From Malacoraja senta (lineage: Eukaryota), in NCBI GenBank assembly GCA_038087875.1, contig CM075988.1, positions 13,642,001 to 13,706,000 on the forward strand: a DNA stretch of 64,000 nt. Direction: 5' to 3'. Position numbers and translations under genes: made by a program. This document shows positions 1-64,000 of the stretch, in pieces. The notes under the pieces were generated by a model. The model did no database searches, was not told where the DNA came from, and was given only the letters and a program-made list of their open reading frames with translations. Each line of letters begins with the position of its first letter. Position 1 is the stretch's first letter.

Positions 1-611
1 CTCTCTTTTAATTTGTTTTGCAAGAAATAGAGAATGAAAAAAAACAAATCTTCCCTTTGTTTTATTTAGCTCACATCATTCACGTGTGCAACTATTTAAT
101 GTGAAAACATTTGTATTTTCTACATTGTTGATCTCTTATCATTAAATCTGTGAATACTGAGTTATACACAGCAGCTTCAGGCACATTTTGGTTGATTTTT
201 TTCCCCCCATCCTGGTGATCCATGAACTAAAATGCTTTTATCTCCCTTGCTGTTTAAAACAAATTGCATCATTTTGTTTCACTAAAATTGCACAGTGGAA
301 TATCTAAGCTGCTCCAATTGCAACCAAACATATAATGGAATTGATTGTAAATGCTTGAAGTTTAGAATTTCGCTTATATTCCTAACTAGGTCAGATCTTT
401 CTAGATTTCTATTGCTGCTGCAATTTGTTCACCAGAATATTGAACATCTATTCCATTTAATCTGTTTGTTTTTCACACACTTCACCCTTCAAGGAGCTTA
501 TTTATTCATGCAAGCATATAGCTTATGGCAAGAATATCATGTTCTGTTATATTTGGATCAGATTCTGTTCATTAATGTATATGTTTCCAAGAGCATATGA
601 TCATACAATCC

Positions 612-676
<65 letters not shown>

Positions 677-700
677 TACATACATACATACATACATACA

Positions 701-735
<35 letters not shown>

Positions 736-736
736 C
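612..736. repeat. Compound microsatellite (TA)n(CA)n(TACA)n
   Basis: Directly visible. Confidence 0.97.
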
Positions 737-782
737 TAAATAGATGTATATATAATGTGTGAATTGTGTGTGTACATATATG

Positions 783-1335
783 CTCTATGGCTGTGAAACA
801 TGGACCTTGTATAGGAATCACATCCGTCAACTTGAGAAGTTCCATATGCGCTCGTTACGGTCCATCATGGGCATTCGCTGACAGGAAAAAGTGCCCAACC
901 TTGAAATATTGGACTGATCCAGCTTCACAATCATTGAGGCAATGATCATCAAAGCACAGCTCCGATAGACTGGGCCTTCGTCATCAGGGTGGATGAAACC
1001 CGCATGCCTCGATAGGTCTTCTACAGCGTGCTCTCCCAGGAAGCGGTACAAAGATTGCGTCAAGGACCATCTCTACTTTTGTGATCTTGCGGACAAGCAA
1101 CTGGATGCCTGCGCCAGCGACAGAACATGCTGGTGCGCAGCAGTGCGAACAGCAGCCAGCAGCTTCGCGGAGTACCTTAGAGCGACTTACCAAACCCAGG
1201 GATAGGAGGAAGGCTGCTGCCCAGAACCCGATGACCTTGATCTGCCCCCACTGCCCTCGAGTGTGAGGTTCATGAATTGGACTCGTGAGCAATGTCAGAA
1301 CTCACCAGAATTGAGACTGCACAACCCGCCATCAT
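783..1335 (+). mobile_element. Degenerate 3' end of an RTE-type LINE ORF
   Basis: Frame from 783 reads [42 protein letters not shown]...KAQLR*TG, typical of the RTE post-RT region. It has stops and a terminal CPHC motif. Confidence 0.75.
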
Positions 1336-1338
1336 CGT

Positions 1339-1540
<202 letters not shown>

Positions 1541-1989
1541 CCCACTCTTTACTATATTAACAGGATGGTCAAGATTATAAATAATGTTCTCCTTTTTTTT
1601 CTCTTTTTACTCTCTTTTTCTACTCTTTAACTCTCTTCTTTCATTCTCTTTTCTTCTTCTTCACACACTATATATCTCACGTTTTTCTATACTTTATTAT
1701 CTAATTTCTTTTTAGATAATAAAGTATTATCTAATAAAAAAATAAGAAGCTGTACATAAAATGTATTATGAAAATATGATTGTATACAATTGTACTTCTA
1801 ATAAAATAAAAAACAAACAAAAAACCCCCAAACAGAACTGCTGGGCCTTGTATCATACCTATCATGTATTCAAAGAATCCCAGCAGTGCACCAAATTACT
1901 TTGGGAAGTTAGCCAACAGTCAATCTATGCACAGTCAAAGAGAAATGGGGTGCCTGACAACATAATCTGTTTCACATGGAACATAGAAA

Positions 1990-2900
1990 TGAAAAGCGCA
2001 TGACCAGATTCTTCAGACCACTATGTCTGTGGCGAACATGATGCCAAGTTAAACTAATCTCTTCTGCCTACACATGATCCCTATCCCTCCATTCCCTGCA
2101 TATCCATGTGCCAATCTGACGCCACTATCATATCTGCTTCCAGCACCATCCCCAGTGCATTCCAGATACCTACCTTTCTCTGTGTAAAAAATCCCTTTTC
2201 ACATTAATGGCGTTAAGGGTTTTGCCATTAAATGTATACTTGAATCTTGCATTCAACCTCCCAAAGAATAAACAACTCACACTTGCTTGGATGAAACTCC
2301 ATCTGCATTTTCTCTACCATATCTGTGATTGATCTTTATCCCGTTGCATCCTTTGACAACCTTCCTCACTGCCCACAACTTCACAAATGTTGGTGTTTCC
2401 TGCAAAGTTACTAACAAACCCATTACTTTAACATATAAGGCATTTATACATACCATAAGCTACAGAGATCCCAGCACAGATTCCTGCAGAATATCACTGG
2501 TCACAGACCTTCAGCCAGAATAATCCCCTTTCACCACTACCCTCTATCTTTCATGGGTAGGCTAGTTCTGAATACAAACTACCAAATCATTGTGGAACCC
2601 TTGTCATGGACAAAGTCATACTGACTCTTCCTAGTTATCCCATTGTCTTCCAAATGCTAGTAAATCCTATCGTGAAGAATCCCCTCTGATAACTTCCCTA
2701 CCAGTGACATGCGGCTCACTTGCTTCTACTTTCCTGGATTACAAAGGAACAATATTGCTAGGCTGCAGTCCTCTGGGACCTTACCTCCGGATAGAGAAGA
2801 TACAAAGATCTTTGTTAAGGTCCCTGCAATGTCCTATCTTGCTTCTCTCCATAACCGGGGATGAATCCCAGCAGGCCCTGGAGAATTATCCATCTTGGTG
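1990..2900 (-). mobile_element. Degenerate CR1 LINE 3' fragment
   Basis: Reverse complement resembles the CR1 3' region seen intact at 40198-41705; no open ORF. Confidence 0.65.
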
Positions 2901-4199
2901 TTTTATTGGTGTTCCTTATTAGATTGTTCATGACCACAGTCCTCAGGAAAAATGCCTGCATTTTTCATTAGATTCATTCAGTCTAATCTGAGCTGGCAAA
3001 TAGAGCCTTTGTAATGTCCCATCCAAAGAAGATAGCACCTCCATCAAAGCAACCCTTCCCTCAGGTCAAAATAACATCTGAGGCAATATTGTGTCCACTT
3101 CGCCAAGCCAGTGCTTCAGGCAGTACATGACTATTGCTTTTAAAATACAGGATGAAAGAACATCATATAACAATTGAGAAATTTCAGAGTACAGTTAGCG
3201 TAAGAGTGCATTACATCATGGAATCAGTCCCTTCAGCATTATATATCCATGACGACCAGATGTATTGTGTTGAATTGCACATGGATCATACTGATGTGAA
3301 TGGTCAACAATAACTGAGACACCTTAGAGGAGAAGTAGTTACATTGTAAAAGTAAATTCAGCGAACCCATTGTTGCAAAGGTGAACTGCAATTGAAATGT
3401 TTTTATTGGTGTATCTCCAGCGGGTCTGACTTCCTCAAACAAGGCACTCTGTGGGAGCTCGGAATCACATACTGTAATTCAACCATTCCAACTTCAAGCA
3501 GAAATCTTTGCAGTTCGGTTCTACTTCACTCACATTACAATAAACTTCCCTCCATATGGCACTGTTCTCTAGATTAACTAAAAGTAACAGAAATAGTCAT
3601 TTTAATGTGGCGACCTTGGTGCAATATACATCAATTTATTGTGCACTGCTAGTGTATGGGGGAAACTAACGAAGTAAACTACACTCTTGCAAAGTAGAAT
3701 ACTGCTGCTTTGGTATCGTTTTTGTTTGTAGTTTAGTCTGCCAATTGCATATATATTGGAGGTGACATGGATTTCAGAAAGAAAATGCTTTATAACATCT
3801 AATGTTTGATTTCCAGGGCTTTCCTGAACAATGTGTCAAATATTTGTGGTTCTTGGATTTGCAGAAAAACAAATTTGATCTATCATCTCCCTCAATATGA
3901 TTAAAGGGGTATTTAATACTGATCTCTAAGCAACTTGTAAAGAATAATTAGTTTTATACCACAATAACTTCTTTCTAGGGAAATATGGAAATTTACAGGA
4001 ATTCTGCTCTTTGAAATGAATGCATTTAATGCATCCATAATTCATCTATAATTTAAAAGGTTAGGGTTATATTTTAATATTGCTGTGGCCTCTGCATCAT
4101 TAGTCTCTGTTGCAGCATTATGATTGAATTAGGCTGATGTCTTTGGGATAATGTTGTGTAACAAATTGTGCATCAGCACACAAAGGAAGAGATAGCGAA

Positions 4200-5650
4200 C
4201 CCTTAAAGATTTTACATCTTTGTTAGCTACAGGTGAGCTCACACTATACTAGATAATAGATAAAGTTGGTCCTTTATTTAATAAGGGCAGCAGAGGTAGA
4301 CCAGGTAACAGCAGGTCGGTGAGTCTTATATCAATGGTGTGATTTTTTTGCAGAAAATTGTTAGGGACAGGGTTTCTGTACATTTGGAAAGACTAATAAG
4401 CAACTGTCAGCATGTCTTTGAATGGGGAAAATTCTGTCTCAATTTGAATGTGTATTGAGAAGATAATGAAGGTGATTGATCAAGGCAGATATTGCTGTAT
4501 GGTCTTCAACAAAGACTTGACAAGGCCTTGCATGATTAACTAATCCTGAAAGTTATGTCACGCGATATTCATGAGAAGCTGGCTAATCGGATCCAAAATT
4601 GATAGGATAGTCGTAAAAGGATGTTTTTCTGATTGGAAGTCTGTGCTGTAGAATTGGTGCAGGACACCTTTGTGTTTGTGACATATTAATGAATTGGATG
4701 GGAATGTAGAAGATATGATTAGTATATTTGCAGATGATACAAAAATTAGTGATGCTGTGTAGAACAAGGAAGGTTGCTTTAGGCTTCAGCAGGAGATAGA
4801 ATGGATGGAAAGTTGGTGGTGGTTAACAGATGAAATTTAATCCAGACAAATGCGAGTTAATGCATTTTAGGAAGGTTAATCAGGGTAGGACAAATATAGT
4901 AAATGGCGGGGCATTCAAAATTGTTGATGAACAGGGAGACCCGGGGGTCCAAGTACGTTGTTCCCTTAAAGTGTCATCATGGATCAATAAGATGGTGCAG
5001 AAGGGATCCAGCAAGCTTGCTTTCCCAGACTAATTCATTGAATAGAGTCTGAAGAAGGGTCTCGACCTGAAACGTCACCCATTCCTTCTTTCCAGAGATA
5101 CTGCCTGTCCTGCTGAGTTACTCCAGCATTTTGTGTCAATCTTTGATTTAAACCAGCATCTGCAGTTCCTTCATACACATTGAATAGAGTGTTGTGTGTG
5201 GTCGTGGTTGCTACAAAAAGTACAGAGTAAGTCGTTGCACTGTAGAGTGTGCAGAGATTCACCAGGATGTTGGCTGGATAGGAGGACTATAGGTATGTGG
5301 AGAGATCGGATAGGCAGGGTTTGCTTTCCCTGGATCGAAGGAGGCTGAAGGTTGACCTGATAAAAATATACATGAGGCATAGATCAATTGTTGTACCATT
5401 AGTTCACATGGTAAGGGTTCAAAAATAAATGGCTTGGATTTTGGGTGAGAGGAAGGAGTTCTGAGTGAAATTTTTGTTTCATGGAGAATAACTGATGTAT
5501 GGAATGTGCTGCCTGAAGAGGTGCTAGACACAAGAGACATTTAGGCAGACACTTAAATAGGCAAGGCACAGAGAGATATGGTATTCATGCTGGATTAGAG
5601 TAGATGGGCAAAAGATGTCTGAGATGTGATGGGCTGAAGGGCCTGTTTCT
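4200..5650 (+). mobile_element. Degenerate CR1 LINE (RT to 3' tail), interrupted by a Penelope-derived insert
   Basis: tttgcagatgatacaaaa (FADDTK); MKFNPDKCELMHF; CR1 tail gggctgaagggcctgtttct. Confidence 0.85.
5049..5177 (+). mobile_element. Short Penelope-derived element (pseudo-LTR/3' UTR) with hammerhead-like core
   Basis: 13-bp TSD cattgaatagagt (5036-5048 and 5178-5190). Same sequence family as the 3' UTR of the GIY-YIG element at 62930-63135. Confidence 0.8.
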
Positions 5651-6269
5651 GATCATGACACTAAGAGGACAATGATTCAGATTTTGCCTTAAAAAGGAAA
5701 CTGAATGTGTCTGCCATTAATTGATTTTTCTTCCAGTTTTCTTCCAAACCTAGCAATTACAGTAAATCTAAGGTCAATGCAAAGTAGCAGAATAACCTGT
5801 CTGTCTTGGCCCCTGAGTACTTACTGTACATCCATAATCAGTCACATTGAAGGACTGAAATCCTTGAAACTGACAGTTTAAGGATGAAGAAGGATGAACT
5901 AAAATGGGTGAATACAATGTCAAATCATACACAGAAAGAAAAACAAAATAGGTAATAAAGATCAGCTTGAGAAAGAGCTCTGTTATCTCTATCTTTTTTT
6001 AGACCTTAGACTTTTAAAGATGCAGCACAGAATCTTTGAGTCCACACCGACCAGCAATCATCCCGTACACTAGCACTGTTCAAAGTTTTTCCACCATTCA
6101 ATTAGAGTACGTCCGATCACTACCAAATACCCATCTATCCAGCCTGTTCCATATCTGTTGATATTAAATAGCTGCATCAATCTTAAAAAATTGAATTGGG
6201 GGGCTTTGGAAGAACAAGTTCCAGATTTCCACTTATGGTCACAGAGTCAAATAACATGAAAACAGACCC

Positions 6270-6535
6270 TTCAGTCCAGAGTCTGCATTGTCCACCAAGT
6301 CCCTTTACATCAAGCTAACATTAAGCCCATTTGGTTCTCCTCGCATTCCAATCAACTGTTCCTAGATTCTACCACTCACTCAAGTTACAGTGGCCAATTA
6401 CCTACTAACCTGACATCTTTGAGATGTGGGAGGAAAACCTTGCAGTCACAGGGATAATAAGCAATCTCCACAGAGACAACACTCAAGGTCAGCATTGAAT
6501 TTAGGTCGCTGTAGCCGTGGGACTGCAGCTCTACT
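6270..6535 (-). mobile_element. Degenerate HE1-like V-SINE
   Basis: Reverse-complement similarity to the SINE at 12801-13100. Confidence 0.65.
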
Positions 6536-6899
6536 ATTTGTTAAAAAATATCTTTTTAATGATTATATATTCATTTAAAACAAGTACATTGTTCTCAAAT
6601 AGCCTGTTTCTTGTTTTGTTTTTCAAATGCTGTTCTGCAAAGGTATAACTAATTACTGCATAATTAACCTTAAAATTATTAACCATATAATTAGTTGGCT
6701 CAAATTATGACATCACAAGGAAATGTCCCCACACGCCCGCTTCATCAAACAGATATTATACTGCAGTATATTGGACAGTGTACAGACCAGGTTAAGAGAA
6801 GGAAGCTGTATTGAATTTGATTAGATGACTGTCCAGTAATGAGTGAAAACCTAAATGGGTTAATTTCAAAAAGTTATTTTATAATTTGTATGAGAGTCA

Positions 6900-7170
6900 T
6901 AAGGTCCTAAGGAATAGGAGTAGAATTAGGCCATTCGGCCCATCAAGTCTACGCCGCCATTCAATCATGGCTGATTTATCTCTCCCTCCTAATCACATTC
7001 TCCTGTCTTCTCCCCATAACCTCTGACACCTGTACTAATGAAGAATCCATCTATCTCTGCCTTAAAACTATCCACTGACTTGGCCTCTACAGCCTTCTGT
7101 GGAAACGACTCTCCCACAAGTGGAAACATCCTCTCCACATCCACTCTCTCCAAGCCTTTCACTATTCAAT
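6900..7170 (-). mobile_element. CR1 3' tail fragment
   Basis: Near reverse complement of 52990-53205. Confidence 0.8.
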
Positions 7171-7630
7171 AACGTGTGACAGTCATAACATATGATTGGA
7201 GCAGTTTACTGGGTAAGTTAATATTTGAAAGGTGGAATAGTTGACATTTGTGTCATTAATATATTTTCCGATTGCTTGTGTATAATCAGGGATATGGAGC
7301 CTTGTCATTGTAGACGATGAAATCACATAAAACAAGCAGTTTAGCCCCAAAATTAAAAAAAATGCCTCTTTGGATGTTACTTTTTTCTCAAAGGTCTAGT
7401 TTAACTTGGCTGGAAGTAAGACTTTTGTATTGCTGTAAAGTTCTGGTTAGCTTCTACTGGTAAATTCTGGTTGTTAAACTGTTGTATCTCGAAGTATATT
7501 GACATGCTGAGCACCATGTAAATAATGGCCCCACCTGAGATATAACATATGCTCAGCATAATATACCATATTAATGAGGAAATATATACTTACATACATA
7601 ATATTATAGTATTCAAAGTGTTACATTCTA

Positions 7631-9247
7631 CAGTGGCTTGCAAAAGTTTTCATACCCCTTGAACTTTTCCACATTTTGTCACATTACAACCACAAACGTA
7701 AATGTATTTTATTGGGATTTTATGTGATAGACCAACACAAAGTGGTGCATAATTGTGAAGTGGAAGGAAAATGATACATGGTTTTCAAATTTTTTTACAA
7801 ATAAAAAACTGAAAAGTGTCGCGTGCAAAAGTATTCAGCCCCCCTGAGTCAATACTTTATAGAACCACCTTTCGCTGCAATTACAGCTGCAAGTCTTTTG
7901 GGGTATGTCTCTACCAGCTTTGCACATCTAGAGACTGAAATTTTTGCCCATTCTTCTTTGCAAAATAGCTCAAGCTCAGTCAGATTGGATGGAGAGCGTC
8001 TGTGAACAGCAATTTTCAAGTCTTGCCAGAGATTCTCAATTAGATTTAGGTCTGGACTTTGACTGGGCCATTCTAACACATGAATATGCTTTGATCTAAA
8101 CCATTCCATTGTAGCTCTGGCTGTATGTTTAGGGTCGTTGTCCTGCTGGAAGGTGAACCTCCGCCCCAGTCTCAAGTCTTTTGCAGACTCTAACAGGTTT
8201 TCTTCCAAGATTGCCCTGTATTTGGCTCCATCCATCTTCCCATCAACTCTGACCAGCTTCCCTGTCCCTGCTGAAGAAAAGCATCCCCACAGCATGATGC
8301 TGCCACCACCATGTTTCAAAGTGGGGATGGTGTGTTCAGGGTGATGTGCAGTGTTAGGTTTCCGCCACACATAGCGTTTTGCATTTAGGCCAAAAACTTC
8401 AATTTTGGTCTCATCTGACCAGAGCACCTTCCTCCACATGTTTGCTGTGTCCCCCACATGGCTTGTGGCAAACTGCAAACGGGACTTCTTATGGCTTTTT
8501 TTCAACAATGACTTTCTTCTTGCCACTCTTCCATAAAGGCCCGATTTGTGGAGTGCACGACTAATAGTTGTCCTGTGGACAGATTCTCCCACCTGAGCTG
8601 TGGATCTCTGCAGCTCCTCCAGAGTTACCATGGGCCTCTTGGCTGCTTCTCTGATCAATGCTCTCCTTGCCCGACCTGTCAGTTTAGGTGGACGGCCATG
8701 TCTTGGTAGGTTTGCAGTTGTGCCATACTCTTTCCATTTTCGGATGATGGATTGAACAGTGCTCCGTGAGATGTTCAAAGCTTGGGATATTTTTTTATAA
8801 CCTAACCCTGCTTTAAACTTCTCCACAACTTTATCCCTGACCTGTCTGGTGTGTTCCTTGGGCTTCATGATGCTGTTTGTTCACTAATGTTCTCTAACAA
8901 ACCTCTGAGGCCTTCACAGAACAGCTGTATTTATACTGAGATTAGATTACACACAAGTGGACTCTATTTACTAATTAGGTGACATTTGAAGGCAATTGGT
9001 TGCACTGGATTATATTTAGGGGTATCAGAGTAAAGGGGGCTGAATACTTTTGCACGCGACACATTTCAGTTTTTTATTTGTAAAAAAATTTGAAAACCAT
9101 GTATCATTTTCCTTCCACTTCACAATTATGCACCACTTTGTGTTGGTCTATCATATAAAATCCCAATAAAATACATTTACGTTTGTGGTTGTAACGTGAC
9201 AAAATGTGGAAAAGTTCAAGGGGTATGAATACTTTTGCAAGCCACTG
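7631..9247 (-). mobile_element. Full-length Tc1 (IR/DR, Passport-like) DNA transposon, 1617 bp
   Basis: TA on both flanks (7629-7630, 9248-9249). About 213-bp TIRs (7631-7843, 9035-9247) with about 4 mismatches. Each TIR carries outer and inner tgcaaaagt(a/t)ttca direct repeats. Confidence 0.97.
7849..8868 (-). CDS. Tc1-family DD34E transposase, 339 aa, uninterrupted
   Basis: Paired-like HTH, GRPPK AT-hook, WSDETK, FQQDNDPKH and SPDLNLIE motifs; 34 residues between the second D and the E. Confidence 0.95.
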   Translation of the reverse strand: MKPKEHTRQVRDKVVEKFKAGLGYKKISQALNISRSTVQSIIRKWKEYGTTANLPRHGRPPKLTGRARRALIREAAKRPMVTLEELQRSTAQVGESVHRTTISRALHKSGLYGRVARRKSLLKKSHKKSRLQFATSHVGDTANMWRKVLWSDETKIEVFGLNAKRYVWRKPNTAHHPEHTIPTLKHGGGSIMLWGCFSSAGTGKLVRVDGKMDGAKYRAILEENLLESAKDLRLGRRFTFQQDNDPKHTARATMEWFRSKHIHVLEWPSQSPDLNLIENLWQDLKIAVHRRSPSNLTELELFCKEEWAKISVSRCAKLVETYPKRLAAVIAAKGGSIKY

Positions 9248-9844
9248 TACACTGAACACTGCACCCCAGAATGGCTTCCAGGGTAATTTAATTGAGGTAG
9301 GTTATAATAGTCCATGACTGTGTAGATAAACAAGAAATATTTCCTCCATTGTGGTTGTCAAGGGGTTTACATTAAAGGTGAAATCTAGAAGTTTTTGATG
9401 CTACATCAATTGAACATGTCAAAGCTAAGATTGATAGTGTCTGTAAAGGATATTGAATCAAGATGCGTTGATTATCTATGATGTATCCAAGTTACCAAAC
9501 AGACCTAAAGACCTAAGCTGAACATAATAGTAGTGGCAAGAGCAATTTAAGATATTAAACTTGATCTCTACAATTGAAAGCTGACTTGTTTGATGAGGGA
9601 GTACCAGCATTGTGGTACTAACTATGATTGGTACCTAACCTGTTCTTGGAAAACACATTCAAAATTGAGCAGCTATCAAAATATCCACTAGGCATCACTA
9701 TTTAGGTTGCTTTTTATGTGAATGCCCATTTATCATGCCTGAGGCAGTCATTTAAGCATTTGGTCCCATAATGAACTACTTTCCTCTTATCCTCAATTCC
9801 ACGTGCGTAATCATAGTGCATGTCTGAGCAAAGTGTGTTCCTTC

Positions 9845-10327
9845 CATGGCTGACAGTCACTCACTACACAGAATACAGCGCATTGTCTCCAAGGCCTCTA
9901 GGATCATCAACTCTCCCCTCCCCTCAATCCATTCCATTTACCTCCAACGTACCTCAAAACGGGCAACAAAGATCATCTCGGACCCCTCCCATCCAGCAAA
10001 CCACCTTTTCCAGTCTCTCCCTTCAGGGAGGCGCCTTAGGTCACTTGCTACAAAATCCACCCGTTTTAAAAACAGTTTCTTCCCCTCAGCAATAAGAACA
10101 CTTAATTCCCTCCAATAACTTTTTGACTTTGATGTATACAGTGTCTTGTCTATGGTTTTTGTCTGTTCTTTTGCACTATGTATTGTTGGTGAGATTTGTG
10201 ATTTGTGATGTGCTTTATTATTATTGTTGTTAGCGTTAATGTGCTAAAGCAGTACCATCATGTACCGAACCCAATTACCACCAACCCTGGTCGTGTGGCA
10301 AATAAAGTTTCTATTCTATTCTATTCT
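9845..10327 (+). mobile_element. Rex1/Babar-type LINE 3' end with (CTATT)n tail
   Basis: IISDPSHPANHLFQSLPSGRRLRS...RFKNSFFPSAIRTLN, then aataaa and (ctatt)n. Confidence 0.85.
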
Positions 10328-11837
10328 TCCTCTGCTTTGGGAAATGTAGCAACATCCGTTTAATTGCTTGCCTCTTGGGTAACATGGCAGTGGGAAAGTT
10401 AACTTTCTTGCCTGGGCTGCTTCAGGTTGTGTTAGACATTAGCACAGGAGCCGAGGACAAATGAAGAAAAATGTGGACACGTTCAACAAACAAAATGAGT
10501 TAAAACCTCTTGCCTTCAAGTTTCTCCAGGCAAATTATGTCAATTTATCCAGATGATTTGCTAAGCAAGTTGTCTCTTCTGTCCCATTAGTGTTAGAGAG
10601 TCGATTTTTCTCAATTATTTCTCACTCAGTAACTGAATCCCTATCAATAAAAGAATAGGAAAAGATTCTAGTGAGATGCAAGAAAGAGAAACGGTTCCTA
10701 AAATGTAAAGGGAGTTAGTTAAGATCCCATTACATTAAATAACATTACAGTTGGAATTTAAATAAAAATGGGACAGGTTTATGTCCAATTTTGGCATGCT
10801 TCCTGTTCAAGCTGCAGCAGTGTGAAATGACAACATCGGGATTCCATTAAAATGGGCTTCAAGTCATCATATAGACCTGTAATTGCCACCACAAACAATT
10901 AGACTGCAAAGTCTCAATCCATTTATTGAATTTCTTGTGGTGTATACCTGTAAAGATGTTGAATTACTTCTATTTGAAGTCTTTTTCATCTTCTGTCATT
11001 CTCTTCCTTGCTATCCCGCAAAACTGAACAGTAATCTCTTGCCAATCTTACTTTATGGATGAGCAGCTCATGTTTTGTCTTTGGGAGGAGAAAGGACTGA
11101 CTTGAGGGAGCAGTTTGCACTTAATTGGGAAAAGGAATAAATATTGAGAATGGTTATTATCCTGCATAACAGCACACTGTGATCAAAAGGCTTGACATCT
11201 TCTCTAGCCATGGAATGTATTAAATCCTAATTGTTAGCTATCACCATGAAGAATCATTTATTTGTGAGAGAACAGATCAATTGAGAGTCCATGTCTTTTA
11301 ATCAGACTCATAATTCCACACCCACTATTTTTTGGATTGCTTTGTAGTGACAGCAATAAATAGCCTGCAATTCAAATGATAGGCTTCACATAAGATAGAA
11401 CATAGACCTTGAGTCAGTTCCGAGGATTCCAGACTGCACTTGATCCTCTTTCACATACCTTTTGATCACCATGGATCAGAACTACAATGGGATTTACCCA
11501 TTATTGCTTCACATCGTTTGATAACTATACCAACAATTAATCTATGGCATAAATTTTATGATTTCAATTGATCCATGGTTTTTTGGAAGAGACATTTCTA
11601 CTCTTCACTTTCACAGAAAGGTTTCCTGACTTCTTCTTTCCCATATTTTTATCCAATTATTTTGAAGGTCCCCTTGCAAGCTTCTATTCCCATCCACACA
11701 ACTATAAATTCCTTAGGTAAGCTGAAGCTCCAACTGGTCACTGTAAATATCCTTGCCGTATTTTGCCTATCAGAATATTCCCTCGACCATGACTCTCACA
11801 GTTCCTGGCCTATTAAAAACACACATGAGATAAGGTT

Positions 11838-11970
11838 GTGTAGGTAGGAACTGCAGATGCTGGTTTAAACCTAAGATAGACACAAACAGCTGTAGTAGCT
11901 CAGCGGGTCAAGCAGCATCTCTGGAGAAAAGGAATAGGTGACGTTTCGGGTCGAGACCCTTCTTCAGACT
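11838..11970 (-). mobile_element. Short Penelope-derived element with hammerhead-like core
   Basis: Reverse complement contains ctgaagaagggtctcgacccgaaacgtc (11940-11967). Confidence 0.8.
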
Positions 11971-11979
11971 CTAGTACTT

Positions 11980-12252
11980 TCAGAATTAAAGGACGTTCTT
12001 TTAGGATGGAGATGAGGAGACATTTCTTTTGTCAGAGGTTGGTGAATCTGTGGAATACAGAAGGCTGTGGAGGCCATCAGTGTATATTTTTACGGCAGTG
12101 ATAGATAGATTCTTGATTAGTACAGGTGTCAGAGGTTATGGGGAAAAGGCAGGAGAATGGGGTCAGGAGGGAGAGATAGATCAGCCATGATTAAATAGTG
12201 GAGTAGACTTGATGGGCTGAATGGCCTAATTCTACTCCTATTCTTTATGACC
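11980..12252 (+). mobile_element. CR1 3' fragment
   Basis: Matches the CR1 tail at 52925-53205. Confidence 0.8.
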
Positions 12253-12800
12253 ATTTGTTCTCATTTTAATGCATTATGTAATGCCCATGCCAACCGAGAT
12301 GGCCCATCTGCACTAGACACACTTGCCTGTATTTGACCCATATCTCCAGAAACCTTTGCTCTCCTTGTACCTGTCCAAATGTCTTTTAAATGTTGCTATA
12401 GTTCTTGCCTCAACTGCCATGTCTAACAGCTTGTTCCATGTACACACTACGATGCTCCATGTGAAGCGTTTGTGGAGATGGTAAATCTATTGAGTGTGAT
12501 CGAGCTGAATTCCCTGAATTCTGGAGAGATCACAGGCAATTGGTGAACTGCAAATATAAGGATAGAGCCAAAGTAGAAAACTATTGGCCGGTTAGTCCAA
12601 CATCTGTGTTCGGGAAAATGTTGGTATTCATTATTAAGGAGGTTAAAAAACAAAGTCATAAGACAATCAAGCTGATGCAACATGAATTTGTAAAAGGGAA
12701 ATGGTGTTTGTCAAATTTGCCAGAGTTCTTCAAGGATGTAACAAACAGGGTGGATTAAGATACCAGCAGATGAGACTTCACAGACAACCTCCCAGCTAAA

Positions 12801-13100
12801 GGGAGGCACAGTGGCGCAGCGGTAGAGTTGCCACCTTACAGCTCTAGAGACCCGTGTTCGATCCTGGCCATGGGTGCTGTCTGTATGGAGTTTGTTCGTT
12901 CTCCTTGTGACCACATGGGTTTTCTCCGGGTGCTTTGGTTTCCTCCCACTCTCTAAATACACACAGTTTGTAGGTTAATTGGCTCCGATAAAATTGTAAA
13001 ATTGTTCCTAGTTTGTAGGATAGTGTTAGTGTACGGGTTGATAGCTGGTCAACATGGACTTGGTGGGCCGAAGGGACTGCTTCCACGCTGTATCTCTAAA
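12801..13100 (+). mobile_element. HE1-like tRNA-derived V-SINE with CR1-derived tail
   Basis: A-box-like tggcgcagcgg, B-box gttcgatcc, V-domain-like core, and tail gggccgaaggg..gtttcc..gctgtatctctaaa shared with CR1 ends. Confidence 0.85.
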
Positions 13101-14509
13101 GTCTGAAGCTGGAAGGACAAGAGTGGGAACACCACCAACTGGAAGTTGCCCTCCAAGCCACACACCATCCCGGTTGAAAATATATTGCTGTTTCTTCATT
13201 GTTGCTGGGTTCAAATCCTGGAAACGGCGATATTTCATAAACAAGCCTGCTCCCTGCTTGCAATCCTGCATGCATCCTTTAAATAGCTCCCTTTTCCATT
13301 GTACTTTTACAAATATCATTTAAAAAACCCCAAATATATTGCATAGATTTCTATTGACCTCTCAGAATTACAAAGTATTATATATGAATAAAATTAAGCT
13401 TATCATTTTCTATTCAAAATTCTCACAGATGCATGAAAGACTCTGTTTAAATAAAACCAAAAGCTTAATGGCTGGGCACACAGGAAAGTGAATACCTTCA
13501 ACTGATTGCGAAGGAGGAGGAAATTACCTCCTGAGAGAGAAGTGAGAATTGTTATCTGCAAACTGAAATAGTTTTGATGCAATGGGCCTAGGCCTATCTC
13601 CCTTTAATCATTTTGTTGGAAGATAATGTAGGAGTTGAATCCCTCTAGGTAACTGCCACACAGGAGTGTTCAGGCAGGATTGATGTCACAGCAAACATCT
13701 TACAGAGCTTTCCCCGGTGACTCTAATAATAGTGAAGTGAAGCTTCACTGCACTTCATGTAATGGTTTTTGAATGTTGAATTCCTGTGTTCTAATTCATG
13801 TTGTGCGGAAAGTGTGAAAAAGATAATGAGTTTCCAGAATGAAAATAGTACGTGGAGTGAAGATAAAAATGCCAGAAATTCACGTACATAGAATATGTAA
13901 ATAATCAAAGTTGGCTTCTGTTCCTAAAAAAGCTGTGCATGGTTGTGTATAAGACAACTAAACCTATCATTTCTAATACTTTCAGTTTGAAGATGGGTCC
14001 CAACACCAAACATCATCTGTCCATTTCCCTCCATCGATGCTGCCTTACCCGCTGATAGTTTGCTGCATTTGTGAGTGAACAACCCTCACATTTCCTTCCT
14101 TCAATCCCCTTTTTCATCCATTGATTTTTCTTCCCTTCTTGCCATCTCTATTGATTTCTTTCCCATCATACTCTGGTCACTTATTTTTTTAACCTTTCAC
14201 CACTGTTCCTCTTTTTCCTTCAGCGTTGTTACCATGTCAGTCTTTTCATAAACTTATTCACTTCTCCTACTACTTTGCCTGGATGGGTGCTAATTATGTG
14301 GGCTGTATCCCAAATATCTTCACAGGAAGCAAGCACTAGTATTTCTGTATTCACTGGATCCAAATTTTGCAAAGTGCATCTTCCATGCATCTTATGCACA
14401 GGAGGCCAGGTGAACCAGATAAACAAAACACTATCAATGTTTAAAAGGCAAATTTTTCTTGTGCAGTTATTTTGCTGCAATAAACTAGGGTCGATTACTG
14501 CTTGTCAAA

Positions 14510-15030
14510 GTCATAGAGTAATACAGTGTGGAAACAGGCCCTTCGGCCCAACTCGCCCACACCGGCCAACAATGTCCCATCTACCCTGGTCCCACTTGCC
14601 TGTGCTTGGTCCATAACCCTCCAAACCTGTCCTATCCATGTACCTGTCCAACTGTTATTAAACGATGGGGTAGTTCCAGCCTCAACTACCTCCTCTGACA
14701 GCTTGTTCCATACACCCACCACCCTCTGTGTGAAAAATACCCCTCGGATTCCTATTAAATCTTTTCCCCTTCACCATGAATCTATGTCCTCTGGTCCTCG
14801 AATCCTCTACTCTGGGAAAAAGACTGTGCATCTACCCGATCTATTCCGCTCATGATTTTGTTAACATCTATAAGATCTCCCCTCATCCTCCTGCGCTCCA
14901 TGGAATAGAGACCCAGCCTACTCAACCTCTTCCTGCAGCTCACACCCTCCAGTCCTGGCAACATCCTTGTAAATCTTTCCTGAACCCTTTCAAGCTTGAC
15001 AATGTCTTTCCTATAACTTGGTGCCCTGAA
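14510..15030 (-). mobile_element. CR1 3' fragment
   Basis: MLPGLEGVSCRKRLSRLGLYSMERRRMRGDLI plus CR1 tail. Confidence 0.88.
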
Positions 15031-15649
15031 CTGATAATGAAATAGCTATTCATTCATAGAATAACATTGCTACATAGCTTCTGTCATGATTTACTGTGAA
15101 CTGGGGTAATTATGAATACAGATACTCCCTGACATATGAATGCCCACACTTACGAAAGGCTGACATAATATTTAAAGTGTCTCTTTATACTTCAGCCATT
15201 TGTAAGTGCAAGTGTTTGGATATACGTATCAACACATAGTGAATTTAAAAAAAATGTGTACAAGCAGACATCCAAGATAAATCTTTGAACTAAACAAATG
15301 GGGATAGGCTGGTGACCACGGGGGACAGGGTGAACCCAGACACCGAGGACACATTAGTGAGTCCGGGTGCAGAAGATGGCTCAGTGACCCAGTGCAGTGA
15401 GAGAACAAGGTCTGTAACCTCAGGCACTTAGAACTTGTCATTGACACCAGCCACTGACATTAAGAACATGTCTAGACTTGAGACTGAACTGACATAGAAA
15501 TGGATTTCAGGAACGCCACCTACTCGAATGTCAGTGAGGTTATAATGGAAAAAATATTATTGTCAAAGGTCAAATATTCATAACCTGGACTCTGTACTCT
15601 ATTATTCATTGCACAATAAACCTAAAGGTTTCTTCTTTCGGTAATATAA

Positions 15650-15786
15650 GACTAATGTATCATTCAAGTACTTACTTTGGGCATTATAAGATTTTAATAA
15701 AAGTTTCTGACATTAGCTAATGTCTGAAACTTACTATATTAAAATCTCATAATGCCCAAAATATGTGCTTGAGTGATACATTAGTC
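15650..15786. repeat. Imperfect 137-bp palindrome
   Basis: gactaatgtatca...gacattag|ctaatgtc...tgatacattagtc, with no spacer. Confidence 0.9.
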
Positions 15787-16434
15787 AATTTAAACATTTT
15801 CATTAATTAATTGATGATCATTCAGCTCTGCTTTCCAGGTGATTGCCAAAGTCATTCAGACAACCTCGCTTAATTTTCACCCTAAGGTAATTTTAATTCT
15901 TTCTCAAAATATAGTCAAGGATATTAAAGTAATATGTTTTGAAGGCTTCACACAGTGGCAGTGCTATTCCCCACCAGAAAGGAAATGACAGGATGATTCT
16001 CCTGTCATTCAAGTCTGGTGACCACACTGTTGTAAGTGTCTAATATTGATTTCATGCCCATAATTTATATGCTACATGTAGTGACAATGCTTTTTTCCAG
16101 CCAGACTGGAAATGATTGGGTAATTCAATGTGCCAGTGACAGATGTGATCTGTTTGAGAGATTATCCGAGGTTAAGGAAATCTAATGTAATTTTAATCTG
16201 TGTCAAAAGTGGTACTTTTGGAAATGAGAAACTGCGGTACATGATGTTAACTTTCCTCCTGTGATTTTGCTACAGTTTGAAGTCTTGAGTGTTAAAACAG
16301 CATTCAGACAGTTTATTTACATGTAGAAAACTTTGGCAGGTTTTCACATCACTAAACTAAACTAAACTGCTGGCAAAAACGAAAGTAAACTAATCTAAAT
16401 CAATAGCATCCCTGAAACACATGCATCCCCTGCA

Positions 16435-16665
16435 CAGGAAGACACAAAGTGCTGGAGTACTCAGCGGGTCAGGCAACATCTCTGGAGAACATGGGTAGGT
16501 TACATTTCAGCTCAGGACCTTTCTTCAAACAGGCAGACTGAAGAAGGATCATGACCCAAATCATCACCTATCCACATGCTCCAGAGGTGCTGGCTGACCC
16601 GCTGAGTTACTCCAACACTTTGCGTTATCTTTTGTAAATCAGCATCTGCGGTTCCTTATTTCGAC
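16435..16665. mobile_element. Head-to-head inverted pair of Penelope-derived short repeats
   Basis: A minus copy at about 16435-16530 and a plus copy at about 16535-16665. Confidence 0.7.
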
Positions 16666-17436
16666 ATTTTCTGCATAGCGTTGATAAAGTAATCATGTAT
16701 CTCTCAGATCACCACGCCTTGGATCGTTACTAAATCCCTGGGGAAAATTCAAACATGGACTCCCTGTTTTTCATCCCCAGGCTTACGATAATGACATTTT
16801 TAGTCCATTAATGAAGTCAATAAGTTTGTCTATGGATTTTAGCTTACTTGAATATCCAAAAAGCACATTAAATTTTCACACATTACATTTTTGGGAAGCT
16901 TAAGAGTATTTGCTAAATTATTAGAGAAGGTCAGATTTGTGGGCAGCAGTAAGAGCTCAAGTGGCATGAATACTGGATGTGCAACGGATATTTGTTTTTC
17001 GCACAATATGCAGTATGTATCTGTTCAAAGTGGTCTGGCATACAAGGGCTGGAAGCTGTGCTGCATCTGCATCTGATCAATGGTTGAGGCCAGTGCACTT
17101 CTGGATGAACATATTAACCTTGTGAATGTACATGCTGGTTCAACAGAATGACTACAGGGCAAAATAAATTAAACCATGAGAATAGCTGGAGGTAGATTTT
17201 CCTGCTTGCCTCCCTTCTGTTTTGGCCTCTGTTTTTTACTCACTTGGGCTGTCATCGCGGTTGTTTTGTCTGTCATTCTTTGACCAATTCACACAAGCTG
17301 CACTCCATTTCTGTGTTATTTCCACCAACTCTTCCTGCTGTTGCCCATCACTGATTCCTTACAGAAGTTTTGCTTCAACACCCTACAGCAGAGCTTTTAA
17401 TATTCAACAATCTCAGTGAATGGCTTAACTATAAAC

Positions 17437-19584
17437 CAGGGCTGCCAACATTGGGTGAGAGTGAGAAATTGCGAGGGAGTGCAGCGACCGCGGGGGGGGG
17501 GAGGGGGGGGGGTATCCCCCCCACGGTAGGAAGCTTTTGCATTTTTCAGTTTGAAATTGTGGAATATGGTGCATACTTTTAACTTACACGTGATGCAACA
17601 TTTATGCTTCAAATTGGATTTGGTGTGAATAAGGTCAACAGGTGCAGCACATGAATGACCTTAGTATATTCATGTATGGAAATCAGATTATAATTCATAT
17701 ATAGAGCTGTTATGCATATATAGAGAAACAAAAACATAGAAACAAGGCAAGAGGAGTCAGACTTCCATCACTGATCTGCACAAATAAATCAATTAATCTT
17801 ACCCTTTGACTATAGAAACAAAATTAAAATAATGCCACATATTCAACCGTATATGGTTCAATGAAATTAAGATATATATGTAAAACATATATATGGAAAC
17901 AGGCCCTTCGGCCCACCAAGTCGACACCGACCGCAATCTATCATACACCAGTTGTATCCTACATGCCAGGGACAATTTACAGAAGCCAATTAACCTACAA
18001 ACCTGCACTTCTTTCAGATGTGGGAGAAACTGGAATTTCCACAGAAAACCATGTGGTCATAAGGAGAATGTACAAATACTGTACAGACAGCACCTGTAGT
18101 CAGGATCAAATCTGGGTCTGTGGTGCTGCAAGGCAGCAACTCTACCGATGCGCCACCGTGCCACCCCATTAATTTTTTTTTCTTTAAAAAATTTTATGGT
18201 GACACGTCAATAAAGATGAACACATGATTCTGATTACTTCCTTTAGTTGGATAACACACCTCTCCAGTCATTGTGTTTTATTGCTGGTTTTCAACCTCTT
18301 CAGTCTGAAGGTCTCGACCTGAAACATCACCTATTCTTTCTCTCCAGAGATGCTGCCTGTCCTGCTGAGTTATTCCAGCTTTTAGTGTCTATCTTCAGTT
18401 TAAACCACCATCTGCAATTCCTTCTTACACTCTTTATTAAGCGAAACGGGTCCTATTCTCATAATATTATTCACCTCAACTAAGTTTTTTCTTCACTTCC
18501 GTTGCTGCAGAGAATACAATTCCAGTTTTCAAATCTTTCTTCAAAGTGAAACAAAAATTCCAGCCCAGCCAATATGTTCATAAATCACCTCTGGATCCTC
18601 TCCAGAGCAATTGCACCCTTTCTACAGTGTGTCATAGTCTTACAGCATGCAAACAGGCCCTTCATCCCAACTTGTCCATGCAAATCAAGATGCCCCATCT
18701 AAACTAGTCCCATTTATCCGCTTTTGGCCCATATCCCTTTAAAGCTTGTGTGTGTCAGTGTGTGTGTAAGGGTGTGTGTTAGGTTGTGTGTGAAAGCGTG
18801 TGTTAGTGAAGCGGCGACAACACCCGGAGTGAGTGGAGACTTGGCGATGTCCGGGGAACATTTCCCTCTCCCTCCCCCCGGGAATGCGGGCCGGCCTAGG
18901 TGCTCTGTGTCCAGCTGGGCTCCGGGGGAGGTGAGGGTCAGTGACCCGGGGGTCCGGGGGAGGTGAGGGTCACTGACCCGGGGGTCGGGCATCGGACCAG
19001 AGCTATAGCCCAAGATTCATCCCCGCGGCTCCAGAGGAGGCACTGACGCTCCCATTCAACCGGTCCGCTCCAAGCTCCAGGCCGGGGTTTAAACTCCATG
19101 CGGTGTGGACAGAGCGGCCGGAGGTGAGGGTGGGAGGTGTGAGCAGTGCCTCAGGGGTCGTTGCTGGGACCACCGCCGTGTCTCACCTATCACACCATCT
19201 GCACAGGAATGTGAATGCGGGTGAGGCAGCATCCATAGAGCGGTGGACAAAAATGCTGGAGAAATGCTTGAGTCTGAAGAAGGGTCTAACTCAGACATAG
19301 TTGCTGCCTCACCCGCTGAGTTTCTCCCGCATTTTAGTCTACATTGCCAATTTAAATAGTGCACGATGGGCTGAAGCCAATTAAATTGCACGTTCTTTAC
19401 AGGAAACCCGCCGACAAAAACTATTCTCATTGGTGAGTGTGGAGGAGTGTGACTTTATTTATTTATTCATACATTTTTTAAAATATTTTTTTGAGCGTGA
19501 GAACTTCAGTCATCAGCGTGAGAGCGTGAGAATTTCCTCAAATGCGTTAGTCTCACGCTCAATGCGTGAGAGTTGGCAGCCCTG
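17437..19584. mobile_element. Non-autonomous TIR DNA transposon (hAT-like termini) carrying nested repeats
   Basis: Perfect 13-bp TIR cagggctgccaac/gttggcagccctg; tataaac on both flanks; subterminal cgtgaga repeats. Confidence 0.8.
17890..18165 (-). mobile_element. HE1-like V-SINE
   Basis: Reverse complement of the SINE family at 12801. Confidence 0.85.
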
Positions 19585-19690
19585 TATAAACTCTATTCCA
19601 ACTCTAGATTTGCTGATATAAAGACTGCCTCACTCCAGCTGCAGAGCTCTGACTATCTTTGCCAAACCCTGACTGAAATGTGTATCCACA

Positions 19691-19996
19691 CGGCACGGTG
19701 ACGCAGCGGTAGAGTTGCTGACTTACAGCGCTTCCAGCGCCGGAGACCCTGGTTCGATCCCGACTACGGGTGCTGTTTGTACGTTCTCCCCGTGACCTGT
19801 GTGGATTTTCTCCGAGATCTTTGGTTTCCTCCCACACTCCAAAGACGTACAGGTATGTAGATAAATTGACTTGGTAAATGTAAAAATTGTCCCAAGTGTG
19901 TGCAGGATAGTGTTGATATGCGGGGATCGCTGGTCGGCGCAGATCCGGCAGGCCGAAGGGCCTGTTTCCATGCTGTATCTGTGAACTAAACTAAAC
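19691..19996 (+). mobile_element. HE1-like V-SINE
   Basis: cggcacggtgacgcagcggtagag...ggttcgatccc...(ctaaa)n tail. Confidence 0.88.
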
Positions 19997-20214
19997 TTCC
20001 CGAGCTCCATCGATCATTCTGTTGCTCACATAGCTGGGTGCCGAAAACTCTTTGGCAATGATCCCAAATACCCACCCTCTCAATCCTATCCCAAAACATT
20101 TTTTTCTTCCTCCTCTCTTCTTTACTTGCCACCAGAATAAAAATCTGCATTTGTTAAAATTATATATTCATAAGATTTCTTGTACATATTATTGCAAGCT
20201 TTTGCTGTCTTCAC

Positions 20215-20398
20215 ATCTCTTGATGGTTTATGTAAAATGGAATACTTTGCAACATTGCTGCTGTCCTGTATGTGGAGACACTTTGCATACCGTGGGGGGA
20301 GGGGGGTGGTATGCAAAACGAAGAATATCACTGACTTGTCACATGTGGCAATAAAGTGTCATTCATTCATTCATTCATTCATTCATTCATTCATTCAT
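20215..20398 (+). mobile_element. LINE (Rex1/L2-type) 3' UTR remnant with (TTCA)n tail
   Basis: aataaa followed by (ttca)n. Confidence 0.55.
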
Positions 20399-21171
20399 GT
20401 TCCAACACCATTCCCCTCATTCCACTGCAGATTTCCATTCACTGCAGTCCCACACACTGAAGCCTAATGGCCATGCCACCATCTCTTCACTCTTTTAAAA
20501 CCCTTCAAAAAATGTCTGAATTCTCTTTTTTTCCAATCATCCTCCGTCTACTTTTCAGCTTCAAGGATTGTTGTCTATGCAGAGTGTGTTGTCTTGTCAT
20601 ACCACATTGAAGGCACCTCCTCACCCTTAGATGTTCTGCGTGTGTGTGTGCGCACCGTAGCATGGTCAATCACATTTTCAGTTATTGTCTTTTCAGGTCA
20701 ATAACATTTTTGTGATTATGTACACTATAGAAAATAAGTGGTTATCTGTTTCCATGGCAATGCTTCAGAATGCAGTCAAGTTTAATCTGCTTGCCTCATA
20801 AATCATGCATGATAGAGTCACTGTTTCTACTCAGACATTCTAAATCGAACTGATATTGCACGTGAAGAAAAGGCAAATATCTGTGGTTAGTTTATGTTGT
20901 AATACAGACAGTCGTCTGATGTTCAGAGAGCATCAGGTTCTGAGATGCACATAACCATTTTCTTTAAATGACCTTGGGCATGAGAACAAGATCGCGGAGC
21001 AGTCTGCACCATCATGAATATGTGTAGATGCAAAGACATTAATGTCCCTCCTAAAAACATGCAAGCATCACTGGGTATTACTATCTTTATGGTAGATCTT
21101 GTATATCACTTACAACTATGTTAACTGATTCTCAATGTTGTATTAGCTTAATCCTATTTTTGATTGACTAA

Positions 21172-22361
21172 AGGACCTGTCCCACTATGGCGACCTAATT
21201 TGCGAGTTTAGAAGAGTTTGTGCTCGCCACAAACTCGCAGCATGGTCGACATGTGGTCCCCGGAGGTCACTGTAACTCTTGTTCATGCTTGAGAGAAGTC
21301 CTGCATATTCGCGGCCTCAGTTTGGTCGTGGGAATTTTTCAGCATGCTGAAAAAATTTTCCGCGAGTAAAAATTTGGTCGGCAAGGTTCTTTTGAAATCA
21401 TAGTGCAGAGGCAGTGGGGTCGCCATGTGGGTTATAGGCAGTGAAGGTATCCAACGGCAATTTCCTTTCCTGACGGCATTTAATTGGCTCATTTGGAGTT
21501 TTCAGAACCAAGGAAAACCGACCGTAATGTTAAATGCCCGCTAAACTTTATTAAAAGTTGTCTAGGCTTCTTAAAGTTTCTCCCCCCCTTCATCCCCTCC
21601 TTCTTCCCCCCTCTTCTTTCCCCCCCTCTTCTTTTTCACCCCCCCTTCTTTCCCCCTCCCTTCTTTCCCCCTCCCTTCTTTCCCCCCTCCCTTTCTTTCC
21701 CCCCTCCCTTCTTTCCCCCTCCCTTCCTTCTCCCCCTCCCTTCTTTCCTCCCCCCCCTCCCTTCTTTTCCCCCCTCCCTTCTTTCCCCCCCTCCCTTCTT
21801 TCCCCCCTCCCTTCTTTCCCCCCCTCCCTTCTTCCCCCCCTCCCTTCTTTCCCCCCTCCCTTCTTTCCCCCCCTCCTTCTTTTCCCCCCTCCCTTCTTTC
21901 CCTCCCTCCCTTCTTTCCCCCCTCCCTTCTTTCCCCCCTCCCTTCTTTACCCCCCTCCCTTCTTTACCCCCTCCCTTCTTTCCCCCCCTCCCTTCTTTCC
22001 CCCCCTCCCTTCTTTCCCCCCTCCCTTCTCCCCCCCTCCCCTTCTTTCACCCCCTCCCTTCTTTCCCCCCCTCCCTTCTTTCCCCCCCTTCTTTCCCCCT
22101 TCTTCCCGTTCTCTAAAGGACTTACCGTACGCTGTGCCAGCCGTCTTTTATCTTCCTGTTCATCGCGGGTGTGAATTTCAGACAGTGCACCCATGCTTTC
22201 CCTGGCCCCTGCCTTTGTGATGTGTTTGTGTGTGTGTTGATGTTCGATCCAACTCGCGGTTTAATTGCTGACGGTCAATCAGACGAGGTATTTCAGGCGA
22301 GTGCCCTCGAGCTTGAAGTCAAAGACGGTTGCTGAAAAGTCGTGGTAGTGAGACAGGCCCT
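21172..22361. mobile_element. Non-autonomous Harbinger-like TIR element containing a polypyrimidine tract
   Basis: 16-bp TIR aggacctgtcccacta/tagtgagacaggccct with 2 mismatches. TAA on the left flank only. Confidence 0.6.
21578..22105. repeat. About 530-bp C/T-rich low-complexity tract, (CCCCCTCCCTTCTTT)-like units
   Basis: Almost purely pyrimidine on the + strand. Confidence 0.95.
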
Positions 22362-23974
22362 TGGACATATAATTGTTCAAAGTAACAATGTTCAGTGATC
22401 CTGCCTGCATAGGATTTTTCCATCTCCATCTGCAAAGAGCCTCCCAAAAAGAAACTTAAAGTTGGTGGCTTGTGCGTTTGAATGTCATCAAATCATCTAA
22501 CTTCTGGAATGAACTGAGCACAACCATTGTATTGTGATGGTACAACTGATTGAGCACAGCTGTAGGTAATTTCTTTGGCAATTCAAACATGGGAGCAGAG
22601 GTTAGTTGGCAACTTCATTGACAAATACATGGAATATGAGAATGTTGCAGACTTTCTGGAGCTAACAAGAGGAAAGCAAAACAGTTGGGCTTCATTGGGC
22701 TTCAAGGTTGTGCTGAGTGAAGCAGATAGTGGTTACAAGCTCCGTCCAAGTTATTTGACTCCATTCCAGAAATAGTTGGAAAAATAAATTTGGCTGTCTT
22801 ACAGAGATTGAATGGAAAATGTATTTATTATTTTTTACATTTTGATGAGTTCAAAATTATTTGCATTAAACTCAAATTGGCCTAATAGGGGGCAGTGTGC
22901 TTCAATTCATATGACTGCATTAAAATAAAGCACAATTCAACATTTATGAAGCTTGAGGGTAAATCTATACATATATAATTTAACAATTAGTCATCCCAAA
23001 TGAAAACGTTATGATTGGTGCCTGGCAAATTATTCTTTTGTCACCAAATAGTGCCAGATATAAAAGGCAAAAACCTTCCCATTCGGCATAATGATTGTAT
23101 TTATATTAGAGTGTGTCACTTTGCTTTGAAAATGTCCATCTTGTTTCTGGAATATAAAATAATCTTGACTGAAATAAGGTTTCCCAATGCAGTTCTCAAT
23201 TCTTTTTATTAATAAAGCTTACTCTAGGGTAAATATTGAAGCTAAATCTTGCCACTGCATCTCCCTTCATTATCTACTAAGATGCAGATGTTGCCTTATC
23301 TTCTATATTTACTTGGATTGAAAGATGAATTCAGTGTAAAAATTCCAGCTAATGAGCACTGTTTATCGTGCACGCGCTTTCCAGGTTCCAAGGATAAATT
23401 TTGATTTATGTTTAAACTTTGACACAAGCTAACCTTTATATTTTAAATGCAAAACTTCAAAGTTAATGAGCTTTAGGAAAGAGTTTGAAAAATAAAGCTG
23501 AGCCCATGGGAATCAACTCACAACCTTGTTTGCAAGTTTATTTCAGCTGGGTGAAGGTGGGAGTGAGGGGCATCAACCTCTGATCCGTACAGCAAGAAGC
23601 TCATGGATTGAGATGAGAGAAGACGGCAACAGGGATGTAAGTGCAAGTCATGGTAATATTAGTTTTATGCATGTGTCACGGGCGAGGCAAATGTTTATTT
23701 TCCATCTCAAATTCTCGTCCTGAGTGGAGTGGAATACAGGTAAGAGTCAACCACACTGGTGGATCTGGAGTCTCATAGAATCTAGAGTGGGTAAAATCAA
23801 CAGATTTCCTTCCCACGGGAGCATTATTCAACCAGATGTTTTTTTAACTGCAGCCTGATGTAGTAAATTAGTTTAATTATCACCATTAGATATTCAAGCA
23901 TTTTCCAAAATTTATGTAACTATTTGAATTGAATGCCACGAGGACGTTTGCAATAATGTTTACATTCAATAATT

Positions 23975-24253
23975 GGTGGTGCACCAATAGAGCTACTACC
24001 TCATAGCACCAGAGACCACGGATGCTGTCCGTATGGAGTTTGTACCATCTACACGTAATCTGTGTGGGTTTAACTGGCTGCTCCTGTTTGCTTGCACACT
24101 CCAAAGACTTTCAGGTTTGTGGGTTAATTGGCTTTGGAAATTTTTTAAGTTGTCCCTAGTGTAGGATAGTGTTAGTGTGCAGGGATCGCTGGTCAGTGAG
24201 CCGAAGGGCCTGTTTCCGCACTGTACCTCTAAACTAGAATAAAATTAACTAAA
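23975..24253 (+). mobile_element. HE1-like V-SINE (diverged)
   Basis: Family core and CR1-type tail. Confidence 0.8.
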
Positions 24254-24459
24254 TCCAGATGTCAGTACTTTTCAGGGGTTTATCCTGTATGCTATCACAT
24301 CCTACTGGCCACACCTACACACCATCAAGGTACTGTTCCAGTATTGGTATGAAATAGTCACAGCCAACAAACAGACCAACTTCACAACTCGTTCAGAAAT
24401 GAAGCAACCAAATTGAGGCTGTATAAATTTAAATAGTTATAAATTAGAATTGTTTAATT

Positions 24460-24760
24460 TAGTTTAGAGATACAGCTTGGAAACAGGCCCTTTGGCCCAC
24501 CGATCGATTCCTGCATTTTAACACTATCCTACACACTAGGAACAATTTTTACATTTACCAAGCCAATTTACCGACATACCTGTACATCTTTGGAGTGTTG
24601 GAAGAAACCGAAGATCTTGGAGAAAACCCAAGCTGGGTTTTCCACAGGGAAAACATACATACTCCGTACAGACAGCATTCGTAGTTGGGATCGAACCCGG
24701 GTCTCCGGCGATGCAAGTGCTGTAAGGCAGCAACTCTACCGCTGACCACCATGTGCCACC
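24460..24760 (-). mobile_element. HE1-like V-SINE
   Basis: Reverse complement of the family; B-box gggatcgaacc. Confidence 0.85.
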
Positions 24761-25464
24761 CTTGTGCCACCATGCCGCCCATGCCGCCCTCGTGCCACCA
24801 TGCCACATTGATGAACAAAATAGCTTGAAGTGAAATGTAAAAACAAACATAATAAAAAGTCTTGATAATAGTTGTGATCTACTAATTCATCGAAAAATGG
24901 AGACCACCTGTGAACATGGATCCCATTGGTTTATGATACCCATGTGATGGTTGAAAATGGAATGCCACAAATTATGTTCACTAAAGCCTTACATAGTTTG
25001 ATATCTTCAATATCTTTCCTGGCTGGGCTCCACACTCACTTTTATCTGTTTTCCCAGTTTTCGCTCCCGTCTAGGCCCATTGGTTTCATTTCTCACAACT
25101 TTTGGCCACAAGCATCCCACACACTCACTTGTTGAATGGGATAGAGAGAGAGAGTGAGTAACTACTGGTAATTATCTTAATGTAATTATCTTAACGTAAA
25201 ACCTCTCAATAACAAAGCATCACAGTCAGGAAAGGTAATCTGGTCCGTCAACAGCAGATTTCAAGAGCTGGTTCAGCAGGACATGGACTGCAGTGATGAA
25301 AGGTGGCTACATCAGCCACCAGAACCCATGCCCCATTGGGTTGCCAGTGGATTGGTGGACATGTGTATGTGCAGGATTCCCCTGAAGCTTGGTGGTAGGG
25401 TATAACGGAGAGACATAACGGGGTAATCTATTACCGCATTCTCCCAAAATCATTTCACCAGCCT

Positions 25465-25922
25465 CAGAATCAAAAGACGTTACTTTAGCAAGGAAATGAG
25501 GAGGAATTTCTTTGGTCTGAGGGTGGTGAATCTGTGGAATTCTTTGCCACAGAAGGCTGTGGAGGCCAAGTCAATTTTCAGATGGAGATAGATAGATTCT
25601 TAATTAGTACTGAAGCAATTGTTTCCAACCAATTGATCAGTCTGAAGAAGGGTTTCAGCCTGAAACGTTGCCTATTTCCTTCGCTCCATAGATGCTGCTG
25701 CACCCGCTGAGTTTCTCCAGCAATTTTGTCTACCTTCGATTCTCCAGCATCTGCAGTTTCTTCTTGAACTTCTTGATTAGTATGGGTGGCAGGAGTTATG
25801 GGGAGAAGACAGGAGAATGAGGTTAGGAGCGAGAGATAGATCAGCCATTATTGCATGGCGGAGTAGACTTGATGGCCCGAATGGCCTAATTCTGCTCCTA
25901 TCACTTATGACGTTATGACCTT
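25465..25922 (+). mobile_element. CR1 3' fragment split by a Penelope-derived insert (25610-25769)
   Basis: The insert is flanked by ttcttaattagta / ttcttgattagta. Confidence 0.8.
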
Positions 25923-27479
25923 AAACCTATTTCATCACAGAAGTACGAATTCAGTTTCTTTTTCATTTGCTAAAATTCCCCAGACAAGAATTTGTACAGC
26001 CAGAGGTTACTGAACCACTCTTCTCCTTGGGCAGTCCGTTGACTTGAGCATCACTTGCTACCACTCCAGCTTTGTGTGTTCTTAATGAAGCCAAGGTGAA
26101 AACCGCAGTTCCTTCGACAGAAGGGGGAGACAATTTGGGCGAGTGGGTGATTTGTGAGACAGTGCATTCCTTCTTCTGTTCATGCAGGCCTTTAACTTTG
26201 TGATGTATGAACTAAAAGCAGTGAGAAAGTAGACTGGGACTGATGACCCCACAATGTGTGAAAGAAAAAAAACAATCACAATAGAATTTTCCAGTTGATA
26301 AAATTGGAGATAATTGGAGATTGAGCAGTGCAGTCGATTTACTTGCATGATCTGGGTCAGAAAACAGGTCAGGCAAAGTGAATGTAAATGTCTTCTTTTG
26401 ATAGCTTGATAAGGATCTGGAGTGCAATTAGTTTTGATGCTCTCAATGCAGTTCCCATTGGGCTCGTGTCCACAACACTAATTGAGCAATCTGGTTCATC
26501 AAACCCACAAAAGGAATGCTGTTACGGGTTATTGAAAATTTCATGCAGTTGAAAGGGAAGGATACTTTTCATTGGTTGAGGCGAAGGCACATTGGGAAAA
26601 ATTATCAACTTAGTATGAATCCAGCACAAAATTATTTTGTATGTTAATGAGTCCTGTTCCCAACACACGTCTTGCATTAAGTAGGTATTTTACCCAACCA
26701 ATTCTCAGAAGAAAACAAAGTTTGAATGAAGATTTTTTGAGTGGCCCTTTATGCAACACACAGCGAGGGCATCAGGAAACGGCAGCTATGTGAATGGGGA
26801 ATGTTATATAAAATGGTAACATTCATTTTGGGGGGGTGTCACCTTTGGGTAAAGACTTGGAAACTATTTGCAGTTGTTCCTACGCACATTTTTATTCAGG
26901 ACTTTCTGAGGGGGGAAAACACATAGCGATTCATTGGAACAGTTGCTTAGACATGCACCCATTAACTGATGAATATCTGTCAGTAGATTTCAAACATCTT
27001 CTGGATTATTTACTAAATCATAATAAGAGAGACTACTCTGCATGCTGTGGAGATTGTGCTGATCTCTTGAGGATTATAAAATAAGGTAAATACTGAAGTA
27101 TAGTAAGTTTGCTTTCTGGTCCATTACATGTTATTGATTTTTTTTAAAATGTTTTCAAGAGAGAGTTAGATTTAGCTCTTAAGGCTAATGGATTCAATGG
27201 ATATGGGGAAAAAGCAGGTACTGATTTAGGATGATCAGCCATGATCATATTGGAAGGAGGTGCTGGCTTGAAGAGCCGAATGGCCTACTCCTGCACCTAT
27301 TTTCAATGTTTGTGCAGCAGTTGGCAATTATAGCTGCAGAGATCGAACAATTAGCCAGTGTTTCAACCATGAATGTCATCAGCATTAAGAAGTATCCCCA
27401 GAGATTACATATTGTCACAAAACATCTAAACTTTAGATTGCCTGGATATTTGAAGAGACTATATTTGTCTTGAAATAAG

Positions 27480-29290
27480 TTGGAGATGCTGGTGGAGAAA
27501 TGGCAAATTTGGTTTAAATCCGGACAAGTGTATTTTGCACTTTGGGAGGTCAAATTAAGCAAATTTTTTATAGTAAACGGCAGCACAGTTAGGAACATTG
27601 ATGTACAAAAAGGTCTTTGGGTCCATGTCCATGGCTCTCTGGAAATGGCAACTCAGTAGATATGATGGTAAAGAAAGTGAATAGCATGCTTTCCCAGTCG
27701 GTATGATGAGTACATAAATCTCCTTTCCAACCGATCCCACTTCATCTCTCTCCATAACTACACCTCTGCCACAGCCACTGTCACTCAAGGCGTTCCCCAA
27801 GGCTCCGTTCTTGGTCCCCTCCTCTTCATCATCTACATCCTCCCCCTTGGTCATATACTCCGTCACTTCAACCTTGACTTCCACTGCTATGCTGATGACA
27901 CCCAGATCTATCTCAGCACCAAGTCCCCCCACCACCCCCCTCTCTCCCATATCAACTCCTGCCTATCAGCCATCAAATCTTGGATGCAACTCAACTTCCT
28001 TAAATTAAACAGTAGCAAAACAGAATTTCTCCTCATTGGCTCCAAATCAACACTCACTAAAATTAACAACCCCACTCTCACTATTGACGGCACCACTGTC
28101 TCCCCATCTCCTCAGGCACGCAACCTTGGCGTGATCTTTGACTCAACCCTCTCCCTTGAACCTCACATCCGCCATGTTGTCAAAACATCATTTTTTCACC
28201 TCCGCAACATTGCCAAAATCAGATCCTCTCTCACACCCCCCGCTGCTGAAAGACTCATCCATGCATTCATCTCCTCCCGTCTGGACTACTGTAACTCTCT
28301 TCTCTTTGGCATCAATTCCAGCAACATCAACCAACTCCAACTGGTCCAGAATGCAGCCACCCGACTCATTACCCACACCAAATCCTGGCACCACATCACC
28401 CCAGTTCTCAAAGAACTCCACTGGCTTCCCATTTCCCACCGGATCATCTACAAAATCCTGGTCCTCACCTACAAAGCCCTCAACCACTTGGCCCCCCCTT
28501 ATCTCACTGACCTCCTCTCCCCCTATCAACCCTCACGGTCCCTCAGATCCACATCAGCTGGTCTCCTCTCCACTCCGAAATCAAACCTCTGCACTTTTGG
28601 AGGCAGAGCCTTCTCCAGGGCAGCTCCCAGGCTCTGGAATTCCCTCCCACAACTGATCCGAAATTCTGAGTCCCTCACCATCTTCCAGTCCCGCCTCAAG
28701 GCCCATCTCTTCACTTCTGCGTACCCTTAGTCCCATGTTCCCCTCCCCTTTGCATCTCTGTCTTACTGCTCTATTTAGTTTTGTTTATTCTTGACTCTCA
28801 ATTGTAAAGCGACTTTGAGTCCTGAAAAACGCTATATAAATTAAATGTATTATTATTATTATTATTATAAATCAGGACATTTTGCTGGAGCTGTATAAAA
28901 CTTTGGATAGGATACATGTAGAATATTGTGTGCAGTTCTGGTTGCAGGATTACAGGAAGGATGTGGAAGCTTTGGAGATGGTGCAGAGAAGGTTCACAAG
29001 GATGTTGCTTGGATTAGAGAATATTAGCTACGAGGCGAGTTTTCTCTGGTAAACTGGGGAGAAGCAATAGATGTTTCTAAAAGTATTCAAGAGGCATGGA
29101 CAGTGTGGTTCATCAGGGTTTTATCCAGGGTGGAAATGTCAAAAGTAAAACAAGGACATGGCTTCAGGGTGAGAAGAAAGAAGTTTAAAGTGCAAGATAA
29201 GCTTTTTACACAGAGAGTAGTGGGCGCTGGAACACCTTGTCAGGAGGGGTAGGGAGTGGTGGGTGGTGGAAGCAGACGGTGAAGTTTAAT
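27480..29290 (+). mobile_element. Old CR1 fragment interrupted by an L2 copy
   Basis: CR1 RT-like sequence at 27480-27720 resumes at 28867 (EY.NQDILLELYKTL). Confidence 0.75.
27721..28866 (+). mobile_element. Young 5'-truncated L2 LINE with open RT C-terminal frame
   Basis: GVPQGSVLGPLLF..HCYADDTQ is in frame with the 27984-28730 ORF (LKLNSSKTEF, SRLDYCNSLL, LHWLP). L2 tail with (TAT)n; 7-bp TSD ataaatc (27714-27720, 28867-28873). Confidence 0.93.
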
Positions 29291-29488
29291 CAAGAGTGCT
29301 TTATTGTCATACTAGACTAAATGGGACCCGTTGGGTCACATGTTCACACGGGAGGGCTGGTCCGCCAACGCAATATTCCACCTCTCCACCAATTCCAATA
29401 TTGGTGGCCTGTGTGGGGAGGGGGGGGGTGCTTTCTGGGGTGCTTTCTGGAGCGCTAGCATGGACATTGTGGGCCAAATGGATTCATG

Positions 29489-29727
29489 GGCTGGCAGCTC
29501 AGTCACTCAGGCCTGGTGCGCTGGCAGCTCAGTCACTCGGGCCTGGTGGGCTCGCAGCTCAGTAGTCACTCAGGCCTGGTGGGCTGGCAGCTCAGTAGTC
29601 AGTCGGGCCTGGTGGGCTGGAAGCTCAGTAGTCACTCAGGCCTGGTGGGCTGGAAGCTCAGTAGTCACTCAGGCCTGGTGGGCTGGAAGCTCAGTAGTCA
29701 CTCGGGCCTGGTGGGCTGGCAGCTCAG
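29489..29727. repeat. 30/33-bp minisatellite, about 7 copies
   Basis: Unit gctggcagctcagtagtcactcaggcctggtgg. Confidence 0.95.
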
Positions 29728-30160
29728 AAACAGCCAGATATTCTGCCCAAAACAGGTGAGAAACTATGTGAGAGAGAAGGGGGAGAGGTTGGAGATTCAA
29801 TTTTAGACATTTTTCATCTTTTCTACATATCACAGCAATAAAGGAGGAAAGTCTATCCTGGCCTGGATCTCACAGGAAGCCAACGAAGGGAGGGAGAAAA
29901 AGACTGGGGTGAGGTTTAATACTTGCAGGGGGAATACTTACTGATGGGCTGAATGGACTCCCCCTGGGCTAGTACTGACCTGATGGGCTGAAGTGGCTCT
30001 TTAAATAAAAAAATAAAAATCTGGGTGAAATCTCAGTGAAAGGCAATTTTTCTGGACTTTTCCTGGCTTGGCACGGACCTTTTGGCAAATACGGGCAATT
30101 TGGGCAAAAGGGACTGGTTTCTCGGCTAATAGGGGTCTTGTGGGCCGAAATTAGTGGTTT

Positions 30161-30481
30161 CAGGCAGGCCGAACAACTCATTTCATTTCAATTTCAAGCA
30201 CAGGGCAGGCCAAACGACTCCATTTCCATTTCAATTTCAATTTCAAGCACAGGGCAGGCCAAACAGCTCATTGCATTTTCATTTTATTTCCATTTCCATT
30301 GCAGTTTCATGCACAGGGCAGGCCAAACAACTCATTGCATTTTCATTTCATTTCTATTTCCATTGCAGTTTCAAGCACAGGGCAGGCCAAACAACTCATT
30401 GCATTTTCATTTCATTTCCATTTCCATTTCCATTGCAGTTTCAAGCACAGGCCAGGCCAAGCAGCTCATTGCATTTTCATT
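30161..30481. repeat. Imperfect ~50-70-bp tandem repeat
   Basis: Repeated gcacagggcaggccaaacaactcattgcattttcatt. Confidence 0.9.
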
Positions 30482-32839
30482 AAGGGCTAACAAATCATTT
30501 ATTGCAAGTACATTGCAGATTCACTATTCAGTTGATTCACAGCTTAGAATCACAGTTGTGGCCTCTCACTTGCGATCATCCAGTGTGACTGACTCAAATC
30601 CAGGCATCCAGGGTTTTATAGTCCAGCCCCCCCCCGGAAGGGGTGTTACCTTCATCATGGTGATTGACAGGCGAGAGGACCAATCAGCTGATCTCAAGAT
30701 TTTTTAAACACTCATAATTTTTTTATTTTTCATCGATCGGAAAAATCCTCGGGGCTGCCTCAGCGGAGGATGGCCAAAAATCATAGCGATATAGGGTAGC
30801 CTTTTTTCTAAAATCAATATACAGCGCAGACAGGAAGTGGTCAAGATGAGACTTTTAGTGCTATAGGTGTCCCAAACAGATCAATGAAAAGTACAAAGCT
30901 ATATCATACAAAGACTGGGATTAGATTAATTTGGCACCCTGATTGGTATAGATATCGTGGGCCGATCGGCCTGTTCCTGTGCGTAATTGGTCTATGTCCT
31001 AACCTAAATTTGTACACATTTGTATGTATTTATTTGAAAAAATTCCATCTTCCTACATCCTCCACTTTGATATTTTGGAAGTGCCAGTGACATTCAGATA
31101 CAAAAACTTTCTTAAATATTTTATGATCCATACTTAAACCATTTATTTTGATCTAACACTGATGAATTCCAGTGACCAAACCTCTATAACCCTCTAAGAC
31201 AATTTCTAAGGATCACTATCCTCTGGAAACAACAACACAATTCTTCTCCCTGTCCTGAATACTTGACCCTTTATTTTGAGAATGGGGTCTTGATTCTATA
31301 TACCATTACTATAGGAAACATCATTCTTCCAAGGCCTATAAGGATTTGTATGTTTCAGTGAGAACTCTGTCGTAAAGGGTGAATGATAGAAATTGGTGGG
31401 GAGTGGTTGATAATAAGTGGAGAGCCAGAAAATGATATAAATGAATTATAGGAACATAGAAACATAGAAAAATAGTTGCAGGAGTAGGCCATTTGGCCCT
31501 TCGAGCCAGCACTGCCATTCAATATGATCATGGCTGATCATCTAAAATCAGTACCCCATTCCTGCTTTTTCCCCCATACCCCTTGATTCCTTTTGCCCAA
31601 AGAGAGCGAAATCTAACTCTCTCTTGAAGACATCCAGTGAATTGGCCTCCACTACCTTCCCCTTATTCTTAAACTGTGACTCCTTGTTCTGGATTCCCCC
31701 AACATCGGGAACATTTTTCTTGCTTTGTTTCCTGATTAGTGCAAATGGTACGTATGAACTTGATCGGCTAACTACCTGCTCAGTGGTGTATGACTCCAAA
31801 TATTCTACTGAACTGGTGTTCAATTGGCTATGTAAAAGGTTGAGTAAGTTCAGCTGCTTTTTGCAAGAAAGATTCCTTTGGAAAAAATGAATAATAATCT
31901 TAGTGGAAAGCTGAGTAAAATCCAAGATATAGGAATCCCATTGGGTGACACAATGCTTCTGTGAACAATGTGATAGAATTTAATTAAAAACCTGATCGTT
32001 ACTAGGTGCTCAAGTGGATTTTCCATCAGCTCCTTTATACATGTGTGAGGAGAGCCTGCACACTGTGAAGTTAAGTAATGTATAATGCATGTTCGGCATC
32101 CTTGTGTGAGGATGCATACAAAGCCTGTCATGATGCAGACCCCAACCAGTGAAGCTGGTCTTAATGACATTTCAACCCAACCTTCACATTAAAATGCCTG
32201 ACCCAACTTGAATTGGTGTGGTTATTACTGTATCATTATCAATAAATTAACATTTATTCAGCCCCACCACCCCCCCTCTCCGCTGCACACCTTAAGCCTT
32301 AACTTCATCCCTGACAATCTCACCTACCCCTGTGCCCTGATACTATTCACTATCTCCATCAATCCACATTGATCCATTCTCCTCCTCTGCACAGAGCTTC
32401 TCCACCCATTCATTACATGTTGTAACTTCCCCACCCAAACTGCTCTCCAACACACTTTTTACTTTAATCTCCACTCTCCATATTGAGGTTGCAAAGACCT
32501 GCAATTGACGGTTCTGGTGTGTGTGAAGTCTCTTCAGTGCACAGTAATGTGGGCCTGACACATGGCAGAATATCACATCCTGAGCACTAAGCTGGTATTC
32601 TCCCCTTGGTTCCTAGTTTCCTGGTCCTCCAAAATATTCCAAATGTAATTTAAACTGGAGGTGGTGGAGGGATGACTTAAGCCAGAAAGGGTTCTTGGGA
32701 AGAAAGAGCTACCTTAAAATTAGTTGCATCTGGTTGGGTAACTATGGTAGGGTGAAGACAATTCCATGCTTTAATTGTGCGGGGGATGAATTCCCCTTAC
32801 CCTTGCCTCCCTTGCCCCCCAATGCTACAATTATATTTA

Positions 32840-33122
32840 ATTTAGAGATGCAGCATGGAAGCAGACCATTGATCACTCGTTCACACCAGTTTTATGTTAT
32901 CCCACTTTCTCATCCACTCCCTACTCATTAGGGGCAACTTTAGCAGAGGCCAATTAACCTACAAACCTGCACATCCTTTGGATATGGGAGGAAACTAGAG
33001 CACCTGGAGGAAACCCATGTGGTCACAGGGAGAATGTGCAAACTCTGCACAGACAGCACTGAGGTTAGGATCAAATCCGGGTCTCGACCATTGTGAGGTA
33101 ACAGCTCTATCAGCTGCGCCAT
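32840..33122 (-). mobile_element. HE1-like V-SINE
   Basis: Reverse complement of the family. Confidence 0.8.
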
Positions 33123-35719
33123 TTTAAAACTATATAAGGACTTGAAAAAATATCTAAACATATTTCACCCAACTGAATTGACATTCTTCTAACACCTGTT
33201 TCTTCTGAAGAAGAAGGGTCTCAACCCGAAACATCGCCCATTCCTTCTCTCCAGAGATCCTGCATGTCCAGCTGAGCTACTCCAGTATTTTGTGTCTACC
33301 TATTTCTTCTTAATGATTTCAATGGGACACTTTGCCGACACTACAGTAGAATTTCCAGGCATGATTTAGTTGAAGTCAGGAAGACCTTTGACGGAGCACT
33401 AGCAAATAAAAAAGAAGCATAATGAAATTTTCCATCACTAAAATATAAGAACTGGAATGGACAGTTAGGAAACATATTGAAAAGAGATTGGTGAAGAATG
33501 TTTAAAACTACATGGAGTAATTTTATCAGTGAAAATTGCAAAGTTGCAAGAGATTGCAGGGACTTGGATGAATTGGATGGGTGAACACCAACATATTGGG
33601 GCAAATTCTCTCCTCCTCTGCTATACGTCCCTCGAGATGTTAGTGACTCTTATGTAAAGCAAAAATAAATCATATTTATATTTAAGTAAATATATCCTTC
33701 TGTCCGAGTAGCAAAATCAATTTAATATTACAGCAGAACTTTTGGTTCCTCTGATAGAAAATTACAGGAACTCAGTAGAAATTCCATGCTGGGGAGTAGA
33801 TGCTATCTTGTTTTAGGCAATCTTGATCTGAAGCACTTTGAAGTCAAGAATAGCAAAGCCAGCTACAGATAAAAACTCTATCCACTCTGCCCTGACAGTG
33901 TACCTCGACGTGTATTTCAAAAGAGCCAACTTTTATCCTTTCATGCACTGGTAACCTCCAAGGATGATGTTGCCAATTAAGTGTAGTTTTTTATTAGTTC
34001 TTGACAGCTTCACACCAGACTGCAATTGCCCCAAAGCCTTTCCAGTGCAAATTATTTTCAGTCTTTTGTCCAGTTATTCTTGGCTCATTTTAAAACAAGG
34101 TCAAGAGGTGAAGTAATTGGTTTGCAATCCACTTCCATTGCTCAATTCCCCTCAAGCTAGATGGTTAATGGTGGCCATGTTCAAGGCTGAGCATGTTCGT
34201 AGCAGAGGGAATGGAGCACATTCATGAAACCATTCCTACCATATTACTTTCCCCGTGCCTTGGGATTGAACGGACTTTCCCATTTATGGTGACTGATCTA
34301 CTAACTGAATAAATGCACTGAACCATGACATGATGTTGTTTTTGCATCATCCGCAAGCAATTTTCATCGTTCCTAACCTGTATGCCACAATATCTTGGAA
34401 TATCCTTTGAAATGGACTCCAGCACCCTCTGGAATGGTCTCTGGAATTAGCATTATTCATTTGCCCCATCAGTTGTACATTAAATTAAGTCTTTCTTGTT
34501 TGTTCACAGGTGACTTTATGTAAATGTTAGTTACTCCAGCACTGTGTTTTACTCAAGATTCGAGCATTTGCAATTCCTTATGTCTCAATATTTCCTATCT
34601 GTCGATATACATACAGATCAGAACTTCATAATGAATTCAAGTTTGTTTCACTATTGTTAATGCATTAACGAATAACTGCTAAAATAAATAGTGTCATGGC
34701 AACTATAGGACGGCTCAAATAACTTAGCTAAAAACAACAATGCAGAACAAATAAAGTGTATATGAAAGATCGCTTTAATAACACCATGAAAATTTAAACA
34801 GAGATTATTCCTAACCCTGCTTTATGTGCTTTGCTCTTTATTGACTATGCAAACAGTTCTCGTTACTCTTGGATCACACAGGGTTTTAATCAGCATCTTC
34901 AGCATTTTAATGATGCTCAACTTTGCAAAAGGAGGAGATCTTTGCCAGAACTATTAAAAATTCTGTATCACAGTGTTATCTTGAGTAAACTGAAGTCTGT
35001 ATTGAAAGTACACCTGCAAAATATCTGGAATCCTTGCACCTCTGTTTTATGGAATAATACTAATGATATTTTCATTAAAAACATTTAAAAAAGAGCATTT
35101 TCTGAAATACTCTGCAGGTCTGGTAGAATTATTGAAGAGAAAAACAGAGTTAATGTTTCAGGTCAATGACTCTTCATCAGAAGAGTCATCATTATCACCA
35201 CCATTCATGGGTCATCATCACCTGAGCCAAAGCATAAACTTTGGGACGCTCCACAGTTGTCGCCTGACATGTTGACTGTCTCCAGCGTATTCTGGTTGTA
35301 GAGCTGGTTTCTGGATTTGTTTCAGTTTGCAGATATAGAAGATTTGTCAGATGCTGTAAGATGTTTTGCCAATTTGGCTTTCATCCAAGCTAATTGGAAG
35401 CATTAAGAACACGAGAACTTGGAGTAGAGCAGGCCTTTGAACTCCTTGAACTGCTCCATCATTCATCAAGACCATGTGGCAACTCCTTGTAGGGATTACA
35501 AAGGAAACTCCAGGTACAGGGGAAATGAACACAGGCCTTGCAGAGCATGAAAAGCTGCTGGTACGGGAAGGCGGAAGCGGTATCTGTTGTATGCCACGGC
35601 TGGTAGGGTGGAAGGTAAGGACAAGGGGGTACCAGTGGGGGGATGGGGAGTGAGAGCGGAGCTACGGGATATAGAGGAGAACCTGGTGAGAGCCTCATCT
35701 ATAGTTGAAGAGTCCCATC

Positions 35720-36375
35720 TCCTCCCCTTTCGGCTTTCCATCGGGGAGACCAAGCGCAGGCTTGGTGATCGCTTTGTTAGTTATTTTTTTCCCTTCAAAA
35801 TAGACTTTATTCAGGTAATAAATATATACAATACATGATCCGTGCAAAAAATTAATCCAACATTTTCGGAGGCTATACAAAATATTCATATACAGTCTAC
35901 ATATATTGCTCAAATTTCACAAATTTATCCCCCACCCTCCGCACAGTTCGCATTAACCAACCTGATCTCCCGGTAGCTCAGCACTTCAACTCCCCCTCCC
36001 ATTCAGAATCCGACCTTTCTGTCCTGGGCCTCCTCCATGGCCAGAATGTGTCCCAACGCAAATTGGAGGAGCAGCACCTCATATTTCGCTTGGGTAGTTT
36101 ACACCCCAGGGGTATGAACATTGACTTCTCCAATTTCAGGTATCCTTGCTTTCTCCCTCCTTCCCCTCCCCCTTCCCAGCTCTCCCACAGCCTACTGTCT
36201 CTGCCTCTTCATTTCTTCTTCCCGCCCCCCCCCCACCCCCACATCAGTCTGAAGAAGGGTCTCGACCCGAAACGTCACCTATGCCTTCGCTCCATAGATG
36301 CTGCCTCACCCGCTGAGTTTCTCCAGCATTTTTGTCTACCTTCGATTTTTCCAGCATCTGCAGTTCTTTCTTGAG
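35720..36375 (+). mobile_element. Penelope 3' fragment (GIY-YIG end plus 3' UTR), interrupted by an antisense poly(A)-tailed fragment (~35785-35935)
   Basis: IGETKRRLGDRF ... QRKLEEQHLIFRLGSLHPRGMNIDFSNF; hammerhead-like core at 36249-36276. Confidence 0.85.
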
Positions 36376-36683
36376 CAAACATGAGTTCTCGGTTGATAAC
36401 AAGGCTCAAGACTTGCCAAGTCAATGTGCATACAATGAAAGCCAAGGTGTCACATTGCATGTGATGGATGTGATCATTGTAAAAAAACAATGTTTACAAG
36501 CAATACGGTATTCAGTAGACCAGATGTCATGGTACGTGGTGGTCGGCTGAGCCATCATAAGCCCTTGCCAGCAGTAGAAAGAAACAAGAGGAAAAGAAAG
36601 GGCAGGAGCCATCATCAATATTATGTTTCTCCCTGCTCCCTCTCCATGAAAAGCTCGTCTGAATGCTAGTGGCTGCAGCCATA

Positions 36684-37170
36684 ATTCAATTCAAGTCAAG
36701 TCGGGTTTATTGTCATAGGCACGTACACTGAGGTACAGGTACTATGAAAATCTTGCCTGCAGCAGCACCATGGCACATAGACTCTGGAAACACATGAAAC
36801 ATAACTTATATATAAAACACACATACTCTCTGCAAGATACTGAAAAAGAAAAAGACTGTGGAAAAGAAAAACAACATTAGTGCAAATATATAAATATAAA
36901 TTAGAAAACAAGTCAACAGCAGTGCAAGAGGTGGTCCGTTGAGTTATGTTGCCGAGGTAGGATTAGAGTTGTGCAGGTCAGTTCACGAACCTGTTAGTTG
37001 TAGGAAAGCAAGTGGTTCTGAACCTGGTGATATGGGACTTCAGGCTTCACTAAGAGGTGGGGGTCATTGATGATAGATACGGCCGCCTTGATGCTTCCGA
37101 TTATGAGGAGAGCTGTGCCTGCAAAGGATTAGACTGGCCAACCACTTCAGCCTTTTGTGTTCCTGTGCTT
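36684..37170 (-). mobile_element. Rex1/Babar-type 3' remnant
   Basis: Resembles 51750-52430; tttattgtcat at the tail. Confidence 0.6.
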
Positions 37171-40029
37171 TGTTCATGCTGTATCTGTCCATTCTGCCAT
37201 AATTTCTAGTTAACAGTCATGCCAAATCAGCCAATTCCTTCCTTGTCAATGTTCATCAGAGTGTTTATTATAATCTAAAGCACAAGCCACCAAATTGTTG
37301 CTTCTTTCAATATAGTTGTCAACTCATCATCTTTTGGGTTCTCATTGTGCAGATGTACTGTGTGGTTTTGCCATCCCTGTGCTTGCAATGGGACGCAATT
37401 GGCTTTTAGATAAGCCCTTGAATATGCAGGGAATGGAGGAATTTGGATCATGCGCAGGTGGAGTAGATTAATTTAACCCAATGTCATGTTCAGCACAGAC
37501 AATGTGGGCTGAAGGGCCTATGCTGTACTGTTCTATGTTCTAACATTCCATCAATTTGCAGACTTGGAAGTCTGCACTCCACCTTCCAACCACACAAATG
37601 GTAAAAAATAGTGTTTCCTTATGCCATCAAAATAGTCTGCTTCTCTATTTTATCCCCAAAGTAAATATTAAAGAAATAGTTTCTGCACAGATTGCTAGGA
37701 AATGCTATCAACTGCATGTCTCCTGTCTAAAATTAATCATTCACTTCTGCCTTTAAGCCAATTGCATATCCTTGAAGCTACCCACCCATTAGCCCAATGT
37801 GTGTCTGTGTTGCTTACTAGCCTTTTGCAGGAGACATTATCAAATGTCTCTGCAAACCTATGTAAACAAAATATAATGCATTCCTTTCATTAACCTTTGC
37901 TGCTGTTTCATCATAAAATATTATCGGGATAAGATTTTAGGAGAAGGCTTAGATATAGGGAAGCAAACGTCTTTTCTAAATTTGGCCCCAAGGCCTCTGT
38001 AAAATGCATTCCAATAATGGCCCAGTGTCTCAGAGTCATACAGCCATGTAGCATGGAAACAACCTGCCCACACCGATCAACATGTCCCATCTACACTATG
38101 GTCTCCTCCATAAGGATTAAGGTATCCATGACCCATCTACCCTCTAATTAATTGCTGCAGTGCCCAGTTGATACGTTGCCTTGTACGCAAAATGGTGAGA
38201 TGGGTCAGTCGTTTGTACAATGTTTTGGCTGTGAACATTGACTGTATGACAAAGGTGTGAGATGCGGAGATGAGTCTTGCAGCAATGCGAGAAGGGTGAG
38301 GGTGTGATGTATAATCTGATTGTTGGATATGGATACTGACCTATGGAGACTATTGACGAGTGAGGGTTGGGGTCCACGGTGAATTGGCCAGTATTGCAGG
38401 CAACGGTGTAGAGGGCATTTCAAAATACATTTACTGACTTTGATAACTGAGCAGTTGAACTTGTGGTGCTAAATGCAAATCCTAGGTACTTGACACTTTG
38501 CACTGAATTTCAATTTTAACAGCTTGCATTGCCTTCTGAAGATATATTCAGAAGGCCTACTAATTCCCTGTGGACACAGGTCTCCTCTTCTACTGCTTAC
38601 TTCCCAAACAACACCTCAAGCGGAGCAACCAGAACTCATGAAATGTGCAGAGTCCCATATCTGGCCCTGGGCTCTCAATTTTCCCAGGCCAGATATAGCT
38701 GTGGAACATCTGTCAGAACCTGCCCCACCAACAATGCAGCTGTCATCTAGGCCTGCTTGAAGCAGTGCAGGTTAGTTTAATTTGTGCAGAGGACTCGCTG
38801 ATGCATCGACAGCACCAACTAATTAGCAGATGGCTTCAGAATGTGTACACTAACTGCATTGGTATGAATTAATTGTACATCGTGATTCCCTATCCCTTCT
38901 CTCTGGATAATCAGCTTTCATCCCGTTTCTAAAAAGGGCACCTGAGAACAAGCCAAATGAAGTCATATTGTGGTAGTGCAGACTTCCTGGCAACACATAT
39001 CAGGCCATCACTGTGAAAATAAGTAGGGTGGAACTGCAGATGCTGGTTTAAACACAAAATGCTGGAGTAACTCAGTGGGTCAGGCAGCATCTCTGGAGAA
39101 AAGGAATAGGTATTTTCAATAGATATAGAAATTGTCAAAACATTTGAGGGTGTGACAGTTCCACAATAAAGTTAGAGATTAAACCAATATAGAAATCAAA
39201 TGAACAGAAAATATTAGAAATATGCAATAAGAGATCTGGTTTCTGTAAAGATAGATATGCTGAAGAGAAAGTTATTTTGTCCCAAGAAATGCTTCCTCCA
39301 AATAATTACCTAAATGTTGAATGAACTGAATTCAGCTTTTCTCCTCATAAGAAAACCTCCAAAGAACCGATATGCAATTCTATTTGATCGTGCTAATAGC
39401 TATGGATCGGGATGTGTAGGAAGGAACTGCAGATGCTGGTTCACACTGAAGATAGACACAAAACGCTCAAGTAATTCAGCGGGTCAGGCAGCATCACTTT
39501 CACCAGAGATGCTACCTAATCGTTTTAGTTACTTCAGTGTTTTGTGTCTATCTTCACTGAGAAAATAGGTCCAGGCATTCTTCAAACTAGCAGGCTTTGG
39601 AGATAACCATTAATGTGTTGCATCTAATTGCCTCCTATGGCACACAGCGATTATCTTAAATCACTTAACCATGCTCTGTGGAGTTAGATTGTGTGGATGC
39701 AAAGGCGTTTCCATTATGTGATGTACAACATCAAAAATAATTTTACTGAATATAATTTTGCAAACATTGTTTGAAAATTTGCTGGCTTGATAAATCAATT
39801 AAATATCAACTTTAGAATAATGAAGCATTCCACTTAATTTGTACACTATGATGATAGACTGCCTGACTTTCCGCCCTCTGCTGCAGGAAATGTAAAGCAA
39901 GGAGTTGACACTTTTTTATTTGAGGGAAATAATCTATTTCTCGATTGCATCAGATACCAACTAGAAGTAATTCACCCCCATCAGGCGAGATGAATCACAT
40001 AAACTAAATATATTTTCACAGGACATTAA

Positions 40030-40101
40030 CCTGTTCAGTGCCACCCACGAGTATACGCGTGTCATGGCCAATAGTGGGGAAAAAACTTGCCAGTGAACAG
40101 G
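40030..40101. mobile_element. 72-bp piggyBac-like MITE
   Basis: TTAA on both flanks (40026-40029, 40102-40105); 14-bp TIR cctgttcagtgcca/tgccagtgaacagg with 2 mismatches. Confidence 0.75.
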
Positions 40102-40197
40102 TTAAACTTGCAGCTGGATGGATCATACACATTTGTTGCAAGTGTTGTAGCCTGCTCTGTAAATATGTAAATTATGCTCAAAGGGGACAGAGTGTCT

Positions 40198-41705
40198 GGA
40201 AGGAATAGTGCCGGAGGATTGGCGTACTGCGCATGTTGTTCCGTTGTTTAAAAAGGGTTCGAAGAGTAAACCTAGCAATTATAGACCTGTTAGTTTGACG
40301 TCAGTGGTGGGCAAATTAATGGAAAGGATACTTAAAGATAATATATATAAGCATCTGGATAAGCAGGGTCTGATTAGGAACAGTCAACATGGATTTGTGC
40401 CTGGAAGGTCATGCTTGACTAATCTTCTTGAATTTTTCGAAGAGGTTACTAGGGAAATTGATGAGGGTAAAGCAGTGGATGTTGTCTATATGGACTTCAG
40501 TAAGGCCTTTGACAAGGTTCCTCATGGAAGGTTGGTTAAGAAGATTCAATTGTTGGGTATTAATGGTGGAGTAGCAAGATGGATTCAACAGTGGCTGAAT
40601 GGGAGATGCCAGAGAGTAATGGTGGATGGCTGTTTGTCAGGTTGGAGGCCGATGACTAGTGGGGTGCGTCAGGGGTCTGTGTTGGGTCCACTGTTGTTTG
40701 TCATGTACATCAATGATCTGGATGAAGGTGTGGAAAATTGGATTAGTAAGTATGCAGATGATACTAAGATAGGTGGTGTTGTGGATAATGAAGTAGATTT
40801 TCAAAGACTACAGAGAGATTTAGGCCATTTGGAAGAGTGGGCTGAAAGATGGCAGATGGAGTTTAATGCTGACAAATGTGAGGTGCTACATCTCGGCAGG
40901 ACAAATCAAAATTGGACGTACACGGTAAATGGTAGCGAATTGAGGAATGCAGTTGAACAGAGGGATCTAGGAATAACTGTGCATAGTTCCCTGAAGGGGG
41001 AATCTCATGTAGATAGGGTGGTAAAGAAAGCTTTTGGTGTGCTGGCCTTTATAAATCAGAGCATTGAATATAGAAGTTGGGATGTAATGTTAAAATTGTA
41101 CAAGGCATTGGTGAGGCCAATTCTGGAGTATGGAGTACAATTTTGGTCGCCTAATTATAGGAAGGATGTCAACAAAATAGAGAGAGTACAGAGGAGATTT
41201 ACTAGAATGTTGCCTGGGTTTCAGCAACTAAGTTACAGAGAAAGGTTGAACAAGTTAGGTCTTTATTCTTTGGAGCGCAGAAGGTTAAGAGGGGACTTGA
41301 TAGAGGTCTTTAAAATTATGAGCGGGTTAGACAGAGTGGACGTGGATAAGCTTTTCCCATTGAGAGTAGGGAAGATTCAAACAAGGGGACATGACTTGAG
41401 AATTAAGGGACAGAAGTTTAGGGGGAACATTAGGGGGAACTTCTTTACTCAGAGAGTGGTAGCTGTGTGGAATCAGCTTCCAGTGGAAGTGGTGGAGGCA
41501 GGTTCGATGTTATCCTTTAAAAATAGATTGGATGGGTATATGGACGGGAAAGGAATGGAGGGTTATGGTCCGAGTGCAGGTAGATGGGACTAGGGGGAAG
41601 TATTTATTTTTAATTTAAAATTAAAAAAAAAAAATGTTTTTAAATGTTCGGCACGGACTTGAAGGGCCGAGATGGCCTGTTTCCGTGCTGTTATTGTTAT
41701 ATGGT
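40198..41705 (+). mobile_element. Young 5'-truncated CR1 (HER1-like) LINE with open RT ORF (40208-41593, 461 aa)
   Basis: NYRPVSLTS, QHGF..GRSCLTNL, DFSKAFDKVPH, QGSVLGP, YADDTK, TRGH motifs; CR1 tail. Confidence 0.95.
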
Positions 41706-41935
41706 TATATTATTTTGTTTTAGAGACTTCTCAAGTGTGTATGGAGTGTAGGCATGTTATGTAAAATTTGCCCCCGATGGTTTATTCATAAGTCAATTGG
41801 GTTGTCCCTATGGAGATGTGATTTTCACAGCACCACGAAGTGATGACTGACACATGAGAGAGATATAATTTTATTGCCACTTGTCTTCTGGCTTTTGTCT
41901 GTAAATTCATCATTATTTATTTATTGAAAGCATAC

Positions 41936-42310
41936 TTACTTACTTACTTACTGCCTATTATGCCTCCTGGCATGTAGGGCAGCAACAGAGGTCCTCCACT
42001 CCTGTCTGTTCTGAGCTAGATTCTGGACACTACCCCGGGTCAGGTCCATTGTCGATAGCCCTGGAAGTCCACGCCCAGTAGTGTTGATTCCTTCAGTTGC
42101 TGTTTTGTTTTACGAGACAGAGTTGTTAGCCATGTGCTCAACCCCCATCCTGGAGAACCAGTGGATCGCTCTTCGTCTCGCCTCTACCCTTTGACCTGTC
42201 CAGCATGGGAGACCCTAACAGGAGATGAATCTCCCATTGGCATAGCTCTAGGGGCCACTGAGACACACAAGCTCCCCGACCACGACAAGGTTGCAATCCA
42301 ACGGGGAGAA
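41936..42310 (-). mobile_element. Short bipartite RTE-type non-autonomous retroelement with (AAGT)n tail
   Basis: TSD tgaaagcatac (41925-41935, 42311-42321); tetranucleotide tail; 5' HDV-like fold. Confidence 0.75.
42163..42308 (-). ncRNA. Predicted HDV-like ribozyme with extended P4
   Basis: P1 CUCCCCG/CGGGGAG, P2 GGAUUGC/GCGAUCC, P3 ACC/GGU, L3 UUGUCGU, and CGAA before the P2 3' strand. Confidence 0.55.
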
Positions 42311-42394
42311 TGAAAGCATACCGTTATTATTAATTCTAAAGTGTCAACCATTATTTTGTTCTTGTTTCTTCGAAAAATCCAAGCGATCCTAGGA

Positions 42395-42590
42395 CGGCAG
42401 CGGTAGAGTTGGTGCTTTACAGCACCAGAGACCCAGGTTCGATCCTGACTCTGGGTGCTGTCCGTATGGAGTTTGCACTTTTGTTGGATAGTAGTGTGCA
42501 GGATCGAATGAATTTACAGGTGATTGATTGTTGGTCGGTATGGATTTGATGGACCGAAGGGCCTGTTTCTGCGATGTATCTCTAAAACCT
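42395..42590 (+). mobile_element. Internally deleted HE1-like SINE
   Basis: Head and CR1-type tail are present; the core is shortened. Confidence 0.75.
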
Positions 42591-42626
42591 AAAAAAAGGA
42601 AAGTGCCCTATTAGTTACAACAAATG

Positions 42627-43680
42627 TAGGTATGTTACAATACTTACCTTCAGCGGCGCTGCAGTTCTGCCACTGGCCGTGTGTGCGACTTTCGCGCCTT
42701 TGAGGGGGGGGGGGGGGCGGGGCGGGATTAAAATGCCGTTTTCTCCTGCCTGTCCGAGATATATTTTCTCGGCCTGCCAGCTGCTGCAGAATAATCGTTC
42801 TGACTTTCGTTCTCGGAAGGTTTTAAAGAAAATCGCGGGACAATTTAATCGCTGGAGTAAAATAAAAAAGCGTCTTCTAACACCGTCAACGCCGACAACG
42901 GGACAGATCTCGCGTAGGGGACAAAACATAATGTAAGTCGTGTATTTTACATATAAACTTGCTTCTTAGGATGACTTTAATCAACATTTCCTTAGCGAAA
43001 ATGTGATTTTGCCCCCATACGAACCGGCAGTGTTTTTCCTGCCGATATGGGGTTTAAATTCACTGCAACCGCAACGTTCCAATCGATCGCATTCCACAAA
43101 AACCCAATCGCAAGATGATTAAAATGGCCATTAATTTACGGGAATTAAACATTAAATTCCTTCCATTTGGCCTATAAATTCATGACAAAGAGATTTAAAA
43201 ATCATGTTATATTGTGAATTCTTGTGTGAATGTTATATAGACACTTAGGCTATTTAAAAATGTTAACCTTTTCTTAAGAAATGGATAGATGTTTAGATCT
43301 AGTAATTTAATTTTGTAATTAGCTACAATTAGGTAACTAACTAATTATATGCTTTAATTTCAGGTCATCCAAGTAAGATTGTTTCATATTTGTTTCAGAA
43401 TGCTTCAATCTATAATAACTGAACATTTCTTTCAGTTCTCTTAATTTTTAAGAAAGTTATGGGCTTTTGACTGTCCTCGATCACAGCTTTTGTGTTAAGT
43501 CAATGGAAAAGCAATAGGGAACAAGATGCTAATTTCTGAGTATGAAAACGGCCATAACTTTTTTAATACTGAAGATATGAAAGTGAATTAGGTGTCAAAT
43601 TAAACTTTTTTTTATGCTTTATCTGATGGGATAAATTGCAGACTTGATTTTTGAAATCTCAAAATTCTGTAACATTGCTA
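42627..43680. mobile_element. Non-autonomous TIR DNA transposon (hAT-like TAG termini), 1054 bp
   Basis: TIR taggtatgttaca/tgtaacattgcta with 2 mismatches; flanking repeat acaaatg (42620-42626, 43681-43687); CpG-rich left half. Confidence 0.8.
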
Positions 43681-43831
43681 ACAAATGATAAATTGTTGTA
43701 ATTGCCTGATGTCCTCATTAATGTGCAGTGACGCCATGCAAACTCCATGCAAACCTATGTGAGAGGTCGTTTGGATTTGGCTTATTCTAAAATTCTCCAT
43801 GGATGTTCAAATGATAGTTGAAAATATTGTT

Positions 43832-43969
43832 CTTCTCCTTGCATATGGCGTGCACAGGCTAAAGTTGTAGGACAACTTGTTCTATTTGATCTTATTTGAT
43901 TGTGCACGCCAGGTTGATTGCATTCATTGAAACAGGGCGGACCACGTGAAGGTTGCAATCTTCCACCCC
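43832..43969 (-). mobile_element. 138-bp Vingi/Ingi-like short retroelement, copy 1
   Basis: 11-bp TSD aaaatattgtt/aagatattgtt; (GAA)-like tail after gcacgccatatgc; paralog at 55760-55896. Confidence 0.8.
43916..43969 (-). ncRNA. Predicted minimal HDV/CPEB3-like ribozyme (catalytic C position reads U in this copy)
   Basis: GGGGUGG AA GAUUGCA ACC UUCACGU GGU CCGCCCU GU UUCAA UGAA UGCAAUC; all of P1, P2 and P3 pair. Confidence 0.75.
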
Positions 43970-44365
43970 AAGATATTGTTAATGATCTTAGTCCCTGTGA
44001 TTAGGCAATATTCAAAGAAGGAATATATTTGGATTACAGGTAACAAATTTTACCTGTGATATTCTCACGTAGTCAAAATAATTTAAAATTATTTGTATTG
44101 ACACTGTAGTTTGAAGTATATGTACTGCACAAAACTTTACGCCAATACGTGATATTCAATATCACGTGGAATATATTGGGACCCACTCAACTTAAAATAA
44201 TGAACATTCAAAATTTAAATTAGTTGGCTCAAAATATTTGCTCCAGAGATGATCTTCTTGATGTTGTAATATACCTGTATTTCCCGGCAATGAAGATGCT
44301 ATTTTTTACCCAAAAATAAGGCACAAAAATTGGAGGCCGTAGATTAGGTTGTAAGCCAAGAAACG

Positions 44366-44435
44366 TAGGCTTGGTTATCCCTCAGCGCAGCAACATCAAG
44401 AACGATGTTGCTGTATTGAGGGACAGCCAAGTCTA
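44366..44435. repeat. 70-nt hairpin with 32-bp stem
   Basis: taggcttggttatccctcagcgcagcaacatc-aagaac-gatgttgctgtattgagggacagccaagtcta. Confidence 0.85.
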
Positions 44436-44989
44436 TCCCTCATTGCTGGCAGCTGATGGGAAGCGGCTGTAAAAGGACAGCGTCGCTTGGGCGGAGAGTT
44501 CCTTTCACAGCGTGTGGGGAGTCTGGCCCGGGGAGAGAAGTAGCTCGGGTGACGGCATTGGACAGCGGAACAGCAAATCCCTGGGACGCGAGGGATCTGG
44601 GAACTGAAACCAGTCCCGGGGATGCGAGGGATCTGGGATGCAGAGATCCTAATGCATATTTACACTGGAGTCTGTTAGAATGTGGCGCACAGGGTATCTA
44701 ACAAAGGATTCAGCCCTATCTCATTTCAACACCACATATTTTGCTGTCCACAGCTCATTTTTTGCACTATTTTATGCTCAAGCTACTTGCTGTCTCATAA
44801 AATCCCTGTTCTTGGAGGCAATTATAAAAAAAGGAAGGTACCAAGGTCATTTACGAGTAGCAATGCTGTTCCCCTTAACTTCTCCAAGGCTGGTGAATTA
44901 TAGAGCACAACAATTTTGTGTGTAATGCAAAATGGGAAGACATTTAAGACAGAAATTGATTAGATTGTGATTTTCACCTGGATGCTTGG

Positions 44990-45681
44990 AGGTCACATAG
45001 CTCGTGCATCTTTACCCAGTTGGCTCTACATATGTTGCTGACAATATGTTGGCAATCGTGGACCCATACTTACAGATGTTTGACTGCATTTGCAGGATGT
45101 TCACATTTTTTAATAGGAAATCTATCATCAGTTGCTGCAATTAATTTATTACCAGTTGAAAAAGCTGGCATATTAAAATTTTGGAAAAAACCTGCAACCC
45201 CCACAATTAAGATGTGGATTATGGAGATGTCGGAGACCTTACATTTGGAAAAAATTAGATATGTCTTAATTGACAAACCAGAATTATTTACTCTAATATT
45301 GGCTCCATTTATAGATTATCTGAAGGGGTAGACTGGGCCAGCACGGAGGCCTGACTGAAACCTGAACCCAGGACTAGATGAATAGTTACGTTTTCTGACC
45401 TATGGACCTATCTCCTAAGTTGTATTATTGATAGTTTATCTTACTTTTCTAATTTCTTTACTTTATTTCTTTATTTTTCTTATCTATAAATATAAATAAA
45501 TAATTAGAGGCAACGTTAATATGTAACAGATAAAGGAGGACCCCAGCTACTTTGGTAACTGGGTACCCGGAACCCTGGATACTTAATATGTAATCGTTAT
45601 ACAAAGTTTGTATTGGGTTGGACTATGATATGCAGATACCTTTAATAAAAAAAAGTAAAAAAGAAAAAAAAAAAAGAAAAA
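44990..45681 (+). mobile_element. L1-type LINE 3' end with poly(A)
   Basis: ILKFWKKPATPTIKMWIMEMSETLHLEKIRY resembles the fish L1 ORF2 C-terminus; aataaa and A-rich tail at 45644-45681. Confidence 0.72.
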
Positions 45682-45683
45682 GC

Positions 45684-46010
45684 TGGCACATTGGCACAGC
45701 GGGTAGAGATGCTGCCTCACAACACCAGAGACCCAGTTTCGATCCTGACCTTGGGTGCTGCTTGTGTGGAGATTGCACATTCCCCCTGTGACCATGTGGG
45801 TTTCCTCTGGGTGCTCCGGATTCTTCCCACATCCCAAAAATGTGCATGTTTTGTAGGTTAATTGGCCTCTGTCACCTGTCCCTTGTGTGTAGGGAGTGGG
45901 TGGGAAGGTGGCATAACATAGAACTAGTGTGAAGGGGTGATCAATGGGCAGTGTAGACATGGTGGGCCGAAGGGCCTGTTTCCATGCTGTATCTCTAAAC
46001 TAAACTAAAA
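45684..46010 (+). mobile_element. HE1-like V-SINE
   Basis: Complete head, core and (ctaaa)n tail. Confidence 0.85.
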
Positions 46011-48699
46011 CCATTGGCAGGCATTAAAAAGTTCCAAGCTGATAACCTCGAAGAGTGAAACGATGGTGAAGGGAAAATGAAGAGACCATCAATGTTTTGG
46101 CCGCCTTGTAAATCAGAGCTGAGGATTAATTTTCAGCTCCTCTTTCTTTCCAGTTGGTGCAATGAGGGGTAAGACGGTAATCTCCACTCTATTTTCAGAA
46201 GCAAGGTTTTATTATTTCTAGTGGAGTTTTTTTTTTGAGCTGCTAAAACTGCAGATGTGCTGACAGCAAAGGAACTGGAAATATGTGTAAGTGTGAATTG
46301 AAGTGAGCCAGCAAAGTGACTGGAAGCTAGCCAATGCTCTGCTACTGAATAATTTATTAAAGAGGCTTTTGTGAGCCACTGTAGATGGATCTTTCTTTGT
46401 TAGACCAGTCTCATCATTTTTCAGACAGATACTGTATACCCTATTAAAGCGGATCACTAAGGAAAACATGGCAGATTTGAAGATGCCTTCTTCAGCACCT
46501 ACCTTCACATTTCATTTTCCATTTAAATCATTCAGGCTTTTCTCTTAATTTCCAAGGAAAGCTGAAATTATTGTTTAACAGAGAAACAAGAAAACAAGTG
46601 GCCAAATGACATCAATCTGCTACCAGAACATCTAGTCTGAAGGAGGGTCTCGACCCAAAACTTCACCCATTCCTTCTCACCAGAGACACTGCTTGTCCCG
46701 CTGAGTTACTCTAGCTTTTTGTGTCTATCTTTGTCATTAACAAGTTCTGCTCCCCAACTGATATGTTTTCTTGGTAGACTCCGATTGTCACCTCTTCAAT
46801 ATTTCACAATACATTTACTATATTAGAAACCTTTGGTGAAATATATACACTATGTTGAAATTAAGCAAACATTCAAAAAGCCCCCTTCTCGGGCACAAGT
46901 AGGGCTGGGCGATGTTTTGTTATCCTTGGCAGCAAAGCATGCAACCTATGAATGAATACAATTTATCTCAGCTGCACCTTAAAATCATTACACTTACAGT
47001 GCACTAGTTTGATTTATAGTGACTGTATTGTGTGGCTATCAGACAATATATTTTATATCCATAAAATGTCACAAACATGAGATACAAGGCAGATAAGTAA
47101 TTTTAATAAAAAAGAGGAATGGCCTCCTTAATGTCCACTGAAGAGGCAGACAGGATGTCTATTTAATTTCTCATCTTTGACAATGTATCATTCAACGTTA
47201 TGGCATGTTTAGTTTATGTGCTCAATCCTAGAGCAAGTTTAAGAGCAAAGCTGATGTAAAGTAATATATAATTTGGCAACTCATTTGCTTATTTTATCAA
47301 AGTACGGTTTTAATGCCTTTTAGATTTTCTTGCTACAGAATCATGGTAAATGATACAGGCTTTGTCTGCGATATCCATTTGGTGGAGGGGCTCTTACTTG
47401 GTTCTGGGGTACCCAGAAAATCCACATGGAAGGCTTCACTACTTACCCAGAAAATGTATCATTAGGAGACATCCCACCCCATCCCCCACACCCTGTTGCA
47501 ACCTCTGTAGAATGAAAGTAAGAAACAAACTGAGGATGAGGAAAAAAATTCTGGAAATACTCAGCTGACCAGATAGCATTTGGGGGAAGGGAAACATAAC
47601 TAATGTTTCAACTCGAAGAGTCTTTATCAGAAAAGAGAGAAAAAGAGCAAGCTAGTTTTCAATTGCAGAGAATATGGAGGATGCATGGATAGGACAAAGG
47701 TAATCTCATGAACAGGGTGAGACCAGGATTACTGCGGAGATGTTAGAGTCATAAACAGAAATAGCACGGAAATGGGCCATCTAGCCTACTGAGTCGCTTA
47801 ACCACACATCTGCACTAATCCTACATTATTCCCATTAATTATTCCCTCCACATTCTCCTCAACATCTCCCCTACCCCTCAACTCTAGATTCTACTCCTCA
47901 CACACAGTGGAAGCAATTTACAGTGGCCAATTAACTTATTAATTTACATGTAGCTGGGATGAGGGAAGAAACCAGAGCACCTGGAGTAAACCCATGACCT
48001 CACAGAGAGAATGGGCAAACCCTTCAGAGACTACATCCAAGGTCACGATTTAATTGTATCTCAGTCATTGTGAGGCACCAGGTCTACTACCTGAGACATA
48101 GAGAGAGAGAGAGATAGAGACAGACAGACAGACGTTGAAAGCTGGAAGCCACTTGATCTTTCAGTCTGTCTCTGTCCAATCCAGCTCAGCAGCAGATGAA
48201 GTTTTATGTATGGAAGTGTAGTGTCAGCTGCCAGAGACATGTGACAAGGGCAGCGCCCACTATTCAAGCAGAAATTCTGGGCTCAGATGGTGAACAGATC
48301 ACTTTCCTTTGCAGATGGCTTTCCATATCAAGAGGCTACAGTTCCTGGCAGACCCGAGGGCACTGACCTAGTTTTTGAATCGTGTTTGACTATTGATAGA
48401 TATGTCATTACATATCAAACCTAACATGGCCCAGTGGGCATCTCATGCAGAAGCCCTAAATTGTTGGTGATGGCTGTGGCACGATTGAATGCTCCTTTCA
48501 ACTCTAGAAGTGCTATTAATCTCTATTCAAGCTTCTATTGATTTTGCCATTTTACCTTTTGTGATTCTTTAGTCTTTCCGAAGTACTTTGGGCCTTGCTT
48601 TAGTTTAGAGATACAGCATGGAAACAGGCTCTTCAGCCCACCGAGTCCATGCCGTTATCAATCACCCCGTCACACCTGTTATCCCGTGTACTCATCCAC

Positions 48700-50980
48700 T
48701 CCCTACACTCCGCCTTGTGCTCCGCCTAGCAGAGCTGGTCCTTACTCTCAACAACTTCTCCTTCGACTCCTCCTACTTCCTCCAGATGCAAGGCGTAGCT
48801 ATGGGCAATCACATGGGCCCTAGCAATGCCTGCCTCTTTGTAGGGTAGGTCGAACAATCCCTGTTCCAAGCATACACCGGCCTGATCCCCAAACTCTATC
48901 TCTGCTACATTGACGACTGCATTGGGCTACCTCCTGCACCCATGCAGAACTCACTGACTTCATCAACTTCACCACTAATTTCCCATAGCCATCTTGATAA
49001 CACTTCTGCCCATTCTGCTTCCTGTAAAGACTCTATCCCCTACTCCAAATTCCTCCCTGTACACCGCATCTGTGCCCAGGATGAGGTGTTCCAAACCAGG
49101 GCATCGGAGATGTCCTCATTCTTTAGGGAATGGGGGTTCCCCTCTTCCATTATAGACGAGGCTCTCACTAGGGTCTCCTCGATATCCCGCAGCTCCGCTC
49201 TTACTCCCCTTCCCCCCCATTCGTAACAAGGACAGAGTCCCCCTTGTCCTCACCTTCCACCCCATCAGCCGTAGTATACAGCTTATAATCCTCCATCATT
49301 TTCGCCACCTCCAATGGGATCCATTTAACTGGACTCATCTTCCCATCTCCACTCCTTTCTGCTTTCCACAGAGTTCCCTCTGTAACTCCGGAGGAGTCTA
49401 AATCCGGAGGAGGCGCTGTCCTGAACGGCTGCCTGTCCTGCAGCTGTCCGTCTTTTCCCTTCTTTTTTTATTATTTTTGGTACGTTTAGTGTGTAGTCAG
49501 GGGGCCTAATCTTTTTATGTGTGGGGGGTGGTGGGGGGGAAGGGGGAAACTGCTTTTCGAGTCCCTACCTGGTCGGAGGGGTTGCCTTCCTCCGAGCAGC
49601 GCCTTCGACCTGTCCTTGCGGCCTACCAGCGGGGCCTGGAGCGGCGTTTCCCTGGGGGACCTGGCCAGAACATCAGCTTTGGCGGCGGTGCAGAACATCG
49701 GCTTTGGCGGCGGTGCAGCGCTGGAGCGCTGTCGTGGAGCGGGCGATGCCTTTCCTGGGTCGCCGCGCTGGGACTCCAGTATGCTGGGACCGCCGATGGG
49801 AACATCGTGGAGCCAGAAAACCGGCTTTGGCGGCGGCGCAGACGTTTCCCTGAGGGGACCTGGCCAGAACACCGGCTTTGGCGGCGGCGCAGAACATCGG
49901 CTTTGGCGGCGGTGCAGCACTGGAGCGCTGTCGTGGAGCGGGCGATGCCTTTCCTGGGTCGCCACGCTGGGACTCCAGTATGCTGGGACCGCCGATGGGA
50001 ACATCGTGGAGCCGCGGTTCTGTGGAGCAGCCCAGCTGCGACGCTGAACGGTACATCCCGGAGCCTGGGCGAGAATATCGGGCGCCGTGGCGTGACTGTG
50101 GAGGCCTCAGTGGGCCCGACTCTGGGTGGACAAGAGGATGGGGACTGGACTTTGTGCCTTCCCCCACAGTGCGAACCATTGTGGGGGGATGTTTTTGTGT
50201 TGAACTTCTTTTCGAACACTATGTTGTATTTTTATTAGTGTGCTGCAAGGACATCTTAATTTCCCCTGAATAAGGGGATTAATAAAGTCTTATCTTATCT
50301 TATCTTATCTTATCTTATCTTAACTCCTTGGTCAGTTCGTCCCTTCCCACCCAAACAACCCAGGTACTTTCCCCTGCAACTGCAGGAGATGCAACACCTG
50401 TCCCTTTACCCCCCCCACCCCACCCCCCACCCCCACCCCCCGACTCCATCCAAGGACCTAAACAGTCTTTCCAGATGAGGCAGATGTTCAAGAAGGAACT
50501 GCAGATGCTGGAAAATCAAAGGTAGACAAAAGTGCTGGAGAAACTCAGCGGGTGTGGCAGCATCTATGGAGCGAAGGAAATAGGCAACGTTTCGGGCCAA
50601 AACCCTTCTTCAGACCGATGTGATGGGGGGGGGGGGGGGGGCAGGAAGAAGAAAGGAAGAGGAGGAGCCAGAGGGCTGAGGGAGAGCTGAGAAGGGGAGG
50701 AGACAGCAAGGGCTACCGGAAATTGGAGAAGTCAATGTTCATACCGCTGGGGTGCAGACTGTCCATTATGAGCATTGACTTCTCTAACTTCAGATAGCCC
50801 TTGCTTTCTCTCTCCTTCCCCTTCCCAGTTCTCCCACTAGTCTTACTGTCTCTGCCTACATTCTATTTTTTTCCTGTCCCCCCCCCTCCCCTGACATCAG
50901 TCTGAAGAAGGGTCTCGACCCAAAATGTCAGCATTTTGTGTCTACCTTCGATTGTACCAGCATCTGCAGTTCTTTCTTAC
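48700..50980 (+). mobile_element. Rearranged Penelope element: RT fragments, inverted pseudo-LTR (~50487-50761) and direct pseudo-LTR
   Basis: VLTLNNFSFDSSYFLQMQGVAMG, tacattgacgac (YIDD) and IPYSKF; sequence shared with 62930-63990. Confidence 0.85.
49390..50320 (+). mobile_element. 931-bp GC-rich non-autonomous retroelement with (CTTAT)n tail
   Basis: 7-bp TSD taactcc (49383-49389, 50321-50327); ggggattaataaagt then (cttat)n; internal duplication. Confidence 0.8.
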
Positions 50981-51349
50981 ACACTCCCTACACTCTATGG
51001 GCAATTTACAAGTCCAATTAACCTACAAACACAAATGTCTTTGAGATGTGGGTGGAAACCAGAGCAACCTGAGAAAACCCTTGTGGCCACAGGGAAAATG
51101 TGTAAACTCCACACAGGCAGCACCTGAGGTCAGGATCGAACCCTGTCTCTAGAGCTGAGAAGCAGCAGCTCTAATAGCTGTCATTGTGCCCCAACCACCA
51201 TGTGAAAGACTCAAATATGAGGAGGATGTTAGGAATTCTAAAGTGTTATCATGACAATGGTATAATATAGGAAATTAAACACCCAGTTTATGAACAGTAT
51301 GGTCATATAGCCAGCATGATAACAGCCAGGATTAATTTTATTGATGTTG

Positions 51350-51560
51350 GTCAGAGGTGTGAAATGTTGGCCAACTTACCAGGGGCAATCACCCGCTCAT
51401 CTTTGACATAGTGCTGTGGAATTTTGTATGTATGAGCGTGAAGAAAGGCCCTTATCTCTTTTGAAAAACAGTACTGCTGTTGGTAACATATTCCCTCAGA
51501 GCTATGCTGGAAAGCTGTTGGAGTTTTATTAAAATTCATTCTTGGAGTCTGGACATCAAT
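51350..51560. mobile_element. Possible ancient Deu-domain SINE remnant
   Basis: Loose recalled resemblance to DeuSINE cores; a similar trace lies near 3010-3065. Confidence 0.35.
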
Positions 51561-51749
51561 TATTGACCAGTCCAAACTGCCCTGAGATGGAGGTTGTGGG
51601 CAACCACCTTGAAACATTCCAGTCTCTATGTTGAAAGTATTCCCATAGCGTTGTTGGGAAGGAAGTTCCAATATTTAGACCCACAGACGATGAAGGACCT
51701 GCAATATATTTTCCGTAAGGATGGTGTGAGGATTGGAGAGGAGCCCAGA

Positions 51750-52430
51750 GTCAAGAGTGTTTTATTGTCATATGTCCCAGATAGGACAATGACATTCTTT
51801 CTTGCTTGAATGAATAAGTGCAGCACAACAGAATATGTAAACATAGTACATAACGGGAGAGAAAAAGTTCAGTGTGCATATATACACATGCACACATACT
51901 CAATAAATAAACAGATAGAGTGCAATAATAATAATAGTCTGTTGTAGTTCAGAGCTTATTTGTTGTTGTGTTTAAGAGTCTGATGGCTGTAGGGAAGAAG
52001 CTGTTCCTGAACTTGGACGTTACAATTTTCAGGCTCCTGTACCTTCTTCCCGATGGCAATGGTGAAATGAGTGTGTGGCCAGGATGGTGTAGGCCTTTGA
52101 TGATGTTGGCTTGTCTTTTTGAGGCAGCGACTTCGATAGATCCCTTTGATGGTGGGGAGGTCAGAGCCGGTGATGGACTGGGCAGTGGTCACAACTTTTT
52201 GCAGTCTGTTCCGCTCCTGGACGTTCAAGTTGCCACGATGCAACCAGTCAGTATGCTCTTTACTGTGCAACTGTAGAAGTTCAAAAGAATCCTCTTTGAC
52301 ATACCAAATCTCCGTAATCTTCTCAGGAAGTCGAGGTGCTGATGTGCGTTCTTTATAATTGCATCAGTGTGCTGGGTCCAGGAAAGATCTTCGGGAATAT
52401 GCACGCCCAGGAATGTGAAGTTTTTGATCT
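51750..52430 (-). mobile_element. Rex1/Babar-type LINE 3' fragment
   Basis: RLQKVVTTAQSITGSDLPTIKGIYRSRCLKK. Confidence 0.85.
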
Positions 52431-52744
52431 CATGCTCCTGTTGTTGTTGTGCTTTGTCGGTGTAGAGGTCATGAAGTCTGGAGATGCTGTTAACCTGGGT
52501 AAGTGTCTGAAGTACCTAGAGCATTCAATGTTGCCACTGTGCAGTGGTGGGAGTCCAAGGGGGGTATTTTTATGGATAGGATGCTAATGAAGTTGACTGC
52601 TTTGTTCTGGATTATGTTAAGCTTCTTGAGAATTGTAGGAGCTGAAATCATTCAGGCAAGGGGAGAGTATTCCATCACACTACTAATGTTTATATGTGGT
52701 GGAAAGGTCTTGCGCTGTCTGCAGGTGAGTCACCTACCAACGCA

Positions 52745-53210
52745 TCCAGGAATTAGTAGGTTAATTTATGATGAGCGTTTGTCAGCACTGGGCCTGCATC
52801 GCTGGAGTTTACAAGAATGAAGGGGGGACCTCATTGAAACATACAGAATAGTGAAAGGCTTGAATAGAGTGGATGTGGAGAGGATGTTTCCACTAGTGGG
52901 AGAGTCTAGGACTAGAGGTCATAGCCTCAGAATTAAAGGACATTCTTTTAGGAAGGAAATGAGGAGAAATTTATTTAGTCAGAGGGTGGTGAATCTGTGG
53001 AATTCTTTGCCACAGAAGGCTGTAGAGGCCAACTCAGTGGATATTTTTAAGGCAGAGATAGATAGATTTTTGATTAGCACAAGTGTCAGAGGTTTTGGGG
53101 AGAATGGGGTTAGGAGGGAGAGATAGATCAGCCATGATTGAATAGCACAGTAGACTTGATGGACCGAATGGCCTAATTCTACTCCTATCACTTATGACCT
53201 TATGACCTCT
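52745..53210 (+). mobile_element. CR1 3' fragment
   Basis: VERMFPLVGESRTRGHSLRIKG...QRVVNLWNSLP. Confidence 0.9.
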
Positions 53211-53599
53211 GACCTGTATTTATGTGGCTGGTGCCGTGTGATATTGTTCAAAGCAATGACTGACAGGATTTGATGGTAATAATGTCAAATGTAAAGGCAG
53301 GTATTGGCCACTCTCTTGGTCGTGGTGGAGATGGACATTATCTGGCATCTCTGTGACATGAATGCTATTTGCCATTTATTTGCCTGTGCATCTTGCTGCA
53401 TGCAGGATTTGCTGCTTTATTTGTTGAGGAAGCATCTGTGCTCGGACAGATGAATCCACGACATTCTGACGTGTACACGTGCGCATCAATGCAATGATGC
53501 TTATGTATTATTGGGAATTGTCTGAAGAGGATAGTCAACAAAATCTATTGTTGCATATAAAGTCTGGCCAGTTTATATTGGCCCTCTCTAAATATGACT

Positions 53600-53930
53600 A
53601 GAACATCAAAGAATTCAGCACTAGAACAGGCCCTTTGGCCGACAATGTATATGTCGATCATGATGCCAAGACCAACTCTTATCTGCATTGCATATACATC
53701 CATTCCCAACATATTTATATGTCTATCCAAAAGTCTCTTCATTGTCTTTATTGTATCTGCCTCATCCATGTTCAGGGCATTCATCGACCTCTGTGTAAAG
53801 AAAACCTGCCCCACACATCTCCTTTAAACTTTGCCCCTCTCACCTCGAAGCCAAACCCTCTAGTATTTGATTTTTCCATCCTGGGAAAAAGGTCTGACTG
53901 TAAACCCTATCTATGCCTCTTGTAACTTTA
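53600..53930 (-). mobile_element. CR1 3' fragment
   Basis: Reverse-complement CR1 tail. Confidence 0.7.
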
Positions 53931-54294
53931 TATACTCGTTGGTTGATTCTTTGGTTGCAACCCACAAGGGTTAAAGCCAGTTACTCTCGGCTCTCTAAGC
54001 AAGCTGCAAGCACATGCTGGTACCATAAAATATTTATTTCCACAAAGCTGCGCAATGCATGGTTTTCTCTGACTGCTATTCCATCTTCACAACATGGCAT
54101 GGCCTCATTAGTTTCTGTAATTTGATTGCAGACGTTTTATTGGGATGTGGACACATCTAATCATAAACCAAAGATTTAAGGCAAAAGGTTTAATTCCAAT
54201 ATCGTGCCATTGAAAGGTTGTAAATCGAGAGCAGCTGAGTGAATGGTACATGGGAGGTCAATCTCTCGCAGTCTGCTGTCATTTTACAGCTGGT

Positions 54295-54615
54295 TTTAGT
54301 TTAGTTTAAGTTAGAGATAGAGCATGGAAACAGGCCCATTGGTCCACTGAGTCCATGCTGACCATCGATCACCCTTGTACTAGTTTGCACTGACCAAACC
54401 CTTACACCATGCTGAGTCCATGCTGACCATACCCTTGCACTAGTTTTACATTATCCCACTTCCACATCCTACAAACCTGCATTTCTTTGGAATGTGGGAG
54501 GAAACCGGAGCACCCAGAGAAATCCCACGTGGTCGCAAGGAGAATGTGCAAACTCCATACAGACAGCACCAGTATTCTCTGCCGCTGTGAGGCAGTAACT
54601 CTACCGCTGCGGCAC
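54295..54615 (-). mobile_element. HE1-like V-SINE with internal duplication
   Basis: ctgagtccatgctgacc occurs twice; (tttag)n tail. Confidence 0.8.
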
Positions 54616-55179
54616 TGTACTGCACAGTTGAGATTGAAGTAATCAGTTGCTGAGTGTCCCGTGTTTTTTTTAACCACATTGCAAAGTGAGCAGATGTGTT
54701 TCAAAGATCAATTTTCAGTTGACGATTAGAACTGTAAAAGCATCTTGTTACTTTTACCATTTTGGGGAAAAAATAGTAGTGTGAAATATTGTAAATGCAC
54801 TGAAACAAAATGCTGCAGCTGTTGGTAGCCTGAAGTAAAAATAAGCGCTCCGTTGTGGTCGTGTCAAGTTAAAATAATGGAAACATTACACGTGGTTAGT
54901 AGGCATCACTTCAACCGTCTACTTAACACATCACTGCATAACAGATTGATTGATGCTGAAGATGTTCCCTGTGCCATTCCAGAGTGAGCCTGCAGCCTCA
55001 GAGCTGAACAGTAACTGGCAATGCTGTGCCTCTTTGTGTCTGATTGCAATATAAAGCACAATTCATCTGAACTGCCTTGATACATCTGAACCCCGCGTAC
55101 ACGATTTCTTCGAGAAATCTATCTTTCACTGGACATGTGGTTTCAAGGGTAAAGGCTGTTGAGTGCACAATCCAGCTGC

Positions 55180-56195
55180 TCATCTTCTTCATTGTGATGA
55201 AATGCTACCAGAGGTTGGTTATGACGCATATCAACTCCTGCCTCGGTAATGAACTGGACCCACTTCAATTCACCTTCTGCCGCAACAGATTGATAGAAGA
55301 TGTGACCACGCTGGCTTTCCAACCTGCGCTGGACTACATGGACGACAGGAACACGTAGGACAGGCTGTTGTTCACGGATTACAGCTAGTCGTTCAACACC
55401 GTTATCCCTTCCAAACGCATTGTCAAACTTAGGGAACTGGGTCTCTGCTCGTCCCTATGCATCCAGATCCGTGACTTCCTCATTGGCAGACCTCAATCAG
55501 TATGGATTGGTAACACCATCTCCAGCTCGATCACCCTCAACACAGGGGTAGCACAGGGCTGTGTACTCAGTCTACGACTCTAAACCCTCCTTCCCATGGG
55601 TACACACTCCAACCCCATCTTTAAATTCACTCTCAATTCTACTATAATTGGACAAATTACAGGTAAACATATGTCAGAGTATAGGAAGGAGATTAATAAT
55701 CTGGTTGAGTGGTGTCAGTACAATAATCTTGAACTCACCATTAAAACGATCAAGGAGCTTCTTCTTCTTGCGTATGGCGTGCACAGCCTAACGTTGTAAG
55801 ACAACTTGTTCTGTTTGATCTTCTGTTTGTGCACGCCAGGTTGATAGCATTTGTTGAAACACGGTGGACCACGTGAAGGTTCCAATCTCCCACCCCATCA
55901 AGGAGCTGATTGTTGACTTCAGGAAAGCTGCGGGACCATGCACCTATCTTCATTGACGGGACAGCGGTGGAGAGAGTCAACAGCTTGAAGTTCTTGGATG
56001 TACACATCTCTCATGATCTGTCTTGGGCCCAGCTTATTGATACAATCACAAAGAAAACTCACCAATGCCTTAACTTCCTCAGACGTTTGAGGAGATTTGA
56101 CATGTTGCTGATTACGCCATCAAACTTCTACAAGTGTAAGGTGGAGACCATACTGACTGGTTGCTTCACAGCCTGGTTCGGAATTTCGAACGCTT
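55180..56195 (+). mobile_element. Degenerate Rex1/Babar LINE RT fragment
   Basis: MKCYQRLV...LDPLQF and VERVNSLKFLDVHISHDLSW...LRRLRRF. Confidence 0.85.
55760..55896 (-). mobile_element. Vingi/Ingi-like short retroelement, copy 2, with HDV-like 5' fold (55843-55896)
   Basis: TSD atcaaggagct (55749-55759, 55897-55907); ends in gcacgccatacgc(aag)n. Confidence 0.8.
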
Positions 56196-57074
56196 CAGTT
56201 GTTACAGGTCCAATTGATCAAGCAAATGGATTGTGTTCCATCAAACTCTTCACTTGAATTGAGCCTTCTAAATGTTGAGAGGTGAGTAACAGGATAGATC
56301 TGATCTGCCCATGCAGAAAATTGATGATGGAAAACGTAGTGACAGCAATGTCATTGCATACCAACAGTGGCTGCTTAGACACTCTCTTGCTGGAGTGATC
56401 TTTGCTTGGCTCTTCTGTGGTGTGCATAATACTTATCACTTTAAGCTCATGTCTGAATGTTCTTGACATCTTGCTGTAGGCAGGGATAGACTACTTCTAT
56501 TGCTGAGGATCTGTGAACTTGCTCACTTTTGGCCCAATGGTGGAAGGAAGATTGTTGATGAAGCAGATAAATCAGCCAAATCCCAGTAAATGTGCTAGAA
56601 TTGGAGTTATGAGTAAAGGCAATCCCATAATATGCTCATCACTATTTCTCAAGGACGTGGAATCTCAGCTATCAAGCATCATAGATTCATAGATTTATAC
56701 CATGGAAGGAATCACCCTCTCATGAGCATGCCACTCTGGCTTCTATTTAACTAGTATTAGCGTATTTAAACTATTTAAAAAATAATTCATCATGATTTTG
56801 GTGCTCAGAGTGAAGTAGATTCATTGATGTGGCTTGGAGCAGGTGAAGCACTTACAATTAGTTACAGAGGAGTTGGATGCAAGCTGACGATTTTTCCTCT
56901 GGTCTGTAATATTGGCTCGGAAGTGTGTTGCCTAATCTGAAGAGATGAAATTCAGACATGGGATATCTCATGATCGCGTCATTGTCTGTGTGGATGGATG
57001 AATGAGAAAGAAAGAATTCCATCTATGTTGAGCCTTTCACTCATGTTGCAGCATCTGAACAACCAGTGAGCATT

Positions 57075-57280
57075 CCAATATGGAGTTAAGAAATATTTTG
57101 ATAGGTACAGGGATAGGATAGGTTTAGAGGGATATAGGCCAAAAGCAGGCAGGTGGGACAAGTTGGTCGATGTGGGCATGTTGGGCCAAAGGGCCTTTTT
57201 CCATGCTGTATGACTCATAGTCACAGAGTGATACAGTGTGGAAACAGGCCCTTCAGCCCAACTAGCCTCACCGGCCACCA
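57075..57280. mobile_element. Tail-to-tail CR1 3' tail fragments
   Basis: A plus tail followed by an inverted tail. Confidence 0.7.
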
Positions 57281-58261
57281 ACTCTATGAATAGAAACTGG
57301 AACTGTATTACTTTTGCACAGCCCATTATGGAATTGCAGCTTCCAATTATATCACATTATTGTTAATATTAGTTTCATCATCATCGTTATTGTTATTGGA
57401 TCACTTTAATATTTTTCTTGAAATGCTGGACATACGTTATTTCTATAGCTTTGATCCGATCAGAGCATTGATCTTTTAAAAACCTTTAATATTATCCTTA
57501 AATATTTAATAATCAGACAGGAGGTAAGAAGCGTAAACATTCTGCTCCAGCACATCCCAATGATTTATTTTGCGACACCACAAGTGAAAAATCATAACCA
57601 TAGTACTTCTGAAGCAACATTGGCATCTAACTATATGTAGTTCTTACTGGCTGAATTTTTTTCTTCTTTCTTTGTCAGTTCACTGACAAATGTTATCCAT
57701 GCATTCTCTCTTAACTTATTGAGTATATGTTGATTAAATCCAGCTCTTTTAAAAAAAAAAAAAGATGGGGCATTAATCAATAAAAGAAATGCATGTCTGT
57801 GACATTTGAGCATTGCCTCTGTAATTCCAACATGTCAATAGTGCAGCCTATTTTGAAACTGCCAATAAAAAAGGCATAAGGCAGCCTTATGATGCTTGTG
57901 GTAATCAATCACTCTCCATTCTAAAGCAGCAGAAAATGATCTTGATCTAAAAAAAATATGATGCCTTGCAAAATTCTCCAGTGAACAATAACTTAAAATG
58001 CCATGTTCAATACAAATTATGGCATGCCATTCTGTAGTTTCTTTAGAAGATAATATATAACTGGGCAATCTTCTACAGCACTGCACACACAGTGCTGAGA
58101 CCAAGACCTACATGTTCCATTTTGGGTGCAGTCAGGAAATTATCTTGATTAATTCAAGGTTTTGACTTGAAGTAAAATCATTTCAATTGGACCGAGCAAC
58201 TGAACACTATAATTGTCTTTCTTTTTCATTGAATAACATCATGATATAGCTGCATCATCAT

Positions 58262-58470
58262 TGGTTTATGGAACGAGCTGCCAGCGAAGGTAGTTGAGGC
58301 AGGTATTATCGCAACATTTAAAAAGCATTTAGACAGGTACACGGATATGACAGGTTTGGAGGGATATGGGCCAAAAGCAGACAGGTGGGACTCGTGTTGA
58401 TGGGACATGTTAGTCGGTGTGGGCAAATTGGGCTGAAGGGCCTCTTTCCACACTGTATGACACAACTCTA
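58262..58470 (+). mobile_element. CR1 3' tail
   Basis: tggaacgagctgcc...gggctgaagggcct. Confidence 0.8.
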
Positions 58471-59149
58471 TGTACTTGAGTGGCAACTGTGCAATGTTAT
58501 TGTTGCACAAGAGTTAGTTTGAGCTGAAAAAGTAAGCAGGCTAGAAGTTCTTCAATAAGTGTTTCCACTGCTTGGGAACAAGATTCTCTCCCCCAACACA
58601 CACCACTCAAACTGATTTGTGTTCATGCCCTTATGTGACCTTGCATTAAGGTAGCAGGGTGATGATCAGGATGGGGAGGGTGGGTGAGTGATGGAAAGTT
58701 TGGTGTCGGAATGGGGAATAGGAGGGCTGGGAGAAGGTCAACAGGAAATATGGAAGGGAAATGATCAAAGTGGAAAGTTGCTTGAGGTATTAGTCTGGAT
58801 GCTGGATGGAGCGTTGGAGGGTACTGAGGTGATGATTGGAAAGCCTGAAGAAAGGTTTAGGAAAGAGGATGATAAAGATCGAGACACCAGAAGCTGCAGA
58901 TGTTGGAATCTTGAGCAAAATGTAAGCTACCAGAGGAACTCAGTGGGTCATGCAGTCTCAGAGTTTGGGAGGGTGAAACTAGAGGTATGAGAAGGTACAG
59001 AACAAAGCAGAGTCTGCATCAATGATTCGGGTAAGGGGAGGCCACAATGGTCTATTGTCGAGGGGTCAAGATGATAACGAAGGGATACAAATGGTGAAAT
59101 ATGATGGGGGAGGGACAGAGAGAGAGGGAATGCAAGGTTTAAAAAAAAA

Positions 59150-60525
59150 ATTATGGGATTGGGGGTAATATATTAGCATGGGTAGAGGATTGGCTAACAA
59201 ATAGGAAGCAGAGAGTGGGGATAAATGGTTCATACTCGGGATGGCAACCGGTAACTAGCGGGGTTCTGCAAGGGTCGGTGCTGGGACCCCAGTTGTTCAC
59301 AATTTATATAAATGATTTGGAGGAGGGAACCAAGTGTAATATATCAAAATTTGCGGACGATACAAAAATGGGAGGAAAAGTAGGGGATGAGGAGGATAGG
59401 AAGAGTCTGCAAAAGGATATAGATAAGCTAGGTGAGTGGGCAACAACTTGGCAGATGAAATTTAATACTAATAAATGTGAAGTCATTCACTTTGGGAAAA
59501 AAAATGATAGGGCAAGTTATTTTCTAAATGAGGTGGAGCTGCGTTGTAATGCAACGCAAAGGGATCTAGGGGTAGTAGTACATGAATCACTAAAAGTTAG
59601 TATGCAGGTGCAGCAAGCAATCAGGAAGGCCAATGGAGTTTTGGCCTTTATTGCTAGGGGGATTGAGTATAAAAACACGGAGGTCTTGCTGCAGCTGTAC
59701 ACTGTATTAGTGAGACCACATTTGGAATACTGTGTACAGTTCTGGGGTCCATACTTAAGAAAGGATGTACTGGCCCTGGAGGCAGTGCAGCGAAGGTTTA
59801 CAAGATTAATTCCTGCAATGAGGGGATTGACATATGAGGAAAGGTTAAGTAGGCTGGAACTCTACTCTTTGGAGTTTAGAAGAATGAGAGGCGATCTCAT
59901 TGAAACATATAAGATCGTGAGGGGCCTTGATCGGGTGGATGCACCGAGGATGTTCCCAATGATCGGGGAAACTAGAACTAGGGGACATAGTTGTAGAATA
60001 AGGGGGGGCTCTTTTAAAACTGAGATGAGGAAGAACTTCTTCACCCAGAGGGTGGTTAATTTATGGAATTCACTGCCCCAGGGAGCATTGGAAGCAGAAA
60101 CATTAAATATATTTAAGTCTAAAATAGATGGTTTTTTAGCTGCCAAGGGGATAAGGGGCTACGGGGAGAAGGCAGGGATATGGACCTAGGTATGGTTAGT
60201 ATAGTAAGACCTGAGTGATCTCCTGGACAAGTGTCGATCGCCTGGATTGGGGTCGGAGAGGAATTTCCCGGATTTTTTTCCCGAATTGGACCTGGGTTTT
60301 TATCCGTTTTTTTGCCTCCCCCAGGAGATCACGCGGTTCTTGGGGTGGAGAGGGGTGATAGCGGTATAAAGGGGAGGGTAGTGTCTTGTGTTCTGTGTCT
60401 TGTGTCTACTGTTTGTGGGTAAGGGTGTCTGTTTAGTGTTCAGCCATGAGCGAATGGCGGTGCGGGCTCGATGGGCCTGGTGGTCTACTCTCGCACCTAC
60501 TTTCTATGTTTCTATGTTTCTATGT
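59150..60525 (+). mobile_element. Young 5'-truncated CR1 with open ORF (59215-60189, 324 aa) and (TTTCTATG)n tail, inserted into an antisense Penelope remnant
   Basis: QGSVLGP, FADDTK, RPHLEYCVQFW, TRGH. Penelope sequence continues on both sides (~58880-59140, ~60527-60770). Confidence 0.93.
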
Positions 60526-60954
60526 TTACTTGAAGTTTGGCAAAATCAACATTCATGCCACTGGGTTATAAACTGCCCGCGTGAAATATGAGGTGCTGTT
60601 CCTCCAATTTGTGTGTGGCCTCACTCTGACAGGCTCAGGATAGAAAGGTCAGTATGGGAGTGGGAAGGGGAGTTACAGTAAAATGTCTGGCAACTGGGAG
60701 ATCACGTAGGTTAAGGTGAACCAAACGTAGGTGTTTAGAAAAAGAAAACAACGTTTTATTTGGGCTGCACAGTCTGAGGCAGAGGCCTTCAGTTTGGGCA
60801 GTAACAGTGAGCATTGACTGGAATTCTGTGTCCTGATTACTCCAGGTGTAGTTGTAGCCAGTCCCTTGATGTGGCATTGTGCTCTCAATGTTCCAAAGGA
60901 ATCTCCTGGCCCTTGCACCCACTGAAGATTATTTTTCTCAAATTGTTCACAGGA

Positions 60955-61235
60955 TGACCAGAGGACATAGGTTAAAGATGAGATCAGAAAGATTTATTTG
61001 GAACCTGAGGGGCAACTTTTTCCACACAGAGGTGGTAGGTATATGGAACGAGCTGCCTGAGGAGGTAGTTGAGGCAGGTACAAATAAAACATTTAAAAGA
61101 CATTTGAACAGGTACATGGATAGGAAAGGTTTGGAGAGTTATGGGCCAAACACAGGTAGGTGGGACTAGTGTAGATGGGGCATCTTGGTCGGCATGTGCA
61201 AGTTGGACCGAAGGGCCTATTTCCATGCTGTATAA
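60955..61235 (+). mobile_element. CR1 3' fragment
   Basis: TRGHRLK...WNELPEEVVEAG. Confidence 0.85.
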
Positions 61236-62679
61236 CACTAGTAATACTGACTGTTATTTACCATTGGGAATTGCTTCTTTGTTGAGGAGCCGATGCAGAT
61301 TCAACTCCATGGGCAGACAGGTTAAGGTTGGCAGATTTCATTAGCTGAGGACATGAGTGAACCAAAATCTGGTCGATATTCTCAATTACAATTGAGTTTA
61401 TGGATTAAAAACCTAATGGGTCAGAAGGAAGACTTTGTGTTGTGTAGTCTATTAACCACAAAGCCAGGATGAAGCTCCTGTATAAAACTATAGTTAGGTT
61501 GCATTCGGAGTATTGTATGCAGTTCTTAGAGTTCCCATTCCAGGAAGGATGTGGAAGCATTGGAAAGGTGAAAAAAAGGTTCACCCGGATGTTGCCTTGA
61601 TTCAGAGAGGGTTAACTATAAGGAGAGGTTGGACAATGTTGGATTGTTTTCTCTGGAGCAGCGGAGGCTGACGGACTCTATGACTCCTTGAGAGCTGAAC
61701 AATACGGTTTGGCTTATTTCTCTAACCCTAGTCATAAAATAATAAACCTGAGTGTAGTATCTTTAACTGTCTACCAACCTGGATCTATTTCTGTAAGATA
61801 TTTTTATTTTACTTTGTCAAAAGACATAGTTTAATGTTGGGAGTACTGTTGTGGTGTAACAACGGTGCCATATAGCCCTATTAGGGTATATATCTATTTT
61901 GATATGATATTGAAGAGGTATGGTTGTACTGATTTATAGTTCTGTTAAAATATGATACCATTAAAGTATGTACCTTCCAATGTATAATCTTTCAAGGTAC
62001 ATTTCCATAAATGTTTGGAGCTGTTGGTTTGTAGGACTATGGGAGTGTGGATCTATTGGACAAGTAGTACTGTTAGATGCTCACTATATTGCTAATGGGG
62101 TTCAGGTTCCATGGAATTATGGTACAGTTTGTTTTCTCTGGGATATTGTTTGTGGGGATCTTTTCTGAGCCTGTGGGTAACACAGTGTTTCTTTTTGCTC
62201 ACTTTAGTTCTCGTCAGGGTACAGTTCCATAAAATATCTCATTAGTGGAAACACAGGCGATTACAGATGCTGCAATCTGGACCAAAAAAAAAGTTGTCTG
62301 GAAGAACTGAGGGTCCAGCAGCATCTGGGATGTTCAGCATCAGAACAGGTGTTTATCAAGGGAAGATAGTCAGTAAATTAACGTAAGAGAGGGGGAGGGA
62401 GAGCTGGTAGATGATAGGTGGAACCCGATGGGCTCGTGTGGGGGAGTGGGGTGAGATGGGCAAAATAGGGTCAAGTGAGGGATAAGGTGGGAGGAATGTT
62501 GTAACAGAGGCTGGTAGGTTATTGATGGAGCCAGAAAAATAAAGGTTGAAGGATAATCCTTCTCTTGAATCATGCTTAATTGTCTCAAGAGTTGATGATT
62601 TCTTAAATTGGCTGCTAAAAATTTCCCTTTGGGTCTCATCCTCCATTAGATAGCCGATATTGATATTTTAGAGCAATAC

Positions 62680-62925
62680 AGCGTCTCAGATAGTTGAGCA
62701 ACTGCTTCACAGTGCAAGTGACTCGAGTTCAATCTGGGCCTTCAGTGCTGTCTGTGTGGAGTTTGCATGTTCACCCTTTGACTGCATGAATATCCTCCAG
62801 GTGTTCCAGTTTCCTCCCAATACCCCAAAGCATGGAGATAGGTAGGTTAGTTGTCCATTATAAATTGCCCCTAGTGTGCAAGTGAGTGGTAGAATCTTGT
62901 GGAGTTGATGAGGATGTAGGAAGAA
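62680..62925 (+). mobile_element. Diverged V-SINE
   Basis: gtgtggagtttgcatgtt core. Confidence 0.7.
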
Positions 62926-62929
62926 TAAC

Positions 62930-63990
62930 ATAACGTACACAAAAATGCTGGAGAAACTCAGCGGGTGCAGCAGCATCTATGGAGCGAAGGAAATAGGCAA
63001 CGTTTCGGGCCGAAACCCTTCTTCAGACTGATGGGGGTGGGGAGAAGAAAGGAAAAAAGGCGGAGGAGGAGCCCGAGGGCTGGGGGATGGGAGGAGACAA
63101 CCAGAAGGCTGATGAAGGGGAGGGGACAGCAAGGGCTAGCAGAGTTGGGAGAATTCAATGTTCATGCCCCCAGGATGTAGACTGCCCAAGCGGAATATGA
63201 GGTGCATTTCCTCCAATTTCCGGTGTTGCTCGCTGTGGCCATGGAGGAGACCCAGGACAGAGAGGTCATATACGGAATGGGAGGGGGAGTTGAAGTGCTG
63301 AGCCACCGGGAGGTCAGGTAGGATAATGCGGACCGACCGGAGGTGTTCGGCGAAACGATCGCCAAGCCTCCGCTTGATCTCACCGATGTAGATCAGCTGA
63401 CATCTAGAGCAGCGGATGCAATAGATGAGGTTGGAGGAGATGCAGGTGAACCTCTGTCGCACCTGGAACGACTGCTTGGGTCCTTGAATGGAATCGAGGG
63501 GGGAGGTGAAGGGACAAGTGTTGCATCTCTTGCGGTTGCAAGGGAAAGTACCCGGGGAGGGGGTGGTACAGGAGGGAAGGGAAGAATTGACAAGGGAGTT
63601 ACGGAGGGAGCGGTCTTTGCGGTAGGCAGACATGGGGGGAGATGGGAAGATGTGGCGAGTGGTGGGGTCACGTTGGAGGTGGCGAAACTGACGGAGGATC
63701 ACTTGTATGTGATGGCTGGTGGGATGAAAGGTGAAGACTAGGGGGACTCTGCCCTTGTTGTGAGTGGGGGGATGGGGAGAGAGAGCAGTGTTGCGGGGTA
63801 TGGCAGAGACCCTGGTGCGAGCCTCATCTATGGTGGAGGAGGGGAACCCCCGTTCCCTGAAGAATTAGGACATTTCGGATGCCCTGGTGTGGAACGCCTC
63901 ATCCTGGGAGCAGATGCGGCGTAGACGGAGGTATTGAGAGTGGGGGATGGAGTCCTTACAGGAAGCAGGGTGGGAAGAAGTGTACTCCAG
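62930..63990 (-). mobile_element. Penelope-like element 3' part: GIY-YIG endonuclease ORF (63136-63702) plus 3' UTR
   Basis: CNRKRCNTC, NLIYCIRCSRCQLIYIGEIKRRLGDRFAEH, LHPGGMN; hammerhead-like core at 62999-63026. Confidence 0.92.
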
Positions 63991-64000
63991 ATTGGCAACA

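What the first reader, a model, noticed from the sequence alone, without database searches (positions are those of the whole stretch)
43832..43969. 138-nt ribozyme-headed mobile RNA: minimal HDV/CPEB3-like fold, stem-loop and (GAA)n tail
Seen (minus strand): the first base after the TSD begins P1 GGGGUGG/CCGCCCU, with the G-U wobble at the predicted cleavage site. P2 is a perfect GAUUGCA/UGCAAUC, P3 is ACC/GGU, L3 is UUCACGU (as I recall, the same as the CPEB3 ribozyme L3), and P4 is reduced to about 5 nt. The rest is an 11-bp stem UGGCGUGCACA/UGUGCACGCCA enclosing hairpin AAGUUGU-CCU-ACAACUU. No Pol III boxes are evident. J4/2 reads UGAA here and CAAA in copy 2, which implies an ancestral CGAA decayed by CpG deamination. 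Knowledge: Ingi-clade LINEs use 5' HDV-like ribozymes, and Vingi elements end in (GAA)n. Inference: a promoter-less SINE released from host transcripts by a ~54-nt self-cleaving RNA and copied by a Vingi-like LINE.
Basis: partly seen in the sequence, partly recalled or inferred. Interest (0 to 1): 0.78.

Follow-up and report, generated by a model that had tools for sequence, protein, structure and literature searches.

The report
Ribozyme-headed short retroposon family
A 138-base mobile element present in thousands of copies in this animal genome starts with what looks like a very small self-cutting RNA of the hepatitis-delta/CPEB3 type, which would let each copy cut itself out of any host transcript it sits in.

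Summary
Window 43832-43969 (-) is one copy of a young, abundant retroposon, family A. It has at least 1693 first-look candidates, target-site duplications, a fixed 5' end at the first G, and a variable (GAA)n tail.

Its first 54 nt fit the HDV-like nested double pseudoknot. The family consensus keeps the J4/2 cytosine (CGAA). The window copy has U there and is probably dead.

A second family, B (178 nt), has the same architecture with different P1, P2 and P3 sequences that still pair: 8 pairs changed on both sides. B's head scores 27-28 bits against Rfam's mammalian CPEB3 ribozyme model, below the gathering score of 35.

A third family, C, lies in the window. It is probably RTE-derived. It also starts exactly at the foot of a homologous hairpin.

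Self-cleavage is not shown. PolyA RNA reads from one related organism give no pile of 5' ends at G1, and many reads run across the site. I found no LINE that shares either end, so the Vingi-like partner is unsupported.

The kind of element is known (NARTc, R2 SIDEs). What is new is a P4-less, CPEB3-like head on stand-alone chordate short retroposons.

The parts
43832..43969 (-). Family A retroposon copy, 138 nt: ribozyme-like head, 3' stem-loop domain and short (GAA)-type tail
   Evidence: It is 95-100% identical to the 40 scored genomic copies, and 34 of those 40 align over 1-138.
43916..43969 (-). HDV/CPEB3-like head (nt 1-54). P1 43963-43969 pairs with 43934-43940. P2 43954-43960 pairs with 43916-43922. 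P3 43951-43953 pairs with 43941-43943. L3 is 43944-43950. The mini-P4 linker is 43927-43933.
   Evidence: Sequence. The nested minimum-energy fold equals P1+P3. Descriptor. Pair counts across families A and B.
43923..43926 (-). J4/2. It reads UGAA here; the family consensus is CGAA. Base 43926 is the position of the presumed catalytic C, lost in this copy by a CpG-type C-to-T change.
   Evidence: 54 C, 15 T, 1 A of 70 copies; the other letter (C on the element strand) makes up 82-97% of depth at 43926 in 4 runs.
43846..43911 (-). 3' domain: an 11-bp closing stem (43901-43911 with 43846-43856) enclosing a 7-bp hairpin (43862-43878). This is the presumed recognition module for the reverse transcriptase.
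   Evidence: Fold. Family B has the same layout, and the 3' strand of its hairpin shares the short word ACAACTT. The role is inferred.
43832..43838 (-). Tail, GGAGAAG here. In other copies it is (GAA)n with 2 to more than 10 units.
43970..43980 (-). Upstream target-site duplication: 8 nt exact, or 11 nt with one mismatch
43821..43831 (-). Downstream target-site duplication
55761..55896 (-). Second, older family A copy, 87.7% identical. J4/2 reads CAAA, and several helix positions are mutated. An 11-nt duplication flanks it at 55897-55907 and 55749-55759.
41933..42308 (-). Family C copy. Its first base is the foot of a 7-bp hairpin whose inside shares 19 of 21 nt with family A nt 10-30. It has an (AGTA)n tail and a duplication TATGCTTTCA.
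   Evidence: There are 526 genomic matches to its first 43 nt at up to 3 mismatches. All 12 fetched copies start at the same base.

Best explanation
The element is a non-autonomous, promoter-less retroposon whose first 52-54 nt form a minimal HDV/CPEB3-type self-cleaving ribozyme.

Proposed cycle:
1. A copy lying in sense orientation inside any transcription unit is transcribed as part of the host RNA (inferred).
2. The head folds into the nested double pseudoknot and cuts the chain just 5' of G1, so the released RNA starts with the whole ribozyme (inferred from the fold and from the 5' ends of copies).
3. A LINE reverse transcriptase, not identified here, binds the 3' stem-loop domain and primes within the (GAA)n tail on a nicked target (inferred).
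4. It copies the RNA to its 5' end. Every new copy therefore carries a complete ribozyme, starts at G1 next to the target-site duplication, and can repeat the cycle wherever it is transcribed.

Shown: the family, the duplications, the fixed 5' end, the conserved C, and the compensatory changes. Not shown: the cleavage itself and the partner enzyme. The window copy has U at the catalytic position and is most likely an inactive descendant.
For: 1. It is a real family. One search gave 1693 first-look candidates; 40 were scored, all 95-100% identical, and 34 of the 40 were full length. The 28-29-nt core motif with the C fixed has 5538 exact matches in the genome, against 0 for the reversed control.

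2. The 5' end is fixed at the predicted cleavage site.
- 36 of 69 rows (L001 repeats the window copy) have an exact duplication of 6 nt or more ending on the base before G1. 23 are offset by 1-7 nt and 10 have none.
- Among loci chosen without regard to the 5' end, 24 of 30 (one search set) and 17 of 18 (one search set) align from nt 1-2.
- In contigs of three coded organisms the flanks become unlike at 43969-43971.
- Position 1 is itself the most variable base of the head (57 G of 70). That is expected at the end of a template.

3. The consensus keeps J4/2 C-N-A-A. C44 is found in 54 of 70 copies and in 82-97% of depth in 4 runs.

4. Family B has the same order of parts and also starts at its P1 in 11 of 11 copies (two of them are one duplicated locus). 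It differs from A at 8 base pairs on both sides (1 in P1, 5 in P2, 2 in P3), and none is broken. In the tool count, 95.9% of cells pair against 36-50% when partners are slid, and the covariation score is 0.455 against at most 0.096.

5. Variants that reach 10% within the head either keep pairing (positions 31 and 32) or lie in unpaired parts (positions 8, 42, 44, 45).

6. B's head matches Rfam RF00622 (CPEB3 ribozyme) at 27-28 bits, with E from 3e-4 to 6e-4 over 6.9 kb and 1e-5 on the 248-nt locus alone, in 3 of 3 copies.

7. The kind is established. HDV-like ribozymes process the 5' ends of R2, RTE and L1Tc/ingi elements and of their non-autonomous derivatives (passages of PMC6765202 and PMC5786205; abstract listings).
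Against: 1. No cleavage data exist.

2. In polyA RNA raw reads of coded organism E (run X22), the tool listed no place where many molecules begin or end. 229 reads (99, 99 and 31) run across G1 into unlike flanks, at a local depth of about 285. Caveats: both orientations and many mutated copies are pooled, and polyA selection would lose a free 138-nt RNA.

3. Family A has no Rfam hit even at E up to 10. B stays below the gathering score.

4. P4 is reduced to a 6-nt linker and P1.1 to one possible pair (C22-G37). Activity of such a core is assumed, not known.

5. The covariation rests on two lineages only. The alignment used was fitted to P2 and P3; P1 and P1.1 were not in that model.

6. No partner LINE was found.
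Confidence: 0.7

Rival explanations
1. The head is a conserved structured 5' module that does not cleave. It could be an internal promoter or start-site element (the trypanosomatid Pr77 is both a promoter and a ribozyme). It could be a protective 5' fold, or a signal used by the reverse transcriptase or in second-strand synthesis. The fixed 5' end would then mark a transcription start or a template end set by other means.
For: - No cleavage signature in polyA RNA reads.
- P4 is nearly absent, and family A has no Rfam hit.
- There is no run of four T inside A or B that would stop RNA polymerase III (sequences).
- Pr77 is a precedent for a dual role (abstract of PMC3383444 in the listing).
Against: - No tRNA-like gene by ARAGORN and no small-RNA family by Rfam.
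- A plain promoter or hairpin does not explain why the long-range P2 pairing is kept through 5 double changes between A and B.
- It also does not explain why the J4/2 C-N-A-A and the CPEB3-type L3 are kept.
Confidence: 0.2
2. It is an internal-deletion derivative of a living LINE, of the SIDE/NARTc type, whether Vingi-like as the reader proposed or RTE-like. The head would then simply be that LINE's own 5' ribozyme, and the 3' domain its 3' UTR.
For: - Only RTE, Ingi, Vingi and R2 are reported to give such bipartite elements (PMC5786205 passages).
- Family C in the window shares 19 of 21 nt with A nt 10-30. Its longer versions carry what I take, from memory, to be the end of an RTE-type open reading frame.
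- An A-derived covariance model finds the C heads at E about 0.01.
Against: - A head followed by non-A sequence: 88 hits, nearly all indel variants, with no recurring continuation.
- A 3' end or 3' stem preceded by non-A sequence: 18 and 135 hits, all variants or truncations.
- B 3' end preceded by non-B sequence: 3 hits.
- The shared core with another P3 or another P4: 75 hits, all mutated A or B, and 3 hits.
- C has a different P1, L3, P4 and tail, (AGTA)n.
- These searches see only near-identical ends. A parent diverged by more than about 10% would be missed.
Confidence: 0.15
3. The fit to the ribozyme fold is a coincidence in an ordinary short retroposon.
For: The relaxed descriptor hits 2-12 places in each shuffled window. 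The window copy lacks the C.
Against: - The strict descriptor gave 0 hits in 20 shuffles.
- A second family with other helix sequences has the same fold at the same place, its 5' end.
- An independent Rfam CPEB3 match for B.
Confidence: 0.03

Closest known systems
HDV-like ribozymes at the 5' ends of non-LTR retrotransposons (R2, RTE, L1Tc/ingi, Baggins)
   Same: A double-pseudoknot ribozyme occupies the first nucleotides of the element. The cut falls at the element's own 5' edge, so the element needs no promoter of its own and is freed from co-transcripts (PMC6765202 and PMC5786205 passages).
   Different: Those are heads of autonomous LINEs, usually with a real P4 and often longer (about 184 nt in R2, per PMC6765202). 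Here the head is 52-54 nt with P4 reduced to a linker, it sits on 138- and 178-nt elements, and no LINE with the same head was found in the genome.
Ribozyme-headed non-autonomous derivatives: NARTc/RIME/SIDER of trypanosomatids and R2 SIDEs of Drosophila
   Same: Short ORF-less elements that keep the parent's 5' ribozyme and a 3' recognition part (abstract listings of PMC3383444, PMC3414825 and PMC4035085).
   Different: Those share both ends with a known LINE in the same genome; that test failed here. The host here is a chordate. Pr77 is 77 nt and doubles as a promoter.
Mammalian CPEB3 ribozyme (Rfam RF00622)
   Same: Same L3 and same G1-U wobble in both families, and the same J4/2 (CGAA) in family A. 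In the alignment, 30 of the 38 columns from P1 to just past P1' are identical between B and the Rfam consensus. That includes a run of 22 columns, from the last P2 residue to just past P1', with a single one-base gap.
   Different: CPEB3 is a single-copy intronic sequence described in mammals (PMC10919898 and PMC8256844 passages) with an 18-nt P4. Here it is a multicopy retroposon head with a 5-nt stand-in for P4 and other P2 sequences. B reads CCAA in J4/2. Scores are below Rfam's gathering score for B, and A has no hit.
Minimal HDV-like ribozymes (human-microbiome examples; theta ribozymes of gut phages)
   Same: The HDV-type core with P4 cut down or absent is a described natural variant (abstract of 10.1101/2023.06.13.544163 in the listing; title of Riccitelli et al. 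2014 in the reference list seen).
   Different: Those are bacterial or phage sequences, not heads of animal retroposons. I did not read their structures, so the degree of likeness is not tested.
Sm-alpha hammerhead SINEs and twister-variant heads of Perere-3/RTE elements in Schistosoma
   Same: Short retroposons or LINEs that use a small self-cleaving RNA to define an RNA end (PMC6765202 passages; abstract of PMC8501958; PMC7761336 passage).
   Different: A different ribozyme class. [quoted passage not shown]

Membership tests
HDV-like self-cleaving ribozymes | Nested double pseudoknot in the order P1, P2, P3, L3, P3', P1', (P1.1), P4, J4/2, P2' | tested here: met
   All helices are present in A and B. 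95.9% of cells pair, and 8 pairs change on both sides.
HDV-like self-cleaving ribozymes | Cleavage site at the 5' foot of P1, with nothing upstream required. For retroelements this means the element's first base is the first base of P1. | tested here: met
   Only the coincidence of ends was tested. Duplications abut G1. B starts at its P1 in 11 of 11 copies and C in 12 of 12.
HDV-like self-cleaving ribozymes | Catalytic cytosine in J4/2 | tested here: met
   Met for the families. Not met for the window copy (U) or copy 2 (C kept, but J4/2 reads CAAA and the helices are mutated).
HDV-like self-cleaving ribozymes | P1.1 pairing between L3 and J1/4 | tested here: inconclusive
   One possible pair, C22-G37, is invariant in A and B. 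In family C the two letters are swapped, G23-C38, but the rest of the C fold is unclear.
HDV-like self-cleaving ribozymes | P4 helix | tested here: not met
   Only 6 nt lie between G37 and C44, at most one U-A pair closing a 4-nt loop. That P4 is dispensable is my recollection. Minimal forms are named in the literature.
HDV-like self-cleaving ribozymes | Self-scission giving a 5'-OH product | not testable with these tools
   The only proxy, polyA RNA reads, showed no pile of starts at G1.
Rfam RF00622 CPEB3_ribozyme | Score at or above the curated gathering score of 35 bits | tested here: not met
   A: no match at E up to 10. B: 27.0-27.9 bits in 3 of 3 copies.
Rfam RF00094 and other Rfam HDV-type families | Any match | tested here: not met
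   None at gathering score in the window. None at E up to 10 around the element or in L011, L040, L080, L092.
Classical SINE | Head derived from tRNA, 5S, 7SL or snRNA with an internal RNA polymerase III promoter | tested here: not met
   ARAGORN found 0 genes in 41800-44200. Rfam found no small-RNA family.
Bipartite non-autonomous LINE (SIDE/NARTc type) | An autonomous LINE in the same genome shares the 5' end and the 3' end | tested here: not met
   Searches found only A or B variants. These searches are limited to near-identical ends.
Vingi-mobilised element | Tail and 3' end shared with a Vingi LINE | not testable with these tools
   No Vingi sequence was at hand. One search found 0 papers on Vingi tails, and the defining paper is not held.

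The most novel reading that the evidence does not exclude
The mammalian CPEB3 ribozyme may be a domesticated head of this kind of retroposon. Family B's head is nearly letter-identical to the CPEB3 core through P3, L3, P3' and P1', although family A shows that those helix sequences are free to differ. That argues for common descent rather than convergence. If so, ribozyme-headed short retroposons of this lineage were present in early vertebrates, and one insertion in a CPEB3 intron was kept in mammals. A and B would also be the smallest natural HDV-type ribozymes of vertebrates, at 52-54 nt with no P4.
Probability: 0.3. Interest if true: 0.8.

Novelty: new variant of a known kind. Interest (0 to 1): 0.65.

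Why it matters
1. It shows how a short element with no promoter and no small-RNA head can stay mobile: the copy carries its own 5'-end maker.
2. It offers two natural, very small HDV-type cores, with built-in compensatory evidence, for testing how little of the fold is needed.
3. The near-identity of one head with the CPEB3 ribozyme core makes the unexplained origin of that mammalian ribozyme, and by extension of HDV-type ribozymes in vertebrates, directly testable by comparative genomics.
4. Thousands of potentially self-cutting sequences inside introns and UTRs could affect host RNA processing.

I could not check Dfam or Repbase, so the family may already be catalogued as a repeat without the ribozyme being noted.

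Tried and rejected
- Rfam at gathering score found nothing in the window. At E up to 10 it found nothing relevant for family A and nothing at all for the C locus (L080).
- LINE partner hunt. Patterns with forbidden letters beside the A or B ends and for the shared core with another P3 or P4 returned only A or B variants, truncations and segmental duplicates. The Pfam RVT_1 search gave 159,856 candidates; the 150 scored were uninformative. A scan of about 300 kb of held sequence for other (GAA)n-ended repeats found none that recur. A sensitive blastn of the A and B 3' domains against held sequence found nothing new except a second B copy.
- The locus fetched (L079) proved to be a 5'-truncated old A copy, not a new family.
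- Covariance model R1 (P1+P3) misaligned B's 3' end. I replaced it with R2.
- A weak R2 hit at window 19127-19196 (E 0.16) was dropped as spurious before the count.
- Family C as an HDV-type fold: P1, P3 and L3 fit, but P2 needs a 4-nt bulge and P4 is weak. I left it as a lead.
- Papers not held: PMC3002237 and PMC3308841.
- Taxon: the Atlas gave only Chordata for a LINE RT in the window. My impression that the flanking repeats are of cartilaginous-fish type is recalled and untested.

Full report
**What is at the coordinates**

On the minus strand the window reads a 138-nt unit from 43969 down to 43832.
- P1: nt 1-7 with 30-36, 7 bp, with a G1-U36 wobble.
- P2: nt 10-16 with 48-54, 7 perfect bp.
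- P3: nt 17-19 with 27-29.
- L3: 7 nt, UUCACGU.
- A 7-nt stretch stands in place of J1/4 plus P4.
- J4/2 reads UGAA.
- Then comes an 11-bp stem enclosing a 7-bp hairpin, and a short GA-rich tail.

The nested minimum-energy fold of nt 1-54 is exactly P1 plus P3 (-12.6 kcal/mol for this copy, -12.4 for the consensus). P2 on its own is a 7-bp duplex of -7.4 kcal/mol.

The flanking duplication is 8 nt exact, or 11 nt with one mismatch. Only in the second reading does it touch G1. A second copy lies at 55761-55896 (-), 87.7% identical. It has CAAA at J4/2 and an 11-nt duplication touching G1.

The window's own assembly is 1.94 Gb. A search with the element gave 1693 first-look candidates. The 40 that were scored are 95-100% identical, and 34 of the 40 align over 1-138.

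A consensus of 70 copies is 138 nt. The copies came from the best hits, the variant-selected loci, and the window.
- Position 44 is C in 54 copies, T in 15 and A in 1. The ancestral J4/2 is therefore CGAA, and the window's U is a CpG-type decay.
- Common polymorphisms sit at nt 8 (J1/2), 42 (P4 stand-in), 59 and 127.

In 36 of 69 rows, an exact duplication of 6 nt or more ends on the base just before G1. In 23 rows the best match is offset by 1-7 nt, and in 10 none was found (L001 repeats the window copy).

Loci picked without regard to the 5' end mostly start at nt 1-2: 24 of 30 in the set and 17 of 18 in the set. Tails vary from two to more than ten GAA units.

A 28-29-nt core motif with the C fixed has 5538 exact matches in the genome and none for the reversed control.

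**A sister family gives compensatory evidence**

A simple HDV-type descriptor of my own hit nothing in 20 shuffled windows in its strict form. Run over the held loci, it found a second element beside an A copy in locus L040.

This family B is 178 nt. It has 2047 first-look candidates, and the 40 scored are 96-100% identical. All 11 copies examined start at the first G of their P1, next to a duplication, and end in (GAA)n (two of the 11 are one duplicated locus).

B has the same order of parts as A. It shares the same L3, the same G after P1', the same short P4 stand-in and a C-N-A-A J4/2 (CCAA). Its P1, P2 and P3 have other sequences.
- Between the two consensus heads, 8 pairs differ on both sides (1 in P1, 5 in P2, 2 in P3) and none is broken.
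- On a model-made alignment of 14 heads (11 distinct), 95.9% of cells pair, against 36-50% when the partners are slid by 1-3 columns. The covariation score is 0.455 against at most 0.096.

Caveats:
- There are only two lineages.
- That alignment was fitted to P2 and P3. P1 and P1.1 were not part of the model.

A has inserted into B (L011) and B into A (L101), so both were active at the same time.

Within A, a subfamily has U5-A32 instead of U5-G32 and CUAA instead of CGAA. As I recall, CGAA and CUAA are also the J4/2 sequences of the genomic and antigenomic HDV ribozymes. That is a recollection, not a test.

**Likeness to CPEB3**

Rfam finds nothing for A. All three B heads searched match the mammalian CPEB3 ribozyme model at 27.0-27.9 bits. 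E is 3e-4 to 6e-4 in 6.9 kb, and 1e-5 on the 248-nt locus alone. The gathering score is 35.

In the printed alignment, B equals the Rfam consensus in 30 of the 38 columns from P1 to just past P1'. That includes a run of 22 columns, from the last P2 residue to just past P1', with a single one-base gap. The model's 18-nt P4 is answered by 5 nt.

By Rfam's own threshold neither A nor B is a member of that family.

**A third family, C, in the window**

The 21-nt similarity to A nt 10-30 at 42278-42298 lies in another retroposon at about 41933-42308 (-), with an (AGTA)n tail and a duplication.
- Its first 43 nt have 526 genomic matches at up to 3 mismatches, and the first 100 listed are exact.
- All 12 fetched copies start at the same base with unrelated upstream sequence.
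- That base is the foot of a 7-bp helix (all letters different from A's P1 except one pair). The helix encloses the same P3 and an L3 differing at 2 of 7 places.
- The L3 and J1/4 letters that could form P1.1 are swapped (G-C for C-G).
- I could not draw a convincing P2 or P4, and Rfam has no match.
- Longer versions (L080, L081) carry what I take, from memory, to be the end of an RTE-type open reading frame.
- RTE elements are reported to have 5' HDV-like or truncated twister ribozymes (PMC5786205 and PMC7761336 passages).

C is a lead to the ancestry of the A head. It is not proof of a partner.

**Partner LINE**

I searched the genome for an A or B end joined to foreign sequence. I also searched for the shared core with another P3 or another P4. 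All returned only A or B variants, truncations or segmental duplicates. These searches would miss a parent that differs by more than about one base in ten. The RVT_1 search was swamped by 159,856 candidates.

The Vingi idea stays untested. The library holds no paper linking Vingi, tail and GAA, and the Vingi paper itself is not held.

**Other genomes and RNA**

Words of the stretch occur in runs of six coded organisms. I laid four runs from three of them; one may be the window's own source.
- In all four, the element is covered at very high depth while most of the flanks are not.
- Flanks become unlike at 43969-43971 and at 43830-43832.
- Position 44 is C in 82% (RNA reads), 92%, 97% and 96% of depth.
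- Within the head, the only variants reaching 10% are at nt 8, 31, 32, 42, 44 and 45. Those at 31 and 32 keep pairing, and the rest are unpaired positions.

Against cleavage: in 1.1 billion letters of polyA RNA raw reads, 544 reads were laid. No place passed the tool's test for many molecules beginning or ending. 229 reads cross G1 into unlike sequence, at a local depth of about 285. This pools both orientations and all copies, living or dead, and polyA selection would lose a free short RNA. It is therefore weak evidence, but it is the only in vivo evidence and it is negative.

**What it is and how it most likely works**

A and B are non-autonomous retroposons with no small-RNA head. The best reading is that the head is a minimal HDV/CPEB3-type ribozyme that frees the RNA from host co-transcripts at G1. 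A LINE enzyme then primes in the (GAA)n tail after binding the 3' stem-loop domain and copies the RNA to G1.

Position 1 is the most variable base of the head (13 of 70 copies are not G). That fits a template end.

The kind of element is known: Pr77-headed NARTc, RIME and SIDER; R2 SIDEs; and ribozyme heads of RTE, R2 and ingi LINEs (listings and passages). The departures are:
- a chordate host (weak);
- a core with P4 cut to a linker;
- no LINE with the same head;
- near-identity of one head to the CPEB3 core.

Full-text searches found no paper describing such a vertebrate family: 11 papers; 13 papers; 4 papers; 19 papers. I read only listings and the passages cited. Dfam and Repbase could not be consulted.

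**Verdict**

- Observation: confirmed.
- Interpretation: partly supported. The ribozyme-headed retroposon reading is supported. Cleavage is unshown. The Vingi partner is unsupported.
- The window copy itself is a dead member.
- Novelty: a new variant of a known kind.

Noticed in passing
L040:1687-1864 (-); L011:1447-1767 (-); L092-L101: Family B is a 178-nt retroposon with a CPEB3-like 52-nt head and a (GAA)n tail. It has 2047 first-look candidates. A copies are inserted in B copies and the reverse.
   Followed up: yes
window 41933-42308 (-); L080-L091: Family C always starts at the foot of a hairpin homologous to the A head. It has an (AGTA)n tail. Longer versions carry what looks like the end of an RTE-type reading frame (recalled). 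Whether its head is an HDV-type or another ribozyme is open.
   Followed up: partly
G000 C8:36531395, C18:2905262, C3876:17589: A few A-related copies have the reverse complement of the 3' end joined to the forward left arm of the 3' stem, as if the template had snapped back at the perfect 11-bp stem.
   Followed up: no
L043:1512-1568 (-): This is a solo head: family A nt 1-57 followed by about 20 unrelated bases, the whole flanked by a duplication. It looks like an aberrant insertion that carries only the ribozyme part.
   Followed up: no
window 7633-9245: A Tc1/Sleeping-Beauty-like DNA transposon with an uninterrupted 343-codon transposase frame (7849-8880, -) and about 68-nt terminal inverted repeats (7633-7700 and 9178-9245). 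It looks recently active.
   Followed up: partly
window 27681-28730, 40163-41593, 59143-60189 (+): Three LINE reverse-transcriptase fragments, each in a stretch of strong positive GC skew. The one ending near 41700 has a tail unlike (GAA)n.
   Followed up: partly
family B consensus, nt 2-148 (frame 1): One reading frame stays open from the start of B for 49 codons and stops just before the 3' stem. This may be chance (about 1 in 10), or a remnant of a parent's coding ends.
   Followed up: no
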